From an uncultured Methanoregulaceae archaeon (GTDB lineage: Archaea > Halobacteriota > Methanomicrobia > Methanomicrobiales > Methanospirillaceae): a stretch of DNA of 64,000 bases. The translations under genes were made by a program, and so were the position numbers. Location of the stretch: positions 1,536,001 through 1,600,000 of the forward strand of contig OY970343.1 of assembly GCA_963717525.1 (NCBI GenBank), read 5' to 3'. Below are positions 1 through 64,000 of this stretch, one piece after another. The first letter of the stretch is position 1. Each line of letters opens with the position of its first letter. The notes beneath the pieces were generated by a model. That model saw only the letters and a list, made by a program, of their open reading frames with translations, did no database searches and had not been told where the DNA came from.

Positions 1-1347
1 CGATCATCGTCGGCCTCGACCTCGCCCACGGCACTCTCCAGAAGCGTCTCGGCAAGGAAGTTACTCCTGAAACCATCAACGAGTACCTCCACGTGCTGAA
101 CCACGCAATGCCCGGCGCAGCCGTCGTTCAGGAACACATGGTTGAGACCCACCCGGGACTCGTGGACGACTGTTACGTCAAGGTCTTCACGGGCGACGAC
201 GAGATGGCAGACGACCTCGAACCCCAGTTCGTCCTGGACCTCGACAAGCTCTTCCCGGCCAAGATGGCCGCACAGACTGAAGGCCGCAGTCGGCAAGTCG
301 ATGTGGCAGGCAGTGCACATCCCCACAACCGTCAGCAGGACCTGCGATGGCGGAACCACCTCCCGGTGGTCTGCAATGCAGATCGGTATGTCCTTCATCG
401 GCGCATACAAGATGTGCGCAGGCGAAGCAGCAGTCGCTGACCTCGCATTCGCCGCAAAGCACGCCGGTGTCATCCAGATGGCAGACATCCTGCCCGCCCG
501 CCGTGCACGTGGCCCGAACGAGCCAGGTGGCATCAAGTTCGGACACTTCTGCGACATGATCCAGGCAGACCGCAAGTACCCCAACGACCCCGTCAGGGCA
601 TCCCTTGAAGTCGTCGCTGCCGGTGCAATGCTCTTCGACCAGATCTGGCTCGGCAGCTACATGTCCGGTGGTGTCGGGTTCACCCAGTATGCAACCGCTG
701 CATACACCGACAACATCCTTGACGACTACACCAGCTACGGTGTGGACTACGTCAAGAAGAAACACGGTGCCCTCGGCAAGGTAAAGGCGACCCAGGACGT
801 CGTCAACGACATTGCAACCGAGGTCAACCTCTACGGTATGGAACAGTATGAGGAGTACCCGACTGCACTCGAGAGCCACTTCGGTGGTTCACAGCGTGCG
901 TCCGTCCTTGCCGCAGCATCAGGTCTCTCCGTTTCACTGGCAACCGCCAACTCCAACGCCGGCCTGAACGGCTGGTACCTGTCCATGCTCATGCACAAGG
1001 AAGGCTGGTCACGTCTCGGCTTCTTCGGCTACGACCTGCAGGACCAGTGCGGTTCCGCAAACTCCATGTCGATCCGCCCCGACGAGGGACTGGTTGGCGA
1101 GCTCCGCGGACCGAACTACCCGAACTATGCAATGAACGTCGGACACCAGGGAGAATATGCAGCCATTGCCGGCGCCGCCCACATTGCACGCGGCGATGCA
1201 TGGACCCTGTCCCCGCTCATGAAGATCACGTTCGCAGACCCGTCGCTCAAGTTCGACTTCTCAGAAGTCCGCCGCGAGTTTGCCAAGGGTGCAATCCGCG
1301 AGTTCATGCCCGCTGGCGAGCGCTCACTGATCATCCCCTCAAGGTAA
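1..1347 (+). CDS. mcrA: Methyl-coenzyme M reductase alpha subunit, 5'-truncated by the window edge; 1-nt insertion near 276 (probable sequencing error)
   Basis: ORF 93..440 ([19 protein letters not shown]) joins ORF 142..1347 ([55 protein letters not shown]) when A276 in CAG-A-CTG is removed. Confidence 0.98.
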
Positions 1348-1368
1348 GCACAATCGTCCCCAACCAAA

Positions 1369-1383
1369 TTTTTTTTCTTTTTT
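1369..1383 (+). terminator. Oligo-T archaeal terminator of the mcr operon
   Basis: T-rich run about 20 nt after the mcrA stop. Confidence 0.65.
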
Positions 1384-1536
1384 GCGCGTGTTCCCTGCCC
1401 CGAAGATATCTCCCGTACCGGGAGGCCTGTCCGACGAGGCATGAGCGAAGCCGGGGTCTTCGCTGTCAGGACGGAATACTTTATATGATTTATGCGCATA
1501 TGAGTAATTATAACACAACAACTACGTCGTGAGTCA

Positions 1537-1776
1537 ATGCCAGAACCAACAAAAACCCCAGCCACTACCAATGAATCAGCATCCCCCGCCCGACGCGGGT
1601 GTATTGATGAACATACCTGCGCCTGCGGCGAGAAACACGAAGAGCACGAAGCCGGGGTCAGCCACCGGGAATCCTGCACGTCTCCCTTAAAATTTGGAAA
1701 TACCTGCTGCTGCCAGTCCGAGGATGATGCCAGAAACGCACGCCCTCCCTGCGGGCATGGGCCGCGCTGTCATTAA
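1537..1776 (+). CDS. Small Cys/His-rich protein, 79 aa (metallothionein-like or peptide precursor)
   Basis: 9 Cys and 6 His, including CAC, CCC and C-terminal CGHGPRCH; TATA-like TTTATATG near 1480 upstream. Confidence 0.6.
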   Translation: MPEPTKTPATTNESASPARRGCIDEHTCACGEKHEEHEAGVSHRESCTSPLKFGNTCCCQSEDDARNARPPCGHGPRCH

Positions 1777-1804
1777 AACACCCTTTTTGCACCAGGTTAT
1801 CCCC

Positions 1805-2095
1805 ATGGAACGGCGAGAGCAATTGACCGGTTCTTTTCTGATCCCGGATCTGCTTGAACAGTATATGGACGAGCGGGGCTGTTCGGAGCGCTGGATTACC
1901 GTCCAGGAACTCCGGTCCTGTTTACCGCCGGGCAGCCCGTCAGGTCAGGCAATCTCCGGGTTTTTCGGCAGGAGCCACACCGGGGCCTTCCTGACCTGCC
2001 GGTACAAGGTAACACGGGTAAAAAAATTCCGGGACACATCCCCACCCTACCGGATCATCAAGCGGTATCTGGTGCAGGAACAGCCTGTTCACTAA
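1805..2095 (+). CDS. Hypothetical protein, 96 aa
   Basis: Internal ATG at 1805 of ORF 1694..2095 fits the gap between neighbours; globular-looking sequence. Confidence 0.55.
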   Translation: MERREQLTGSFLIPDLLEQYMDERGCSERWITVQELRSCLPPGSPSGQAISGFFGRSHTGAFLTCRYKVTRVKKFRDTSPPYRIIKRYLVQEQPVH

Positions 2096-2189
2096 AACCA
2101 CCCACGTCAGGGGCAGGGGAAAGGTTCCCGGCTGTCCCGGTAAGTCTGTTATACTATTCCGGATACACTCTATCTGTGAGCATGCGATA

Positions 2190-2546
2190 ATGCCCGATGA
2201 GATTCCCACCCGGAATGAATGCCCCCGCAGGGGGAGGCCGCGTCTCAGGCGTATCATTACCAGCACGTCGGAATCGCGCTGTTACCAGCCCTGCTGCTGC
2301 CCGGAGCAGGACGGCACCGGGATCTCACTGCAGCCCGAGGAGATCGAGCTGATCCGGCTTATCGATCTTGAGGGGCTTGAACAGGAAGAAGCGGCGGAAA
2401 AACTGGGGGTCTCCCGGAAGACCGCATGGCGGGACCTGCACGAGGCCAGGCGCAAGATCGCCGACGCGCTGGTGAACGGTAAGGGTATCGAGATGGCAGG
2501 CTGCCAGAAAGCGGCAGAAGGCCGGTGCCCGAAGTGCCCCCGGTAA
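2190..2546 (+). CDS. DUF134/UPF0251 predicted DNA-binding protein with extra Cys motifs
   Basis: RGRPR N-terminus and EEIELIRLIDLEGLEQEEAAEKLGVSRKTAWRDLHEARRKIADALVNGKGI HTH signature. Confidence 0.9.
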   Translation: MPDEIPTRNECPRRGRPRLRRIITSTSESRCYQPCCCPEQDGTGISLQPEEIELIRLIDLEGLEQEEAAEKLGVSRKTAWRDLHEARRKIADALVNGKGIEMAGCQKAAEGRCPKCPR

Positions 2547-2650
2547 TGCAGTCCCCCTTTTTTGAACGTTTCTGACCGTTCCGCCATCTTTTTATGGTTT
2601 CGCTCATATGGGTAATTACCCTTCAGAAACGAGGAGTACGAGGAACTGAT

Positions 2651-3367
2651 ATGAGTACCGATCAGACCAAAATAGCCGTGGACTATACCGAGGCCGCAGA
2701 AAAACTCAAAAAAATACTGAACCTGAAAGGATCGCCGGTCGCCATCAGGTTTGCGCCCACCAAAGTTGATATCCCGGCCGGGATGGTGGAACTCGACAAG
2801 ACCATCCGGCACTGTTCGATGGTGAACCTGGCCCGGACCGAGGGGAAGATCTTCTACGCTCCTGCCGATAAGCACGAATGCAACGGCGGTGCATGGTCGC
2901 TGGGGTTACGGGGGATTACGCCGACCTTAAAAAACGGCGAGTTCTATTTCAAACTGGGAAAATTCGACAGCGCCGCTGCCTGCAAGCGTACCATCGAGAG
3001 GATCCCGCACCTTGACACAGGAGAGACGTATGCGACACTCTATGCACCGCTCGAGAAGACGCCCTTTTCCCCGCAGGTCATCGTGATCGTGACAACGCCC
3101 CGCAACATGCTCAAGCTCGCCCAGAGCAGCCTCTTCCGGCTCGGCGGGAGGATCCATGCCGAGTTCTCGGGCATCCAGTCGGTCTGCGCGGACGCGACGG
3201 CGCAGACCTACCTCTCCGGCCAGGCGAACTTCTCGCTGGGCTGCGATGGTTCACGCAGGTTCTCCGGCATCGGGGACGACGAGATGGTGATGGGATTCCC
3301 GGCGGAGATGCTCCCGGAGATCATCGCTGCGTTATCCATCGTCATCGGTGCTGCGGGTTCAAAATAA
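2651..3367 (+). CDS. DUF169 family protein
   Basis: LKGSPVAI, RHCSMV, CNGGAWSLG, QSVCAD, SLGCDGSR motifs. Confidence 0.88.
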   Translation: MSTDQTKIAVDYTEAAEKLKKILNLKGSPVAIRFAPTKVDIPAGMVELDKTIRHCSMVNLARTEGKIFYAPADKHECNGGAWSLGLRGITPTLKNGEFYFKLGKFDSAAACKRTIERIPHLDTGETYATLYAPLEKTPFSPQVIVIVTTPRNMLKLAQSSLFRLGGRIHAEFSGIQSVCADATAQTYLSGQANFSLGCDGSRRFSGIGDDEMVMGFPAEMLPEIIAALSIVIGAAGSK

Positions 3368-3538
3368 TCCTTAACCCCGGATACCTCCGGGCAGAAGAGC
3401 GCCGACGTGCCGGCGCCTCTATGGCAACCGGGGGATACACACGGGGCAGGGCCCTCACCCTTTTTACCAGGTACTCCCGCCGATCATGTGCGGGGGGCGT
3501 ATGAAAACCCTTATACTCTGACGAAGGGAAAAATCCTC

Positions 3539-4699
3539 ATGAAAAACCCGTTCCACGTCATGATCATCCCGACGCTGGGCTGCCCCTCGAAGTGCAAGTA
3601 CTGCTGGAGTTCCGAGGAGGGGTCGCCGGTCATGACCGTGGATACGCTCAAGGAGATCGTGGCATGGCTGGGCGATATCCCGAACGACCGGGTGACGTTC
3701 ACGTTCCACGGCGGGGAGCCGCTGCTTGCGGGGGCGGACTTTTACCGGCAGGCGCTGCCGCTCCTGACTGACGGGCTCGCCCGGATGCACCCGGAGTTTG
3801 CGATGCAGACGAACCTCTGGCGGATGACCCCGGAGATCGCGGACGTCCTTGCGGCCTACCACGTCCCCATCGGGTCGAGCATCGACGGGCCCGAGGCGAT
3901 CACCGATTCACAGCGGGGGGACGGGTATTACCAGAAGTGTATGCGGGGCTACGAGATCGCAAAGGCCCACGGCCTCGACGTGCGGTTCATCTGCACGTTC
4001 ACGAACAGGTCGGTGAAGAAAAAAGAGGAGATCTTCCGGTTCTTCCTTGAGAAGGACTTTACCCTGAAGCTGCACCCGGCGCTGCCATCGCTCCGGTCCG
4101 AGAACCCGAAGGAGTGGGCACTGGAACCGGCGGAGTACGGTGATCTCCTCATCTATCTCCTCGACGAGGCGCTCGGCCACATCGGTGAGATCGAGGTGAT
4201 GAACATCAACGATCTCTGCCGGTGCGTGTTCACCCGCCGGGGGAGCGTCTGCACGTACGTGGACTGCATGGGGAGTACCTTTGCGATCGGCCCTGACGGG
4301 TGCATCTATCCCTGCTACCGGTTTGTCGGGATGCCGGAGTACGTGATGGGGAATGTCAGGGACCACCCGACGATAGAAAACCTGATGGCGTCGCCGGCGG
4401 GAAAACTGATGCTCGCCTTCAAGGACTACGTGGATACGGCCTGCGGGAAATGTAAGCATATTAAGTACTGCCGTGGCGGGTGTCCCTACAACGCGATGGC
4501 GCCGACACCGGGGAAGATCGAGGGTGTCGACCCGCACTGCGTGGCCTATACCCGGATCTTCGACGAGATCGGCGACCGGCTCAACAAGGAGATGTTCGAC
4601 GCACCGCCGATGGAGATGGGCGGGTTCGGGATGCCTCGGCCGCAGAAGCCGGTAAAGCCCGGCGTCATGGCGCTGATGCGGAAGAACGCGATGCGGTAA
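3539..4699 (+). CDS. Radical SAM/SPASM enzyme, probably the methanogen putative peptide-modifying family (TIGR04083-like)
   Basis: CPSKCKYC motif, FHGGEPLL, and SPASM cysteines (GCIYPC, CGKC-x5-CRGGC, C). Confidence 0.88.
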   Translation: MKNPFHVMIIPTLGCPSKCKYCWSSEEGSPVMTVDTLKEIVAWLGDIPNDRVTFTFHGGEPLLAGADFYRQALPLLTDGLARMHPEFAMQTNLWRMTPEIADVLAAYHVPIGSSIDGPEAITDSQRGDGYYQKCMRGYEIAKAHGLDVRFICTFTNRSVKKKEEIFRFFLEKDFTLKLHPALPSLRSENPKEWALEPAEYGDLLIYLLDEALGHIGEIEVMNINDLCRCVFTRRGSVCTYVDCMGSTFAIGPDGCIYPCYRFVGMPEYVMGNVRDHPTIENLMASPAGKLMLAFKDYVDTACGKCKHIKYCRGGCPYNAMAPTPGKIEGVDPHCVAYTRIFDEIGDRLNKEMFDAPPMEMGGFGMPRPQKPVKPGVMALMRKNAMR

Positions 4700-4755
4700 A
4701 CACGAAAACTCCGGTAAAACCGGCGCTTTTTACCGGCGCTTTTGGGGGCTCGCGC

Positions 4756-4788
4756 CCCCGCCGCGTGGGCACCCCCATGGAGCGAGAG
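4756..4788 (+). repeat. Dispersed GC-rich repeat, copy 1
   Basis: CCCCGCCGCGTGGGCACCCCCATGGAGCGAGAG; similar copy at 5879..5911. Confidence 0.7.
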
Positions 4789-4874
4789 CGGGAGCGAAAA
4801 AAATGCACCAATAAATAACAGGTTTCATGTATCCTCACACCTGATCCTGATCTGTAACCAAAGAACCTGAAACG

Positions 4875-5507
4875 ATGATCTCAATGAACACAATCCTGGT
4901 GGTGGACGATAGTCGTGATGTCGTAGATATATTTGTAAAGATGCTTGAAAAAGGAGGGTACGGTACCTTTGCTGCACACGGCGGTGAAGAATGCCTGGAG
5001 ATCTTAAAAGAGGTTGCTCCGGATCTTATCCTCCTCGATATTATGATGGAGCCGATGGATGGCTGGGAGACGCTGGAAAAGATCAAAAATAATGTGGCTA
5101 CCGTACCTATTCCGGTACTCATCCTTACCTCAAAACAACTGACTCCAGCCGAAATGGAGAAGTACGGTGACGATATTGAAGATTATGTCCTCAAGCCTGT
5201 TACCGACTTTGAGATGTATACTGCGATCGAGCATGTGTTCCACCGCAGGCAGACTATCCGGTCCGAGGTGGACCGGGCCATGAAGCGTGGGGTTGATTCC
5301 GGCGTTGTTAATGAATATGCCCTTCTCTTAAGAAGCGTCGATATTAACAAGCAATTCCTGAATATTTTCGAGACCAGGTATAATCTCAACAACTCGAACA
5401 TCCATTCCAGTGACAACATCTGCCAGGCGCTGAAAAAACTGGATGCTACGATCAGGGTTCAGAAGACCCGCCTCCAGGAGATCGAAGGAAAGATCAGGAT
5501 ACCATAA
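4875..5507 (+). CDS. Response regulator (N-terminal receiver domain, helical C-terminus)
   Basis: ILVVDD, PDLILLDIMM-PMDGWE, ILTS, YVLKP receiver motifs. Confidence 0.92.
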   Translation: MISMNTILVVDDSRDVVDIFVKMLEKGGYGTFAAHGGEECLEILKEVAPDLILLDIMMEPMDGWETLEKIKNNVATVPIPVLILTSKQLTPAEMEKYGDDIEDYVLKPVTDFEMYTAIEHVFHRRQTIRSEVDRAMKRGVDSGVVNEYALLLRSVDINKQFLNIFETRYNLNNSNIHSSDNICQALKKLDATIRVQKTRLQEIEGKIRIP

Positions 5508-5612
5508 CAGGGTTCTTCTCCTTTCGCACGCTCGTGCTTTTTGCATTTTACCAGGAGATAATCACCCGGAATCACTTCTCCCGGGATAAAAACGAAAAAA
5601 AATGAGGGGGAG

Positions 5613-5708
5613 TTACGCGCTCTTCGCGCTAGTGTTCTTGTCATTTGCAGCGGCCTTCGCGTTTGCCGATGCCTTCTTCGCGGCTGCGACTGCTTTGGTT
5701 ATCTTCAC
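5613..5708 (-). CDS. Small Lys/Ala-rich peptide, 31 aa (MKITKAVAAAKKASANAKAAANDKNTSAKSA); alternative in-frame GTG at 5723
   Basis: Translated by hand; GGAAGTGA SD-like motif upstream, T-tract downstream; below the ORF-track cutoff. Confidence 0.5.
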   Translation of the reverse strand: MKITKAVAAAKKASANAKAAANDKNTSAKSA

Positions 5709-5878
5709 TGACGTAGTAATCACTTCCTTTTCGTTGATTGTGGTTTATGCCACGTAGTAGTACTCTCTTTATGCCGGGATATACGCCTTCTTATGATTCG
5801 GGGATTCTAACGGTTTTACGCGGAGATTTTCGCAACCGGAGCGCGGATAGCGCAGCGGCAGGATCTGAAAAAAAGATA

Positions 5879-5911
5879 CCCCGCCGCGTGGGCATCCCAT
5901 TGAAGCGATAG
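5879..5911 (+). repeat. Dispersed GC-rich repeat, copy 2
   Basis: CCCCGCCGCGTGGGCATCCCATTGAAGCGATAG. Confidence 0.7.
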
Positions 5912-5985
5912 TTCTTCAGACGACAATACGCATACCAGACTACTATATAATAACAAAATGTTCAAATGAATCAATAGTTGATGAC

Positions 5986-6372
5986 ATGAAGTGGAACACG
6001 TGGAAAGGCTGGGCGATAGCCGGAGTACTTCTCGGTCGTCTGCTTCTCCTTGTCTTAGCCCTCTTTTCACTCCAGACCAATCCTCCCTGCCAGTGCGATC
6101 CTGCCTATCTGTGCTGTGGTGCTGATAAATTTGGAGCGGCAATCGGAATTCTCTGGATCGTTTATTTTATTGCGATGCTGGGATTTCTCATCCTGAATTT
6201 TGTACCGACAGTGATAATGCTGGGAATAAACGGGATCGTGCCGTCCCTGAAAATTGATCAAAATGTCCTTGGCATTTCCGTCCTGTTCTGGGACAGTATT
6301 CTATTTGCCATTTTATTTCATCTCCGGGAACAGCATGTCAGGGCAAAAAGAAGGCAGAATAAGGCTTCGTAA
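5986..6372 (+). CDS. Hypothetical membrane protein, 128 aa
   Basis: Three hydrophobic segments, Cys-rich loop CQCDPAYLCC, basic C-terminal tail. Confidence 0.6.
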   Translation: MKWNTWKGWAIAGVLLGRLLLLVLALFSLQTNPPCQCDPAYLCCGADKFGAAIGILWIVYFIAMLGFLILNFVPTVIMLGINGIVPSLKIDQNVLGISVLFWDSILFAILFHLREQHVRAKRRQNKAS

Positions 6373-6400
6373 CCCCTGCGGGCAGACCTCCCCCCGCCTT

Positions 6401-6787
6401 TCACTTCTTTTCCGGCATCAGAAGGCCGAACAGGTTCCCCTCGGTATCGAGGATCATCGCGGTCAGTCCCACACCCGGGATCACAGTGATGGGCAGTGTA
6501 ATCTTCCCACCCAGCTTCTCCACCTTCAGGACCACGGCATCGATATCTTCCACCTGCACGAAATCCAGGATCGGCTCCTGCAGGTGCCGCTTGTACATCC
6601 CGCCGGTGTTCAGCGTGCCAGCCGCAGCCGGCCCGGTGGTGATCGCGTGGTACTGCATCGCTGCCATCCCCCCGGGATCGGGCGTGGGGACGACCGGCTC
6701 GATCGTCCAGCCGAGGAGCGCGGAGTAGAAGCGCCGTGCCCGGTCCACATCATCGGCAGGGATCATGAAGTGCGAAAGGTTTGGCAT
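6401..6787 (-). CDS. VOC (glyoxalase/bleomycin resistance) family protein
   Basis: HFMIPADDVDRARRFYSALLGW and VEDIDAV...GGKI...DTEGNLFGL motifs. Confidence 0.92.
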   Translation of the reverse strand: MPNLSHFMIPADDVDRARRFYSALLGWTIEPVVPTPDPGGMAAMQYHAITTGPAAAGTLNTGGMYKRHLQEPILDFVQVEDIDAVVLKVEKLGGKITLPITVIPGVGLTAMILDTEGNLFGLLMPEKK

Positions 6788-6882
6788 GAGAAGAGGTAGA
6801 GCCGTTGCGGTATTTAGCGGTAAGGATACGGACCGGCAATAACGGAACCGGGGTGGGGGTGACGGGTGGTGTGGAGGGAGGA

Positions 6883-7184
6883 GGGGGAGGGGGGGGTCCC
6901 CCATACCCCCCCTGCCTTCTTTTTTTTAAGTGGGGGGTACCCTCCCCCCCATGTGCCGGCCCAACAGGGGGGTACCCCCCTCCCCCCTCATGACCCGGCC
7001 AGACGATCCGCCAAAATCCCGGAAAACCCCACAGACCCCTCCATTCACGGCAGCAATTCCACGCGAACCACAGGATCAGGCCATGCAGAAAAAGGCGCCG
7101 GATGCGGACAAGGGGGGGAGGGGGGTCCCCCATACCCCCCCTCCCTTCTTTTTTTCAAGTGGGGGGTACCCTCCCCCCCATGTG
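6883..7184. repeat. Two ~70-bp G/C-tract direct repeats (6883..6955 and 7114..7184)
   Basis: GGGGGAGGGGGG(GG)TCCCCCATACCCCCCCT.CCTTCTTTTTTT.AAGTGGGGGGTACCCTCCCCCCCATGTG occurs twice; partial third copy near 6967. Confidence 0.85.
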
Positions 7185-7222
7185 GCTGAGAGGGTGGGGG
7201 GCCCTCCTCCACTAATGTATGC

Positions 7223-7351
7223 GGATTCTCAAAAGGCACGTTGCATTACATGAAGAAGAACGCCGAGGGAGATCAACCGTTTACGTTCAATAAGCATGTC
7301 AAGGAGCGATTGGATCAATGGGACAAGTGTGTAAAAACAGAGAGCAGATAA
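7223..7351 (+). pseudogene. 3' remnant of a solo Cas1/casposase gene (C-terminal HTH region)
   Basis: Reads GFSKGTLHYMKKNAEGDQPFTFNKHVKERLDQWDKCVKTESR*, which matches my recollection of the C-terminus of Methanosarcina-type casposases; no N-terminal part upstream. Confidence 0.7.
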
Positions 7352-7417
7352 TGGAAAGAAAATTCTATGCTATAAAAATCAAATAAAATTTTACCAATTA
7401 TCTTTTTGATTTTGGAT

Positions 7418-8459
7418 TCATCTTAATTTAACAAACTTCATAATTAAATCATTTGGAGAGTTCAAAGCGAGATTAATGTCATAGTTCATTGAAAAATCTG
7501 AAAAAAAGAAAAGCATTTCACGAATATTATATGAAAATAAGTTTGTTAATAAATATTTTTCAATTTGTGAGGAAAAAGTGTTTAAAATCTTATCCGGTTT
7601 GATCCTTTGCTCAAATACTTCACTTTTCAAAGAAGATAGCCATTTTATTTTTCTTCTCAAAATTTTTTTTGCTTGTTCTATGGCAAAAATATCGACTAAT
7701 AGCATCCACAAAACGAATTGACCGATTATAAAAACTATAGATATTGGATCGTTCATCGAATTCATTAAATTTTGATTTATTTGATTTGCAAATAGAAAAA
7801 CGATTAGGCAGAATGGAAGAATATAAACCTGAATTTTTAACCCACTTTTTAGAATTTTATCGACTAAATAGTCAAAAAAATTTTTCAATCTAGAAGGATT
7901 ATTTTGATATTTTATGCAAAATTTGATAATATGAAAATCTGGGAAAATTAATTCACCCAAAATTAACACTGAAGCTAAAAAAAGGATCACTGTTAACAAA
8001 ATACTAGTTCGATTTACAAGAATGGTTGGATCCAATTGATAGAAATAATAGCTCAAAACTAAAAAATAAACAAATATTATAATTAAAAGAGATACCAAAA
8101 AAGGCTTAATTAAAGAGAATTTGCTTTTTAAATCCAATAAATACAATATTTTTGTTTTTTCTGGATCTTTTGCGGACTTCACTGTTTGACTAGATTTTTG
8201 AGAGGATTGACTTGATTCAAAATCATAATATTTTGTCGAAATTTCGTTCATTGACCAAGTGATAATAACAATTAGACTAATGGGAATCCAAGCAGGGAAT
8301 TGTTTCCCTAAATCGGAATTGTATCCAGAGAAAATCGAAGACTACAATGGTAATTAACAAGCCTGTTTTATCTGCTGTTATTGAAGAAAGTTCGGAAAAT
8401 AAAATTTCGATATCAGTTTCGATGATCTGTTGAAAATCGGAAAGCGGCAAATTTTCCAT
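7418..8459 (-). CDS. AT-rich multi-pass membrane protein of probable foreign origin; ORFs 8277..8459 and 7418..8251 join by removing one base near 8341
   Basis: Removing A8341 gives continuous TGLLITIVASIFSGYNSDLGKQFPAWIPISLIVIITWSMNEISTK; composition far more AT-rich than the flanks. Confidence 0.7.
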
Positions 8460-8839
8460 TAATAGTTTATCCTTTTTCTGAAACGATATGTGTTTTCCTT
8501 CATTAAATAAGAAAGAGAGTCAGCCATAATTTTCATATATTTGATATAAAAACCGCAACCCGCGCGCGAGCCAAGCGAGCCCATGAGCCAGAACAGTGAT
8601 ATCAGAAAAGATGCCGCATGTGATGGGTGGCATTTTGGCAGATACCTATAACCTACCGTAACAATGCGAGCACCCAAATTCGAACCAAAAATAAACTAAT
8701 TTTATTAAAATTTTCAAAATATTTCGCGCTCCCCCTCCCATCCAACACCCCGGTCACCTCCATCCGGCCCCATCCCGGCCCCCGATTCCCCGGATAACTA
8801 CCAAATTTTTCGAATCTACCACAGAGCATTTAACCCGCC

Positions 8840-8857
8840 TTATCCTTGTAAGGATAA
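8840..8857. promoter_or_regulatory. Perfect inverted repeat TTATCCTT-GT-AAGGATAA, candidate operator
   Basis: Lies between a TATA-like TTTAAC near 8829 and the ATG at 8863. Confidence 0.45.
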
Positions 8858-8862
8858 TCAAA

Positions 8863-9099
8863 ATGGCCCTGGATTTCTGCACACGTCTCACGAGGAAGGT
8901 CGCGAAGGCCGGGTACCAAAAGAAGGTCGCCCGCCGCATCGCGAGGTTCTGCTACCTCTCCATGACGCTCGTGTGCGGGCTCTTCGGGCTCTTTGAGAAA
9001 GTGAAAGCACCGATCTATCTGACTACCTGTTCCGGGATGCATGCTGCGGGTGCCCGGGCCGGTAACGTATCGCCCGCCTTTTCTGTAATACGCCGTTGA
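8863..9099 (+). CDS. Possible small basic hypothetical protein, 78 aa
   Basis: ATG directly after a putative promoter/operator; no recognisable motif. Confidence 0.3.
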   Translation: MALDFCTRLTRKVAKAGYQKKVARRIARFCYLSMTLVCGLFGLFEKVKAPIYLTTCSGMHAAGARAGNVSPAFSVIRR

Positions 9100-9308
9100 C
9101 CGCCGGTCCGGTCGTTGCTGGATAAGTACCAGTGAGAGGTTGTGCGGAGCTGATCGCAGAGCGCTTCGCAGAACGGGGTGATGGCTTTGGCAGGGGCCGG
9201 GGCTATCGTTCCCTTTACCGGGCCGGCGTTTTTGACATTTTCGGACGAGCGGACGCACTCGTCCCTGCACCGCTGTAAGAATACCAATAATCAAAGGGAG
9301 TGATTCAC

Positions 9309-9842
9309 ATGACAGATACCAGTATCAAGGGACAGGACGTGAACGCGCCGGGTGGGATCGCATCCGGTGCCCTGTACAGCAACCGGATTAACCCCTGCGG
9401 AGCCGTGATCGCCACGGGCGTTCCGTCCGCAGGTGAGACAACCGTTATCCCCCGGGCCGGGGAAGGAGGTGAGATCACTGTCGGTCCGCTGGTCTATACC
9501 CGGTGCAACGCGATCATCTTCGATGCAATCCGCATCCTCGAATGCCTCGGGTACCTGCCGGTGCTCGTGCGCAAATCAAAAATCCCCCTCGACATCGTCG
9601 GCATCCGGGGGGACGGGGCGCTCATCATCGAGGTCGTCCGTTCCCGCCGGCCGCTACCGGATGCCCGCACGGTCTGCATGTTCTGCAGGACAGAGATCGA
9701 TTACCTCCGCGACATGAACCCCCCGTCGCAGTTCCGGAAGATGATCTGGGTGTATTCCCCCCGGTGCCGGTGGAGGTTCTACGATGTCTTCCCCGGCGGT
9801 ATCTGGCTCGCACATGACCTGATGGAGCGGGACCGGAAATAA
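9309..9842 (+). CDS. Hypothetical protein with an Hjc-like PD-(D/E)xK fold pattern
   Basis: LECLGYLPVLVRKSKIPLDIVGIRGDGALIIEVVRS resembles the Hjc core; GGAGTGA SD before ATG 9309. Confidence 0.6.
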   Translation: MTDTSIKGQDVNAPGGIASGALYSNRINPCGAVIATGVPSAGETTVIPRAGEGGEITVGPLVYTRCNAIIFDAIRILECLGYLPVLVRKSKIPLDIVGIRGDGALIIEVVRSRRPLPDARTVCMFCRTEIDYLRDMNPPSQFRKMIWVYSPRCRWRFYDVFPGGIWLAHDLMERDRK

Positions 9843-10006
9843 TCTTTTTTTTGCGGAGAACGTCAGATTTTTTTAATAATGTACGGCAATCACTGGTCAG
9901 ATTTTCACATATCCGAAGGTTTTTACAGGCTCGTACAGCGATACAGGGATAGTTTAAGAAGGAAAAAAACTAACCGGAATCAGCCAAAGATTAACGAGGT
10001 AACTGA

Positions 10007-10144
10007 ATGCCAACGAGTAAGAAACAACTGACGAAGCTGAACCAGGTGAAGAAGGCCAAGGCAGAAGAGCTCTCGAAGCAGGCGGCTGCGGGGAGCAAAG
10101 ACGCGAAGAAGAAGCTCAAGAAACTCGAGAAAAAGATCAAGTGA
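10007..10144 (+). CDS. Small highly basic protein, 45 aa (MPTSKKQLTKLNQVKKAKAEELSKQAAAGSKDAKKKLKKLEKKIK)
   Basis: Translated by hand; GAGGT SD upstream, host-like codons, T-rich tract downstream. Confidence 0.75.
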   Translation: MPTSKKQLTKLNQVKKAKAEELSKQAAAGSKDAKKKLKKLEKKIK

Positions 10145-10491
10145 GCCTTCCTGGATTTCCCCCTCTTTTTATTTTCCTTTTTTAGGTCTCAGAGAAACGA
10201 TGAGCGCTCTGCACGTCGCACCATGCCCGCACATCACCGCAAAACAGGCGGACAAAATTTCTTTTAAGGCGAGGATTCTTTTTTCAGAGAAGAACGATCT
10301 GGTGAATACCTCCAATCCCAGACAGGATAGCCCCCAATCGCTCTTTTTGCACGCCAATAATCCCGGACTGGCGAACCGGGTCAGAACCTGCCCCGGACCG
10401 GCACCCCCCGCGAACCCGTAATAATCCCTCCTGCCTACAGGTAGGTGTCAACGGGCGCCCCGAGACAAAGAGAAAAAAGGAGGAATAAACA

Positions 10492-10995
10492 ATGGCAGAC
10501 TTCAGCCAGAACACCAACGTGAAGAGTGCGGGCCGCAAACTGACGGCCCCCATCGAGGACATCACCTCGTTCAACGCACTCATCCAGTCCGTCATCCTGA
10601 ACAATCCGTTCGGGTGTGTATCGTATATGAGCTCGGGCGCCAGCCACCCGCCCGTAGAAAAGATCCGTGAGTCCTACACGGCACGAATCGTGTACCAGGA
10701 CAACGACGCGAAAGTTGTCGGGAGGACCACCGAGACCTACGGCACGATCACCGGGTTCAACACCGGCATTGCCGCCGTCCTCGCAAACACCGCGAACACC
10801 ACGGCCCACGGCGGCATCCCGGCCTATATGGCGGAGGCCGACAGCTACTCCGCGACCCTCAAATGCCACGACCCCAACGGCGAGCTGTACTACATCAACT
10901 TCTCCCGGCAGCAGGTCACCCTCTCGTCCTATGAGGACGACGGCATCAGGAACTGGATCGAGACCTGGGCAGACGGCGTACCGGCACTTGGATAA
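10492..10995 (+). CDS. Hypothetical protein, 167 aa, with internal duplication
   Basis: Strong AGGAGG SD, strongly C/G-ending codons; repeats ESYTARIVYQDNDAK and DSYSATLKCHDPNGE. Confidence 0.85.
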   Translation: MADFSQNTNVKSAGRKLTAPIEDITSFNALIQSVILNNPFGCVSYMSSGASHPPVEKIRESYTARIVYQDNDAKVVGRTTETYGTITGFNTGIAAVLANTANTTAHGGIPAYMAEADSYSATLKCHDPNGELYYINFSRQQVTLSSYEDDGIRNWIETWADGVPALG

Positions 10996-11030
10996 GCCAA
11001 TCCCCGCGGGGAACCGATCAGGGGGAGATC

Positions 11031-11147
11031 ATGGACAATGAACTCATCATCATCGGGGCTTTCCTCGGCACAGGACTGCTCGCTTATGTGATCGTCCCCG
11101 GCTTGCTCGTCATGTGGGACCGGGTCCTCGACCATATGGAAGAATAA
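11031..11147 (+). CDS. Small single-pass membrane peptide, 38 aa (MDNELIIIGAFLGTGLLAYVIVPGLLVMWDRVLDHMEE)
   Basis: Translated by hand; GGGGGAG SD, one hydrophobic helix. Confidence 0.6.
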   Translation: MDNELIIIGAFLGTGLLAYVIVPGLLVMWDRVLDHMEE

Positions 11148-11184
11148 GAAGACAACCGGCATCCGTGAGCGTGAAAACGATAAT

Positions 11185-11208
11185 GGGAGGGGGCTCACTC
11201 CCCCTCCC
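11185..11208 (+). terminator. GC-rich hairpin, possible terminator
   Basis: GGGAGGGGG-CTCACT-CCCCCTCCC 9-bp stem after the small membrane ORF. Confidence 0.4.
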
Positions 11209-11595
11209 GCCGGGTGCCGGCACAGTTTTGTCGGGTATCAGAAAAAGCAGCTAACGCGAACGATCATCCTCAGAACACCACACCCTGAGCGGTTCCCGTG
11301 AACGGATTTTCCGGAATACTGATCGGGTTCTCCCGGACCCTCCGACGGCCAGAACAAGACTGCTTGCCCCGAACACAACCTGTCTTTCATTAACGAAAGT
11401 CCAGATGCCTAAAAAAACCATTATCGGCCCTGTTTTTATAATTCGGGCTTTAAATACCCCGATTTCCAAACACAGTTTCGAAACCTTTTAATCAAGATCT
11501 CACTAATTTTACACTAACCACAAAGAGTTTAACTCGATGTGTGTGGCATTGCATTTTGAATACTCTCGTGCATTCGCACGCAGGGAGGAGGCTAA

Positions 11596-12498
11596 ATGGA
11601 ACAAATAGTATTTGGCATTGGAATTACTGCATTGGCAGGAGCTCTTGCCACCGTAGCCGGTTCCGCGGAAGATACTGAATCCAACATCGGGTCGCAGGGA
11701 GACCCCAACTCACAGGTTCAGCTCGCTCCGCAGATGGGTTTCGTGCACCGCATCTTCAATAAGGCGGTTGCCGGAGAACCCCCGGCATATGGTCTGTGGT
11801 GTGCTCTGGGCGCAGGACTTGCATGGGCCTTTTTGGCTATGCAGATCAACGCGGTTCTCGCGATTGTCCTGGGCTCCCTTCTTGCAGTCTTCGTTCAGGG
11901 CATCTATGCGACAACCGCATACCTGGGCAGGACGGCAAGTCTTTCCAAGTTCGGCCAACCGGTATACGTGGACATCTTAAAGTCCATGACAACGGTTGCC
12001 ATGGCTCACGCCTTTGTAGCAATTTTCTGTACTGTCACCATCTGTTACCTGATCAACGTCGCGCTGGGACACCCGTTCCCGCTGCCGCTGCTCGGGTTCA
12101 TCTGGGGAATTACCCTCGGTGCAGCAGGATCGGCAACAGGAAACCCGTACTACGGCAAGGAACGCCAGTACCAGAACCAGAAGTTCGGTGCCGGTGTCCC
12201 GATCTCAGCATCCGGGAACATCGTCCGGTATGCTGAAGCCGGAGAACGCAACTCGCTCGACAACGGGTACTTCACCTCAAAGTTCGGTGGTCCCGCAGCA
12301 GGTCTCTGTTTCGGACTGATCGTATTCCTCGAACTCTGGCGTACTATCGTCTTTGACCAGCTCAGCCCCGGATGGGGAGCGATCATCGTCGGTATCCTGA
12401 TCATCCTGATCTTCACCATCGTCGACCGGTACATCGAAGTCTGGGCACGCAAGAACTACGGACCCTACACGGCACCGGTAAAGGAGGCAGCACCATGA
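11596..12498 (+). CDS. mtrE: H4MPT S-methyltransferase subunit E
   Basis: AEDTESNIGSQGDPNSQVQLAPQMG, NKAVAGEP motifs. Confidence 0.97.
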   Translation: MEQIVFGIGITALAGALATVAGSAEDTESNIGSQGDPNSQVQLAPQMGFVHRIFNKAVAGEPPAYGLWCALGAGLAWAFLAMQINAVLAIVLGSLLAVFVQGIYATTAYLGRTASLSKFGQPVYVDILKSMTTVAMAHAFVAIFCTVTICYLINVALGHPFPLPLLGFIWGITLGAAGSATGNPYYGKERQYQNQKFGAGVPISASGNIVRYAEAGERNSLDNGYFTSKFGGPAAGLCFGLIVFLELWRTIVFDQLSPGWGAIIVGILIILIFTIVDRYIEVWARKNYGPYTAPVKEAAP

Positions 12499-13328
12499 CC
12501 GCAGTCGCAGCAAAGCCGGCCGCAGGCTCGGCAATGAATCCCACCGCAATGGTGGTCGGTGTGGTCCTGCTTCTCATCCTTCTCGGGATCGCCTACATGG
12601 TCTCTCCAAGTCTCGGCCTCATGGCCCTGATCGGTGTGGTCATCGGCGGTGTCCTGATTGGATTCGGTGTCCACTTCGTGCCGGTCGGCGGCGCACCCGC
12701 AGCCATGGGCCAGGCACCCGGTATCGCAACCGGTGTCGCCATGCTCGCAGCAGGTGCAGGACTTGCCGGACTCTTCGGCGGCGCCTGGGCAGCAGACCAG
12801 GGCTTTGTCATCGCCATTATCACCGGCGGAGTCGGCGGCGGAATGATGATGGCCATCACCTGTATGATGGTCAACTTCGTCTATGTCTTTGGCATGGGTA
12901 TCCCCGCAGCCTCAGGCAAGGTAGCAAAGGACCCGATCACCGGGGACACCCAGCCTGAATTCAAATCGCAGGGTACCGAAGGCCACGGTCTTCCGTTCGT
13001 CTCGTTTGTCGGCGGTGTCACCGGCGGTATTCTCGGAGGCGCTGGCGGAACGCTCATCTATCTCGAGCTTCTCAGCCTCTACCAGGCAACGCTCCCGACC
13101 GTCCTGAACGCATCCGCAACCCAGGTTCTCCCGATTGCAGTAGCTACCGCAGGTATCTTTGCTATCGGCATGTTCCTCGTGAACGCGGTGCTGACTGCCT
13201 ACAACATCACAGGAACAATCGAAGGCCCGCACGACCCCAAGTTCAAGCGCTGGCCACGGGCCATCGTTGCATCCGCGGTCGCATCGGCGCTCTGCGGTCT
13301 TGTGGCGATCCTGATCGTCACGATCTGA
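12495..13328 (+). CDS. mtrD: H4MPT S-methyltransferase subunit D
   Basis: VHFVPVGGAPAAM, SQGTEGHGLP, GTIEGPHDPKFKR. Confidence 0.97.
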   Translation: MTAVAAKPAAGSAMNPTAMVVGVVLLLILLGIAYMVSPSLGLMALIGVVIGGVLIGFGVHFVPVGGAPAAMGQAPGIATGVAMLAAGAGLAGLFGGAWAADQGFVIAIITGGVGGGMMMAITCMMVNFVYVFGMGIPAASGKVAKDPITGDTQPEFKSQGTEGHGLPFVSFVGGVTGGILGGAGGTLIYLELLSLYQATLPTVLNASATQVLPIAVATAGIFAIGMFLVNAVLTAYNITGTIEGPHDPKFKRWPRAIVASAVASALCGLVAILIVTI

Positions 13329-13337
13329 GGTGTTGAA

Positions 13338-14189
13338 ATGACCGTAAAAGTTGAAGTAATCGAAGGAGGCATCCCGCACACGAAGATCCTGATCGCAGGA
13401 CTCATCTGCACGATCGTGTGCCTGTACCTCTCCTATCTTAATGTGGCCACCGGCACCGAGATGTTCTCGTTCTTCGGAGGCCTCGCCGTAATTGCAGCCC
13501 TCATCTGGGGGAGCCACACCATCAAGGTGCTGTGCAGTTACGGTATCGGTACCGGTGTACCTTCAGCAGGTATGATCGCATTCGGCTCCGGTGTCATTGC
13601 GATGCTTCTTGCTACCAAGTTCGGCATTGCAGCACCCATCGTTGCGCTCGTCCTTGCAGCCATTATCGGGCTCGTCCTGGGGTATCTCTCAAACGATGTC
13701 CTCAACATGAAGATCCCGGTAATGATCCAGTCACTCACTGAACTCGCCGTTGTCGGGGCACTTACCCTGATGGGCTTTGCCGTCCTTATGACGGGCAGCT
13801 TCACGTTCACCGGCCTTACCACCGGGACTGTCACGCTGTTTGGCGCACTTGCCATGCCCAGCTACCAGATCTCGTTCATTGGTGGCGGGCTCACGGCCGT
13901 AGCATTCCTGCTCGGGGCAATCGCAATCCAGCACCCGTTCAACGCGTGCCTGGGACCCGGCTGGAAACAGGACCGGATGCTCATGCTCACCGCAGAGTGC
14001 GGATTCCTGAGCATGATCGTAGCAGCCATCATGTCGTTTGCCCTCATCAGCGCAGGATCGGCCATCCTCTCACTCATCATCGCCCTGATAGGCTGGGTAT
14101 ACACCTACTGTGAGTACATCAAGCTCTCGAAGCGTGATGCATTCGCGTGGCTCGACGCAAAACCGATTCCTGAAGTGGAGGGACACTAA
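13338..14189 (+). CDS. mtrC: H4MPT S-methyltransferase subunit C
   Basis: SYGIGTGVPS and HPFNACLGP motifs. Confidence 0.97.
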   Translation: MTVKVEVIEGGIPHTKILIAGLICTIVCLYLSYLNVATGTEMFSFFGGLAVIAALIWGSHTIKVLCSYGIGTGVPSAGMIAFGSGVIAMLLATKFGIAAPIVALVLAAIIGLVLGYLSNDVLNMKIPVMIQSLTELAVVGALTLMGFAVLMTGSFTFTGLTTGTVTLFGALAMPSYQISFIGGGLTAVAFLLGAIAIQHPFNACLGPGWKQDRMLMLTAECGFLSMIVAAIMSFALISAGSAILSLIIALIGWVYTYCEYIKLSKRDAFAWLDAKPIPEVEGH

Positions 14190-14190
14190 C

Positions 14191-14484
14191 ATGGCATACG
14201 TTCTGGTGCTCCCGGAGTACGGGCTCGTAGCCGATCCCCTTATCGGTATCGTCACGACTGCCGGCGAATCGCTATCCCCGGTTATTGACAGGGTTACACT
14301 CCTCGAGGCCTCGGCAGACGATCTGGTCAATATGCTTTCCGGCGAAGGAAACTATGTTGCATCGTTCCCGGGCCGCGAAAAGACCCTTACAATCGGTGGC
14401 AGCATCAATGCCTTCTGGTATGGACTTGCCATCGGACTACTCGTTGCAGGAGTCATTGCATTCCAGCTGATCAAGGTGGGCTGA
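14191..14484 (+). CDS. mtrB: H4MPT S-methyltransferase subunit B
   Basis: [16 protein letters not shown]-terminal TM helix; operon position. Confidence 0.93.
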
Positions 14485-14485
14485 T

Positions 14486-15208
14486 ATGGCAGACAAAAAA
14501 TCACCAGCAAGTGGATGGCCGCTCGTCAAGGGTGACTTCCATTCAGGAGATGCAAACAGCTGTGTTGCTGTCGTCACCTTCGGATCTCACCTCGACGAAG
14601 AAGGTATCTGTGGTGCAGGCGCTGCGATGTGCGGGTCCTGTAAGACCGAGAACCTCGGTCTCGAAAAGGTCATCGCCAATTACATCGCAAACCCCAACAT
14701 CCGGTTCATGCTCTGCTGCGGTACCGAGGTCAAAGGACACCTCGCCGGTCAGACCATGATCGCTCTCCATAAAGGCGGTGTCAAAGACGGCAGGGTCGTC
14801 GGCGCTGAAGGTGCTATTCCCTTCATTGAAAATCTCAATGATGCGGCGATCAAGCGTTTCCAGGAGCAGATCGAAGTCGTCAACATCATGGAGAGTGAGG
14901 ACCTCAACGCCATCAAGGCCAAGATGAATGAACTCAAGGCCAGAGACCCCGGCGCTTTCGCGGCTGATGCTATCGTCGTCGAAGTCAAGGAAGCTGCCGG
15001 CGGCACTGAGGAAGCAGGTGGCGAAGTTGCCCCAATCTCCGGCGAGATCGCGATCATCACTGCCCGTATGAAGGTCATCGAGAAGATGGTGACAGATATC
15101 GGATACCGCGACAAGTTTGCCGCTGGTGTCTACGCAGGGAAGATCGAGGGGCTGATGATCGGCCTGATCGTCTCCTTCGCCCTGATCGGATTCATGTGGA
15201 TGGGGTGA
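14486..15208 (+). CDS. mtrA: H4MPT S-methyltransferase subunit A (corrinoid protein) with its own membrane anchor
   Basis: GWP-x-[33 protein letters not shown] anchor. Confidence 0.97.
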
Positions 15209-15214
15209 AGTGAG

Positions 15215-15421
15215 ATGGCAGAAGAAGAAGCAAAAGTTGCTGCAGGACCAGTCAGGTTGGTTGCAATCGACAATATGGTTGAGAACATCCGCTACAAATC
15301 ACAGATCCTTGCACGAACCAACAAGGTTGAGTCGGCCAGTTCAACAAACGGCCTCATCGCCTTTGTCGCGGGACTGCTCATAGCTGTGATCCTGATAGTG
15401 GTGCCGGCATTACTGATCTGA
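15215..15421 (+). CDS. mtrF: H4MPT S-methyltransferase subunit F
   Basis: VENIRYKSQILAR motif plus C-terminal TM helix. Confidence 0.93.
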   Translation: MAEEEAKVAAGPVRLVAIDNMVENIRYKSQILARTNKVESASSTNGLIAFVAGLLIAVILIVVPALLI

Positions 15422-15432
15422 GGTGAAGACAA

Positions 15433-16171
15433 ATGGCAGACAAAAAATCACCAGCAAGTGGATGGCCGCTCGTCAAGGGTGACTTCCATTCAGGAGATGC
15501 AAACAGTCTGTGTTGCTGTCGTCACCTTTGGATCTCACCTCGACGAAGAAGGTATCTGTGGTGCAGGCGCAGCGATGTGCGGGTCCTGTAAGACCGAGAA
15601 TCTCGGTCTCGAGAAGGTCATCGCCAATTACATCGCGAACCCCAACATCCGGTTCATGCTCTGCTGCGGTACCGAGGTCAAAGGACACCTCGCCGGTCAG
15701 ACCATGATCGCTCTCCATAAAGGCGGTGTCAAAGACGGCAGGGTCGTCGGCGCTGAAGGTGCTATCCCCTTCATTGAAAACCTCAATGATGCGGCGATCA
15801 AGCGTTTCCAGGAGCAGATCGAAGTCGTCAACATCATGGAGAGTGAGGACCTCAACACCATCAAGGCCAAGATGAATGAACTCAAGGCCAGAGACCCCGG
15901 CGCTTTCGCGGCTGATGCTATCGTCGTCGAAGTCAAGGAAGCTGCCGGCGGAGTTGAAGTCGCGACAGCAGGGGTGAACCCCCAGTTCCTCGAGATCGAG
16001 AAGAGACTCGACAAGATCGAGAAGAAAATCGAGTTCGTGGATGCTGAAGTGGCACAGCGTGTTGGGAGAAAAATCGGGAGAGATATCGGCATACTGTACG
16101 GCCTCGTTGCAGGATTAATCGTATTTGTCATGCTGCTGTTTATGCTCCAGAAATTGATGGCATTGGTGTAA
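15433..16171 (+). CDS. mtrA: MtrA-MtrG fusion (second mtrA copy); 1-nt insertion at 15507
   Basis: First ~520 nt nearly identical to 14486..15003; C-terminus [33 protein letters not shown] is MtrG. Confidence 0.95.
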
Positions 16172-16186
16172 TGGAGGTGTAAAACA

Positions 16187-17225
16187 ATGTTCAAATTCGA
16201 AAAAGAACAGAAGGTCTGGGACTTCAACGGCACTAAGATTGGTGGACAACCCGGGGAGTACCCGACCGTTCTTGCAGCCTCAATCTTCTACAACAAACAT
16301 GAGGCTGTACTGGACGACAAGACAGGAAAGATTAACAAGCCGATGGCTGAAGCACTCTGGAACCGCTGTCAGACACTCTCTGACGCGACCGGTATTCCGC
16401 ACATGATCCAGATCCTTGCTGAATATCCGGAGGCGTTCGAAAGCTGACATCAGCTGGTTCGACAGTATCGACAACAAGACTGCATTCCTGATGGATTCAT
16501 CTGTGCCAAAGGCACTTGCCCATGCATGCAAGTACGTGACTGATGTCGGGCTCGCACACCGTGCGATCTACAACTCAATCAACGGTTCTATTGCACAGGA
16601 GAACATTGATGCGTTGAAGAACAGTGATGTGGATGCTGCGATTGTCCTCGCATTTAACCCGGCAGACCCGTCAGTCGCGGGCCGTGAGAAAGTGCTTGTC
16701 GAAGGAGGCGTCGCAGGCCAGAAGATGGGCATGATCCCCATCGCAGAAGAGTGCGGAATCACCCGCCCGATCCTTGATACGGCAGCAACCCCGCTCGGTC
16801 TTGGTTCCGGTAGTGCATACCGTGAGATTCTCGCCTGTAAGGCAATCCACGGTTTCCCGACCGGTGGTGCATACCACAACATGACCGTTGCCTGGACATG
16901 GCTCCGCCGCTGGAAGGGCACCCACAAGACCCCGTCATTACTGGCAGAGGGCTACAAGGGCAACGATGTGCTGCTCGAGCAGATGTCCAAACACTACCTT
17001 GGCGGTATCGAGGGTATCAAGCAGGCCGCATGGTCAGCACCCGATATCGGCTGCAACATGATTGCAAGCACCCTCGGTGCCGACCTGATTATGTACGGTC
17101 CGATCGAGAATGTCGAAGCAATGATCACAGCACAGGCATACACGGACATCACGGTCCTCGAGGCAATGCGTCCCTTGGGTATCGATGTCAAAGCAGAAAG
17201 CCACCCCATCTTTAAACTCATCTAA
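16187..17225 (+). CDS. mtrH: H4MPT S-methyltransferase subunit H; 1-nt insertion near 16446
   Basis: MFKFEKEQ, GGQPGEYPTVL, IYNSIN, GADLIMYGPIEN; removing G16446 gives AFESYISW. Confidence 0.96.
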
Positions 17226-17235
17226 TTTTTTTTTT
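17226..17235 (+). terminator. Oligo-T terminator of the mtr operon
   Basis: T10 directly after the mtrH stop. Confidence 0.65.
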
Positions 17236-17329
17236 GAGCGCCCCTAGGGGTAAATTGTAAAAAAGGATTTTTCCCGTTTTTTCAGGTTTTAGTATTCCCG
17301 GATTGTTTTGTGCCCCGCCCGGTACCGCG

Positions 17330-17938
17330 TTACCTGCCAGACACGTGCCGGAGGCTCTCTTCGGCATCCGCATCACGCCCCAGCCGGCGTAGCGCCTCGG
17401 CACGGTGCTGCCAGACAAAGGAGTTGATCGGGTTGAGGCTGATCGCCAGGTCGAAGGTGGCAAGCGCATCCGTGCTGTGCCCGAGTCCCAGCAGGGCGAT
17501 CCCTTTTGCGGTCATGGCCCGGATATTATTGGAGCTCCTTTCGAGGACACGGTCAAAACAGGCGATCGCATCCTCGTACCTCCCCAGCGCATTTAATGCA
17601 TAGCCTTTGTTTGCAAGGGCGGGTATGTACTCCGGGTCATGAGCGAGGGCCTGCTCGAAACAGGTGATCGATTCCGCGTACCTGCCGATCTTGCGCAGGG
17701 CATACCCTTTCTCGTACCAGGTCGTCAGGAGATGAGGGTTTATCGCGAGCGCACGGTCGTAGCAGGCAAGGGCGTCCTCGTGCCTGCCGAGGGCATAGAA
17801 GACCTCGCCTTTCTGTTCGAGCGCTGTGGTGTTCTGTGCGTCAGCCGCAAGGATCCTGTCGTATTCAGCAAGAGCGTCGTCGTATCGTCCGACCCAGGCA
17901 AGGTGGTGCGCCACCTCAAGCATTGCTGCATTGTCCAT
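17330..17938 (-). CDS. Tetratricopeptide repeat protein
   Basis: Repeated KG..L..LGRY.DA...FDRAL units. Confidence 0.92.
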   Translation of the reverse strand: MDNAAMLEVAHHLAWVGRYDDALAEYDRILAADAQNTTALEQKGEVFYALGRHEDALACYDRALAINPHLLTTWYEKGYALRKIGRYAESITCFEQALAHDPEYIPALANKGYALNALGRYEDAIACFDRVLERSSNNIRAMTAKGIALLGLGHSTDALATFDLAISLNPINSFVWQHRAEALRRLGRDADAEESLRHVSGR

Positions 17939-18011
17939 AGTGCATCATAGACAGAGTCCGCCCCATCCCTAATAAAATGGCCTCCCGGGAAAAATGATGG
18001 CCAAAAAGCAG

Positions 18012-18720
18012 TTACCGGCGGCCTGACCGGTATATGGCCAGCCCGGCGCAGGCCAGCACCGCGATGACGGGTACCAGGGGCTGGAGGGGAACAGGTGACG
18101 GGGTCGTTTCCGCAGAAGGCGGGGCCGCGGAATACTGGGGCACAGGCACTGTCGGTTGCTCAGGGGGAGCAACCGGGAATGTCGGGGTCGGGATCTCGAG
18201 CTGACAGCGTCGGCGTCGGGGATACCGTGGTCCCGGAGTCATCCAGGTGCAATGTGTATGAGGAGATGCTGCCCGTGCGGGTGCCGGCGTCCTGCAGGTA
18301 CACTGAGAGCGTCTTGTACGTGTCGCTGCTGCCCAGATGCGAGTAATCAACCGGTTTCTGGGTCACGTACACGGTATAGGTCCCGGGATTGATCAGCTGT
18401 GCAAGCCGTGACGTATCCCATTGCATCGACCACTGCCCGCTGCTGTCAAGATCGACGACAGTGAACTGTCCCTGGTCTGCCCGCTGGGAGATATCGGTCA
18501 GGGTCACGCCATCGGTGGGAAGACCGGGGCCGGTCATGAAAAGGTACACCTGTGTGCCCTGGCTGGAGGAGCCATGCAGGTCGATGACATCCCCAAGGTA
18601 GCCGGTATAGTATGCGTCGGCGGCACAGGCGCCACCTACCAAAAGGCAGGTCGCCATACAGATCGCCAGAACAACGGTGGTTCCGAAACGAGGGAAAAAG
18701 GACGGGTGCACCGGGGTCAT
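18012..18720 (-). CDS. Secreted cell-surface protein with an S-layer-like domain, Pro/Thr linker and C-terminal TM anchor; 1-nt insertion near 18204
   Basis: Signal peptide; YLGDVIDLHG..VYLFMTGPGLP..GTYTVY; ORFs 18160..18720 and 18012..18350 join as TLQLEIPTPT. Confidence 0.8.
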
Positions 18721-18848
18721 TACTGGATATAAACCGCCGGGGGGTATATTTTTTGTGGGTCGGGGAAAAAGTCATCCCTGTACAAATATACGACGAAGAT
18801 GCCAGAAAAAAAAGAGAGCGGTGAGGGGAGCGGAATGTGCCTGAACTA

Positions 18849-19304
18849 TCAGTACAGGCGGTAGATGAAAAACCCGTCCTGGTAATGTTCGGCCTGGTCG
18901 TAGTCTGCGAGCAGGTTCTTGCGGTTCCCAAAGGAGAGCATCCGTTTCCTCAGGGGCTCCATCCCGCACGTATGGAGGACCAGTTTTTTGATCTCTTCGT
19001 TTGCCTGCCGGATCTCCTTTGTCTTGACCTTTCCCAGAAGGTCGGGAGGAGAGGCATCGATGTCAAAATAGGCAAAGAGCGACTCGAGGCAGATCAGCCA
19101 GAGTTTCTCCTGCACCGCGTTCTCTGCTGCCTGTGTTGCCTCCGCATCGGCAAGCACGAGATATGCTGCATCATTGCCGTGGAAAAAAGCCTTGAACCCG
19201 TACAGGTGGCCGTTTGAGATACGGAGCCCGGCTTTATCCACACCGAGGAACCGGGCGAGCACCTCACGTTTCTGCTGCATCACCGGATCCTGGCTCTTGT
19301 GCAT
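18849..19304 (-). CDS. Hypothetical protein
   Basis: Fills the gap between neighbours; plausible composition, ends GFFIYRLY. Confidence 0.65.
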   Translation of the reverse strand: MHKSQDPVMQQKREVLARFLGVDKAGLRISNGHLYGFKAFFHGNDAAYLVLADAEATQAAENAVQEKLWLICLESLFAYFDIDASPPDLLGKVKTKEIRQANEEIKKLVLHTCGMEPLRKRMLSFGNRKNLLADYDQAEHYQDGFFIYRLY

Positions 19305-19461
19305 CTGACACCCCTGTACCACGAGATCGTGTATGTAGTGTGTGCACATTCAGCATGGATGTATAAGGTATTAAGCTACGCCGTTTACGCCCGCATCATA
19401 CCGGGGGTACCAGACACTAAAAAGGAGAGGAGGAGTTTTAGGGCGTCTTTTCACGATATTA

Positions 19462-20046
19462 TCAGACATCGAGGGCATCGAATCCCTGTTTTAACACCTT
19501 CCCAAACTGGACTCTGATCTTCGGGTCCTGGTTACAGACAGGACATTTATAATCTTCTGGAAGATCTTCGAACTTTGTCCCAGGCTTTATGCCATTGTGG
19601 GGTTCACCGCGTTTCTCGTCATACACGTACCCGCAGATCACACAGATGTACCGGGTGGGTACCCACTCGTCAAAACCCCATTTGCCGATCTTGCCCTTCC
19701 CCTCTAACCCGCAGACCGGGCAGACGTAGCTTTCGGGGAGGTCCTCAAAGGCTGTTCCCGCCGGGATACCGTGGTGCGGTTCCCCGCGGAGCGGCGAGTA
19801 TATGTAGCCGCAGAGCCGGCACTTGTACCGCTTCAGTTTGTAGGCCGGAATCTTTTTTGCCGGGGATTTTTTTACGGGCTTTTTCCCGGCAGCCTTTCCT
19901 TTTTTTGCCACGGTACTTTTCTTTACAACTGCAGCCTTTTTTGCTGGCACTGCCTTTTTCGAAAGTACCCGGGATTTTACCGGGCTTTTCGCCCGCTGTG
20001 CTGCTCTGGTTCCGGAAGATCCGGAAACTTTCTTTGTTCCTGGCAT
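19462..20046 (-). CDS. Tandem rubredoxin-domain protein with Lys/Ala-rich N-terminal tail
   Basis: Two CxxCGYxY...PGT.FEDLP..CPVC domains. Confidence 0.92.
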
Positions 20047-20252
20047 GGGTGTTCTCCGGACCGGGCGGTCCGGGCCTCCTCTTAGTCTGGCCCGGTACAC
20101 ATCCGTTCTAACGGATGATAGCCACTACAGGCTATTATATATTATGAATAATGCAAACGGATCGACAGGAATTATCAATGTGTCCCATACTCTGCACATA
20201 CCAGTCATCCCGGATCCACCTCCCGGACTAAGCCCCTAAAAGGAAAACATCC

Positions 20253-21413
20253 ATGGCACAAACGACCTCCTACCGTCGATCTCTCGGCCTCCTTGAGCTG
20301 GTAAGCCTGGGGGTCGGGGGGACAATCGGCTCCGGCATCTTTGTCGTCCCGGGCATAGCCGCGCGGCTCACCGGTGTCTGGTCGCTTGGCGCATGGCTGA
20401 TCGTCGCTGTCTCCGCATCCTGCGTTCTTTTCTCTCTTGCCTCGGTATCTGCCCGGTTCACGGACTCGGGGGGTTTCTACTCCCTCTTCGAATCTGTCTT
20501 TGGCCGGAAGATGGCAGCACCGTTGATCGTCATCTACCTCGTTTCCTCAGTCTTTGGGATCTCGACTATTGCCGCCGGGATCGGCCAGTATATCGGCTAC
20601 TTCGGGCTTTCGCAGGTACTTGTCATAGAGATCGGGATCATCGCCGGGTTCTGCTGCATCAACATCATCGGGATCTCCCTTGCAGGAAAGACCGAAACCA
20701 TCCTCACCCTTATCAAGATCGTCCCGTTGATCCTGATCGCGCTCCTTCTTCTCCCGTTTGTCAGGATGGAAAACCTTGCTCCTGCGGCCCCGCTCACCGC
20801 CGCCGGCCTGCTTGCGACGGTGATTATTGTGTACTGGCCGTTTACCGGTTTTGAGATCAGTGCCATTCCTGTCGAGGAGACCATGGATCCCCGGCTCATT
20901 AAAAAATCCCTGATCTGCGTGATGGCGATCGTCGTCTCGGTCTATCTCCTCCTCAACATCGCACTGATCGGGAGTGTCGGTTCTGCCGTACTCGCCGCGT
21001 CACCTGCCCCGGTTGCAACCGCTGCCGCGCTTGTTATAGCGGATGCAGGACCTTTCGTGGTCTGTATCGGTATTGTTGCCATGCTCTCGGCGATCAATGC
21101 GTATATTGTCGGCACGTCAAGGATCCTCCAGAACCTCTCGGCCCGGTTTCGCATCCCCCGGCTCCGCGAACTGGGTGGCCGGGGCACACCGATCTATGCG
21201 CTGATTGCCGGGTGCGGCATTGCCGCAGCACTCCTGCTCTTCTCCAACCACTTTGATGAGCTCGCAAGCATCTCCGTGATCACGACCCTGATCCCCTACC
21301 TGTTCTTCTGCATCGCCTCATGGATCCTTGTTAAGGAGACGCGGATGCGGGTGGTATCAGCGGCAGGAGCCCTTTCCACGTTCGCCATCCTGATCCTCTA
21401 TTTTTTGTTGTGA
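20253..21413 (+). CDS. APC family amino acid permease
   Basis: GGTIGSGIF, GGFY, FTGFE motifs; many TM helices. Confidence 0.93.
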   Translation: MAQTTSYRRSLGLLELVSLGVGGTIGSGIFVVPGIAARLTGVWSLGAWLIVAVSASCVLFSLASVSARFTDSGGFYSLFESVFGRKMAAPLIVIYLVSSVFGISTIAAGIGQYIGYFGLSQVLVIEIGIIAGFCCINIIGISLAGKTETILTLIKIVPLILIALLLLPFVRMENLAPAAPLTAAGLLATVIIVYWPFTGFEISAIPVEETMDPRLIKKSLICVMAIVVSVYLLLNIALIGSVGSAVLAASPAPVATAAALVIADAGPFVVCIGIVAMLSAINAYIVGTSRILQNLSARFRIPRLRELGGRGTPIYALIAGCGIAAALLLFSNHFDELASISVITTLIPYLFFCIASWILVKETRMRVVSAAGALSTFAILILYFLL

Positions 21414-21482
21414 GCCCACGGGCACGTTTGACAAAGCCCGCGAATTTATCCATCAACACCGCACATGATCTGAAGGAGAGCT

Positions 21483-22088
21483 ATGGCAGACCTCGTTTCA
21501 GGTGTAATCTATGCGTTTGCGGCGCTCTTTGTGATTCTCGATCCGATCTTATCGGTCCCGATCTTTGCAGGCATGACAAAAGGGCAGTCACCACGGGAGA
21601 TTCACAAGCAGGCATTCATCGCGGTCGCCGTCGCCGGCGTGCTGATGTATATCTTCCTCATCTTCAACACGACGATCTTTAGTATCCTTGGCCTGACGTT
21701 ATCCACCTTCCAGATCGCTGGAGGGATCCTGTTGTTCCTTCTGGGGATGCAGATGGCGCTTGGTCTGGATATCTGCAGATCCAGGGAACAGGCACCCTCG
21801 GCAGCCGGTGTTGTTATTGGTACTCCGATTCTCTGCGGCCCCGGCGCGATAACAACCGTGATGCTCCTGTCAAATGATTATGGCATCCTCATCCCGTTTA
21901 TTGCCATCACCCTCTCGCTTGCGGCGACCTGGGTAATCCTGTATTTCTCTGCAGGTATCCAGAACCTTCTCGGGACTGTCGTCACGGATATTATGGGGAG
22001 AGTGCTGGGTATGCTCGTTGCTGCCATTGCGATAAAGATCATCTTCTCCGGGATTATGGGAACACTGGGCCTCACCCTTCCTCTCTGA
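21483..22088 (+). CDS. MarC family membrane protein
   Basis: LFVILDP, FQIAGGILLF, TPILCGPGAITTVM. Confidence 0.93.
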   Translation: MADLVSGVIYAFAALFVILDPILSVPIFAGMTKGQSPREIHKQAFIAVAVAGVLMYIFLIFNTTIFSILGLTLSTFQIAGGILLFLLGMQMALGLDICRSREQAPSAAGVVIGTPILCGPGAITTVMLLSNDYGILIPFIAITLSLAATWVILYFSAGIQNLLGTVVTDIMGRVLGMLVAAIAIKIIFSGIMGTLGLTLPL

Positions 22089-22233
22089 ACCGGAGAACTT
22101 TTTTTGGATCTGGATCCCTTTTCAAAAGGTACGTTGACCACGGTGACCTTGTAATAAATGATCCTTCGGCAGGATCGACCCGGGGATGTTTGAACAGGGA
22201 TAAAAAAAAGCCGGATGGATCAGGGAATCCGGT

Positions 22234-23121
22234 TCAGCGTTTGAGCGACCAGACCTCGACCATGTGGTTGGGGTGGTACCGCACCTTGGCCTCGCGGAGG
22301 CCGGCGACACCGAGATCGCTCTCCCGGTTGATGTACTCCACTTCTTTTGCCAGCACCGCGGCGGTCTCCTTGTTGATCGCCTTGTAGATCCCTTCACAGT
22401 CCGGCAGCCCTTTCTCGAAATGGACAAGAGCCGTATCTGCATTGAGGCGCTCAAAAAGAGAGATGGCTGCGACCTGGGAATTGACCCGGATCAGAAGGCC
22501 ACGTAGCGATAGTTCGGTGAAATGCTCGATGGCAAAAAAGACCGCTTCTTTCTCGTGGGCAAGCACGAAATCGTTCTCGCACCCCTTCCACTCGCACCAC
22601 TTCACCAGGAACTCCATCACTTCCCCCCGGTTATCGGCCGTGATCGGCTCGACCGTGTGGGAGCAGTTCTTCCGGAATTTGTTGATCTGGCTGCGGATCT
22701 TGAGGTAGTTCTTTCCCGGGAGTTCCGCAAGGTCGGAGGCACGGTACACGTATTCAAAGTGGTTCCGGTCCGGGACAAGCGTGAGGGTGGAATCGAGCTC
22801 GCGTATCCACTGCGCTGTTGCCGGGTCGATGAGGACGATCGGGGTATCATCGCCTATCTCCAGCGCAAAGCGGACCAGGTCTTTCATGAGCATAGGGTCC
22901 CGGGGACCGATGGGGGGCCGGAACCGGGTCACCCCCGCAAGGGTACTGGCGAGAATGACATTCCCGTTGACGTACGCGTAACGGTACTGGGCGATCTGGT
23001 TCCAGCAGACCATATTCGTGAACGTGTTGTCGCTGTGGGACTGGGGATACAACGTATAATGGCGCTCGAAGAACGCCCGGTCGGCAAGCGTCACCGGCCG
23101 GAAATCTTCCTGCCGTAACAT
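22234..23121 (-). CDS. DUF2156 domain protein (aminoacyl-transferase-like fold)
   Basis: EYVY..LAELPGK, VHFEKG, YINRESDLGVAGLREAK..Y.P. Confidence 0.9.
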   Translation of the reverse strand: MLRQEDFRPVTLADRAFFERHYTLYPQSHSDNTFTNMVCWNQIAQYRYAYVNGNVILASTLAGVTRFRPPIGPRDPMLMKDLVRFALEIGDDTPIVLIDPATAQWIRELDSTLTLVPDRNHFEYVYRASDLAELPGKNYLKIRSQINKFRKNCSHTVEPITADNRGEVMEFLVKWCEWKGCENDFVLAHEKEAVFFAIEHFTELSLRGLLIRVNSQVAAISLFERLNADTALVHFEKGLPDCEGIYKAINKETAAVLAKEVEYINRESDLGVAGLREAKVRYHPNHMVEVWSLKR

Positions 23122-23546
23122 CAGGATTCATCCCCGTAGATCAGGGGGACATGCCCCTCCATCCGGGTAAACCCGAGCGGGCGGTAGAACTCCTCGGACC
23201 CGGGCCCGGCAATCAGGGCGATCCAGGAGATCCCTTCCTCACGGCAGCGGGAGACCAGCCGGGAGATGATTGCGGTCCCCAGGTCCCTGCCCCGGTACCC
23301 GGGGAGCACCACGAGATCCTGTATATAGGCATCCGATACCCCGTCCGAGAGCACCCGGCCCATCCCGACGGCACGGCCGCTCCTTTTTTCTGCTGCAACC
23401 ACGAACGCGAAACTCCCGCTGATAAGCGCGGGGATCTCGGCGGGATCGTATTCATCCTTCCACCAGCCGCCAGCCCGGTACAGCGCAATAATCTCTTCCG
23501 CATCCCATGAACGGACGAGCGCGATGCGGATATCCTCCGTGGTCAT
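23121..23546 (-). CDS. GNAT family N-acetyltransferase
   Basis: VGMGRVLSDG, IQDLVVLPGYRGRDLG, FYRPLGF. Confidence 0.92.
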   Translation of the reverse strand: MTTEDIRIALVRSWDAEEIIALYRAGGWWKDEYDPAEIPALISGSFAFVVAAEKRSGRAVGMGRVLSDGVSDAYIQDLVVLPGYRGRDLGTAIISRLVSRCREEGISWIALIAGPGSEEFYRPLGFTRMEGHVPLIYGDES

Positions 23547-23637
23547 CGTTCGCAAACCTCCCGGATAAAATGACGGTAAAAGAGAAGATAAAACGTATGC
23601 TGCCGGCACCCGGGTTTCGCTGTCATCAGAAGACCAG

Positions 23638-24186
23638 TTATGCCGTCTTCCCGCAAGCAGCCTGTAACTGCCCGACCGCGGTATCGACAATAGCCCCGAG
23701 CTCGTTTACCTCCCAGTGTTCCGAGTTAAGGATGAGATGGTAGATGGAGAGGTCGTTGATATCAATATCATAGTACTGCCGGTACCGCACCGCTTCGCAG
23801 TGCTCGCGTTCGAGCGTGATCGCCTTTGCTGTCCCGATATCGGCGATCTGGTCGCGAAACACGATCCGTTCGAGCCGGCAGCCAATGGGAGCAAAGAGCC
23901 AGATCCTGAGATCCGCTTTTTCCACCATCCAGCCCGATAGCCGGCCCTCGACTATGATATTGTCTTTTTTCTCCGCGATCTCTTTTTGTCGGGCATCGAT
24001 CATCTTATCGTAGGCCGGGTCTTTCTCGGCAAGCCGGCCGAATTCGGCAAGCTCCATGTGGTGCTCTTTTGCACACTGCCGGAAGACCTCGCCCGCCGAG
24101 ATCATGGTAAACCCGTGGCGTTCGGAAAGATATCGTGAGAGCGAGGTGGTCCCGCTGCCGGGAAGCCCGCTCACGGTGATCCGCAT
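23638..24186 (-). CDS. cmk: Cytidylate kinase (archaeal type)
   Basis: ITVSGLPGSGTTS P-loop, VEGRLSGW; conserved position. Confidence 0.93.
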   Translation of the reverse strand: MRITVSGLPGSGTTSLSRYLSERHGFTMISAGEVFRQCAKEHHMELAEFGRLAEKDPAYDKMIDARQKEIAEKKDNIIVEGRLSGWMVEKADLRIWLFAPIGCRLERIVFRDQIADIGTAKAITLEREHCEAVRYRQYYDIDINDLSIYHLILNSEHWEVNELGAIVDTAVGQLQAACGKTA

Positions 24187-24797
24187 CAGATCCCCCCGAT
24201 ATTGAGGGCCTTTCTTATTACCTGGCTGATCGTGATCGAACAGATCATGTACCAGACCATCCAGGCAGGGATGACCCAGATAAGGGGGGCCGTCAGGTTC
24301 AGGGTGCCGAAATACGGGAAGGTGATCGTGTTGTTGATCTCGCTTAAGCGGTAGAGGAGCCAGAAGAAGATGGGGACCGTGAGGACGAGGATATAGCCCA
24401 TGGGCTTGAACTGCTGCTGGGAGAGTTCAAGCTGCTCCTTCATCATGCGATCTTTTTTCACGTCCAGTTTCTTGATCCGTTTTTCATCCTGGGAGAGCAT
24501 GGCTTCCCGGTACTCTTTCTGGAAATCCTTCATCCGGTCCTGGACATCCGTCATCCGCTCGTAATCTATCGTGTACTTCTGGATGATGGAGGAGTACAGC
24601 CCGGTCAGGGCGGAGAGGATCACGATCAGGATGAAGAAGGGGATCCCGAACTCGTTGACGAGCGGGGCAAAAACCCCGTCGATCCCTCTCCCGACATCCG
24701 TGCGCAGCCAGGGGACCGTGTAGGTCCACATCATGACAAACATGAAGAGCAACGCGACGTATAACCCGTACTTTTCCCAGAATTTTCCAAAATCCAT
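24186..24797 (-). CDS. DUF106 / EMC3-TMCO1 (Oxa1 superfamily) membrane protein
   Basis: TM, coiled coil, QFKPM, WYMICS; conserved after adk. Confidence 0.9.
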   Translation of the reverse strand: MDFGKFWEKYGLYVALLFMFVMMWTYTVPWLRTDVGRGIDGVFAPLVNEFGIPFFILIVILSALTGLYSSIIQKYTIDYERMTDVQDRMKDFQKEYREAMLSQDEKRIKKLDVKKDRMMKEQLELSQQQFKPMGYILVLTVPIFFWLLYRLSEINNTITFPYFGTLNLTAPLIWVIPAWMVWYMICSITISQVIRKALNIGGI

Positions 24798-24816
24798 GAA
24801 GCCACCTTACAAGGGA

Positions 24817-25389
24817 TTACCTGAGGACGTCTGCCATATCCGTCGCGGCAAGATCCAGCAGGTGATCGGCGTTGGTGATGATCCGTATAGTACATCCGGT
24901 CATCATAGCATAGGCCGCGGCGATAGACCGGTTGAACTGCTGGTGCTCGGCAATCGCCCGCGTACCTTCTTTGTCCCGGGTTCTTGTTTCGTCGGTCATG
25001 CGCCGCATGAGGATCTGGTCATTATCCGTTTCAACAAGGATTATCACGTCAGGCATGATCTCGCGGAGCACCCATTCGGGGAGCCCGGCGAGGTATCCCT
25101 TGGGGGTTTTCACCGAGGCGTGCGTGTCGATCAGAACATTACCCGGGATCCGGGCAATCGCCTGCGCCGCACGCTGCTGGAGCCGTTTCTGGTCGGCCCG
25201 GTCAAGCGACCGCATCTGATCGCGGTCCTGCACAAGTCCCTCGGTTTTGGCTACTTCGAACATGAAAGAACCAAAATTGATGGGCTGGTATTCCACACCT
25301 TCGCTTTTGAGCTTGGCCAACGCCTCGTTGACAACCGTGGTCTTACCGACCCCCGGCACACCCGTGATAATGACCTTTTTTCCTGCCAT
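24817..25389 (-). CDS. adkA: Adenylate kinase (archaeal type)
   Basis: GVPGVGKTT, DTHA, GYLAGLP. Confidence 0.95.
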   Translation of the reverse strand: MAGKKVIITGVPGVGKTTVVNEALAKLKSEGVEYQPINFGSFMFEVAKTEGLVQDRDQMRSLDRADQKRLQQRAAQAIARIPGNVLIDTHASVKTPKGYLAGLPEWVLREIMPDVIILVETDNDQILMRRMTDETRTRDKEGTRAIAEHQQFNRSIAAAYAMMTGCTIRIITNADHLLDLAATDMADVLR

Positions 25390-25407
25390 TCCTGTTCCCT
25401 TCATCAA

Positions 25408-26841
25408 TCATTCTTTGCCAAAGAACGTCCGCATGAACGGGTACATCTCCATGATCTGCTGGCTGGCGATCTCCTCGTACAGCCGGTACGTGATACTCAC
25501 GGTCAGTAACAACCCCGTACCGCTTACCGCACCGATGACACCAAAGAGGTTCGCGACAACACTGAGGATACCGATGAACACCCCGCCGATGATCGTGACA
25601 CGGGGGATGTACCGGTCGAGATACTTCTCCAGTACCTGCGGATTTCTCCGGTACCCGGGGATAGACATGCCGGACATCTGGATCTGCCGTGCGACATCCT
25701 TGGAATCGAGACCTGCGGTCTTGATCCAGAAGAGCGCGAAGATTGCGCCGCCGACCACCATGAAGGTGGTATCGATGCCCATCCGGAGGAGGACTTCCCA
25801 GGGCGCGTGCCCGAGACCGTACGCCCACCACATCCAGTCGGTGGGACCGTTGATAGGCGCAAGATAGTACATCAGGCCGGACTGGGGCGTTTGGCCGCTG
25901 AATTTCCCGAGAATGGTGATGCCGACGTTCGAGAGGAACATCCCCACCATCTGGATATTGGCCTGGAGCACCCTCACAAGGATCATCGGAAGGACGCTGG
26001 CATAGATCAGTTTAACCGGGAACCGGGCCCGGGCACCCCTCACCTGTGCATGGGCAAGGGGGATCTCGATGCGGGTGGATTCCACGTACACGATGATCAG
26101 GAAGATGATGATGGTTGTCGCGAAGGCCAGAAGATTCGTACCGAAATACTGGACGAAATTCGCACCGTCAAGCACAACCGCGAACAGGCGCGGGAAGAAC
26201 CCGACCGGGTAGGGGTCGCTGACTGCAGTCCAGTTGATGAACCCGTTGACAAGCGCCTGGGAGATACCGGCGATGATGAAGAGTCCGACACCGGAACCGA
26301 TACCCCACTTGGTGACCACTTCATCCATCAAAAAGACAAGGACGCCACCGATACAGATCTGGATAAAGATCAACAGCGAGACTGCAAAGAGATTGCCGCC
26401 GAAGAACTGTGCCGCGATGGTGGGATCGGGCTGCATGAACCCCCCGATAAGGTTGGGGGCGGCCTCGATCACGATCATGACGAGAATGAGGATCTTTTGG
26501 AGACCCATGTACATGACCTGTCCGCGGGCTTCGCTGGTGTCGATATGCAGGATATCGGCACCTTTCAGGAGCTGGAGGACGATGGACGCGGTAACAATCG
26601 GCCCGATGCCGAGGTGTACGATAGAACCGCTTGCACCGGCGAGCAGGGCACGCCAGGCCATGAAAACATCCTGCGAACTGGATGCAAGCCCGAACAGCGG
26701 GATATTCGTGAGCGCAAAATACAGGATTAAGATTCCCAGTGTCCACATCAGTTTGTTCTTGAAGTGGACATGCCCCTCCGGGCTCTTGACTGCGGGCATC
26801 GCAGCAAGAAGGGGTTCCATTCGATCCAGCAGGTCTCCCAT
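25408..26841 (-). CDS. secY: Preprotein translocase subunit SecY
   Basis: LGIGPIVTASIVLQLL, KWGIGSGVGLFI, GTGLLLTV. Confidence 0.98.
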   Translation of the reverse strand: MGDLLDRMEPLLAAMPAVKSPEGHVHFKNKLMWTLGILILYFALTNIPLFGLASSSQDVFMAWRALLAGASGSIVHLGIGPIVTASIVLQLLKGADILHIDTSEARGQVMYMGLQKILILVMIVIEAAPNLIGGFMQPDPTIAAQFFGGNLFAVSLLIFIQICIGGVLVFLMDEVVTKWGIGSGVGLFIIAGISQALVNGFINWTAVSDPYPVGFFPRLFAVVLDGANFVQYFGTNLLAFATTIIIFLIIVYVESTRIEIPLAHAQVRGARARFPVKLIYASVLPMILVRVLQANIQMVGMFLSNVGITILGKFSGQTPQSGLMYYLAPINGPTDWMWWAYGLGHAPWEVLLRMGIDTTFMVVGGAIFALFWIKTAGLDSKDVARQIQMSGMSIPGYRRNPQVLEKYLDRYIPRVTIIGGVFIGILSVVANLFGVIGAVSGTGLLLTVSITYRLYEEIASQQIMEMYPFMRTFFGKE

Positions 26842-26865
26842 TATTTCACCAAAAAATCAGGTGTG

Positions 26866-27294
26866 TCAGACGACCTGCGCCTTTCCACCAGTCTTCTCGA
26901 TCTTTGCCTTTGCCTGAGCGGAGAATGCCGCTGCGGAGATGTTGAGTTTCCGGTTGACCTGGCCGCTGCCCAGCACCTTCTCGATACCGAGTTCGGCGGC
27001 GTTTATGACAACTGCATCTCCTTCCTGTCTGGCGATTCCCTGTGCAAGGAGGGAGGGCACGATCTGGTCGATAGTCCCCACATCCATTGAGGAAACGGTG
27101 ACAGCAGGGTTATGGAAGAACCCGTTCTTGCCAAAGACAGGTCCTCCCATTTCCATGTACCACTTGACAAAGTGGTGGGCATTGATGCCTGCGCGACCCC
27201 TTCCGCCGCGGTTGCCTGCACCCCGGCGGTTCTTGTGGGTTCCGCCGCCGCACGTCCGCGATCCGCGGTATTTTGAACGTTTGTTGGTTGGCAT
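26866..27294 (-). CDS. rpl15: 50S ribosomal protein uL15
   Basis: RGSRTCGGG..RGAGNRGGRG, KVLGSG. Confidence 0.96.
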   Translation of the reverse strand: MPTNKRSKYRGSRTCGGGTHKNRRGAGNRGGRGRAGINAHHFVKWYMEMGGPVFGKNGFFHNPAVTVSSMDVGTIDQIVPSLLAQGIARQEGDAVVINAAELGIEKVLGSGQVNRKLNISAAAFSAQAKAKIEKTGGKAQVV

Positions 27295-27298
27295 CTTT

Positions 27299-27760
27299 TC
27301 ACCTCATCTTATAGAGGAGAGTATTGATCTCCGGACCATAATAGCCAAGCGCTCCACCCTGTACAAATGTACGCTTGGTGGTCTTGTATCCTTTGCGCGG
27401 CGGGTGGAGCCGGAGGACCGGCTTGAGCCCCGGGATGTCCCGCAGCTTCGATTCTCCCTTCGCCAGTGCCTGTGCAAACTCGATGATGCTCGCATAGGTC
27501 GAATTGGACTTGATGTACTCGTCCGTCAGGGGATCATCACCGATGACACGTCCACGGGTCGAAAGCAGGGTTTCAAGGGTTGCTGCATCCACTTCGCCAT
27601 AGGCCACATAATCCTTTACCTTACGGATCATCCCGAGATTCTCGGGAGTGTCTGCCACGAGCACGCAGTGGTTGACGTGGTGCAGACGAAGCATCTTTAA
27701 GGTGTCTTTGATGTCCTTGCGTGTATTGACCACGCCGCGGACCTGCACGACTGCGTACAT
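27299..27760 (-). CDS. rpl30: 50S ribosomal protein uL30
   Basis: [16 protein letters not shown]. Confidence 0.96.
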
Positions 27761-28378
27761 TTATTCCGACCCCCCGGTACGGATCATGTTGGTCTCTTTT
27801 AACGCGTTGAATGTCGCCTTTGCGAAGTTAATAGTTGTGCGTGTCTGTCCGCGCGCAAAGGTCCAGACATCCTTGATCCCGGCAAGTTCGAGCACTTTCT
27901 TGCTGATATCACCGGTGACAAGGCCAATACCCTGCGGTGCGGGCTTGAGGGTGACCCGGACGCTGCCTGCAGTCCCTACAACTTGCATCGGGATGGAGTG
28001 CATAACGTTGCACCCGCATTCCCAGCTGCCGCACCCGCGGCGCACCTTGACAAGGTTCATCTTTGCCTTGGTGATCGCTTTCTTGATTGCGTCACCGACC
28101 TGGACGTCTTTTCCCTGGCCAAAGCCGATGTACCCGTTCCGGTTGCCGACAATCACAACAGCACGGAACTGGACACGGCGGCCCGAGTCGGTCATCCTCT
28201 GCATCATGGCGATGTCGAGGACCTCATCTTCGAGGTCCGGGAGGAACATATCCACGATCTCGGGTTCCTTGATCGGTCTGCCGCTCTCAAGGACCTGATC
28301 AATGTTCTTGATCTCACCTGATGCGACCAGCTTGCCAAGACCGGTGACCGGGCGCCATTCTGCCTTTTCGTATGCCAT
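27761..28378 (-). CDS. rps5: 30S ribosomal protein uS5
   Basis: [24 protein letters not shown]. Confidence 0.97.
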
Positions 28379-28903
28379 TTACACCAGCTCCTTCTTTATG
28401 GCGGCTGCCACCTGCTCGACATTCTTGACGATATCGCCGGCCTTCTTGTTGTAGGCCGCGATATGTTCACCCTTGAGCCGTTCCTCGGAAGGAATGATCT
28501 CCTCGCCGTACGGGATCTCGAGGCCTGCATCGACTGCCCCTTTGAGCGCGGCAAAGACACGTGCTCCGGGGGTTGCCCGGTTGAGCCCGATATCGAGGAT
28601 CGCGCGGTTCTGTCCGGCTTTTTTTGCCTTTGCGGCAAAGAGCATTCCGGTGAGGTATGCTGCAGGTGTGTTTGCAGTTGCCCCGGTGTATCCGTATTTT
28701 TCGAGTTCGGCAGAGTTGGCCGACACAATGGTCTTGTCCCCGTCCATCTCGGCGTTGACCAGCTGGACGATAATGTGCCGGTTGGTCCTGCGTACGACCA
28801 TGCGCGGCGCATCAGCGACAACGAGCTTGGTTCTCTGGTAATAATCGGTCCTGCCTTCTCTGCGTCTGCGGAAAGCGACAAAATATCGTGGTCCGGTCGC
28901 CAT
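28379..28903 (-). CDS. rpl18: 50S ribosomal protein uL18
   Basis: [17 protein letters not shown]. Confidence 0.97.
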
Positions 28904-28904
28904 G

Positions 28905-29358
28905 TTACTTCATCCTCCCGGCAATGATCTCCATCTGTGCTTTCATGTGCGCGACACTCCGGAACTGCCCGCCGGCTGCCTTGCGGTAGAGAACCCGGTA
29001 CAGGTGCCGGTCAATGGTAGCCTGCCTCACGGAGCGCAACGAGCGCCTTCCGGATTGCACGGATTTTCTGGATCCATGCCCGTTTACTAGGGGTCCGTGC
29101 GCCAAGGGCGCCTTTCCGTTTCCCGACACCTTTGCGGTGACCGTATGCCCGCTGCGCGGTGCGCACACGAGCCCGGCCACGGCTTACGCCTTTCTTCTGG
29201 TGGGCCTTGATCGCACCGTCGGTAATAAGACCGCGCAGGTCCTCACGGGAGATAGCGTTCTCGATGTCAGAGATACGCTCGGGATCGAACCAGACGCGGT
29301 TGACACCGCATTTTAAGATCGCTGCGGCGATGCGCTTCTGGCTGGCGACATCACTCAT
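28905..29358 (-). CDS. rpl19e: 50S ribosomal protein eL19; 1-nt insertion near 29020
   Basis: [16 protein letters not shown] joins [18 protein letters not shown] after the frameshift. Confidence 0.95.
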
Positions 29359-30103
29359 TCTTCTTCACCCCGGTTGAGGGTTTTTTCTTTGGTGTGGCTT
29401 TCTCTGCCTTGGATTTCTCCGCAGCGGCAGCCGGCTTCTTTTCAGCCTTTGCCGAAGCAGATTTCCTGGTAGGGGCCTTTGCCGCTTCCTTTGCCTTTGG
29501 CTTTGCGGCCTTTTCTTCCTTCTTTTCGGTTTCCTTTGTCGCTGGCTTGGACCTGGAGGCGGCGGCTTTCACCGGCTTTTTCCCCTCAGCGCCTTTCTTT
29601 TTAGCACCTTCTGCCTTTGAAGCGCTCTTCTTTGCCGGTGCCTTTTTTGCGGCCTCCTTTGTGTCCTTCTTCGCCTTTGCCGCTTTCTTTACCGGCTCGG
29701 CAGGAGTCTCTTCTGCGACGCGTTCCTTGATCACACGGGCGTTAAGGATCTTGAAGCCTGACGCTGCAGCATTCTCCTGGAGGGCCTTGCGCTTGCGTGC
29801 CCCGACGCCGGCTGATATCCGGATCGCCTGGGTCTTCACGTCAAGGTTTTCGAGATCTTTTTCCGTGAATACCAGCACTTCAAAGAACCCGCTGGGGTGC
29901 ATGCCGCGCACCGCAACCGGGCTGCCAAAGCCGGGCTTGGGGAGGTTTCCCTTTGCCTTCTTCTGCTCCCGCTGTTTGTTGTGCTGTCCGCGGGGCTTTC
30001 TCCATGAATCGGAGAGCTGTTTCTTCTTGCCAAACCCGTCGCGCTTGAAGACGGCACCCTTCTCTGTGCGCACACGGATCAGTCGCTTGGTTTCAGTTGT
30101 CAT
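29351..30103 (-). CDS. rpl32e: 50S ribosomal protein eL32 with long Lys/Ala-rich C-terminal extension
   Basis: SWRKPRG..NK, RGMHPSG core followed by about 125 aa of low-complexity tail. Confidence 0.95.
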   Translation of the reverse strand: MTTETKRLIRVRTEKGAVFKRDGFGKKKQLSDSWRKPRGQHNKQREQKKAKGNLPKPGFGSPVAVRGMHPSGFFEVLVFTEKDLENLDVKTQAIRISAGVGARKRKALQENAAASGFKILNARVIKERVAEETPAEPVKKAAKAKKDTKEAAKKAPAKKSASKAEGAKKKGAEGKKPVKAAASRSKPATKETEKKEEKAAKPKAKEAAKAPTRKSASAKAEKKPAAAAEKSKAEKATPKKKPSTGVKKNE

Positions 30104-30111
30104 TGTTCAGT

Positions 30112-30636
30112 TCAGCCCCTCTGTACCATGTATATGCCGTCCTGGAAAACCCTCGGGTCCCGGTAACGGATATGGGTTGCGTGCTCGATATTTGCCGCGG
30201 TATTTCCTACCAGTTCGCGGTCGATGCCGGTCAATACGACCTCGTCGTTTGCCACCTTGGCGGTAACACCATCGGCGATGTCGGCGTACCGGGCCTTCTT
30301 CTCGCCCAGGAAATTGGCAATCTCAAGCCGCTTTCCCTGAAGCTTGAGCTGGATCGGGAAGTGGCTGTAGACGACCTTCATGCGGTATTCGAATCCTTCC
30401 GTGACGCCTCTGCACATGTTCTTTGCGTGCGCTTCAAACGTCCCGACCATCGCATTGATCTCCTTGCGGTCGGATTCAGTGGCAATGGTAATCTCCTTGC
30501 CGTCACAGGTCACGCTGACCTGCGGGAACCGGACGCTCCTGACCAGCTGGCCCTTGGGACCGGTCACTGAGAGCTGCGTTCCCTCAAGCTTGATCTTGAC
30601 GCCTTCGGGAATCCTGACTTTTCTTATGCTTGCCAT
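30112..30636 (-). CDS. rpl6: 50S ribosomal protein uL6
   Basis: YSHFP, NFLGEK, DPRVFQDGIY. Confidence 0.97.
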   Translation of the reverse strand: MASIRKVRIPEGVKIKLEGTQLSVTGPKGQLVRSVRFPQVSVTCDGKEITIATESDRKEINAMVGTFEAHAKNMCRGVTEGFEYRMKVVYSHFPIQLKLQGKRLEIANFLGEKKARYADIADGVTAKVANDEVVLTGIDRELVGNTAANIEHATHIRYRDPRVFQDGIYMVQRG

Positions 30637-30646
30637 GATTCCACCT

Positions 30647-31039
30647 CTAGTAGACGTACCCGAGCAGTTCGCCGCCGATGCCTTCCTTGCGTGCCTGCAC
30701 ATGCGACATAACGCCGTGCGAGGTGGAAAGGATCATAAGCCCGAAGTTCTTGCCGGGCAGGTACTGCTTCTCCCAATATTCCATCTCATCCAGCTGGACC
30801 GAGAAACGCGGTGAGATTGCCCCGCATTTGTTGATCTTGCCGGTGAGATGCACCTTGAGCTGGCCGCCGCGGCCATCCTCAATAAACTCGAAACCGCCGA
30901 TATAACCGGCGTCCTGCATGATGCGCAGCATTGCGCCGAGGAGTTTGCTTGCGGGTTCGATGATAACCTCAGCCTTGCCGGTGTCACCTGCGTTCTTTAA
31001 CGCACTCATCCCGTCTGCAATGGTATTTAATCGTGTCAT
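30647..31039 (-). CDS. rps8: 30S ribosomal protein uS8
   Basis: [27 protein letters not shown]. Confidence 0.97.
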
Positions 31040-31053
31040 GGTGCAGTCACTCC

Positions 31054-31209
31054 TCAGTTCATTTTCTTAAAGCCCATTTTATGTGCCCACTCACGAAAGC
31101 ACTGCCGGCAGAACATGATGTGGTACCGGCGGACAAGCCCCTGCTTGCGCCCGCACATCTTGCACTCGTTTGCACCGCGACCGTAGATCTTCTTCCTTTC
31201 GCCACCCAT
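31054..31209 (-). CDS. rps14: 30S ribosomal protein uS14 (Zn-binding), 51 aa
   Basis: Translated by hand: [51 protein letters not shown]. Confidence 0.96.
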
Positions 31210-31715
31210 CAGCGCACCTCCACCGAGTATTCTTTCTTGAGGAACGCAATTGCATCCTCCTTTTTCACGCGCTGCTTTTCGGGAAGCTTCTTCTGCTGCA
31301 TTCTCCGGCGGGTGATCCTGATGCCGTTCCTCTCGAGCACAACGTTAACATCCATCCCGAAAATCCCGATCTGAGGATCGTAGGACATCCCGGGGAAGTC
31401 CGTGTGCTCTTCAATGCCAAACGAGAAGTTCCCGCTCTTGTCGAACTGGCTTTCAAAAACCGTCTTGTTCACGATGGCAAGAGCAGTCCTGATAAAGTCC
31501 TGTGCCGGTTTTCCCCGGAGCGTAACCTTGCACCCGATCGGGGCGCCTTTCCTGATGGAGAACGCCGGTTGCGTCATCTTAGCGACGCTGCGGATCGGGG
31601 TCTGTTTGGTGATCGTCTTCATGATATTCTCGGCCTTGACGAGTTTTTCGCCACTCTCGCCAACGCCCATGTGTACGACGACCTTATCGATGTGGACATC
31701 ACGCATTGCCGTCAC
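31209..31715 (-). CDS. rpl5: 50S ribosomal protein uL5
   Basis: [30 protein letters not shown]. Confidence 0.97.
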
Positions 31716-32437
31716 TGGTCAAGCCCCCAGCTGGTTTTTGAGACGGTCTCTTTTCCGATCATGTAGACATAGGGGGAAACCGTGTCAAACCGTTCCTTGG
31801 ACGCCTCGTCCTCAAGGATGACCTTGTTCGGGACACTGCCCGGCGTCTTGATGATCTCGATGATCCGTGCCACCTTACCGGAGTGCCGGCCACCGATGAT
31901 CGTTGCCATGTTGCCGGCGGCGAACGGGTAGTGCTCAAGGACCTTGAACCGGTCCTCGGGCTTGAGGGAGATGACGATGGAGTCGTTTGACTTGTAGGAG
32001 TTGTCCGCGATGATGTTAGCGCCGTACCTGAGATTCAGCTGGACTTTGCCACCGGCGATAGTCGTCTTGTTCTGGATCTTGCAGAGCCTCTTCTGGGCTG
32101 CATCTGCATCGATCTCGACAGTCTTGTGCCGGCCTTTGAGGTCCCGGAGCATCCGGTAGTACTTGCCGATACGGGGAAGAGCGATCACATCGAAGATGCC
32201 GATACCCATCTTGGGGTCCCGGCAGGGTCTGCCGTTGATGACGACATCCTTCTGCTTGAGGATCTGCTTGACTTCCTTCATGGTGCGGGCAAGGCCCTGC
32301 TGATCACGGAGCCAGACAGCAACCGGCATTGCGTTTGCATTGTGCGGGCCGGGCGCCGTCTTTGCAACAAACTTCGTGGTCTTCTTGGTGATGTGCCACG
32401 AATCCGGCGCGTTGAGCCTTTTCAAGTGATCTGACAT
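31712..32437 (-). CDS. rps4e: 30S ribosomal protein eS4
   Basis: [21 protein letters not shown]. Confidence 0.97.
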
Positions 32438-32802
32438 TATTCTTTCTCCCCGAGTTTTTCGACGCGGCGCTTGTCATCGAGCTTGAGCCTGGTGATCTCA
32501 ACCTTGGATGGATCGACCGGGCGCGGAACTTCGGTGCCGTCAACCTTGGTGGACGAGACACCGTGGACGATGATCTTCAGGTTACGGGTGTCGATATCGT
32601 CGACGAGTCCTTCCTCGCCGACGTGGTCGCCACGGGTAACCTTGACGGTATCGCCTTTGATAACGCGCACGGTCTTCTTCGCATATTGTTCTTTGAGCGT
32701 TGCCGAGAGCGGCGCGTTGAGAAACTTGGACTTCATGTGTGAAGGTGCGTCATACCGCGCCTTTCTCTGCTTGCGCGGCTGTGAACTTTTAATTCTGACC
32801 AT
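32437..32802 (-). CDS. rpl24: 50S ribosomal protein uL24
   Basis: SSQPRKQRK, KGDTVKVTRG KOW motif. Confidence 0.96.
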   Translation of the reverse strand: MVRIKSSQPRKQRKARYDAPSHMKSKFLNAPLSATLKEQYAKKTVRVIKGDTVKVTRGDHVGEEGLVDDIDTRNLKIIVHGVSSTKVDGTEVPRPVDPSKVEITRLKLDDKRRVEKLGEKE

Positions 32803-32813
32803 GTCCCGCCACC

Positions 32814-33212
32814 TCACACAATGATTGTCGCCATGGAGCCGAGCTTCGGGTACCGCTCTGCCACTTCACGGGCGACCGGTCCCTTGATCTCGGTTCCTTT
32901 TGGCTCGTTCTTTTCATCGACAACAACGACCGCGTTGTCGTCAAAGGAGACGCGGATGCCATTGGGGCGGCGCATCTCTTTTTTCTGGCGGATGACCACG
33001 GCCCGGACCAGCTTCTTGCGCATGTCGGGCGTGCCCTTCTTCACGGTCACCGTCGCGATGTCGCCAAGGCCCATCTTGGGCTGGCGCCGGCGCACTCCAT
33101 GGTAGCCGAAGACCGAGACGATCTGCACAACACGTGCGCCGGTGTTATCGGCACAGGTCAGCTTGGTTCCCGTCGCAAGCGCCCTCGGCGTCTTGGACTG
33201 CTTTGCCTTCAT
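32814..33212 (-). CDS. rpl14: 50S ribosomal protein uL14
   Basis: [23 protein letters not shown]. Confidence 0.97.
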
Positions 33213-33535
33213 GGCTGCTGCACCTCGACGACGACGTATGTCGTGCTCTTCGATAACGGTCTGCACTCAGCGATCTTCACGAGATCCCCCACCTTTGCCT
33301 GGATGCAGGGCGGGTTGTGGGCGTGAAGTTTCGAGATGCGCTTCTCGTACCGGTTGTATTTCCGGACGTAGTGCAGGTAATCCCGGGCAACTACGACCGT
33401 TCCCATCATCTTGTCGCTCACGACTTTACCGGTGATCACCTGGCCGCGCACCGGTAAAGTGCCATGGAACGGACAATTAACGTCCTTGCACTCCTGTTTT
33501 GGAGCCTGGACGTTCAATCCAATGTTTTGTGCCAT
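33209..33535 (-). CDS. rps17: 30S ribosomal protein uS17
   Basis: [21 protein letters not shown]. Confidence 0.97.
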
Positions 33536-33554
33536 TATGGTATCCTCTTTTTTT

Positions 33555-33821
33555 TTATGCTCGCCTGAGCCTCTTTTCCGGAGCCAGTATCAGTGCGGAA
33601 CCATGAATCTCAACAAGGGTGTTGTCAGGAAGACAGAGCCGGAATATGGTCCCAGATTTTGGGACCTTCTTTATTCCGGCGAGTGTCTGGATGACAACAA
33701 GATTCCTTGTCTCATCGATGATGTGTCCGCTTACCCCCGCATGAAACGGGTTTGTGGCCCCGGCTACCAGAACGTCAAGACCGATCAGTTCGTGCCTCGT
33801 GACGTTCTGGCAGGAGATCAT
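33555..33821 (-). CDS. rnp1: Ribonuclease P protein component 1 (Rpp29)
   Basis: HELIGL, G.IIDETRN, PEKRL; conserved operon position. Confidence 0.92.
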
Positions 33822-34021
33822 ACGCGGCTCCTGCGGTTCTTCTCGGTCATCAGGCGGGCGATGGTGCGACGGAGTTCCCGGATGTGCCCGGGGTTCTCGG
33901 TTGCGCCACCGGCACTGACCTTTCCGTAGTGCTGGACGAGCTCCATCCGGAGTTTTTCCATCTGTTCCTGAAGTTCGACATCAGTGAGCTGCCCGACATC
34001 GTGTGCCCGTAAGATTGCCAT
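33818..34021 (-). CDS. rpl29: 50S ribosomal protein uL29
   Basis: ENPGHIRELRRTIARLMT. Confidence 0.96.
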   Translation of the reverse strand: MAILRAHDVGQLTDVELQEQMEKLRMELVQHYGKVSAGGATENPGHIRELRRTIARLMTEKNRRSRV

Positions 34022-34024
34022 TTA

Positions 34025-34720
34025 TTACACCTCTTCGTCGATATTTGCATCAGGAAGGGCAGGCTCGTCGAGAGCGATGTCGCCGATAGCGGTAACCGTT
34101 GCCTTCGGTGCCGGGTGCTTCTTTACCTGTTCGATGATCGCAAAGTGGTCGGGCATCTTTGCATCCGCGGGCACAATCTTGACCTGCACACCGATCACAC
34201 CGAGTTTCTTGATGGCTATCGCATAACCTTTCTCAACGATGGTGTTGCTCGGTTCCCCGCAGTGCTTGATGTAGCCCTCGGTGAACTTCTGGGTACGGGC
34301 ACGTGCACCGGTCAGCTTGCCGGCGATAACGACCTCACACCCGAGGGCACCGGAGTCCATGACCCGGCGCATGATACTGGAACCTGCCTTGCGGAAGTAC
34401 CAGCCGCGCTCGAGAGCGTTTGCCAGCCGTTCCGCCATGATCTGGGCATTGAAACTGGGGTTCTGTACCTGCTGGACCTCAATCTGCGGAGACTCGACTC
34501 CGTAGTTCTGGGCAAGGTCCTGGGTCAGCTGGTGGACAAGTTTTCCGCCCTTTCCGATGACGATCCCCGGCTTTTCCGCAAAGATGGTGACCTGCGTCCC
34601 AAGAGGTGTGCGTGCGATGTCCATGCCGCCGAACCCTGCGCGTTTGAGCTCCTTTGTCAGGTATTTCTCGACGCGGGCCTTCCTGACACCTTCTGAAATA
34701 AATTTCCTTTCGACAGCCAT
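34025..34720 (-). CDS. rps3: 30S ribosomal protein uS3
   Basis: KPGIVIGKGG KH motif, GALGCEVVIAGKL. Confidence 0.97.
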   Translation of the reverse strand: MAVERKFISEGVRKARVEKYLTKELKRAGFGGMDIARTPLGTQVTIFAEKPGIVIGKGGKLVHQLTQDLAQNYGVESPQIEVQQVQNPSFNAQIMAERLANALERGWYFRKAGSSIMRRVMDSGALGCEVVIAGKLTGARARTQKFTEGYIKHCGEPSNTIVEKGYAIAIKKLGVIGVQVKIVPADAKMPDHFAIIEQVKKHPAPKATVTAIGDIALDEPALPDANIDEEV

Positions 34721-34721
34721 G

Positions 34722-35186
34722 TTATGCCACCTCTCGTACCACAATCTCGATGTTTACGGTTTCGCGGACCTTGGGGGATGCACGGCCCATTGCCCGCGGG
34801 AAAAACGCCTTCTGGGCGCGCCCGCGGTTGGCTGAGACATGGATGATCTCTAGGTTTTCGGTGTCAAGCCCGGTATATTCCGCGTTCTTCTTGATCGATT
34901 CGAGGATCCTGATATAAGCCTTTGACGCCTTGACCGGGTACCTGCCCGCATCCCAGTTGCCGGGGAGACCACGCTTGTGTGCGACGTTCCGGTTAAAGTG
35001 CCGGAACGGGATCGCTTTCTTGAGCGCAACGACATCGGCAAGGTAGTCGAGAGCATCATTGACGCGCTGGTGCCGGATGAAACCGGCGATCTCGATCGAG
35101 TGCTTGGGAGAGACAGAAAGCTCGTTTGCTTTGCCTCTGGCGATGTTGTCGCCTTCAATCTTCTTTGAATATGCAATGCGTGCCAT
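34722..35186 (-). CDS. rpl22: 50S ribosomal protein uL22
   Basis: [19 protein letters not shown]. Confidence 0.97.
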
Positions 35187-35191
35187 TTCCA

Positions 35192-35611
35192 TCACTTCAG
35201 CGGTACGTACTTACTGCCCCTTGTTGCACCGATACCGGCGGAACCGTGGGAGACCTTCTTTCTGGTGAGTGCAAATTCTCCAAGGTAGTGGAAGACGGAC
35301 TCGGGCTGGAACTCAACTTTCATGAATTCCTTGCCGTTGTAGATCTCGATGCTCTTTCCAATCATCTCGGGCATGACTATCATATCACGAACATGGGTCC
35401 TGATCTTCTCGTCCCCGCCCCGGATCTTTGCAAGCAATGTCTCTTCGCCGCGGTTGAGCCCGCGGTTGAATTTGCGGCGTGCACGGGCTGGCATCAGGGG
35501 GATGAGTTCGCTCAGCCCCATGGCCTTGAGCTCGTCGATCTTATACCCGCGGTAGGTGAACTCTTCACGCCGTCTGGGCATTCTCTTCTGTGTCTTTTTT
35601 GGTGCTGCCAT
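35192..35611 (-). CDS. rps19: 30S ribosomal protein uS19
   Basis: [32 protein letters not shown]. Confidence 0.97.
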
Positions 35612-35616
35612 ACCGT

Positions 35617-36332
35617 TCACTTCCTGCTCTTACCTGTCTGGCGTGCTGCCACGGATCCAACAGTCCTTCCCGGAGAAGTACCCGGGCAATGGTCTTGGGG
35701 CGACCCGTGTGCTGGTGGCCACCGCCACCGAACGGGTGATCGATGACGTTCATCGCGACACCACGGACACGCGGCCAGTTGGACGCGGTGTTCGCCATCT
35801 TGTGGTACTTGTTACCGGCTTTTACAAACGGCTTCTCGACACGCCCGCCACCGGCGACAATGCCGATGGTAGCACGGCAGCGTGCGTTGAACCACTTGGT
35901 CTTGCCGCTGGGCATCCTGACACCGACGCGTTCCCCAATCTTATCAACAACAACTGCCTGTACCCCGGTGGCACGGACGAACTTGCCGCCGTCATTGGGG
36001 CGTGATTCGATGTTGCAGATGTAGGACCCGGTCGGGATGCTCTGGAGCGGGAGTGTGTTCCCGTTCTTGACTTCGACGTCGTTCCCCCATGCTACGGTCT
36101 CACCAATACCCATTCCTTCGGTGACCAGCATGTAGACCTTTGATTTATCTTCGAGCTGCACAAGAGCAATCGGGGCGTTTCTCGCCGGATCGTGCTCGAT
36201 GTCGATGATCAGGCCGCTGATCTTCTTTGTTCCGTCCCCGACATGCTTCAACTCAGCCTTGTACCGGTGGGATGGGGCGCGATAGGTCGGGCCTCCCCTG
36301 CCCCGGTTCTGTGTAGTAATTCTATGTCCCAT
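35617..36332 (-). CDS. rpl2: 50S ribosomal protein uL2; 1-nt deletion near 35682
   Basis: WPRVRGVAMN..DHPFGGG; C-terminus GTSPGRTVGSVAARQTGKSRK is restored by adding one base. Confidence 0.96.
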
Positions 36333-36342
36333 GTTCCCCACC

Positions 36343-36594
36343 TTACATAATGCCGAGCCGGCTCAGGATTTCCTCGGCGGCTTTATCGTTCTCGAAACTC
36401 ACAATGGCCTTTTTCTCACCGTGCATGGACATGATCGTGCGGACGCGCTTTACCTTCTGGTCAAATGCCTTCTCAATCTCGCGCTTGATGTCATGCTTGG
36501 TCGCTTTCTGGTCGACAATGAACTGGAGTTTGTTCTCGTTTTCCAGGAGCACCATGGCTTTTTCTGTGACAAACGGGTGTTTTAAGGTAGACAT
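36343..36594 (-). CDS. rpl23: 50S ribosomal protein uL23
   Basis: HPFVTEKAM, NKLQFIV, GEKKAIV. Confidence 0.96.
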   Translation of the reverse strand: MSTLKHPFVTEKAMVLLENENKLQFIVDQKATKHDIKREIEKAFDQKVKRVRTIMSMHGEKKAIVSFENDKAAEEILSRLGIM

Positions 36595-37341
36595 TTACCT
36601 TCCCTCCAGTCGTATGACGGCACTTTCGGTCCAGACGGTCAGGCGGCCTGCCTGCATGCCCGGGGCGAGGTGCTCGACGTTGAGCTGGTCAACGGTCACC
36701 ACATCCACACCGGCAAGGTTGCGTGCGGCGCGGAACTCGGGGCCCGAGGTAACAATGAGCAGGCTCTTTCTCTGCTTATACCTGCGGCCACGGAGCTTGC
36801 CCCTGCCTGCGCGGACCTTGCGGCTGTCTTTTGCACGCTCGACATCGCTATAAACACCGATGCTTGTCAGTGCGGAGATGACATCCTGCGTCCGTCCGAG
36901 GGTTTCAAACTTATCCTCGAAGATCAGGGGGACGTTGCCATCAAAGGTGTGTCCCCGGCTGCTTATGAGGTCGGCGCGGATGCTTGCTGCAACCGCAGAG
37001 CGGAATGCCTTCTGCTTCTCTTTCTGGTTGATCTCTTTAATCAGTACCTTCGCGGTGACCGGAGGGTGTGCCTCACGTCCGCCTTTTGCCTGCGGGACCT
37101 TTGCTGCACGGGAACCGTTCTTGAGACGGGGTACATGCGATGCGCCCCGGCCGCTTCCCCAGCCTACCGCGGAGGAACAGATGCCGGCAAACGGGTATGA
37201 GCCGTGCGGCTGCCGCCGGGTGCTCTGGAGTGCCATCACTGCCTTCTTGATCAGGTCCGGGCGGTACTCTTCGGAGAACATGGCCGGGAGTTCGATATCC
37301 TTTGCCACTCCGCCTTCAATTGTCTTAACCTGCGCTTTCAT
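36595..37341 (-). CDS. rpl4: 50S ribosomal protein uL4
   Basis: WGSGRG, GGREAHPP, RAGRGKLRGRRY, LAPG...GRLTVWT. Confidence 0.97.
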   Translation of the reverse strand: MKAQVKTIEGGVAKDIELPAMFSEEYRPDLIKKAVMALQSTRRQPHGSYPFAGICSSAVGWGSGRGASHVPRLKNGSRAAKVPQAKGGREAHPPVTAKVLIKEINQKEKQKAFRSAVAASIRADLISSRGHTFDGNVPLIFEDKFETLGRTQDVISALTSIGVYSDVERAKDSRKVRAGRGKLRGRRYKQRKSLLIVTSGPEFRAARNLAGVDVVTVDQLNVEHLAPGMQAGRLTVWTESAVIRLEGR

Positions 37342-37347
37342 CTCTGA

Positions 37348-38361
37348 TCACCCCTGCTTGCTCTGGACGCTCACAAACTGGATCGCGGGCGAGCGAATAA
37401 CATGTTCTCCCTGGCGGATTGCCGGGCGGATACGGATAAGGCGTTTTGCCGGGCCCGGGATGGACCCCTTGATAACAACGTACGCGTTCCTGAGAACACC
37501 GTAGTTAAGGAATCCCCCTGCCGGTGTGATCTCCGCACCGTTCTCACCGATCTTTAAAATGCGCTTGTTGAACTCGGTGCGCTGCTGGTAGCCCATCTGG
37601 CCGCTCTGCGGGACTTGCCACCGCACATGGTGGGGGTTCCATGGCCCGAGCGTACCAACGTGACGCTCTTTCCCACCGACAGCGTGTTTCCTCTTTCGGA
37701 GAGCGATTCCCCAGCGCTTGACCGGTCCCCGCGTACCTTTACCGATGGTGATTGCAGTAATATCGGCATACGCACCGGTCTCGATCACATTGTTGAGCCG
37801 GATCTCTTTTCCGAGCACCCCTAGGGCAAACTCGTACTGCTTTGCAACATCCCCGCCGGCGATCTTGATCTCCATGATATCGGGTACCTTCTTTGGCACA
37901 CCGGTCATGGTTGCCGGCTGTGTGTACGCAACCGCGTAGATCTCTGCCACCAGGTTTGCGGCAAGGGCGTCTGCACATTTCTTCTTTGCCGCTGTACTGT
38001 CATAGTTCTTGGGCACGGTGACCCTGCGGGAGAGCTGGCTGTCCATCGGTTCTGCCCAGATCTCCGTGAACGCATGTCTGCCGTAGGTGTCCTGCGAATA
38101 TGCCCGGATGGCTGCAACTTTCATGGTCGGGATCTCTATGATCGTTACCGGGACCATAATCTCCTTGCCTTCTGTCGGGCTGTCTTTGTGGTCATCGACC
38201 ATGAGAACATGCGTCATCCCCACTTTATAACCGGCAAAGCCAAGCAACGCGGGTGCACCGGTGTGCTCTGGCCATGACTTGTATTTGGGTATGGGGCTCT
38301 GTGCACGTTTTCGTGGGCTGAATGCCAGTGAGCCTCGGCGTGGTCTGTTTATCTTTGGCAT
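37348..38361 (-). CDS. rpl3: 50S ribosomal protein uL3
   Basis: [35 protein letters not shown]. Confidence 0.97.
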
Positions 38362-38379
38362 GTGTCAATCAATCCTTTT

Positions 38380-38895
38380 CATTCGTGTTTTTTTGGTTTT
38401 TTAATGGACACGAACTCTTGAGATGAATCCGAGACTGGAGTGATATCACTTGCCTGTCCGGTAAGCCAACACGCGATCCGGCACCATCGAACAGGGCCCG
38501 GATACTACCCGCATTTCGCGAATAGTATCTGTTCCGCCCTTTGTACCGGTTGCCCCGGAAACCGGGCAGCGTGGATAAAGATATCCCGCCACCCGGTGAA
38601 TTTCCGGTGTTTCTTTTTCTCGCGAAAGAAGACCCTGACATTGACGTATCTCCTGATTTTTTTATCAGGAGAACAGGCTCGTTATGAGAAACGTCCACCT
38701 GTACGTCACGGTCAGATCCAACTCTGTCAGCCCGTTGTGACGAATCACAACTCCTTCTCGGGATCCTCCGCATGGATGCGGAGGTCACCAATCGGGGAAA
38801 TACCCACGGCAGCATCATGCCCTGTGTCAATTCTGGCCTGATTCCGCCGGTGCCGTACCTTCTTTGCAGGAAGGCAGGGCAGGGATACCCCCATA
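38380..38895 (-). ncRNA. Putative long structured 5' leader or ncRNA upstream of rpl3
   Basis: Many hairpins with UUCG and GNRA loops and G-U pairs that work only on the minus strand; TATA-like elements at about 38904-38933. Confidence 0.55.
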
Positions 38896-39015
38896 TCGGC
38901 TTCCTTAAATATTGATTAAAAGGGCATATATATGTATGCCAGTGTTCCGGGGAACCAATCGTCCCGCAACAGCCTGGCGTTCATGAGGACTCACCCGTAC
39001 ACAAACACCGTGCAT

Positions 39016-39420
39016 CTATCCGAAATAGATCTCCCCTTCATCAGTGATATAGATCTGCACATCCTCGCAGATACACCGGGCCTTGTATGACTGGGGGCGC
39101 GCTTCCCTGAGACGGTTGATAAGAGAGATTGTATCGTATTTCACCTTGATCTTGGCTTTTTCAGCCTCAGCGAAGATCATGCCCGGGACCTCAAACAGAT
39201 CGGTTCCGGACGGGATTGTGCAGAGATGCGTGGCATCAAGAGTATACAAAAATTCAAGCGTCTCTTTTGCCCGCCGGATATTTTCCATTGCAGACTTTTC
39301 AATCGTGCAGACATTGGCTTTTGAGGTGCTGATGATGTCCGCGATCTGCTGCTGGGTCATTCCCTGTTTCCGGTACCGGAGTACTTCCATCTGCCTGTCG
39401 GTGAGAAGACCATCTTTCAT
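39016..39420 (-). CDS. Tfx family DNA-binding protein
   Basis: LTDRQMEVLRYRKQGMTQQQIADIISTSKANVCTIEKSAMENIRRAKETL. Confidence 0.9.
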   Translation of the reverse strand: MKDGLLTDRQMEVLRYRKQGMTQQQIADIISTSKANVCTIEKSAMENIRRAKETLEFLYTLDATHLCTIPSGTDLFEVPGMIFAEAEKAKIKVKYDTISLINRLREARPQSYKARCICEDVQIYITDEGEIYFG

Positions 39421-39768
39421 AACTATCCATTCCATTCCGGGAACTTAAACACTTTTCGTTAACATAGTACCCGCTGCGAAGATCAATCGGGACCTCATTT
39501 GTAATTATAACTTGAAAATATACCTCGAAAATTGTTATTTCACCGGGAAGCTCCCGGCTTTGAACAGGAGAAATCAACAATGAAGAGAAGAAGGCACCCT
39601 TTTTTTGCCCTGGATTTTCCGGCCTGGACCAAGGTTAAAGGAGGGGGCCAAATGTTGCAGGTGCAATAAACAAAGAAACCGCTTATCCGGGGTAAAAAGT
39701 GATTTCAAAATCTTTATAAGAACACCGGGTCATAATGTGCTATAAAACAAAATAGAGGTGAAATTTCA

Positions 39769-40611
39769 ATGGTTGTTAAAGTAGGTGTTGCCAAGTTAGG
39801 CAATATTGCAAGTGGTGTAATGGCAGAACTGCTTCTTGACGAGAGAGCAGACCGTGAAGACATGCAGACATTCATGGCGACCAGCGGTACAAAACTCGAG
39901 CCGGCAGATGTTGACCGTGTGGTTTCCAACCTGAAGGCATACAAACCGGACTTTTGTATCGTGGTCTCCCCCAACGGGGTTCTCCCCGGCCCGACAGGTG
40001 CCCGCGAACAGCTCGCTGCAGCAGGTATCCCGACAATCATCATCACTGATGATGTAACCACGAAGAAGGAGTGGGAAGGCGTCAAGGCTGACACCAAGTT
40101 CGGCTATATCATCATGAAGGCAGACTCTATGATCGGTGCACGCCGGGAATTCCTCGACCCCGTCGAGATGGCTGACTACAACGGCAACCTCGTCAAAGTC
40201 CTGGCACTCACCGGTGCATTCCGCAAACTCCAGATCGCCCTCGATAAGGTCATCGACCAGGTCAAGGCCGGCAAGAAGGGCACAGAAATCGAGCTCCCCA
40301 AGATCATCATGACCACCGACAAGGCGGTCGACGGCGAGTTCACCAACCCCTACGCCCTTGCAAAGGCACGGGCTGCCCATGAGATCGCCATGGCTGTTGC
40401 AGGCCAGAATGTTAAGGGTTGCTTCATGACCAAGGAATGGGAGAAATACATCCCGATCGTTGCAAGCGCTCATGAGATGATGAGGTGCGCCGCAGATCTC
40501 TGCGACCAGGCCCGCGAGCTCGAGAAGGGTGGCGACAGCATCCTGCGCCAGCCCCACAAGAAGGATGGAATGCTCGTTCGCAAGAACAAACTCGTTGCAA
40601 AATTCGAGTAA
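39769..40611 (+). CDS. mtd: F420-dependent methylene-H4MPT dehydrogenase
   Basis: [31 protein letters not shown]. Confidence 0.97.
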
Positions 40612-40664
40612 ATTTATTCACTTTTTTTTTCTTTTTTACTACACTTCGTAATCCTTGACAGGAG

Positions 40665-41591
40665 TCACCGGCTTTCATTCCGGTAGTACCGGCCGAGATC
40701 CTCAGGCAGGGTCAGGATAATGGGTTCGTTGTGGAGACGCTCCATGAACGCCGAGTCGCTGGTGGACAAGGGGTTCGGATTGATCCGGGAGATCAGCGAA
40801 CAGAATGCAGAGAAATCTCCGGTTGTTTCCCTGCCAAAAACGATAGCCATATTGAACGCGTAGGTACCCAGTTTCCGGTAGAGCGACAGCACTTCGAGAA
40901 TTCCTTCAGCAAGGGATCCAACATAGCTTTCCAGCTCATCCAGCCGGGTAATCGGCAGGAGGCCCCGCACCTCACGCTCTCCCACCGGCACTGCATGGGC
41001 AGACCAGAGGATCTCATCGCCAAAGAGGTACCGGTCCGACGACCGTTCCTGCTCCCGCACGGCATCCCAGTACCGGTTCCCGGTCTTTGCGTGGTGCTCC
41101 TTCCCTGCGGACAGGTACCGCTCTGTTATCCACGACGGACGCTGATCGGCGATACCCTGCATATGGGGGTGAACGATGCTCGCCCCTGCTGAAGGCAGAT
41201 AATTCCAGTTGATGCTGGGATACCCCCCGGACCGGAGAAGCGATTCGGTCTGCGCCTGGAGTGCATCCATAATCTGCTGCCTCGTGAAAACCGGCACGGT
41301 ATGATTACGGGATATCACCGTTACAATGTGCCACTCCGCAAACGGGAACATGTTGGGAAACGTGACGCTTTCTCCCCGGGTTATGCGGGATCCATCCGGG
41401 AAGGTTGGGGTGACTGAGAAAATATTTTCCCGGCAGAACGGGCAGCCGGCCGCTTCACCGGGAAGGGAGAGCGGTTGATCGATATGCCTCTTGAGCCGCT
41501 CCGGACTGATCCGGCACCGGAGGCCGGTCAGGTATTCCTCACGGTACTGTAATGTTCCCCGCCCGGTGGCAACGTCAGTTACGGTAAACAT
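40665..41591 (-). CDS. Galactose-1-phosphate uridylyltransferase-like (GalT/HIT family) protein
   Basis: CPFC, FPNMFPF, AGASIVHPHMQ. Confidence 0.88.
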   Translation of the reverse strand: MFTVTDVATGRGTLQYREEYLTGLRCRISPERLKRHIDQPLSLPGEAAGCPFCRENIFSVTPTFPDGSRITRGESVTFPNMFPFAEWHIVTVISRNHTVPVFTRQQIMDALQAQTESLLRSGGYPSINWNYLPSAGASIVHPHMQGIADQRPSWITERYLSAGKEHHAKTGNRYWDAVREQERSSDRYLFGDEILWSAHAVPVGEREVRGLLPITRLDELESYVGSLAEGILEVLSLYRKLGTYAFNMAIVFGRETTGDFSAFCSLISRINPNPLSTSDSAFMERLHNEPIILTLPEDLGRYYRNESR

Positions 41592-41787
41592 GTCCTCTCA
41601 TGAATAGAGTGCTGTCGGGGAGCAGATAGACATTTGCACGTCACTTCCTATCGGTGCAAAATCTCATAAAAGCCGGTTTTTCTTTAGCAGGGTTATGCCG
41701 TCAAAAGAAAAAAAAGATTTACTATCTGCCAGAAGCCTCTTTTGGGGGGCGGTTTCGGCGGGTATTTGCGGCAGATATGCGATCTGC

Positions 41788-42774
41788 TTATACAACGTAC
41801 TTGCCGAGCAGGCGGATAGAGGTGGTCATGTCGGGACCGAGTGGTGAACCGAAGATGATCTGGGTAACGCCGGCCTTTGTGAGGTCGTCACACTTTGCCT
41901 TGACCATTTCAGGGGTACCTGCAATGGTGAATGCGTCGATCTCCTTGTCACCCACAAGCTCTCCAACGGTCTTGAAGTCGAACTTTCCGAGCGCTGCCTT
42001 GATCTTGGCGACATTGTTGAGGTCAAGACCGTGGCGGGTGAGCAGCTCGGGCGGTGATCCTGCGGCGATAAATGCAGCAACAATCTTTGCTGCATTGCGT
42101 GCCTTCTTCTCGCTCCGGTCGATAGACATGGCGGTGTACGCACCGACATCAAAGCTCTTCTTGCCAGCTGCATCGCTCGCCTTCTTGATGATCGGGATAG
42201 CGATGTGGAAGTCCTTCGGGTTGGATGCGTTGATCAATGCACCGTCTCCAATCTTTCCGGCGAGCTCAAGAACCTTGGGGCCCTGAGCACCGATGTAGAT
42301 TGGAACGCCCTTCTTTCCGGGAAGGGTAACGCCGGTCAGCTTCGCACCATCGTAATCAAAGAACTTCATGCCGGACTTGTTAACCTGTTCACCGGCACAG
42401 AGTTTCCGGATCTGCATAACTGCCTCCTCGAGACGGGCGACCGGCTTCTCACCCTGAATACCGATCTTCGGGAGCGTCGAGAGGTCACCGGGTCCGATAC
42501 CGAGTGTTGCACGCCCATCGGAGATCTCGTTCAATGTGCAGAAGAACGATGCCATAGCGGCCGGTGTATCGGTAAACGAGTTCATGATACCCGGACCCAT
42601 CTTAAGGGTACTGGTTGCCTGTGCTACAGCGGCAAGGACTGCATAGCAGTGACGGTTGTTATAGTGGTTCGTGATCCACGCAAAGTCAATATCTTTTGAC
42701 TCAGCAAGTTTACAGAAGTTGACAACTTGCTTTACATTGACATTTCCTGGTACAAATTCAATTCCATATGTCAA
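41788..42774 (-). CDS. mer: F420-dependent methylene-H4MPT reductase (TTG start)
   Basis: YGIEFVP, WITNHYNNR, GAQGPK, GSPLGPD. Confidence 0.96.
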   Translation of the reverse strand: MTYGIEFVPGNVNVKQVVNFCKLAESKDIDFAWITNHYNNRHCYAVLAAVAQATSTLKMGPGIMNSFTDTPAAMASFFCTLNEISDGRATLGIGPGDLSTLPKIGIQGEKPVARLEEAVMQIRKLCAGEQVNKSGMKFFDYDGAKLTGVTLPGKKGVPIYIGAQGPKVLELAGKIGDGALINASNPKDFHIAIPIIKKASDAAGKKSFDVGAYTAMSIDRSEKKARNAAKIVAAFIAAGSPPELLTRHGLDLNNVAKIKAALGKFDFKTVGELVGDKEIDAFTIAGTPEMVKAKCDDLTKAGVTQIIFGSPLGPDMTTSIRLLGKYVV

Positions 42775-43097
42775 GGCTTGTTCACCTCATGGAGTATTAC
42801 CGTCCGCGCATTTAAATAAATTATCATTTAACGTTGTGCCCGGTGGATAAGCGGCATGGATTCATGCCCGATGCTCGATATTTAGCAATCATAGGGCGGA
42901 AAAGAGTGGCAAATCCGGGAAAAACGCAGGATGAGATCAATATTCAAGCCCCGATTTCGGGTTTACCGGCCCAACAGCCAGGAACGACCGGTATACATTT
43001 TTAGATGAGTATATCCTATAAGATATTGAACTTCAGGAGAGAATAATTAATCAGCTGTATACAGGATACTACACGGGGTATCCTGAAGGAAGAACTC

Positions 43098-45411
43098 ATG
43101 CGGATAATTGCAATTGGCGTGGGAGGCGCCGGCTGCCGGATTGCCGAAGCCCTCTATGCCAATGACCGGAAAAGCAGTAAAGTTACGTGCGTCCAGGCGC
43201 TTGCCGTCGATATTGATAGCGATGCACTAGCGCAGCTGCCGGCGCTCCCTGAACAGGCAAAGATCGATTTTTCGGCAGTTGAGCCTGCTATTTCAAATAC
43301 GGGACTTGAATCTCCCCAGCCCGCAACGATTGACATAGGGGAGATCATGGCCCGCATCCAGAATCTGGAGAGAGGAGAGACCGATGCCATCCTGATCTGT
43401 TGCGGCCTCGGCGGCAGGCTGACGGATGCGGTGCCGCAGCTCATCTCTGCACTCAGGGCATCAGTCACCGAACCGATCCTCGGTCTGGTCACCCTGCCTG
43501 CCCTTTCAGAGGGGGAGAAACGGTCGGCAAAAGCAGCAGATGATATCGATGCCATATCTCCCTTGCTTGATGGAACTATCCTTTTTGATAACGAGACCTG
43601 GTTAAAGAAGACCGCTGCCCGCCGCGATGCGCTGGTTGAGGAACTATCCAGAGGACCCGGCCTCTTTGGAAGGGGCAGGAACCAGCCAAAACTGACTGCC
43701 CAGGAAATCACGTATAAGCTCCTCAACCAGAGCATAATCCGGAGGATCAGCCTTATCCTGCGGGCCGGGGAGTTCCGGGCCGACGGGGGTATCGATCTCG
43801 CCGAGGTCGTGATGGATTCGAGCGAAGTGCTCAACACCATAAACGGGATGGGGTTCATCTCGATTGGATATGCCGTGGAGCGGTTGTCCCAGGGGCCGCT
43901 GGCATTTCTTTCACGGTTACGCACGGCCAATGCAGCTCTGGAACAGAGAAAGAGCGCAGAACGGATCATCGGACTTGCCAAGCAGGCCATCTACCAGGAG
44001 GTCTCTATCCCCTGCGACATGACCAGTGCCGCAAAAGCGTTGATCCTTGTAGCCGGCCCGTCCCATGAGATATCGATGAAAGGTTTCATGATCGTCCGTA
44101 AATGGATTGACCGCAGCATTGCAGGAATGGAGATGAGATCCGGTGATTACCCGGTCACCAACTCAGAGAACGTAGCAATCATTGTGGTCCTGAGCGGGCT
44201 TGAAAACATCCCGCGGATCACCGAGATCCGGGAGATCCGGGAGCAGTACCGGACCGGTGTCTCCCCGGGCACCGCCTCATCCCTTAACCTCCCGCCGGTT
44301 GGAGACCTGCGAAAAGCCGGTGGGGCACCGGAGATCAGAGCAGTGTGGAGTGGTACAGAACTCAGAGATGAGATGATCAGTCTGCCGGGAGAGAGGTCCA
44401 AAAAGAGAAGTACCCCCCATCATCCTGATGACGAGCCTGGCCGTTATCCGGATACTCCTTTACCACCGGTCCGGGCACCTCCATCACCTCAACCGGTCAG
44501 TTCACGGCAGCAGGGAGGACGTCCACGCATTCTTGAAGAAAGAGGAAAACCGGGCAGTGACAAAAACCCCATCCTTTCCTGAAGAATATGAAATACCCGG
44601 AAAACCTGCCATATCACAGAGATCTCCGCCTGTTGCGGTCCCGGTCAAGGGAGAGGAAGAGTCTTATCACCCCCCGCATAAGGAAGTTCATGGCATAGTA
44701 TACCCGGGGAATGACAGCCAGCACCCTGTGAAGAGATCACTTGAGTCGGGATACGAAGGGAACCTTCCGCTGAAACCCACACCGGTAATGAACAGGAATC
44801 CGGATCACCAGATGATTAAGCGGTCTCTGCAGGAGAAGCAGAAAATCATAAAATCCGGGATTCCTGACCGCAGGGACCATCAGGTAACCCCGGTAGAGGC
44901 CCGGTCCTTACCACCGGAGACGAAAACCATTATCCGGAGAATTACCGTAAAGACACCGGTTTCCGGGGCTGCAACTCCTGTTCAGCCGGTGGCAAAGGCA
45001 CCTGCAAAGACTGAGAGAACGATCATCAGGCAAAGGAAAAAGGAGACGGGGACTGATGAGGGATTGGCGTACGAGGAGCCCGTCAGCCAAAAAGACACTG
45101 TCCGTCAGGAAGAGCTCGAGCTTGCCATAGAAATGGAAAACTTCTCTTCACCAGCTCCTCCGGAAGAGATGAAAATCGGCATCAAAGATCGTCTCCAGCC
45201 GGTGCGTGACGAGATCTTCCAGGGAAAATCTGTCTCGCTCAAAGAGCCGTTGCGGGTAAAAGACGGTGCGCTGCTCCACACGGAGATCAAAACAAAAAAA
45301 GGCAGGCCAGGCACAGAGGACGAGGGATCCGCCGGAGAGCCTGGAAGCAATTTCCCCTCTCCCACGAAGAAGACCGGAAAATCATCTGTGCAGGAGGATG
45401 AAATTTCCTAA
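43098..45411 (+). CDS. Tubulin/FtsZ superfamily protein (CetZ-like) with long low-complexity tail; 1-nt frameshift between about 44490 and 44580
   Basis: IGVGGAGCRIAE, FDNE.W, EVVMDSSEVLNT, RSGDYP; ORF 44428..45411 continues the tail in the +1 frame. Confidence 0.82.
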
Positions 45412-45413
45412 AG

Positions 45414-46367
45414 TCAGCGATCGATATCCACCACTTTTGAGAAGGGGATATTTCCGGCGCCGATCTCCGTCCGGATCGCAATACCCTGTTCAACGCAGTT
45501 ACCGATATGGTTGAGGCCGCTGTATGCGACGATCGAGAGCCGGTAGGGATTGTCCGGCAGGTTGAATACCTGGTTACCCATGGTGACCGGATAGACAAAA
45601 CCACAATCGTTCATCAGCCGGATTGTTTCCTCGATGTCGTTTCGTGCCGAGCTGGGGACTTCGCGGACATTCGCGAGAGCGATGCCGGTCTTTGTACGGG
45701 CAAAATCATGGATAGAGGTCAGGCCCGAGGAGATGAAGAGTTCGAGGGGATCGATGGTGGTTCCCCGGTACCCGATCAGGTCGCGGAACCGTCGGGGCAC
45801 ATTCTCCTCGATCTCCAGTCTCCCGCCATACGCCATCTTTACCGGGATACCATTCCTCTGGAAAAGGCCGTCCATCGTGATACTGCACAGGGTGATTACC
45901 CCGACACAATCCGGGGGCACCCGGGGATCGTGATCGAGAATCCGGTAGGAGTTAAAGAACCCGCACCCGGCCTGGATGACCTCGTCAAATGCCCGGAGAG
46001 CCCGGTCAAGATCGTTTTTATGGACAAAGGAGAGATTGTATGCCACGTCCCCTGTTCCCGTTGCAGGATCAAAGGTGCTCCGGTACGCGAGCCGTTCAAG
46101 TTTAGAGATGATAAACCCGATCCGGTCATCGACGAGCGCATTATCGGTTTCCAGAAGACCGGCCGGTGTCAGGATCCGGCCCTGGTTCCCTATCTTCCCG
46201 GTAAATCCCATCGAGTCCAGATAGCTGAGGTAGTACTGGACGGCCCGGTCGCTTAAGACAAACCCCCGTTCTGCCATCAGTTCCGAGAGCCGTTTTGCCC
46301 CGACCGGATCACGGTGCTCCTTTAAGATGCGCAGGATCTCGATGTACTTGCGTTCAGTTCGTATCAT
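45414..46367 (-). CDS. NrpR family transcriptional regulator (wHTH plus DUF128/NRD domain)
   Basis: EILRIL..PVGAK, DRAVQYYL, CSITMDG, YRGTTIDPLELF. Confidence 0.88.
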   Translation of the reverse strand: MIRTERKYIEILRILKEHRDPVGAKRLSELMAERGFVLSDRAVQYYLSYLDSMGFTGKIGNQGRILTPAGLLETDNALVDDRIGFIISKLERLAYRSTFDPATGTGDVAYNLSFVHKNDLDRALRAFDEVIQAGCGFFNSYRILDHDPRVPPDCVGVITLCSITMDGLFQRNGIPVKMAYGGRLEIEENVPRRFRDLIGYRGTTIDPLELFISSGLTSIHDFARTKTGIALANVREVPSSARNDIEETIRLMNDCGFVYPVTMGNQVFNLPDNPYRLSIVAYSGLNHIGNCVEQGIAIRTEIGAGNIPFSKVVDIDR

Positions 46368-46807
46368 GCCTCTTTTGCTCCCACCGCACCCGTACTGTCC
46401 TGGTATCGCCCGGCATATCGATCGCTCCCGTTCCTTACTTCGTGCAGGATCATCTGCACAATACGTTCTGACCGGTGGATCTCGATATCCTTCGACCCCA
46501 TGTTTGTCAGGCAGAGGGTCAGCTGGCCCCGGAATCCCGGGTCGACAAAACCTGCTCCCATCAGTACTCCCCGCCTTCCAAACGATGACCGGCAGCGAAG
46601 TGTCCCGGCAACATCCGGGGGCAACTCAACCCATTCCATGCTCGGTACAAGCATGCATGTGCCCCGGGCCAGACAAATATCATCTGCGGCACGAAGATCG
46701 TAGGATGCGGGCTGCTGGCATTCCGCGGCATAGGGAGTGATTCCCAGTTTTTCCTGTGCCTGTTCACTGTAGAGCCGGCGGGTAATCTCCTGCGCAGACA
46801 GTATCAT
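46364..46807 (-). CDS. dcd: dCTP deaminase / dUTPase family protein
   Basis: QPASYDL, RSSFGR, GFVDPGFRGQLT, Y.GRYQ. Confidence 0.88.
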   Translation of the reverse strand: MILSAQEITRRLYSEQAQEKLGITPYAAECQQPASYDLRAADDICLARGTCMLVPSMEWVELPPDVAGTLRCRSSFGRRGVLMGAGFVDPGFRGQLTLCLTNMGSKDIEIHRSERIVQMILHEVRNGSDRYAGRYQDSTGAVGAKEA

Positions 46808-46863
46808 TCATTAGTTTATCGGTAGAGAATGCTTAATATCTTTGGATAAAGATACGTTGGGAA

Positions 46864-46935
46864 GGATCCATGGGGTAGAGGACATCCTCTTGGGCTTCGA
46901 ACCCAAGGACGCGGGTTCGATTCCCGCTGGGTCCG
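46864..46935 (+). tRNA. tRNA-Arg (anticodon TCG)
   Basis: Acceptor GGATCCA/TGGGTCC, anticodon arm TTGGG-CTTCGAA-CCCAA, T-loop GGTTCGATTCC. Confidence 0.95.
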
Positions 46936-47076
46936 TTCATTTGGCGGCCGGGAAACCGGTTGCGCAAGGCCGGGAAAATTTCCTGTATAGGGATCCGAAC
47001 ACCATGTCAAGATCTCGCGCTTTTTTCCCAAAGACAGGACGTCACCGTTTTACACGAGTGAAAAAAGAATATCTGG

Positions 47077-48465
47077 TCAGATTTCGTTCCTTTTTACTGC
47101 GTGGTGGCGGTTCCTGTGCCTGGCCAGCTTGATGAGGGCGTACAGGAAAAGCACGATAAGAATACCAATACCGATAAGGGTCACATATCCCCAGCCCGTA
47201 TTCTTTTGGAGCGTTATGGTAAGGGGGGTTGTCGTATTCCCAAGAGGGATCTCCTGCTGGACCATCTGGGGGAGGTACCCGTCGTCAGTCACAGTGATAT
47301 TGTAGGATGTGTTATAGGTGAGCTGCGTGTCCAGCTGGCCATGCGGATCGGTGGTTCCCGCAAACGCCCCATTCAGAAGAACGGTAGCATTCGCGATATT
47401 TTTCTGGTCTGAATCCTGGACATAGAATGTCTGGCTCACCGTGGCAAGGGAAAGTACCACCGGGAATTCACTGGCACCTGTGGAAATGTCGATCAACTGG
47501 TTTACCGGGGTATAGCCGGCCTTGCTCACGACAATGGCATAGCTGCCGGGGACAAGGTTCTGGAGCGCGGCCTGGCCATATGCACTCGTGGTTGCTACTA
47601 CCGTACCATTGACAGATATATCTGCACCACTGATGGACTGGTTCTGGGAATCGTATACAAAGACAAAGCCGTTGACCGGTACTGGAGTGAGCGTGATAGA
47701 ATCTACTGCCTGGTTGGTATTGATAGCGATCAACTGATTTACCGTCTGGTAGCCGGTCTTTGTAACCGCAACGGTAACGGGGACGTTCCGGCTTACAGGT
47801 GCAGTCAGGATCCCGTGTGAATCGGTCGTTCCCAGCAGCACGGAATTGACACTGATGGTTGCCCCGGATACCGGGGCAAGGGTGTTCTGGTCTCTCACGA
47901 TAAAGGAGTACTGGTTTACTGACAACAGCCAGTACTGGACATTCTGGTTCGTGGCGTCCACTTCAATCGTATCGCTGCGGGGCTGGTAGTTGGGTGCGGT
48001 CATATTGAGGGAATAAAGGGTAAAGGAGGTCACGCCGAATGACGCAGCACCCGTTGGATCAGTAACCGCAGTCTGGGAGGAGTTCGCAGACGTTAAAAAC
48101 AGGTTCGCCCCGGATACCGGTGCAAGCGTGTTGGAGTCAAAAAGAGAGACATTCAGGTACAGGGTCCTGCGGTTCATGGTGACCGAAAGCGTTGTGGCAT
48201 TAGTGCTCACTGTTCCCGCCCAGTCATCATAACCACTCATGGTGATAAGGAGGTTGAGATCCCCTTGGCCGGACTGGAGCAGGAACTGGCCGGCATTATT
48301 GGTCAGACCGACGTTGGTTCCATCCAGGAATACCGTTGCGTGGGGAATAGATGTGTTGTCAAGATTGTCCTGCACCGTGATCAGCAGGTTCGTTGCCTGT
48401 ACTGCACTGCAGAACGCGATAATACAGAGCAGCGCAAAAAGGAAACGAATACGAGATGCTTTCAT
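47077..48465 (-). CDS. Cell-surface protein with PEGA/carboxypeptidase-regulatory-like repeats and C-terminal TM anchor
   Basis: Signal peptide; repeated GA.I.VNG...GTTD..G and K.GY units; TM helix plus basic tail. Confidence 0.88.
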   Translation of the reverse strand: MKASRIRFLFALLCIIAFCSAVQATNLLITVQDNLDNTSIPHATVFLDGTNVGLTNNAGQFLLQSGQGDLNLLITMSGYDDWAGTVSTNATTLSVTMNRRTLYLNVSLFDSNTLAPVSGANLFLTSANSSQTAVTDPTGAASFGVTSFTLYSLNMTAPNYQPRSDTIEVDATNQNVQYWLLSVNQYSFIVRDQNTLAPVSGATISVNSVLLGTTDSHGILTAPVSRNVPVTVAVTKTGYQTVNQLIAINTNQAVDSITLTPVPVNGFVFVYDSQNQSISGADISVNGTVVATTSAYGQAALQNLVPGSYAIVVSKAGYTPVNQLIDISTGASEFPVVLSLATVSQTFYVQDSDQKNIANATVLLNGAFAGTTDPHGQLDTQLTYNTSYNITVTDDGYLPQMVQQEIPLGNTTTPLTITLQKNTGWGYVTLIGIGILIVLFLYALIKLARHRNRHHAVKRNEI

Positions 48466-48523
48466 AGTAAATAATCCCTCCCTGCTCGTATTTTATCCCA
48501 TCGGTTCCTGAATTCCATTACCA

Positions 48524-50049
48524 TCAGATTTCAGAGAGGGATGGCACCCGGTCAAGAAGCATCCCTTCCACCATTACCGGCACGAGATGACGTCCCTCTT
48601 CTACGGCCTTCTGGAGCCGCCACTCCCGTTCGGCGTAAATCGTAAAGAGCGGTTCACCGGCCTTGATAAGGGTCCCTTTCTTTGCATGCAGCAGGATGCC
48701 GGCCCCACGGTCATGGGGTGCCCCCGCCATACGCGCAAGCGTGATCAGGGATACGTTGTTCATCTCTACAATGTATCCGGATGCCGGGGCGTTGACCACA
48801 AACTGGTGCTCGCCGGGCATGATGTCATCTGATCTGACCTTCGGGTCCCCTCCCTGGATCTCGATAATCTGCCGGAATTTCTCCAGCGCTTTTCCCTTGG
48901 TGAGGATCTCCTGTGCCAGCTGGGTGCCGGTACCCGGGCCGCTTTGCCGGACATCTCCAGAAGGATCCCGGCAAGCGAGAGGCTTTTCTGGATAAACGAG
49001 TTGGGCTCTGTTGAACCTTCGAGAACCCGGAGTGCCTCTTTGACTTCAAGATTGGGGCCGATACTGTGGCCGACCGGGATATCCCCGTAGGTAAGGGCAC
49101 ATTCGACTTTCATGCCGAGACGTTCGCCAAGTTCGATGAACTCGCGGGCAAGTTTCCTCCCATCCTGGACCGTCGGTACCTTGGTATGGTTGCCTACCGG
49201 GATGTCGATGACCACAAGGTTTGCACCGACGGCAAACTTCTTTGCCATCACGCTTGCAAGCATCTGGCCACGGGCGTCGATCTTGAACGGGTATTCCTGG
49301 AGAATAATGCGGTCATCCGCCGGGGCGATATTGGTAGCACCACCCCAGACAATACAGCCTCCGACGTTCTCGGTCATCTCCTGAACTTCGTGCGCAGAGA
49401 ACTCGACCCTGGCAAGAACTTCCATGAGATCGGCGGTCCCGCCGGCCCCGGTAATAGCACGGGAGCTGGTTTTGGGGATTTTGAGCCCGCTTGCGGCAAT
49501 GATGGGAACCACAAGGAGGGAGATCTTGTTGCCCGGTACCCCCCCGATGGAGTGCTTGTCGACAATGGGGCGCGATGCAAATTTTATCTGTTCCCCGGTC
49601 TCGACCATGGCCCGGGTGAGATGCTCGACCTCGTCCATGTCGAGGGGATTGATATACGACGCGGTGATGAATGCGGTAAGCTCGGCAGCAGAGATGTCAT
49701 CGTTGACCACGTCTTTTATGATCGTCAGGGTCTCGTCTTTTGAGAGGCGCCCCCCGTCCATCTTCTTCTTGATGAAATCGAGCGACGCGGGCCGGTCTGC
49801 CTCCCTTATGTCAGCCTCTTCTCCATCGGTGAGATTCAGCCGCTGGTTGGTACTCCGGTAAACTCCGGCACTTCCCTGCCCTTCAAGGGTGGTAGTTGTC
49901 GCCACAACGGCAGTGACGGCTACGCCGTTTTTCGGGTTAATGATCTGTACCCGGTCGCCATCCAGCACACCAATACTCCGAGCATCGAGGCGGTTGAGCA
50001 GTATCCCTCGTCTTGTTACAATATCGAGAATTTTTACGGTAAGTTTCAT
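48524..50049 (-). CDS. AMP phosphorylase (thymidine phosphorylase family); 1-nt deletion near 48934
   Basis: [36 protein letters not shown]. Confidence 0.94.
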
Positions 50050-50383
50050 ACAGACTTGCCACGCTCCAAGGATATCCCCCAAGCCGGGGAATGTGCCCCT
50101 GTTACTGGAAGATAGGACGGTTCATCATAAAAAATCGTCCCGGACCCGGTGAGGGGGAAATAAAAAAAAAGTTTATTCACTCAGGTTGGGACAGGCATTC
50201 TCGGTTATCCCGTTGACTGGGTGAAAATCCGAAAATGCGAAGAGCGACGTACTAAAACAGGAGGGGTAATGATGGCGGAGAACGTGCGGGTTTCCCTAGA
50301 AATCCGGTGATATCGACACGTCTGTCAACAGAATAAAAACTTCTGATTGAACCGGGTGAAAAAAGAAAAATTTAGATTTTAGT

Positions 50384-53103
50384 TCAGTGCCTGCGCACAA
50401 CGAGGAGCGCAACTGCACCGAGACCAATCAGGGCAACAAGTGCACCAAAGCCCGGCTGTGTGGGGGTCTTGGTGGGTGCTACCGTGGTCGGCATCGGGGT
50501 TGCGACCATTGTCGGAACAGTGGTCACGGTTGCAACCGGTGTTGGGGTTGCAGTCGGGGGAGCTGCCTGAAGGACGTTGAACAGTGCAGTGCCTGTTGCC
50601 TGCGGCTGGAGAACTTCCTGTGCCGTAACGAGGTACTCGTCGGGTTTGAACGTGGATGCGTCAACATCGAACGAGAGCGCGTTAAGACCGTTGGTGCCCT
50701 GCGTGACTGCCACAGTGCCTGATGCGCCGCTGAACTCACCGCTCTGGGTCTTATCAGTCGGCTGGAATGATGATGAGTAGACTGTGAAGAGAACGTTGTC
50801 ACCTACCGCGAGGTTGGTGGTTGCCGTGATGGTGAACTTGTTACCAACGGCCTGGTCGCCAACCGGGTTGATAGTGATGACTGGCGTCTCAACGAGGAAC
50901 TGGAGCTTCGTGTAGGTATCATCGACATTTGGACTGTTGATGGCCTGGACCAGTGCCTCTGCTGCATCGGATCCCTGTAAGCTGCCTGCACCGGTGAGTG
51001 CGAAGTCCTGAGTCGGGCCTATCGCACTAGCGGTCCCGGACGGAGCTGCAGTCCAGACATACGAGGATGTGGTGTCAGTTGCTGTCGACGGTGATGCCAG
51101 TGCCGGTGATGCATAGACATCGAATACGCCGTTCTGCATCGGGTGCTGGACAACGACGAAGTACTGGCCTGCGTACATGTTCAGGGTATCCGTTCCCTTG
51201 AGTTCATACGAGAACGAGGAGTCGGAGTTCACGGCTTCCGTTGTGATCATTGCAAAGTTCTTACCGAGGATCCAGATCTGGACACCCAGTGAGGGCTGAC
51301 CCTGTGCGGTACCGGTGACGTAGACCGGGTCACCCTGTGCAACGGTGGACTGGGAAGCGGTTGCGCTGACGAACGGCTTCTTGATGATGATGGAAACCGT
51401 GCCATACGCGACATCATTCAGGTCATCTGTGCCATACGGCTGGCTGACTGCATACACCGTGTAGGTGCCTGCATCCAGTGCAACCGATGAGGTTCCCCAC
51501 TGCCAGGACCATGTATTGTCACCGTTAACAGCGACATCCTGGAACGTGGTTCCATCCCCATCTGCTACCTTGGCGTTCCTCGGGTCAAGACTCTGGATCT
51601 GACCACCGATGGTCGGCAGGTTGGGGCCGGTGATGAACAGGTAGACATCGTTGGATTCGGTGTCGGTACCGGAGAACTGGATCTCTTCGCCGAGATAGTA
51701 GCTCTGGGAACCGGCGGCCACGATAGTGACTGCGCCCTTCTGGACCTGGACGATCACTTCATCGCTCTTGAAGCCGGTTGCGCCGCCGAAGTTCTGCTCG
51801 ACACGGATGGTGTACTGCTGCGCCTTGGTCCAGTTGGTCGTGGAGAACTGGACGGTTCTCGTGCCGGTCTGGTCGAGGGTTACGTTGGCGTAGATGAATG
51901 TACCGTTACCGATTGCTGCAGAGATGGGGCCGGCAGTTAAGTAGTCGGAACCATGGGCAACGTACGACCAGAGGCTCTTTCCACCGCCATTCTGGTAGCT
52001 GTAGTTACCGTTTACTGCATTCGGGTAGGCGGCATTTCCAATCGTGGTGAAGTCCGGACCAGTTAGTGGATCGAAAACGACACCGGCCTGGTTCGCGGTG
52101 ATGATGGGCGGCTGGTTGTCGTAGGTGCCATCCATTGAGGAGGTGCCCTTGATGAACAGGTGGTAGGTGACACCGGGCTTGCCCGTGATCGTGACCGAGA
52201 ACGGCTTGCTGCGGACAACAGAGTCAACGTTCGCGGAGAGCGAGACTGTGTTGGAAGTGATGGTGACCATTGCGGGCTGGCTGACAGTCGCACCGGTGTA
52301 GGTTGCGCCACCGTTCAGGTAGTTATCGTACATGCCGTTAAGCCGGGACTGGGCGATAACCGTGTACACACCGGCCGGGTAGGCGTTTTGGCCGGTTGAA
52401 TCGACTGCACCGGTCGACCAGTTGGGTGCGTAGTTTGCCGCGCCGGGCTGGTTTCCATCAGAAGTGCCCCAGAACCATGAGGGCAGGTTGACATTCTGCT
52501 GGGTAATCGACTTGGTAGTCAGGTCAGTGGTGTTGGCAAACAGTGCGGTATACGTGTTACCGGAAGCACTCTTTACCTTGATATCGACGTTACCCGTGTT
52601 GGCAGTGTTAATCTGGTCCTGCCTCACGGTAGGCCGGGTTGAGCGCCTGGTCAAGGTTAGAGTTGATACGGAATGCCAGGTAGTCTCCCTGGATTACGGA
52701 TCCACCGGTTGCCGTGGTTCCCGTAGAAAGATCCCAGACATCGACGGTGATGCTCGGTGCTGCTACACTAAATGCTAACTGGGGCGTTGCACCGACAGGC
52801 AGAACATACCAGTTGCCTGCGTATGCCGCCAGTGTGGGCGAGACATAGAAGCTCTGGTTGTTCGTGATCGTGAGTGTCTGCGACGGAGCGGTGGTGTTAA
52901 TCGGTGCTGCCGATGCCCACCAGCCGACCTGAGTTCCTACAGGAACCCAGGAAAGGTTCAGTCTGCTGTTCGCCGATATAAATTGTTGCACCCGGTGCAT
53001 AAACCGTGTTGTTGATATCGTAGTAGGTTGCCGATACCGGCAGTACTGCGACAAGAACCAACGCGACCAATGCAATAAGGGCAATTGTTAATCGCTTAGT
53101 CAT
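50384..53103 (-). CDS. Major S-layer glycoprotein (DUF3821-type N-terminus, PGF-CTERM); two 1-nt frameshifts near 52962 and 52611
   Basis: Signal peptide, GATIYIGEQ, LQGSDAAEAL..AINSPNVDDTY, Thr/Pro linker, TQPGFGALVALIGLGAVALLVVRRH. Confidence 0.92.
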
Positions 53104-53675
53104 TCGTTTTCCTCCAAAGTTACATCATACATTTCAAGCCGGAGAACCATTTCGACATTTGCCGAATAACGATTCTGCGAGCCCCATACTCCGTTTAAAC
53201 GGAATATGGAGGAATATTTGTAAAAGAGCCAATATATCCTTTGTGGTTGGATTTATTCCCTGTTCCGGGGCAGAAAACTCCCGCTTTCCCAATTTCACCG
53301 TATTTTTGGAGATTTCCCGGTACCCCATCAGCAAGAGTGGTTGCCGGTCTGCGGTATCTGGTTTCTTTATAGGCTCAGCCGGATTCGCGCATGAACCCTG
53401 ATAGCTGTTCTGTGATTACTGTATGCTTTGCATAATGTATAATGATACACGGTATGGTGATGCTGCACACGCAGGCACATTATATGTAGCATTATATCTC
53501 AAGAGGAGAACCGAAGCGGTTCTAACAGGCAAGTCCTGCGCCATGCGAAGGTGGAGTATCCTCTCGGTAAAATATTGTTCTCATGGTGGCAAATCCCGGA
53601 TGAGTGCAGGCGTTCCATGATCGCACCGGCAGCATATTGCAATACATATATGATACCGGAACCAACCAATGTCCC

Positions 53676-54401
53676 ATGAGAGTCATCCGGGCCCCGTCAA
53701 TCGGGCGGGCACACGAACTGGTCGTGAAGATGATCCTGGAAAAAGGCCGGGTTCTCCAGACCGAAGATGACGAGGCCACCGTGGAATTTGAAGAGGTGGC
53801 CCTGCAGGTCGATACCCCGCTTGCCGGACCGCTGGTGAGCCCCCATTCCCGGTTCCAGCAGAAATTTGTCGAGCAGTACGCACGTGATCTCCTCCACGGC
53901 TCACACGCCTCGTTTGAATACGATTACCACGGCAGGCTCTTTGACTGGGGCGAACGGCTTTCTGTGGGCGGAAATCCCGTCCATGTCGATCAGATAGATT
54001 ATATCGCAAACAAGCTCCGGCAGTCCCCGGTAAGCCGGCGGGCCATCGCCATTACGTGGAACCCGGTGATCGACGAGAAACTCGATGACTGCCCCTGCCT
54101 CCAGCTCGTGCAGTGCATTCTCCGCGACGGGAAACTGGCAATGCGGGTGATCTTCCGGAGTAACGACATGCTCACCGCGGCCGGGGCGAATATGTACGCG
54201 CTTGTCCAGCTCCAGAAGTCCATCGCGGACCGGCTCGGGGTGACATGCGGCACCTACACCCACATCTCGCTTGTCCCGCACATCTATTACATCCGGGACA
54301 TGCACGACATTGAACCGTTCTGCGGGAAAGGAGAATATATTCAGCCGGTACAGGACGTCTGCCGGGCCTGCGGGCGCTGCGACCGGTCAAAAAAAGTCTG
54401 A
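53676..54401 (+). CDS. thyA: Thymidylate synthase (archaeal ThyA type)
   Basis: SRRAIAITWNP, PCLQ, FRSNDM, ANMYAL, HIY. Confidence 0.93.
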   Translation: MRVIRAPSIGRAHELVVKMILEKGRVLQTEDDEATVEFEEVALQVDTPLAGPLVSPHSRFQQKFVEQYARDLLHGSHASFEYDYHGRLFDWGERLSVGGNPVHVDQIDYIANKLRQSPVSRRAIAITWNPVIDEKLDDCPCLQLVQCILRDGKLAMRVIFRSNDMLTAAGANMYALVQLQKSIADRLGVTCGTYTHISLVPHIYYIRDMHDIEPFCGKGEYIQPVQDVCRACGRCDRSKKV

Positions 54402-54475
54402 TGCACCAGTCCACTGACAAACACAAAAGCCGTCACTTTAATTAGGCTCCAGCGGCAAAAAGTATGAGGCAACAT

Positions 54476-54548
<73 letters not shown>

Positions 54549-54628
54549 CTCTTTTGTTGAACTTTTCAACCGTGACGCAAGGTAATCCCTGTACGGGTAC
54601 CTGGTTTTCAGAAAAACTCCGCCCCAGT

Positions 54629-54936
54629 AGCTGGAGATTTCTAAAAATGAGCGGGTCATGAGCTGAAGATTATGAAAAAAGTGCAACACAGCAGCTGAAG
54701 ATTTTCAAAAAAGATCGACATGGTTCTGCACCAAAATCTGCCAATCCACTAATAATCATCACATTTTCCAACGGAGGATAGTAGAGATCCGCACGTTTGC
54801 AAAAAAAAGAGCGAACCAGGAGCAAAACATTTTCGAAAAAGTGCGGAACGCGAGATGAAGATTCCGGAAAATCTGTCACTCAGCTGCTGAAGATCTCTAA
54901 AAAAGTTCGGATCACGGGTGGAAGATCTCGGAAAAT
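54629..54936 (+). repeat. Degenerate repeat array with an exact 32-bp register
   Basis: AGCTGAAGATTTTCAAAAAA-like units at 54629, 54661, 54693, 54821, 54853, 54885 and 54917. Confidence 0.75.
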
Positions 54937-55170
54937 GATCGCCCCGACTTCTAAAAAAATAGGTAGCAAGGATCGGATCGATCGATTTCAAAATCGATCG
55001 GGGTAGATCGTTTTTGAATGGACAATTGAATTCTCTCATGCCATTGCGATTCCGACACTCTACAAGCCATTCCTGAACGGACAGGGAGGGAAAGAGGGTA
55101 CCGGATCGACTACATGCACCAAGACTACGGCTCCATCTGCTTACAAACAGTCTTTTCGAACGTCCATAAC

Positions 55171-55896
55171 CTACGCAATCAGTGCGGACAGGAGGCACCC
55201 GATAAAGATCGCGCCAAACGTTCCCGCACCGCCGATGCTGAATCTCGGCACTTCGAGATCGCCCACGCGGTAAAGGTGCGCGATGTTTGCGCCCAGCAGC
55301 GTGCCGACCGTTGCGCTGACAAACGCAATAACCCCGGCGGAAAGCCCGGGTCCCCCGGCAAGAAGAACGCCGCAGAGAAGCGCGGTCAGCCCGGGGATGA
55401 AAAGCGGTGCCCGTATCCCCACGCCAACCATTGGCCGGGTCGTCACATAGGCAATCGCCGCGACAAGCAGGATACCGGCAAGTACCTTGAGATACACCAT
55501 ATCCCCGCTCATTACCAGTGACGCACGATCCAGAAGATAGACCGACAGGACAAGGGGAAGGATCGCTCCGCCCAGGTTGACCGCGATGGTCGTCTCCCAG
55601 AGCCCCCCGCCTTCGCCGGTTGTAACTTCGTCGGGGAACTGCCCCATCCCGCTGTGGGGCACCCGTATGGTCTCGCGCCGGACCTTCCACATCGGGATAT
55701 CCACAAAGCTGCAGAGCAGGATAAGGATGACAAGGGCGGTCGCCGTGAGCCATGAGAGGCCGACAAGGCTGGTAATCGCTTTTCCGGCAAGGCCAAGGAA
55801 CAGCAGCGGTACGATGATAACGACAAGCCCAATGACGACGAGCAGCGCGATGAGGGTCAGGGGGCCGGCAGAATAAAGACGGATTGAATCAGGCAT
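55171..55896 (-). CDS. DUF1614 family membrane protein
   Basis: IAVNLGGAILP, GTLLGA.I.HL, SIGGAGTFGAIF. Confidence 0.9.
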   Translation of the reverse strand: MPDSIRLYSAGPLTLIALLVVIGLVVIIVPLLFLGLAGKAITSLVGLSWLTATALVILILLCSFVDIPMWKVRRETIRVPHSGMGQFPDEVTTGEGGGLWETTIAVNLGGAILPLVLSVYLLDRASLVMSGDMVYLKVLAGILLVAAIAYVTTRPMVGVGIRAPLFIPGLTALLCGVLLAGGPGLSAGVIAFVSATVGTLLGANIAHLYRVGDLEVPRFSIGGAGTFGAIFIGCLLSALIA

Positions 55897-56518
55897 GGTC
55901 AGTTCCCAAAACCGAGTGTTCGAGGGTGCCAACAATGGCAGCGTGATCCTGGTGGTACGGCGCAAGCCATGTGCTCTCAGTCACTGTGATTCCTGCGGAC
56001 ATGAGGCTGTCGAGTGTGTCCTGGAAAACTTCAGCCGGTTCTTTCCTGATATCCACGCTCCGGGTCTTCAGCATGAGGATCAACTGACCGCCGGGTTTGA
56101 GGAACGCGCAGTTCCTGAGGGCGATGGCCGCCTGGTCAGGCTGGGCCACGTCCTGGTAGAGGAGATCCACGGTCTCCACCAGCGGAGCATACCGCTCCGG
56201 GCAGGACGCGTCCGCCATGATCGGCATGACGTTTGTGCGCCGTCGCGCCACCTCGAGCAGGTCCTGCATGGGGCGTGGGGCAAACTCCACCGCATACACC
56301 ACCTCTACGTAGTCGGCGACATGGGAGACCGTGGTCCCGTTTGCCGCCCCGAGGTAGAGGACCTTCATGCCCGGTGTCAGATCGATACCCCTTCCTGTAA
56401 GATACAAAGCGGCAAGCTTGCTCCGGTACGGGTCCCAGACCCGGTACCCGTCAAGCATCCGCTCACCGTAGACCCCTCCCTCGCCTTTCGAAACCAGCAC
56501 ATCGCCGACACGGATCAT
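55889..56518 (-). CDS. flpA: Fibrillarin-like rRNA/tRNA 2'-O-methyltransferase
   Basis: WDPYRSKLAA, VLYLGAANGTTVSH, YQDVAQPDQ. Confidence 0.96.
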   Translation of the reverse strand: MIRVGDVLVSKGEGGVYGERMLDGYRVWDPYRSKLAALYLTGRGIDLTPGMKVLYLGAANGTTVSHVADYVEVVYAVEFAPRPMQDLLEVARRRTNVMPIMADASCPERYAPLVETVDLLYQDVAQPDQAAIALRNCAFLKPGGQLILMLKTRSVDIRKEPAEVFQDTLDSLMSAGITVTESTWLAPYHQDHAAIVGTLEHSVLGTDHA

Positions 56519-57405
56519 GGCCGATCCCCCTCCGGGCCTGCTCCTGCCCGGTCGATGCGTGTCTGTGCATCCTCAAGGAAGGATGGGACTGCACAGCCCC
56601 GGTAAAAATCCAGCCGGGCAGCAATCGCCAGTTTCCCGGCAAGCACCCGGGCGACTTTTCCCCTCACCTCGCGGGGGGCATTATGCACCCGACGGTGCTG
56701 GAAGATAATCCCGTGCTTGGGCGATGGCGCATGGGTCCTGATGTGCATGAAGAGTGCAGTCCTGGCCCCGAGTACCTGGATCGCGCTTGCAGGCAGCCGG
56801 GAGAGTTCCTTCAGGCCCCCTGCGTGGGAGAGGAGCCGGGCGGCTACAAGCCCACCGATGAGCGCGCTCGTATTGGGCATCACCTCGCACGCCCGCGCCG
56901 ACACTTCCTTAGCAAGGGCAGTCCGGGTATCGGCAAGGCTGGTGATCCCGGCGGCAACTTTCCCGAGCGCTCCCCCTCCTCCACCGCGCTCCCGGTTGCG
57001 CTCGCCGATGGATTTGACCAGCACGTGCGCCGGAGTCCTGCGGTACTTGCGGGAGAACGAGGGATGCCGGATCTGGTACCAGTCTGCCACCCGTTCCGAG
57101 AGCACGTTGATAACCGTGTCCATCTCATCGAGCGTCCTGACCATCTGGAGCAGTTCCACGTCTTTTGCCGCATACTGCTCCCGGACTGCCTGCTCCGATC
57201 CCGCGATACAGACCTTCTGAAGCAGGGCAAGGTATTCCAGACGGTCGCGGCAGACCCCGCAGACAACCGCCTTCTGCCAGTCTGGCAGCACAAAGGTATC
57301 CATGCTGGCCCGGATCTCCCGGACACGGCGGGCGTAAGCGGCGGCATCGCCGGTGAACGGGATGCATTTCCCCTTATCCACATCACCAAACCAGCAGGAC
57401 TGCAT
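56515..57405 (-). CDS. Nop5 (Nop56/58) C/D box RNP protein
   Basis: PNTSALIG..VAARLL, PASAIQVLGA, SPKHGIIF, LAIAARLD. Confidence 0.94.
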   Translation of the reverse strand: MQSCWFGDVDKGKCIPFTGDAAAYARRVREIRASMDTFVLPDWQKAVVCGVCRDRLEYLALLQKVCIAGSEQAVREQYAAKDVELLQMVRTLDEMDTVINVLSERVADWYQIRHPSFSRKYRRTPAHVLVKSIGERNRERGGGGGALGKVAAGITSLADTRTALAKEVSARACEVMPNTSALIGGLVAARLLSHAGGLKELSRLPASAIQVLGARTALFMHIRTHAPSPKHGIIFQHRRVHNAPREVRGKVARVLAGKLAIAARLDFYRGCAVPSFLEDAQTRIDRAGAGPEGDRP

Positions 57406-57495
57406 GATACAGACTAAGGGGCGCCCGGCTAAAAAAAAGAATGGCTCACGGGAACAAAAGGGGCGTCTCGAACGCGCCACGCGACACGTTTGGGA

Positions 57496-58710
57496 TCAAA
57501 CCCACGCAAGACCAAACGAGTACAGGATCACTGGCACCATGATAGCACCCATGCAGTAGACCCTTGAAACGTTCACGATATGCGGCACGAGCCCGACGAT
57601 CACCGCAAGGAGCAGGACAAAGATGCCAAAGGGCCCGGTAAGGAGAATGCAGAGCCCCACCACAAACAGGATCACGGCCCGGTTGAGCAGCCGGCCGTTG
57701 ATCCCGTTAAGCCGCCCTGCTGATCGGGAGAGCCCCACGGTGACAATATATGCGAGACAGGCAGCAAGGACACCGACAATCATGAGCTCGCTCATTGAAG
57801 GCAGGGGCAGCTCCGCAAGAGCGACCATAACACCGTTTCTCATCCGGGAAATGGCAAAAAGGGCGGCAAGCCCGATAAATGCATTTGCCGTATTTGCCGC
57901 GCTGGTTGCAAGGATGTAAGCCCGGCGATCCTTCTCGTACCCGATCACCGACGCCAGCGTACCGTTTGCGGTTGCAGTCGAGAGCCCGGGAAGCCAGCCG
58001 ACAGTGATCCCGGCCAGGGTCCCAAGGACCGAACTCTTTGCGACGGTTTTCGTGTCCACCCGCAGGCCCTGGAAATGCTGCGCCGGCAGCGCTCCCTGCG
58101 AGGCGACCAGCAGTACCGAGATCCCGAAGAGGCCGGTCAGGAGGGGCATGAGCACAGCCGTCTCCCCGCCAAGCGTATGCCAGCTTAAAAATGCGTACCG
58201 GAGGGTAAATGCACCCAACAGGCCGGAGACGGCAAAGATCGCAAGCGCCCACCCGGGCGACTCGCTCATCACGATCATGTACCCGATGACGGCCACGATC
58301 AGGATCCCGATACCCCAGTCGAAGAAAGGCTGGAGTGCGGGGAGAAACAGGAAACAGAGCACGGAAACCGGGACGGCAATGATAATGGCGCAGGCGCTCC
58401 CGAGCGCGGCGATACGGACAGCCTCCTCACCGTTTCCCTCGAGGCAGAGGGCATGCGCCGGGAGCACAGAAAGAGAGGTGTCCGCATCGGGAATGCCAAG
58501 GAAGGTGGCCGGGATGCTCTCGACAAACGTATGCGTGATCAGGGCGGCAAACAGGGTCCCGGCAAGGGCAAGCGGCCCGAGCACGTCAAGGAGGACCACC
58601 TGCGCACCCAGCAGGACGCCTGCAAGCGTGTTGACGTGAACCCCGGGGATGAGCCCGCACGCGGCGCCAAGAAGGACACCGAGCAGCGTCCCGATCACGA
58701 TCTCGATCAT
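57496..58710 (-). CDS. Tripartite tricarboxylate transporter TctA family (DUF112) membrane protein
   Basis: GLIPGVHVN, IPATFLGIPD, VLPAH. Confidence 0.88.
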   Translation of the reverse strand: MIEIVIGTLLGVLLGAACGLIPGVHVNTLAGVLLGAQVVLLDVLGPLALAGTLFAALITHTFVESIPATFLGIPDADTSLSVLPAHALCLEGNGEEAVRIAALGSACAIIIAVPVSVLCFLFLPALQPFFDWGIGILIVAVIGYMIVMSESPGWALAIFAVSGLLGAFTLRYAFLSWHTLGGETAVLMPLLTGLFGISVLLVASQGALPAQHFQGLRVDTKTVAKSSVLGTLAGITVGWLPGLSTATANGTLASVIGYEKDRRAYILATSAANTANAFIGLAALFAISRMRNGVMVALAELPLPSMSELMIVGVLAACLAYIVTVGLSRSAGRLNGINGRLLNRAVILFVVGLCILLTGPFGIFVLLLAVIVGLVPHIVNVSRVYCMGAIMVPVILYSFGLAWV

Positions 58711-58789
58711 TATCCAGAAGGTACAGGAGAATGAACATAAATCAACCGAAATGCATACCCTCTTATCATTAAGGGATGATGAATCCGTA

Positions 58790-59483
58790 ATGAAGATAGC
58801 AGTCACCCGTCTTGCAGGAAAGGAGGGCCGGGATGCAGCCCGGTGCGCAGCATACGGGCACGCGTGCTACAGCGTCCACCCGCTCCGCTCCGAGATCCAA
58901 AACGAGGTCGTCTCGGCGTTTGTGGAGGCTGTCGAACGCGGGGAGTTCGACTGCCTCTTTTTCACGAGTGCACTTCCGGCAAAGATCCTTGCTCCTCTCC
59001 TCAAAAAGACCCCCAGGGTCATCGCGATTGGCCCCGAAACGGCACGGGAACTGGAGCGGTGCAGGATTGCCTGCGAGACCCTGCCCGGCTTCTATTCCCG
59101 CGATTTTGTCCCGTACCCTGGGAGACTGGATCAGGGGAAAGACGATCGGTCTCCCCCGGGCCGATGTCCCGAACGCCCCCCTCATCGATGCGATTGCCCA
59201 CGCGGGAGGAAAACCCCGGGAGTTCCGTTGTTACCGGCTCGCGCCGACCAATGAGCCGCTCGACCTTGACCAGGCCGAGGCTGTCCTTTTTACCAGCGCG
59301 ATGTCGTATAAAAAAGCGATCTGGACTCCGCGTTCGGATCTGCTGGTGATGGCTATCGGGGAGGTCACGGCCGGGGCGATGATGGGAGGAGGTACGCTGC
59401 CGGCGATTGTCGGTGATGGCTCTCTCGAGGGGACGCTTGCGGCGTTAAACGAACATCGGGGACGAATATGGATCATCCGATAA
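58790..59483 (+). CDS. hemD: Uroporphyrinogen-III synthase; 1-nt insertion near 59117
   Basis: KIAVTR, FFTSA, AIGPETA in one frame; PRA, FTSA, AIGEVTA in the next. Confidence 0.9.
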
Positions 59484-59496
59484 CCGCAGCACAGGA

Positions 59497-60435
59497 ATGC
59501 CGGGGCCGGGACAAGTGCCTGCCGTGTCGCTCCGGCACGGCGCGGGTATCATCGTGATCGACAAGCCCCGGGGGCCATCGAGCCACCAGGTGGCTGCATG
59601 GGTGGGAAAGATGCTCGGCTGCCAAGTCGGCCACGCGGGCACGCTCGACCCGCAGGTCTCGGGCATTCTCCTCGTCATGCTCGGGAACGCGGTGCGCCTC
59701 GCGCCGCTGCTCCTGAAACACGATAAGGAGTATGTGTGCCTGATGAGGCTGCACAAGGAGGTTGACCGGGAGCGTATCGATGCGGTTGCGGCGGAATTTA
59801 CCGGCCGTATCTACCAGCGCCCGCCCCGGAGGAGCGCGGTGAAACGCCTCCTGCGCATCCGCACCGTCCAGCAGTTGGATATCCTCGGCATCGAGGGAAA
59901 ACTGGTGCTCATGAAGGTCAGGTGCGATGCGGGCACGTACATCCGCTCGCTCTGCCACCACATGGGCCTTGCGCTCGGGACGGGGGCGCACATGCAGGAG
60001 CTCCGGCGGACCCGGTCAGGAGCCTTTGACGAGGGTGCCATGCACACGCTCCACGAGCTTCAGGACGCCTGCTATGCTGCGGAAGCCGGGAACCGGGCCG
60101 CACTGGATACCATGGTAGTCTCGGTTGATGCCGCAGTCCCCGATCTTCCTGCCGTTATCGTACGGGATACCGCGATCGATGCGCTCTGCCACGGTGCGGT
60201 GCTGGCGGGGGTCGGCATGATCAGCTGCGATGAGTTCAGGAAAGACCAGATCGTCGCGGTCCTCTCGCAGAAACGGGAATTTGTCGGTCTCGGAAAAGCG
60301 CTCGCCCCGTCAGCCTCATGGAAGCCCGGCAGGCCCGGCCTGCTTGTTGCGACGACCACGGTATTTATGGCCCCGGGCACGTACCCGAAGGGCTGGAAAA
60401 AAGCCTGCACGCCGGAAAAGTCAGCCAAGTCCTGA
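59497..60435 (+). CDS. truB: H/ACA pseudouridine synthase Cbf5 (TruB family, PUA domain)
   Basis: DKPRGPSSHQV, GHAGTLDP, GTYIRSLC, MQELRRTRSG. Confidence 0.96.
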   Translation: MPGPGQVPAVSLRHGAGIIVIDKPRGPSSHQVAAWVGKMLGCQVGHAGTLDPQVSGILLVMLGNAVRLAPLLLKHDKEYVCLMRLHKEVDRERIDAVAAEFTGRIYQRPPRRSAVKRLLRIRTVQQLDILGIEGKLVLMKVRCDAGTYIRSLCHHMGLALGTGAHMQELRRTRSGAFDEGAMHTLHELQDACYAAEAGNRAALDTMVVSVDAAVPDLPAVIVRDTAIDALCHGAVLAGVGMISCDEFRKDQIVAVLSQKREFVGLGKALAPSASWKPGRPGLLVATTTVFMAPGTYPKGWKKACTPEKSAKS

Positions 60436-60492
60436 CCCCATGAAAGGATAGCATTAAAAAAATACCCGGCAAATACATGGGATACACTTTTT

Positions 60493-60576
60493 GCTGAGGT
60501 AGTCTAGCGGTAGGGCGCAGGCCTGGAAAGCCTGTGGTGCGAAAGTGCCTCGGGGGTTCAATTCCCCCCCTCAGCG
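60493..60576 (+). tRNA. tRNA-Ser (anticodon GGA)
   Basis: Acceptor GCTGAGG/CCTCAGC, anticodon arm CAGGC-CTGGAAA-GCCTG, long variable arm. Confidence 0.95.
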
Positions 60577-60714
60577 TTGTTGTTTTTTTTTAAAGCCTGC
60601 ACCATCAGTCAAAGCACCCGAAACAGGGGTATGATCTCCCCTGTGCACTAGCAGCGATCCGGACATGCTTGACAGACTCGCGCAGGTGCGGCCTATGGGG
60701 GGTCACGCCCGGAT

Positions 60715-61428
60715 CTATTGGGACCGCAGGGCATCCCGGGCAAAGGCAACATACTCCGGGACGATCTCAAAACCAAGGAAATGCCGGCCTTCCTGCTGTG
60801 CGACAACCGCAACCGTGCCCGAGCCAAGGAACGGATCGAGGACGAGGTCGCCGGCGTTACTCGAATACCGGATGATCTTCTGTACCAGTTTCTGCGGGAG
60901 TTTTGTCGGGGTCTTCTTCTTTCCTTTCCAGTACTCCCGGTTGATCATCCAGACATCCTCGGGATAGTGGTCGATCTTGTTGAAGGTGTAGTCTTTCGGG
61001 TCTTTTACCACGTAGAGGATGTGGTAGTGGCTGGTGACATACTTGTTCTTCGTGAAGACCCCGAACTGGTACTTCCAGATAAGGTGGTTTATCGTTGTAA
61101 GCCCGGCCGCATCGATACCTTCGAGAATGTCACGGAGCCGGTTCCAGCCGGAAAAAACATACATGCTGCCGGAGGGAGAAAGCACCCGGGCAGCCTGCGT
61201 AATCCACCGGTGCGTAAACTCCCCGTATTCTCCGGCAGGGATCTCCCGGTAGCCTTCGATGACGTTACTGCCGGTCCGGTTATAGTTGAGCCTCTGGGCC
61301 GTAAAATCGATGGCAAAAGGGGGATCGGTTACGATGAGATCGACTGCCCCCGGCGGAAGTTGTTCCATGAGCGCACGCGAGTCTCCCTCGTACAGGGTAT
61401 CCGGCTCGAATGCGCCAAGGGATCCCAT
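60715..61428 (-). CDS. Site-specific DNA methyltransferase (N4-C/N6-A, beta class), orphan
   Basis: Catalytic TDPPF precedes the SAM-binding VLDPFLGSGT; PTKLP; no nuclease adjacent. Confidence 0.92.
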   Translation of the reverse strand: MGSLGAFEPDTLYEGDSRALMEQLPPGAVDLIVTDPPFAIDFTAQRLNYNRTGSNVIEGYREIPAGEYGEFTHRWITQAARVLSPSGSMYVFSGWNRLRDILEGIDAAGLTTINHLIWKYQFGVFTKNKYVTSHYHILYVVKDPKDYTFNKIDHYPEDVWMINREYWKGKKKTPTKLPQKLVQKIIRYSSNAGDLVLDPFLGSGTVAVVAQQEGRHFLGFEIVPEYVAFARDALRSQ

Positions 61429-62012
61429 CAGCGCGTCCTGCCAAATGCCCGTCCCATCTCGAAGGCCCGGGCATTCGCCTCAACAGTTTTGGGCGGGACA
61501 AGTTTTTTTGTAGCGGCAAGCAGGGATTCCGCCTTCAGGGGGATCGACCACGATGCCGCACCGAGTATCACCACGTTCTGGGCAAGACTGCTGCCCGCCT
61601 CTAAGGCAATCCTGTCGGCATCGATCAGGCAGGGGTCGAACCGGGCCAGCTGCGCGATAACCTCGTCTTCGGTAAGAACCGGGCTCTTCTGCGTAAAGAC
61701 CGAGGTGGGGAGGACCATGTGCCGGTTGACCACCATCTTCCCGCCGGTTTTGAGGTAATGGGAGTAACGGAGCGCTTCGAGCAGGTCAAAGGAGATAAGG
61801 AGATCGGCAGTACCGGGCACGATCAGCGGGCCGTAAAGTCCGTCGATCCTGATATGGGTCTCGACCGACCCCCCGCGCTGCGCCATGCCGTGCGTCTCGG
61901 CGCCTTTCACGTGGCGGCCTTCACTGAGACAGGCCTCCCCGAGGACATTGGAGGCAAGGATGGTCCCCTGTCCGCCAATCCCGACGATCAGGATATCGAA
62001 ACTTTTTGTCAT
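61428..62012 (-). CDS. iorB: Indolepyruvate:ferredoxin oxidoreductase beta subunit
   Basis: GIGGQGTILAS, ETHGMAQRGGSV. Confidence 0.95.
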   Translation of the reverse strand: MTKSFDILIVGIGGQGTILASNVLGEACLSEGRHVKGAETHGMAQRGGSVETHIRIDGLYGPLIVPGTADLLISFDLLEALRYSHYLKTGGKMVVNRHMVLPTSVFTQKSPVLTEDEVIAQLARFDPCLIDADRIALEAGSSLAQNVVILGAASWSIPLKAESLLAATKKLVPPKTVEANARAFEMGRAFGRTR

Positions 62013-63781
62013 TTCTTTGCCTCCCGGGATATCGCGCCTACCGGACAGAGCTGGGCGCAAACTATACAACCGCTGCACAATTCGTTGATCCGGGCCTTCT
62101 TGTCTACGAGCTCAATCGCGGGACACCCGAACCGCACACAGGTGCCGCAACCGGTACAGGTTTCAGGGTTTACTGCATACTTTCCCCGCTTTACCCCGGC
62201 GCGGCGGGCCACGATCACGCACATCTGCTTTGCGATAATCACTTTGACGCCCTTCTTTGTCTTTGCCGCCTCCAGCACCCGGAGCATGCCGGTCAGGTCA
62301 TAGGGGTCGACGGTCTCGACAAACGTCACCCCGCAGGAACGGCAGACTGCATCGAGGGAGACAGGGGGAGTTTCCACGCCGGTTGCAGTTACCCCGGTGT
62401 TCGGGTTGGGCTGGTGGCCGGTCATCGCGGTGATGCGGTTGTCGAGGATAACCACGGTCATGTTCGCGCCATTGTAGACCGCGTTCATCAGCCCCTGGAT
62501 ACCGGTATGCAGGAAGGTGGAGTCACCGATCGTGCAGACCACGTCCCGGGACTCGCCGGAATGTGCGATCCCGCTCCCGACCGTGATCGAGGCGCCCATG
62601 CAGATGGTAGTATCCACGGCGCCAAGCTGGAGGCCCAGCGTGTAGCAGCCGATATCGCTGGGGTAGATGGCAGACTCGCCAAACACCTTTTTCATGGCGT
62701 AGAATGCAGCGCGGTGGTGGCAGCCGGCGCAGAGGATGGGAGGGCGCATAGGGAGGTCCTGGACAGGTGGGGGGGAGTCAAAGGGGTTCTTCTCCAGGAA
62801 CCCGGCCTTTACCATGATCCCCGCGACAACAGCCGGGGAGAGTTCCCCTTCGTAGGGGGCGTACCCGTTGATCTTCCCGAACACCGGCACGCACCCGGCA
62901 ACCTGGCGCACGGCCTCCTCGACAACGGGGGCGAGTTCTTCGATGATGAGGATCTTCTCATGCTGTTGTGCAAACTTCCCGAGCCATTCCTCGTCAACCG
63001 GGTATGCCCCGATCTTCATGAACAAAACGCCGGGGGGCAGGAGTTCCTGTACATAGGATGCGCCGATCCCGCTTGCGATGATAGCAGTTTTCCCACGGAT
63101 GGTGAAATGGTTGAGTCCTTTTTCCACGAGACGTTTTTTGAGGGCAGGCTGCTTCTCGTTGAGTTTTTTGTGCAGGATACGGGTATGGGCAGGGATAACG
63201 ACATACTGGCGCGGGTCCTTGTGAAACTCCCCGGTTCTTGTATTAGGTACAACGTCGCCCAGTTCCACGTCGCCTTTCGAGTGGCAGATCCGGGTCGTGG
63301 GACGGAACAGCACCGGCAGGCCAAACTCCTCGGAGATCTCAAACGCAGGAGCGATCATGTCATGCGCTTCCTGCACTCCCGAAGGGTCGAGACAGGGTAG
63401 CCGGGCGAAATGGGCATAGCACCGGGTGTCCTGTTCATTCTGGGAACTGTGCGCGAACGGGTCATCGGCACTCATGATGACAAGGCCACCGGTCACCCCG
63501 GTATAGGCGCTCGTCATGAGGGCGTCGGCGGCGACGTTGAGGCCGACGTGCTTCATGGTGCAGATCGCCCGAAGCCCGCACCACGCGGCAGCGAGGGCGT
63601 TTTCGAGGGCCACTTTCTCGTTCACCGACCATTCCACGTGACAGGTCAAGTCCTTCTGCACACGGAGCACATCGACTACCTCCGATGACGGGGTGCCAGG
63701 GTACCCGCTCACAAAACCGACGCCCGACTCAAGACATGCGTGGGCGATGGCTTCATTTCCGAGAAGATAATGTCGTTCCAT
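62009..63781 (-). CDS. iorA: Indolepyruvate:ferredoxin oxidoreductase alpha subunit
   Basis: GYPGTPSSE, MKHVGLNVA, SSQNEQD, DIGCY, GDSTF.H, C-terminal 2x[4Fe-4S]. Confidence 0.97.
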   Translation of the reverse strand: MERHYLLGNEAIAHACLESGVGFVSGYPGTPSSEVVDVLRVQKDLTCHVEWSVNEKVALENALAAAWCGLRAICTMKHVGLNVAADALMTSAYTGVTGGLVIMSADDPFAHSSQNEQDTRCYAHFARLPCLDPSGVQEAHDMIAPAFEISEEFGLPVLFRPTTRICHSKGDVELGDVVPNTRTGEFHKDPRQYVVIPAHTRILHKKLNEKQPALKKRLVEKGLNHFTIRGKTAIIASGIGASYVQELLPPGVLFMKIGAYPVDEEWLGKFAQQHEKILIIEELAPVVEEAVRQVAGCVPVFGKINGYAPYEGELSPAVVAGIMVKAGFLEKNPFDSPPPVQDLPMRPPILCAGCHHRAAFYAMKKVFGESAIYPSDIGCYTLGLQLGAVDTTICMGASITVGSGIAHSGESRDVVCTIGDSTFLHTGIQGLMNAVYNGANMTVVILDNRITAMTGHQPNPNTGVTATGVETPPVSLDAVCRSCGVTFVETVDPYDLTGMLRVLEAAKTKKGVKVIIAKQMCVIVARRAGVKRGKYAVNPETCTGCGTCVRFGCPAIELVDKKARINELCSGCIVCAQLCPVGAISREAKK

Positions 63782-63911
63782 GATCCCAGATCCGTAAGGT
63801 ATGTATTTTTTGGCATGGTGCCCTATAGCATTATCCTGTCCACCCGGCCATTCACAACTTATAAAAACTCCGGTGGGATATCTAATACGGTAAATTTAAG
63901 GCAATCCTTTT

Positions 63912-63985
63912 GGGCCCGTAGCATAGCCCGGTGGTGCGCCCGGCTGATAACCGGGAGGTCATGCGTTCGAATCGCATCGGGCCCA
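63912..63985 (+). tRNA. tRNA-Ile (anticodon GAT)
   Basis: Acceptor GGGCCCG/CGGGCCC, anticodon arm CCCGG-CTGATAA-CCGGG, T-loop GTTCGAATC. Confidence 0.95.
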
Positions 63986-64000
63986 TTTTCTTATTTTTAA

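What the first reader, a model, noticed from the sequence alone, without database searches (positions are those of the whole stretch)
7223..8730. Probable casposase (solo Cas1) relic abutting an AT-rich cargo gene
Seen: an unannotated frame at 7223..7351 reads GFSKGTLHYMKKNAEGDQPFTFNKHVKERLDQW..., begins abruptly after G/C repeats, and is followed convergently by a very AT-rich membrane-protein gene (7418..8459); composition returns to host-like near 8725. Known (from memory, not searched): euryarchaeal family-2 casposases carry a C-terminal HTH extension with a GFSKGTLHYMK-NA--D-PFTLN-HV-ER motif. Inference: remains of a casposon or solo-cas1 island whose polB and most of cas1 were deleted, leaving one passenger gene, potentially a membrane-associated defence factor. 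No terminal inverted repeat could be identified.
Basis: partly seen in the sequence, partly recalled or inferred. Interest (0 to 1): 0.7.

Follow-up and report, generated by a model that had tools for sequence, protein, structure and literature searches.

The report
One-armed casposon remnant keeping cargo gene
This is the surviving end of a casposon (a transposon moved by a CRISPR-type Cas1 integrase) that lost its machinery but kept one intact passenger gene, and similar one-ended leftovers, each with a different passenger and some of them anti-virus genes, recur across this genus of methane-making archaea.

Summary
Confirmed and extended. The 42-residue peptide is the C-terminal HTH tail of a family-2 casposase: E 4.5e-13 to PDB 6OPM, 30/35 identical to an intact same-genus casposase. 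It ends at 8654 and is followed by a 14-bp CGCA target copy and a tRNA-Leu-like target motif, so 7221-8686 is one casposon arm; the core and the other end are gone. The cargo gene's frameshift is an assembly error (4 of 4 runs lack the extra base). The gene encodes an intact 346-aa membrane protein of no known family; defence function is not shown. Among 108 same-genus genomes only 2 have full-length casposase or polymerase. All 39 strong casposase fragments start at residue 174 or later, all 27 polymerase fragments at residue 711 or later, and 33 target-proximal casposon ends survive against 3 distal ones. Many tails are broken beside long open cargo frames; 9 of 39 cargo proteins hit defence models. 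Best reading: ordinary insertion, then deletion of the core up to a selected passenger. Why the target-side end survives is unexplained. A new variant of a known element; moderate interest.

The parts
7221..7351 (+). 3' tail of a family-2 casposase (cas1) gene, coding the distal part of the C-terminal HTH; no start codon before the motif; pseudogene fragment
   Evidence: 6OPM 382-420, E 4.5e-13; 30/35 aa identical to the intact casposase of G061; 88.6% nt over 79 nt; DNA profile positions 1093-1200 of 1240, E 1.3e-21; no match to the PolB tail
7418..8459 (-). Cargo gene, 346-aa all-helical protein with several hydrophobic helices, no known family; the window has one spurious base at about 8341
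   Evidence: 4 of 4 runs lack the base; intact protein P0004; 59% identical to the cargo of a casposon arm in G096; dN/dS 0.35 over 277 codons; model pLDDT 74, pTM 0.74
8580..8654 (-). Casposon terminal inverted repeat; outer end at 8654, core 8620-8654, read inward on the - strand
   Evidence: 28 of 34 nt identical to the TIR of the intact casposon in G118, E 0.006; best hit of a TIR profile in the whole genome, E 2.7e-8 (that profile includes the window's own copy; E 0.009 with the first profile, which does not)
8655..8668 (-). Single surviving 14-bp target-site copy, beginning CGCA on the - strand
   Evidence: Same register as the 14-bp duplications of three intact elements and of published family-2 casposons; no second copy at the left junction, best 9 of 14 within 400 nt
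8669..8686 (-). tRNA-Leu-like target motif (GGTTCGAAT, seven free bases, CT, then CGCA); not a tRNA gene
   Evidence: ARAGORN finds no tRNA here; the strict motif occurs 5 times in the genome, at 3 tRNA-Leu genes and the 2 casposon relics, 0.05 expected; same positions as the bases needed in vitro (PMC6977970)
6877..7213 (.). Dispersed G/C-rich hairpin repeat (two units of about 105 nt); marks the left break here but is not part of the casposon
   Evidence: 25 profile hits at about 17 places in the genome; absent from the three intact casposons; no Rfam family near its threshold

Best explanation
A complete family-2 casposon (layout in relatives: TIR - cargo - cas1 pointing outward - HTH gene - two small genes, one with an HNH-like zinc motif - polB pointing outward - cargo - TIR) was inserted by its casposase at a tRNA-Leu-like site. 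One or more deletions then removed the far TIR, the far arm, polB and nine tenths of cas1, ending at a G/C hairpin repeat. What remains is the target-side arm: cas1 tail, one intact passenger gene, TIR, target copy, target motif. It cannot move itself. The tail is neutral debris that survives because it lies next to a gene kept by selection; the regenerated target can take further insertions. SHOWN: identity of tail, TIR, target copy and motif; absence of the core from the assembly; intact cargo; recurrence of the layout across the genus. INFERRED: the order of events, selection on this particular cargo, and its function (my best guess is a membrane-bound stress or anti-virus effector, about 35%). 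OPEN: why the target-side end is the one that survives at sites that are not tRNA genes.
For: Tail, TIR, target copy, motif. Intact templates with cargo between the cas1 stop and the TIR in G061, G118, G050. No other casposase piece and no HTH/HNH gene in the genome; a second relic at C1:96795-98153 has a polB tail, another cargo gene, a TIR and a CGCA copy. Genus, 108 genomes: 2 full-length casposases; 39 listed partial matches of at least 44% identity, none starting before residue 174 of 415, 28 starting at 331 or later (my count; the 20 weakest rows were not listed). PolB: 2 full, 27 of 27 fragments start at residue 711 of 883 or later. 28 of 41 tail loci have a TIR 0.8-5.4 kb downstream. 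Left breaks are scattered, nt 593-1125, 30 of 37 at 990 or later, so there is no fixed cut site. 13 of 26 tails carry a stop or frameshift (26 lesions in 4.7 kb) while 24 of 26 arms hold an open frame of 690 nt or more. Cargo orientation is 24 with and 25 against the tail, so the tail is unlikely to act as a promoter. Two internally deleted elements keep both TIRs and the duplication around a cas1 tail plus cargo (L061, L068), which shows deletion after full insertion.
Against: Symmetric decay does not predict the polarity: 33 target-side against 3 far ends outside intact elements, and 18 against 2 in a flank-blind scan. Linkage to an essential tRNA explains only part: of the 33, 13 are at tRNA-Leu (one at a contig end, probable), 16 are not, 4 were not fetched (my tally). 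Tail length does not correlate with identity to intact cas1 (rho -0.10, p 0.57), which gives no support to gradual erosion. The window's own tail has no lesion. dN/dS 0.35 may date from before the core was lost. Lesion counts come from pairwise alignment and include assembly errors like the one found here. The assembly is 87% complete, so a helper casposon elsewhere is not excluded.
Confidence: 0.62

Rival explanations
1. The arm was not made here. A ready-made relic (tail, cargo, TIR, target copy and about 18 nt of tRNA-Leu 3' end) was carried into a variable slot between the G/C repeat and a multi-copy gene cassette by recombination or on another mobile element. The polarity would then be inherited from a time when the arm was anchored at a real tRNA.
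For: The slot holds other AT-rich DNA in G121, G015 and G101 and other casposon arms, all with the motif toward the cassette, in G122 and G103; G117 lacks the whole 4.5 kb. The strict motif is expected 0.05 times per genome, yet both non-tRNA copies carry a TIR. A few non-tRNA flanks resemble tRNA-Leu beyond the motif (L055, L075, L130, L132). 4 of 613 pairs of target copies from different flanks agree at 9 of 10 positions (about 0.5 expected by my rough estimate). In vivo, the M. mazei casposon appeared to bring its own target copy (PMC10359463, passages).
Against: In 20 non-tRNA flanks only the positions the casposase needs are conserved (15-20 of 20 at -32 to -24 and 18-19 of 20 at CGCA, against 7-10 of 20 at -21 to -17 and background upstream), which fits enzyme choice better than random decay of a tRNA piece. 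The same cargo sits at another site with another target copy in G096, pointing to separate insertions of a full element.
Confidence: 0.18
2. One-ended or abortive casposition: only one TIR was joined to the target, and a truncated copy (for instance a PolB product stalled on entering the outward-pointing cas1 or polB gene) was fixed by repair. The relic never had a second end.
For: It explains the polarity and the pile-up of breaks just inside the 3' ends of both core genes. Single-ended products form in vitro, and bottom-strand joining, which by my reading of the assay makes the retained junction, needed a shorter overhang (PMC6977970; the authors call the significance unclear). One clone with a misplaced second end was seen for the A. 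boonei enzyme (PMC5137440).
Against: The model figure in PMC5137440 puts the first attack at the tRNA-TSD border, which would keep the opposite junction. L061 and L068 keep both ends. One other-genus genome (G052) shows 2 near and 2 far ends. No in vivo evidence.
Confidence: 0.12
3. The cas1 tail is functional, as a small HTH peptide or as a cis site or homology anchor that lets cargo be swapped between arms.
For: Most breaks fall in or just before the HTH-coding region; both cas1-bearing mini-elements keep it; stacked tails occur (G061 internal polB tail, L085, L062, L095, L069).
Against: 13 of 26 tails are broken; no common start or boundary; 10 of 33 target-side ends show no tail; the window's tail lacks the first HTH helices.
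Confidence: 0.08

Closest known systems
Family-2 casposons of methanogens (MetFor-C1 of Methanoregula; M. mazei elements; Krupovic et al. 2014 PMC4046053, 2016 PMC4779613)
   Same: Casposase with C-terminal HTH; TIR beginning GGG(T/A)(T/A)ATAG; 14-bp target copy with CGCA; tRNA-Leu or tRNA-like target; variable cargo beside the TIR (against 11, 33, 51).
   Different: Only one end; no catalytic Cas1 domain, PolB, HNH or HTH genes; cannot move itself.
Solo-TIRs of Methanosarcina mazei (PMC4779613)
   Same: One-ended casposon remnant next to a CGCA motif, more common than intact elements.
   Different: Those were defined as a TIR without casposon genes (19-31 bp, PMC6977970). Here the TIR holds a whole intact passenger gene and the tail of a core gene; the passages read do not report which end survives.
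M. mazei casposase, PDB 6OPM (Hickman et al. 2020, PMC6977970)
   Same: The peptide is its residues 382-420; the conserved target positions in the relic flanks (GTTCGA 12-17 bp upstream, the bases just before CGCA, CGCA, AT-rich end) are those whose mutation reduced or abolished integration.
   Different: Residues 1-381, including the whole active site, are absent.
Tandem casposon arrays at one target (PMC4779613, PMC5137440)
   Same: Target regenerated on one side and re-used; seen here at the far end of the G118 element and in stacked tails.
   Different: In this genus the older units are reduced to tail-cargo-TIR cassettes; the window holds a single one.

Membership tests
Family-2 casposon (complete element) | Cas1 with C-terminal HTH fusion | tested here: met
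   Tail only: 6OPM 382-420, E 4.5e-13; 30/35 identical to the G061 casposase
Family-2 casposon (complete element) | Full catalytic Cas1 domain | tested here: not met
   Full-length query finds only residues 370-404 here, and a 29%-identical separate Cas1-like frame elsewhere in the genome
Family-2 casposon (complete element) | PolB gene | tested here: not met
   None at the locus; only a 41-43-codon polB tail at C1:98010-98138
Family-2 casposon (complete element) | HNH and two HTH core genes | tested here: not met
   tblastn with the core proteins of G061 and G118 finds none in the assembly, which is 87% complete
Family-2 casposon (complete element) | Casposon-type TIR | tested here: met
   One TIR, outer end 8654
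Family-2 casposon (complete element) | Pair of TIRs and duplicated 14-bp target | tested here: not met
   Whole-genome profile scans find two TIRs, 1.45 Mb apart, both target-side; best second target copy 9 of 14
Family-2 casposon (complete element) | Target with CGCA and upstream T-loop motif | tested here: met
   8655-8686 in exact register with tRNA-Leu targets; no tRNA gene
Family-2 casposon (complete element) | Mobility | not testable with these tools
   No machinery left; mobilisation in trans would need two ends
Solo-TIR (Krupovic 2016) | TIR with no casposon genes | tested here: not met
   Carries a cas1 tail and a 346-aa cargo gene
Non-autonomous mini-casposon | Both TIRs and target duplication around cargo | tested here: not met
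   Not met in the window; met by L061, L068 and L129 in relatives
Anti-phage defence gene (cargo) | Match to a known defence family or fold | tested here: inconclusive
   No PADLOC, Pfam or NCBIfam hit; Foldseek none at E 0.001, best Z 8.0 over a 60-residue hairpin

The most novel reading that the evidence does not exclude
In Methanoregula, casposons act as a polarised gene-cassette delivery system: the Cas1 integrase adds gene-sized cargo next to a regenerated T-loop/CGCA target, the core is shed by a directed process (one-ended insertion, or cleavage at the far TIR-target-TIR junction), and tail-cargo-TIR units and two-ended mini-casposons are stacked, swapped or moved in trans. That would be a living intermediate between a transposon and CRISPR-style leader-side acquisition, storing whole defence and membrane genes instead of spacers.
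Probability: 0.2. Interest if true: 0.8.

Novelty: new variant of a known kind. Interest (0 to 1): 0.5.

Why it matters
The locus alone is transposon debris. The pattern behind it is more useful. Casposons are called rare, yet 28 of 108 genomes of this genus keep an exact target-side end while 2 have an intact element, and the ends usually hold an intact, different passenger gene, among them an Avs2 STAND protein, a PD-Lambda-4-like protein and an ApeA-like HEPN protein. That makes casposons a route of gene delivery into methanogen chromosomes and makes these arms a hunting ground for new defence genes. The flanks give an in vivo target logo that matches the in vitro mutagenesis. The survival of one particular end, and natural two-ended mini-casposons of 1.8-5.1 kb, give direct tests of the open questions of strand order, excision and mobilisation in trans, which bear on how Cas1 came to write CRISPR arrays from one side.

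Tried and rejected
G/C repeats as casposon TIRs or target: rejected; not in the intact elements, about 17 places in the genome, and within 250 nt of the tail in only 5 of 41 relic loci (the profile was built from this genome and may miss diverged copies). Left junction as the second target copy: best 9 of 14, no better than other loci; only the shared TGCG/GCGG microhomology is suggestive. Tail as PolB HTH: no similarity. Cargo as a pseudogene: rejected. Cargo function: no family in Pfam, NCBIfam, PADLOC; 2, 6 and 4 relatives in three searches; Atlas hits under 0.9 and TM under 0.35; no fold match; no related metagenome loci (the alignment query was not accepted). No RNA holder listed. In run X10 the flanks have depth about 26 and the arm 0-5: possibly a polymorphic slot, but contig depth cannot show this. 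Age test by tail length against identity: no signal. Polarity outside the genus: in 48 genomes of the genus of G050 a shorter, noisier pattern gave 6 clear target-side ends (one is the intact G050 element) and 1 far end among 21 matches, with 10 control matches; G052 gave 2 and 2; weak. Rfam: nothing near threshold. In one search loci L095 and L096 were anchored on the wrong hit and count among the 13 without a TIR; L090 had no cas1 hit and was dropped; L094-L096 (other genera) and L055 (polB tail) were left out of the breakpoint and lesion counts. Six cas1 fragments on short contigs or at contig ends were not fetched at the wider flank.

Full report
CONTEXT. The window lies between mcr and mtr genes of a methanogen; a protein of a same-genus genome is labelled Methanoregula sp. 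by its source. It is G000:C1:1536001-1600000, an 87% complete single-contig assembly.

OBSERVATION. The frame 7223-7351 reads as reported. Its only PDB match is the C-terminus of the M. mazei casposase, 6OPM residues 382-420, E 4.5e-13. It is 30/35 identical to the intact casposase of G061, 88.6% at DNA level over 79 nt, and unrelated to the PolB tail. The C-terminal HTH is described as specific to family-2 casposases (PMC4046053, passages) and is needed for integration (PMC6977970, passages). The AT-rich gene is there. Its break is an assembly error: contigs of 4 of 4 runs, from 4 study codes, lack one base at 8341, and the intact 346-aa protein is on record (P0004). Single contigs bridge the repeat, tail, cargo and right flank in two runs; a possible source sample is among them.

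THE MISSING END. Three intact casposons were found for comparison: G061 (about 15 kb), G118 (9.0 kb) and, in another genus, G050 (9.3 kb). All run TIR - cargo - cas1 (outward) - HTH gene - two small genes - polB (outward) - cargo - TIR, with a 14-bp duplication and a tRNA-Leu 3' end at one side (gene names other than cas1 rest on position, size and a weak PolB Pfam hit). Window 8620-8654 matches the G118 TIR at 28 of 34 nt and is one of only two TIR hits in the genome. Directly outside lie 14 bp that begin with CGCA on the - strand (8655-8668), then GGTTCGAAT at the distance it has in tRNA-Leu. No tRNA is called here. The strict motif occurs five times in the genome: three tRNA-Leu genes and the two TIR flanks, against 0.05 expected. 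Published family-2 elements have this TIR type, 14-bp duplications and CGCA (PMC4046053 supplement hits; PMC4779613 text parts 2-4 of 6 and supplement part 10; its supplementary file 1 could not be searched). So 7221-8686 is one casposon arm. No second TIR, second target copy, catalytic cas1, HTH or HNH gene is in the assembly. A second relic at C1:96795-98153 has the same plan with a polB tail and another cargo gene, and also breaks at a G/C repeat.

THE GENUS PATTERN (108 genomes; kin are not independent, many assemblies are partial). Full-length casposase: 2 genomes. Partial matches of at least 44% identity among the 150 rows listed: 39, none starting before residue 174 of 415, 35 reaching residue 377 or beyond (my count). 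PolB: 2 full, 27 of 27 fragments start at residue 711 of 883 or later. Exact TIR with CGCA 14 bp outside (target-side end): 35 matches in 28 genomes; with the target copy's other end adjacent (far end): 5 in 5 genomes; controls 0; two of each belong to the intact elements. A scan blind to the flank gave 23 matches: 19 target-side, 3 far, 1 unclear by my reading; without the intact element 18 against 2, nominal p 4e-4. 23 of the 33 target-side ends have a cas1 or polB tail inward (17, five of them by coordinates only; 6). From the other side, 28 of 41 tail loci have a TIR 0.8-5.4 kb downstream, mostly across AT-rich DNA. Of 53 target-side ends in fetched loci, 17 are at tRNA-Leu genes of all five anticodons and 36 at tRNA-like sites in many different flanks. 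In 20 non-tRNA flanks conservation is bipartite and coincides with the positions whose mutation hurt integration in vitro. Three elements keep both TIRs and the duplication with the core gone: L061 (3.2 kb, 14/14), L068 (5.1 kb, 13/14), L129 (1.8 kb, 13/14).

CARGO. Arms carry mostly different genes (5 similar pairs in an all-against-all search), often one long gene, in either orientation (24:25). 13 of 26 tails have a stop or frameshift, 24 of 26 arms an open frame of 690 nt or more, including a 1537-aa Avs2 match beside a frameshifted tail. 9 of 39 relic cargo proteins hit PADLOC at E 0.001 or better, three of them weakly. The window's cargo has a 59%-identical relative in a casposon arm of G096 at a different site with a different target copy, dN/dS 0.35, and only a handful of other relatives. 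The model is helical with a C-terminal hairpin, pLDDT 74; crude hydropathy membrane helices; no fold or family match. Defence is a guess from company, not a result.

THE SITE. G117 has the glyoxalase gene directly before the mtr region; G121, G015 and G101 have the G/C repeat, other AT-rich DNA and the same right-hand cassette (window 8725-11229); G122 and G103 have other casposon arms there, facing the same way. The arm thus sits in a variable slot.

MECHANISM. Most likely (0.62): full insertion, then deletion of the far arm and core, stopped by selection on the passenger. The mini-elements prove that such deletions occur after full insertion, and scattered breaks argue against a programmed cut. 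Against it, nothing in symmetric decay predicts the loss of far ends at sites that are not tRNA genes (16 such target-side ends against at most 2 unpaired far ends), and tail length shows no age signal. Rivals: import of a ready-made arm with its target (0.18), one-ended integration (0.12; the two biochemical papers point in opposite directions on strand order), a functional tail (0.08). In vivo excision in M. mazei left clean empty sites (PMC10359463, passages), so normal excision does not produce these relics.

WHAT IS KNOWN. Family-2 casposons in Methanoregula, solo-TIRs, decayed and tandem copies and varied cargo are in print. I did not find cargo-retaining one-armed relics, their polarity or natural mini-casposons described in seven library searches or in passages of PMC9939771 and PMC13343696; subscription papers are not covered, and most papers listed were seen as titles and abstract starts only. 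Unchecked notes of this scan report a polB tail relic, a casposon graveyard and stacked cassettes in other genomes; they are leads, not support.

VERDICT. Identity as a family-2 casposon remnant: about 0.97. Not a complete member of the family (core and second end tested, not met). New variant of a known kind; interest 0.5, carried by the genus-wide pattern rather than by this locus.

Noticed in passing
G000:C1:96764-98517 (L055): Second casposon relic in the same genome: G/C repeat, about 26 nt resembling the cas1 3' end, 41-codon polB tail, 345-aa cargo (PADLOC PDC-M14A, E 1.8e-11), TIR, CGCA copy and motif.
   Followed up: yes
window 6877-7213; about 17 places in G000: Dispersed G/C hairpin repeat of about 105 nt, often as two units with a conserved spacer; no Rfam family. 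Four of the five two-unit copies are followed by AT-rich foreign-looking genes. REP- or MITE-like; origin unknown.
   Followed up: partly
window 8725-11229: Multi-copy cassette of unannotated genes (78, 180, 45 and 167 aa) that in many relatives directly follows AT-rich variable genes; partial copies at C1:1684155-1698381 and 2241573. No Pfam or NCBIfam hit. It may be the fixed end of another mobile element.
   Followed up: partly
window 9880-10150: About 270 nt around a 45-aa basic ORF is conserved at 80-89% DNA identity in most genomes of the genus; a similar basic small ORF lies on the - strand near 5610-5690.
   Followed up: no
L061 (G079:C80), L068 (G078:C9), L129 (G063:C74): Natural core-less mini-casposons at tRNA-Leu with both TIRs and the 14-bp duplication; L129 also has two internal TIRs.
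   Followed up: partly
L049:16365-16508; L085; L062; L095; L069: Stacked tails: a polB tail between two cargo genes inside an intact casposon, and cas1 and polB tails joined in the same direction, as expected from deletions across tandem elements.
   Followed up: partly
L051:16809-16904: TIR - target copy - TIR junction at the far end of the intact G118 casposon: it was inserted next to an older element's end.
   Followed up: partly
L074:3204-7814; L059:7105-10947; L060:3949-5286: Defence-type cargo in relic arms: Avs2 (1537 aa), PD-Lambda-4_A (1281 aa), ApeA-like HEPN (446 aa).
   Followed up: partly
G000:C1:1397947-1398288: Separate Cas1-like frame of about 320 codons, with counterparts in most genomes of the genus; probably the group-1 Cas1-solo of Methanomicrobiales (inferred from PMC4046053; not tested).
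   Followed up: no
window 15433-16171: The second mtrA-like gene is split between two frames near its start (52-aa and 237-aa ORFs); possibly another assembly indel. A one-base difference is also listed at 7089.
   Followed up: no

Follow-up and report, generated by a model that had tools for sequence, protein, structure and literature searches.

A conserved structured RNA heading the archaeal rpl3-secY operon extends candidate family RF03135 and is very probably a relic of a methyltransferase gene

The predicted 5' leader of the rpl3 operon of an uncultured Methanoregulaceae archaeon (order Methanomicrobiales) is a real, conserved RNA that extends the known candidate family RF03135. We located it in a window of 64,000 nucleotides (contig OY970343.1, positions 1,536,001 to 1,600,000), where it occupies the minus strand. 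The conserved fold exceeds the Rfam model: it takes in hairpins on either flank, one of the GNRA type, a helix at the 5' end and, in all likelihood, a long-range helix; leader parts beyond the 85-position model fall outside RF03135. DNA-level comparisons with intact genes lead us, with high confidence, to regard the class of RF03135 copies outside genes as decayed PF02598 methyltransferase genes. The RNA was probably kept to control the rpl3-secY operon in cis, judging from its persistence and position. The core and its overlap with the methyltransferase gene are already published. The relic origin, the repeated loss and the extended fold were not found in the literature searched; the figures and supplementary files 2-4 of PMC7247131 may hold further stems.

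The leader and its Rfam core

The leader lies between rpl3 and tfx, which precedes rpl3 at 26 of 30 loci, and occurs once in the host genome (Table 1). Downstream, rpl3 is followed by rpl4, rpl23, rpl2 and onward to secY. The gene names given in a preliminary description of this DNA were borne out (uL3, Tfx and uL4, and also uL23, uL2 and SecY). The ribosomal run also contains a minus-strand ORF (29351-30103, 250 aa) whose second half is a long Lys/Ala/Glu-rich tail and whose front resembles eL32. Leader length is 521-574 nt in 28 leaders from the genus and its sister genus, and about 390-680 nt in other families.

In 46 loci, a TATA-like box is located 27-29 nt ahead of a conserved start block, and intact methyltransferase genes are preceded by the same arrangement. 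TATA-like boxes had been proposed at about 38904-38933. Of these, only the one at 38933-38926 stands; the stretch near 38904 is the predicted start region. A sigma-70 promoter scan, whose model is ill-suited to archaea, found nothing.

The central claim of the preliminary description, a conserved, non-coding, structured RNA heading the rpl3 operon, holds throughout the order. All the helices it named were found on the minus strand where it had placed them: 38751-38734, 38784-38765, 38672-38649 (nested within both outer stems), 38529-38501 (which includes two G-U pairs), the GNRA hairpin near 38620 (at 38626-38618) and the hairpin close to the rpl3 start (38414-38382). The sequence and length of the 38501-38529 hairpin differ among relatives. 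The dense structure is also real: the predicted folding energy of the 574 nt is -232.9 kcal/mol, whereas 100 dinucleotide shuffles gave -178.3 +/- 6.3 (z -8.7); the plus strand of the same 574 nt folds at z -5.8. By segment, folding is strongest in the Rfam part (z -6.2), at 38540-38612 (-4.8) and at 38730-38790 (-3.2), and weaker in the 5' domain (-1.8), at 38470-38545 (-1.8) and in the last 110 nt (-1.1). Control segments gave -1.7 (rpl3 coding) and 0.0 (tfx).

The label "undescribed" did not survive, because the core matches RF03135 (L4-Archaeoglobi), a published borderline candidate for an L4 leader according to the text of PMC7247131; an Rfam search had been set beforehand as a possible refutation, and a known family does match. 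The match covers the full model (positions 1-85) at 55.8 bits and E 4.9e-10, with a gathering cut-off of 34.5 bits, and lies upstream of rplC, rplD, rplW and rplB, as members of the family do. It alone passes its Rfam cut-off within the leader. No riboswitch family reaches its Rfam cut-off there, and the reported absence of RNase P and SRP RNA signatures agrees with the lack of any Rfam match to either in the leader. RF03135 is above cut-off in 24 of 30 rpl3 loci, two of the misses being truncated contigs, and in 79 of 151 genomes examined from the order. In a structure-fitted alignment, helices 4-8 of the three-way junction are 85-100% paired, and helices 5, 7 and 8 show two-sided changes.

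We gave next to no credence to a real 153-aa protein encoded by ORF 38369-38830, whose conservation as a protein would, according to the preliminary description, have spoken against the RNA. The ORF is open in the ancestral frame and carries a faint methyltransferase trace (best E 0.08-0.4). However, it has no Pfam match, the same frame is broken by 3-11 stops in every one of the 28 leaders but this one, the closest included, and only 4 of the 28 contain any ORF that reaches 100 codons. The ORF is not conserved.

Table 1 Features of the rpl3 operon head and of related loci. Pair counts are from an alignment fitted to the proposed structure.
Feature	Location	Strand	Remarks
secY	25408-26841		end of the ~13-kb ribosomal run from rpl3
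rpl3 (uL3)	37348..38361	-	first gene of the ~13-kb run to secY
Predicted 5' leader of rpl3 operon, 543 nt	38362..38904	-	very probably relic of PF02598 methyltransferase gene and its 5' UTR
Shine-Dalgarno-like site of rpl3	38368..38376	-	kept across order; partly complementary to host 16S 3' end
Last hairpin before ribosome-binding site	38382..38414	-	both strands kept in genus
Two conserved 3' blocks	38429..38475	-	38434-38429 complementary to 38761-38756
Long variable hairpin P8	38478..38549	-	folds in most genus leaders; little sequence kept
Hairpin region P6/P7	38555..38607	-	P6: 7/7 pairs with two-sided change
GNRA-tetraloop hairpin	38618..38626	-	just 3' of Rfam model
Rfam RF03135 L4-Archaeoglobi three-way junction	38635..38715	-	very probably former codons Gly-Ser-Asp to Val-Arg
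Hairpin P3	38734..38751	-	outside Rfam model; order-specific; 96% of cells paired; 5/7 pairs with two-sided change
Conserved junction	38752..38761	-	very probably former Arg-Glu-Gly codons; 5' strand of candidate long-range helix
Hairpin P2	38762..38789	-	outside Rfam model; 7/7 upper pairs change on both sides; 79% of cells paired
5' domain, helix P1 enclosing two hairpins	38787..38904	-	5' end pairs with 38805-38787
TATA-like box of predicted archaeal promoter	38926..38933	-	kept in 17/17 aligned genus leaders
tfx	39016..39435	-	upstream neighbor of leader
Full-length broken methyltransferase gene with core kept	L134, L135, L136, L146 (G208, G236, G226, G190)		~750 nt before rpl3

Conserved fold beyond the Rfam model

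A 237-position model was built from 37 cores. It finds all 70 order loci supplied to it, of which 37 are its training rows and many were chosen for their Rfam match, and 34 of 36 intact genes of other orders. The predicted pairs are kept in 87.8% of cells, compared with 72.4% after shuffling and 33-48% after sliding, counted on an alignment fitted to the proposed structure. P2, P3 and P6, all beyond the Rfam model, show two-sided changes. A tree-aware test on 67 of the 70 rows placed predicted pairs in 10 of the top 13 positions, of which only three reach E<=0.03; a P6 pair heads the list, and the P6/P7 region is rearranged in the host subgroup. Covariation analysis of 62 cores aligned with plain MAFFT gave no pair with E under 0.5.

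The 5' helix P1 has a duplex z of -4.2 in the host leader, and of -3.6, -3.9, -2.1 and -1.6 in four intact genes where its strands are ~330 nt apart. Its outer six pairs form in 28 of 28 leaders and are almost invariant; at one inner position, 13 leaders have A-U and 9 have G-C. P1 was not found in family f3 or at loci L027, L128 and L129.

In intact genes across the phylum, the Ser codon that forms the GNRA hairpin is identical in 35 of 36, and 33 of 36 retain the GNRA pattern in the codon that follows. The two-pair stem is weak (72% paired; 64% in other orders). In the same 36 genes, and with no structure-fitted alignment involved, third-position identity exceeds expectation by 0.28 in the core and 0.11 elsewhere (p 0.003, calculated over sites and genomes that are non-independent). 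At one locus (L112, genome G025), the GNRA hairpin unit occurs in about five tandem repeats just 3' of the Rfam motif.

A long-range helix between 38761-38756 and 38434-38429 is likely. The 3' block is present in 45 of 46 loci that have the 5' motif and in 3 of 16 that lack it, with a chance probability of 0.23 for the block; the corresponding figures from a less strict count by script were 41 of 45 and 3 of 13. Eight loci were checked later: the block was present in all six that carry the motif, and the two loci that lack the block had no motif at the junction either. Lineages differ in the adjacent pair, which is either A-U or U-A. The duplex energy averages z -0.6 relative to shuffles, with 8 of 62 below -1.5. 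As this energy does not beat shuffles, the helix rests on co-occurrence, and because the loci are also non-independent kin, we rate it as likely only.

Origin in a methyltransferase gene and its repeated loss

Several comparisons connect the leader to the PF02598 gene. Loci L021 and L022 have an intact PF02598 ORF directly before rpl3, and this ORF contains the motif together with its flanks. Of 65 non-coding leaders, 60 match a DNA profile built from three intact genes at E<0.001; in the host leader, the match spans about 38819-38618 with E 5e-16. The promoter and the first 20-25 transcribed bases are common to leaders and intact genes. The 3' part of the leader aligns to the gene end at L122 (z 5.2), L104 (z 4.9) and L107 (z 3.6), and the second 3' block aligns to Ser-Glu codons near the gene end at L104, L107, L122 and L009. 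The host leader's own 3' part gave no significant alignment to the gene end, and a profile of the last 110 nt of the genus leaders found no match in intact gene 3' ends (best in place, E 1.1). No intact PF02598 ORF is present at the leader, and PF02598 was not found elsewhere in the host genome, which is 87% complete.

From the sequence evidence we hold, with high confidence, that the ancestral operon opened with a SPOUT methyltransferase gene (PF02598/COG2106) ahead of rpl3-rpl4-rpl23-rpl2, and that the structured RNA resided within this coding sequence. On this reading, the frame decayed several times independently, with ~400 nt deleted in the host lineage, while the promoter, the 5' helix, the RNA core and some 3' blocks were spared. 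The relic is now the predicted 543-nt leader.

The distribution of the gene and the RNA fits such a history. PF02598 occurs in 80 of 151 genomes of the phylum and in 4 of 151 genomes of the order, and the 237-position model found the RNA in 23 of 24 other genomes of the order, drawn evenly. The order's intact methyltransferase proteins fall into a single clade, a grouping that speaks against re-import from another order. A uL3 tree nests one intact lineage among lineages that lost the gene, and a single clade of losses is rejected (AU p 0.012, from 33 rows, many partial, and one marker, with the loss group fixed after the first tree was seen). In two genomes of family f10 (G196 and G205), PF02598 is in two pieces, for which early decay or assembly errors are possible.

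In another order, genus g49 appears to be caught midway through an independent decay. Four of its genomes have the RNA without the gene, and the gene of a congener (G231) is intact. The four leaders align along the whole G231 gene and contain no open stretch of more than 94 codons. Identity to G231 is 0.81-0.82 in core windows and 0.26-0.53 in the first third of the gene, with a shuffled mean of 0.44. In the last third it reaches 0.82, about equal to the core, which may reflect recent loss and not selection. These broken-gene loci also have an extra conserved block of ~90 nt between the gene end and rpl3. We interpret repeated loss, with one genus caught midway, as a natural experiment: it is the RNA that selection preserves, not the protein. 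A prediction that follows is that the m3U mark at the peptidyl-transferase center is missing from most members of the order. The archaeal PF02598/COG2106 enzyme is described in PMC2584109 as the predicted 23S m3U2584 methyltransferase, and PMC11641110 reports that the animal homologue Ptch/SPOUT1 makes m3U in 28S rRNA.

Neither gene nor RNA was found in the 37 genomes searched from families f7 (18 genomes) and f15 (19), suggesting that the element is dispensable in some lineages. In a genome of f7 (G193, locus L144), a TATA-like box ~700 nt before rpl3 is followed by a stretch with no ORF of more than 77 codons and no model match, possibly another leader or an older relic. At L147 and L148, rpl3 apparently follows directly after a TATA-like box.

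Proposed function and comparison with known systems

In most of the order the RNA has survived the loss of the methyltransferase, which is therefore not the partner it has today. Its continued place at the operon head, nearly always as a single copy, points to action in cis. In the four metatranscriptome sets examined of 23 listed, contigs mostly from relatives less than 95% identical cover the core. Some extend from the leader into rpl3, and the end of one, at 38891, lies close to the predicted start; the contigs carry no strand, start or level. They leave a gap at 38536-38606, which is uninformative.

We lean towards a gene relic kept as a leader whose core is bound by a ribosomal protein of the operon, lowering downstream expression. 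Here, the compact core (three-way junction and GNRA loop) would bind excess protein; bacterial precedent favors uL4 as the putative binder, and the alternatives are uL3 and uL2. Once bound, the leader would reduce expression of the genes downstream, plausibly via the long-range helix that brings the core near the rpl3 start or via premature termination. PMC10931766 describes uL4 binding to the long structured S10 leader of Escherichia coli, and uL1 autoregulation as known in archaea. A ribosomal-protein leader, as initially suggested, thus remains the best guess, although the gene-relic origin had been missed. The accompanying suggestion of an rRNA-mimicking leader was not borne out at the sequence level: in local alignments of five cores with the host 23S and 16S rRNA, none scored above shuffles. 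Such mimicry is common in ribosomal-protein leaders, though they do not require it. An anti-Shine-Dalgarno helix was also set aside, being good in a few genus members and no better than shuffles across the order.

Other functions were weighed against binding by a ribosomal protein. A cis-acting RNA that stabilizes the long message or aids the polymerase over the 13-kb operon is rather improbable. Such a role would fit a 5' end held in a helix in both coding and non-coding forms, the lack of rRNA likeness and of an anti-Shine-Dalgarno switch, and a core 270-500 nt away from the rpl3 start. However, the phylum-wide invariant unpaired bases and the fixed GNRA codon suggest a specific partner or tertiary fold, and mere stabilizing hairpins require neither invariant loops nor a fixed codon. 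An RNA cut from the operon transcript, or terminated off it, and acting in trans is quite unlikely. The multi-helix core of ~200 nt is kept across families and long-range pairings could close a compact fold, but nearly every genome with a match has one copy, beside rpl3 in the loci examined; a bacterial-type scan found no terminator-like site at the 3' end, and contigs bridge the leader and rpl3.

It is very unlikely that the RNA was a feedback site or substrate decoy of the methyltransferase itself and is now a slowly decaying vestige. Its residence within the methyltransferase gene in most of the phylum would suit this, as would a by-eye resemblance of the GNRA hairpin to the 23S stretch past the predicted methylation site (U2584; site from PMC2584109). 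That likeness was dropped as no better than shuffles, and is lost outside the order. Moreover, the gene is missing from 147 of 151 order genomes, but the fold persists with two-sided changes even as the remainder of the gene has eroded to background. We doubt still more that the RNA senses a small ligand, for instance SAM or Mg2+, in the manner of a riboswitch. The multi-junction fold, the invariant loops and the putative origin inside the gene of a SAM-using enzyme are compatible with such a sensor, but riboswitch models stay below cut-off, the downstream genes are ribosomal and not metabolic, and no expression platform was found. As a broader proposal, the whole leader could be one folded RNA of 400-600 nt that grew in a working coding gene, its 5' helix and long-range helix already bridging coding sequence, was freed by repeated loss in two orders and controls the superoperon or acts in trans, unlike known ribosomal-protein leaders; we hold this to be unlikely.

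These findings bear on the control of the largest archaeal ribosomal operon, for which no tested mechanism was found in the literature searched. The analysis supplies construct boundaries for experiments, for which the 85-nt model is probably too short. Compared with the E. coli S10 leader, the host leader has no Rfam match to the S10 family and lacks an intrinsic terminator hairpin; it is similarly a long structured leader of an operon with rplC-rplD-rplW-rplB (as described in PMC10931766). With the PF02598/COG2106 SPOUT methyltransferase gene it shares position, promoter and ~200 colinear central bases of DNA, but it has no intact frame and is ~400 nt shorter than the intact locus.

The closest known system is RF03135. 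Its authors rated it borderline and assigned L4 by precedent alone (Eckert and Weinberg 2020, PMC7247131). The text of that paper counts 254 copies within PF02598 genes (54%) and 215 outside (46%), and its authors show the two groups to be homologous, with covariation in each. According to its supplement, the outside copies neither overlap nor adjoin the methyltransferase gene; two Haloferax start-site rows there concern other motifs. The relic reading, a count of losses, P1-P3, the GNRA hairpin, P6 and the long-range helix were not found in the passages of PMC7247131 searched. The host leader differs from the Rfam family in that the model spans 81 of its 543 nt, and resembles it in a full-length match ahead of rpl3-rpl4-rpl23-rpl2, which places it in the 46% class outside PF02598. 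We suggest that the motif is half inside and half outside the gene because the gene fell away around it.
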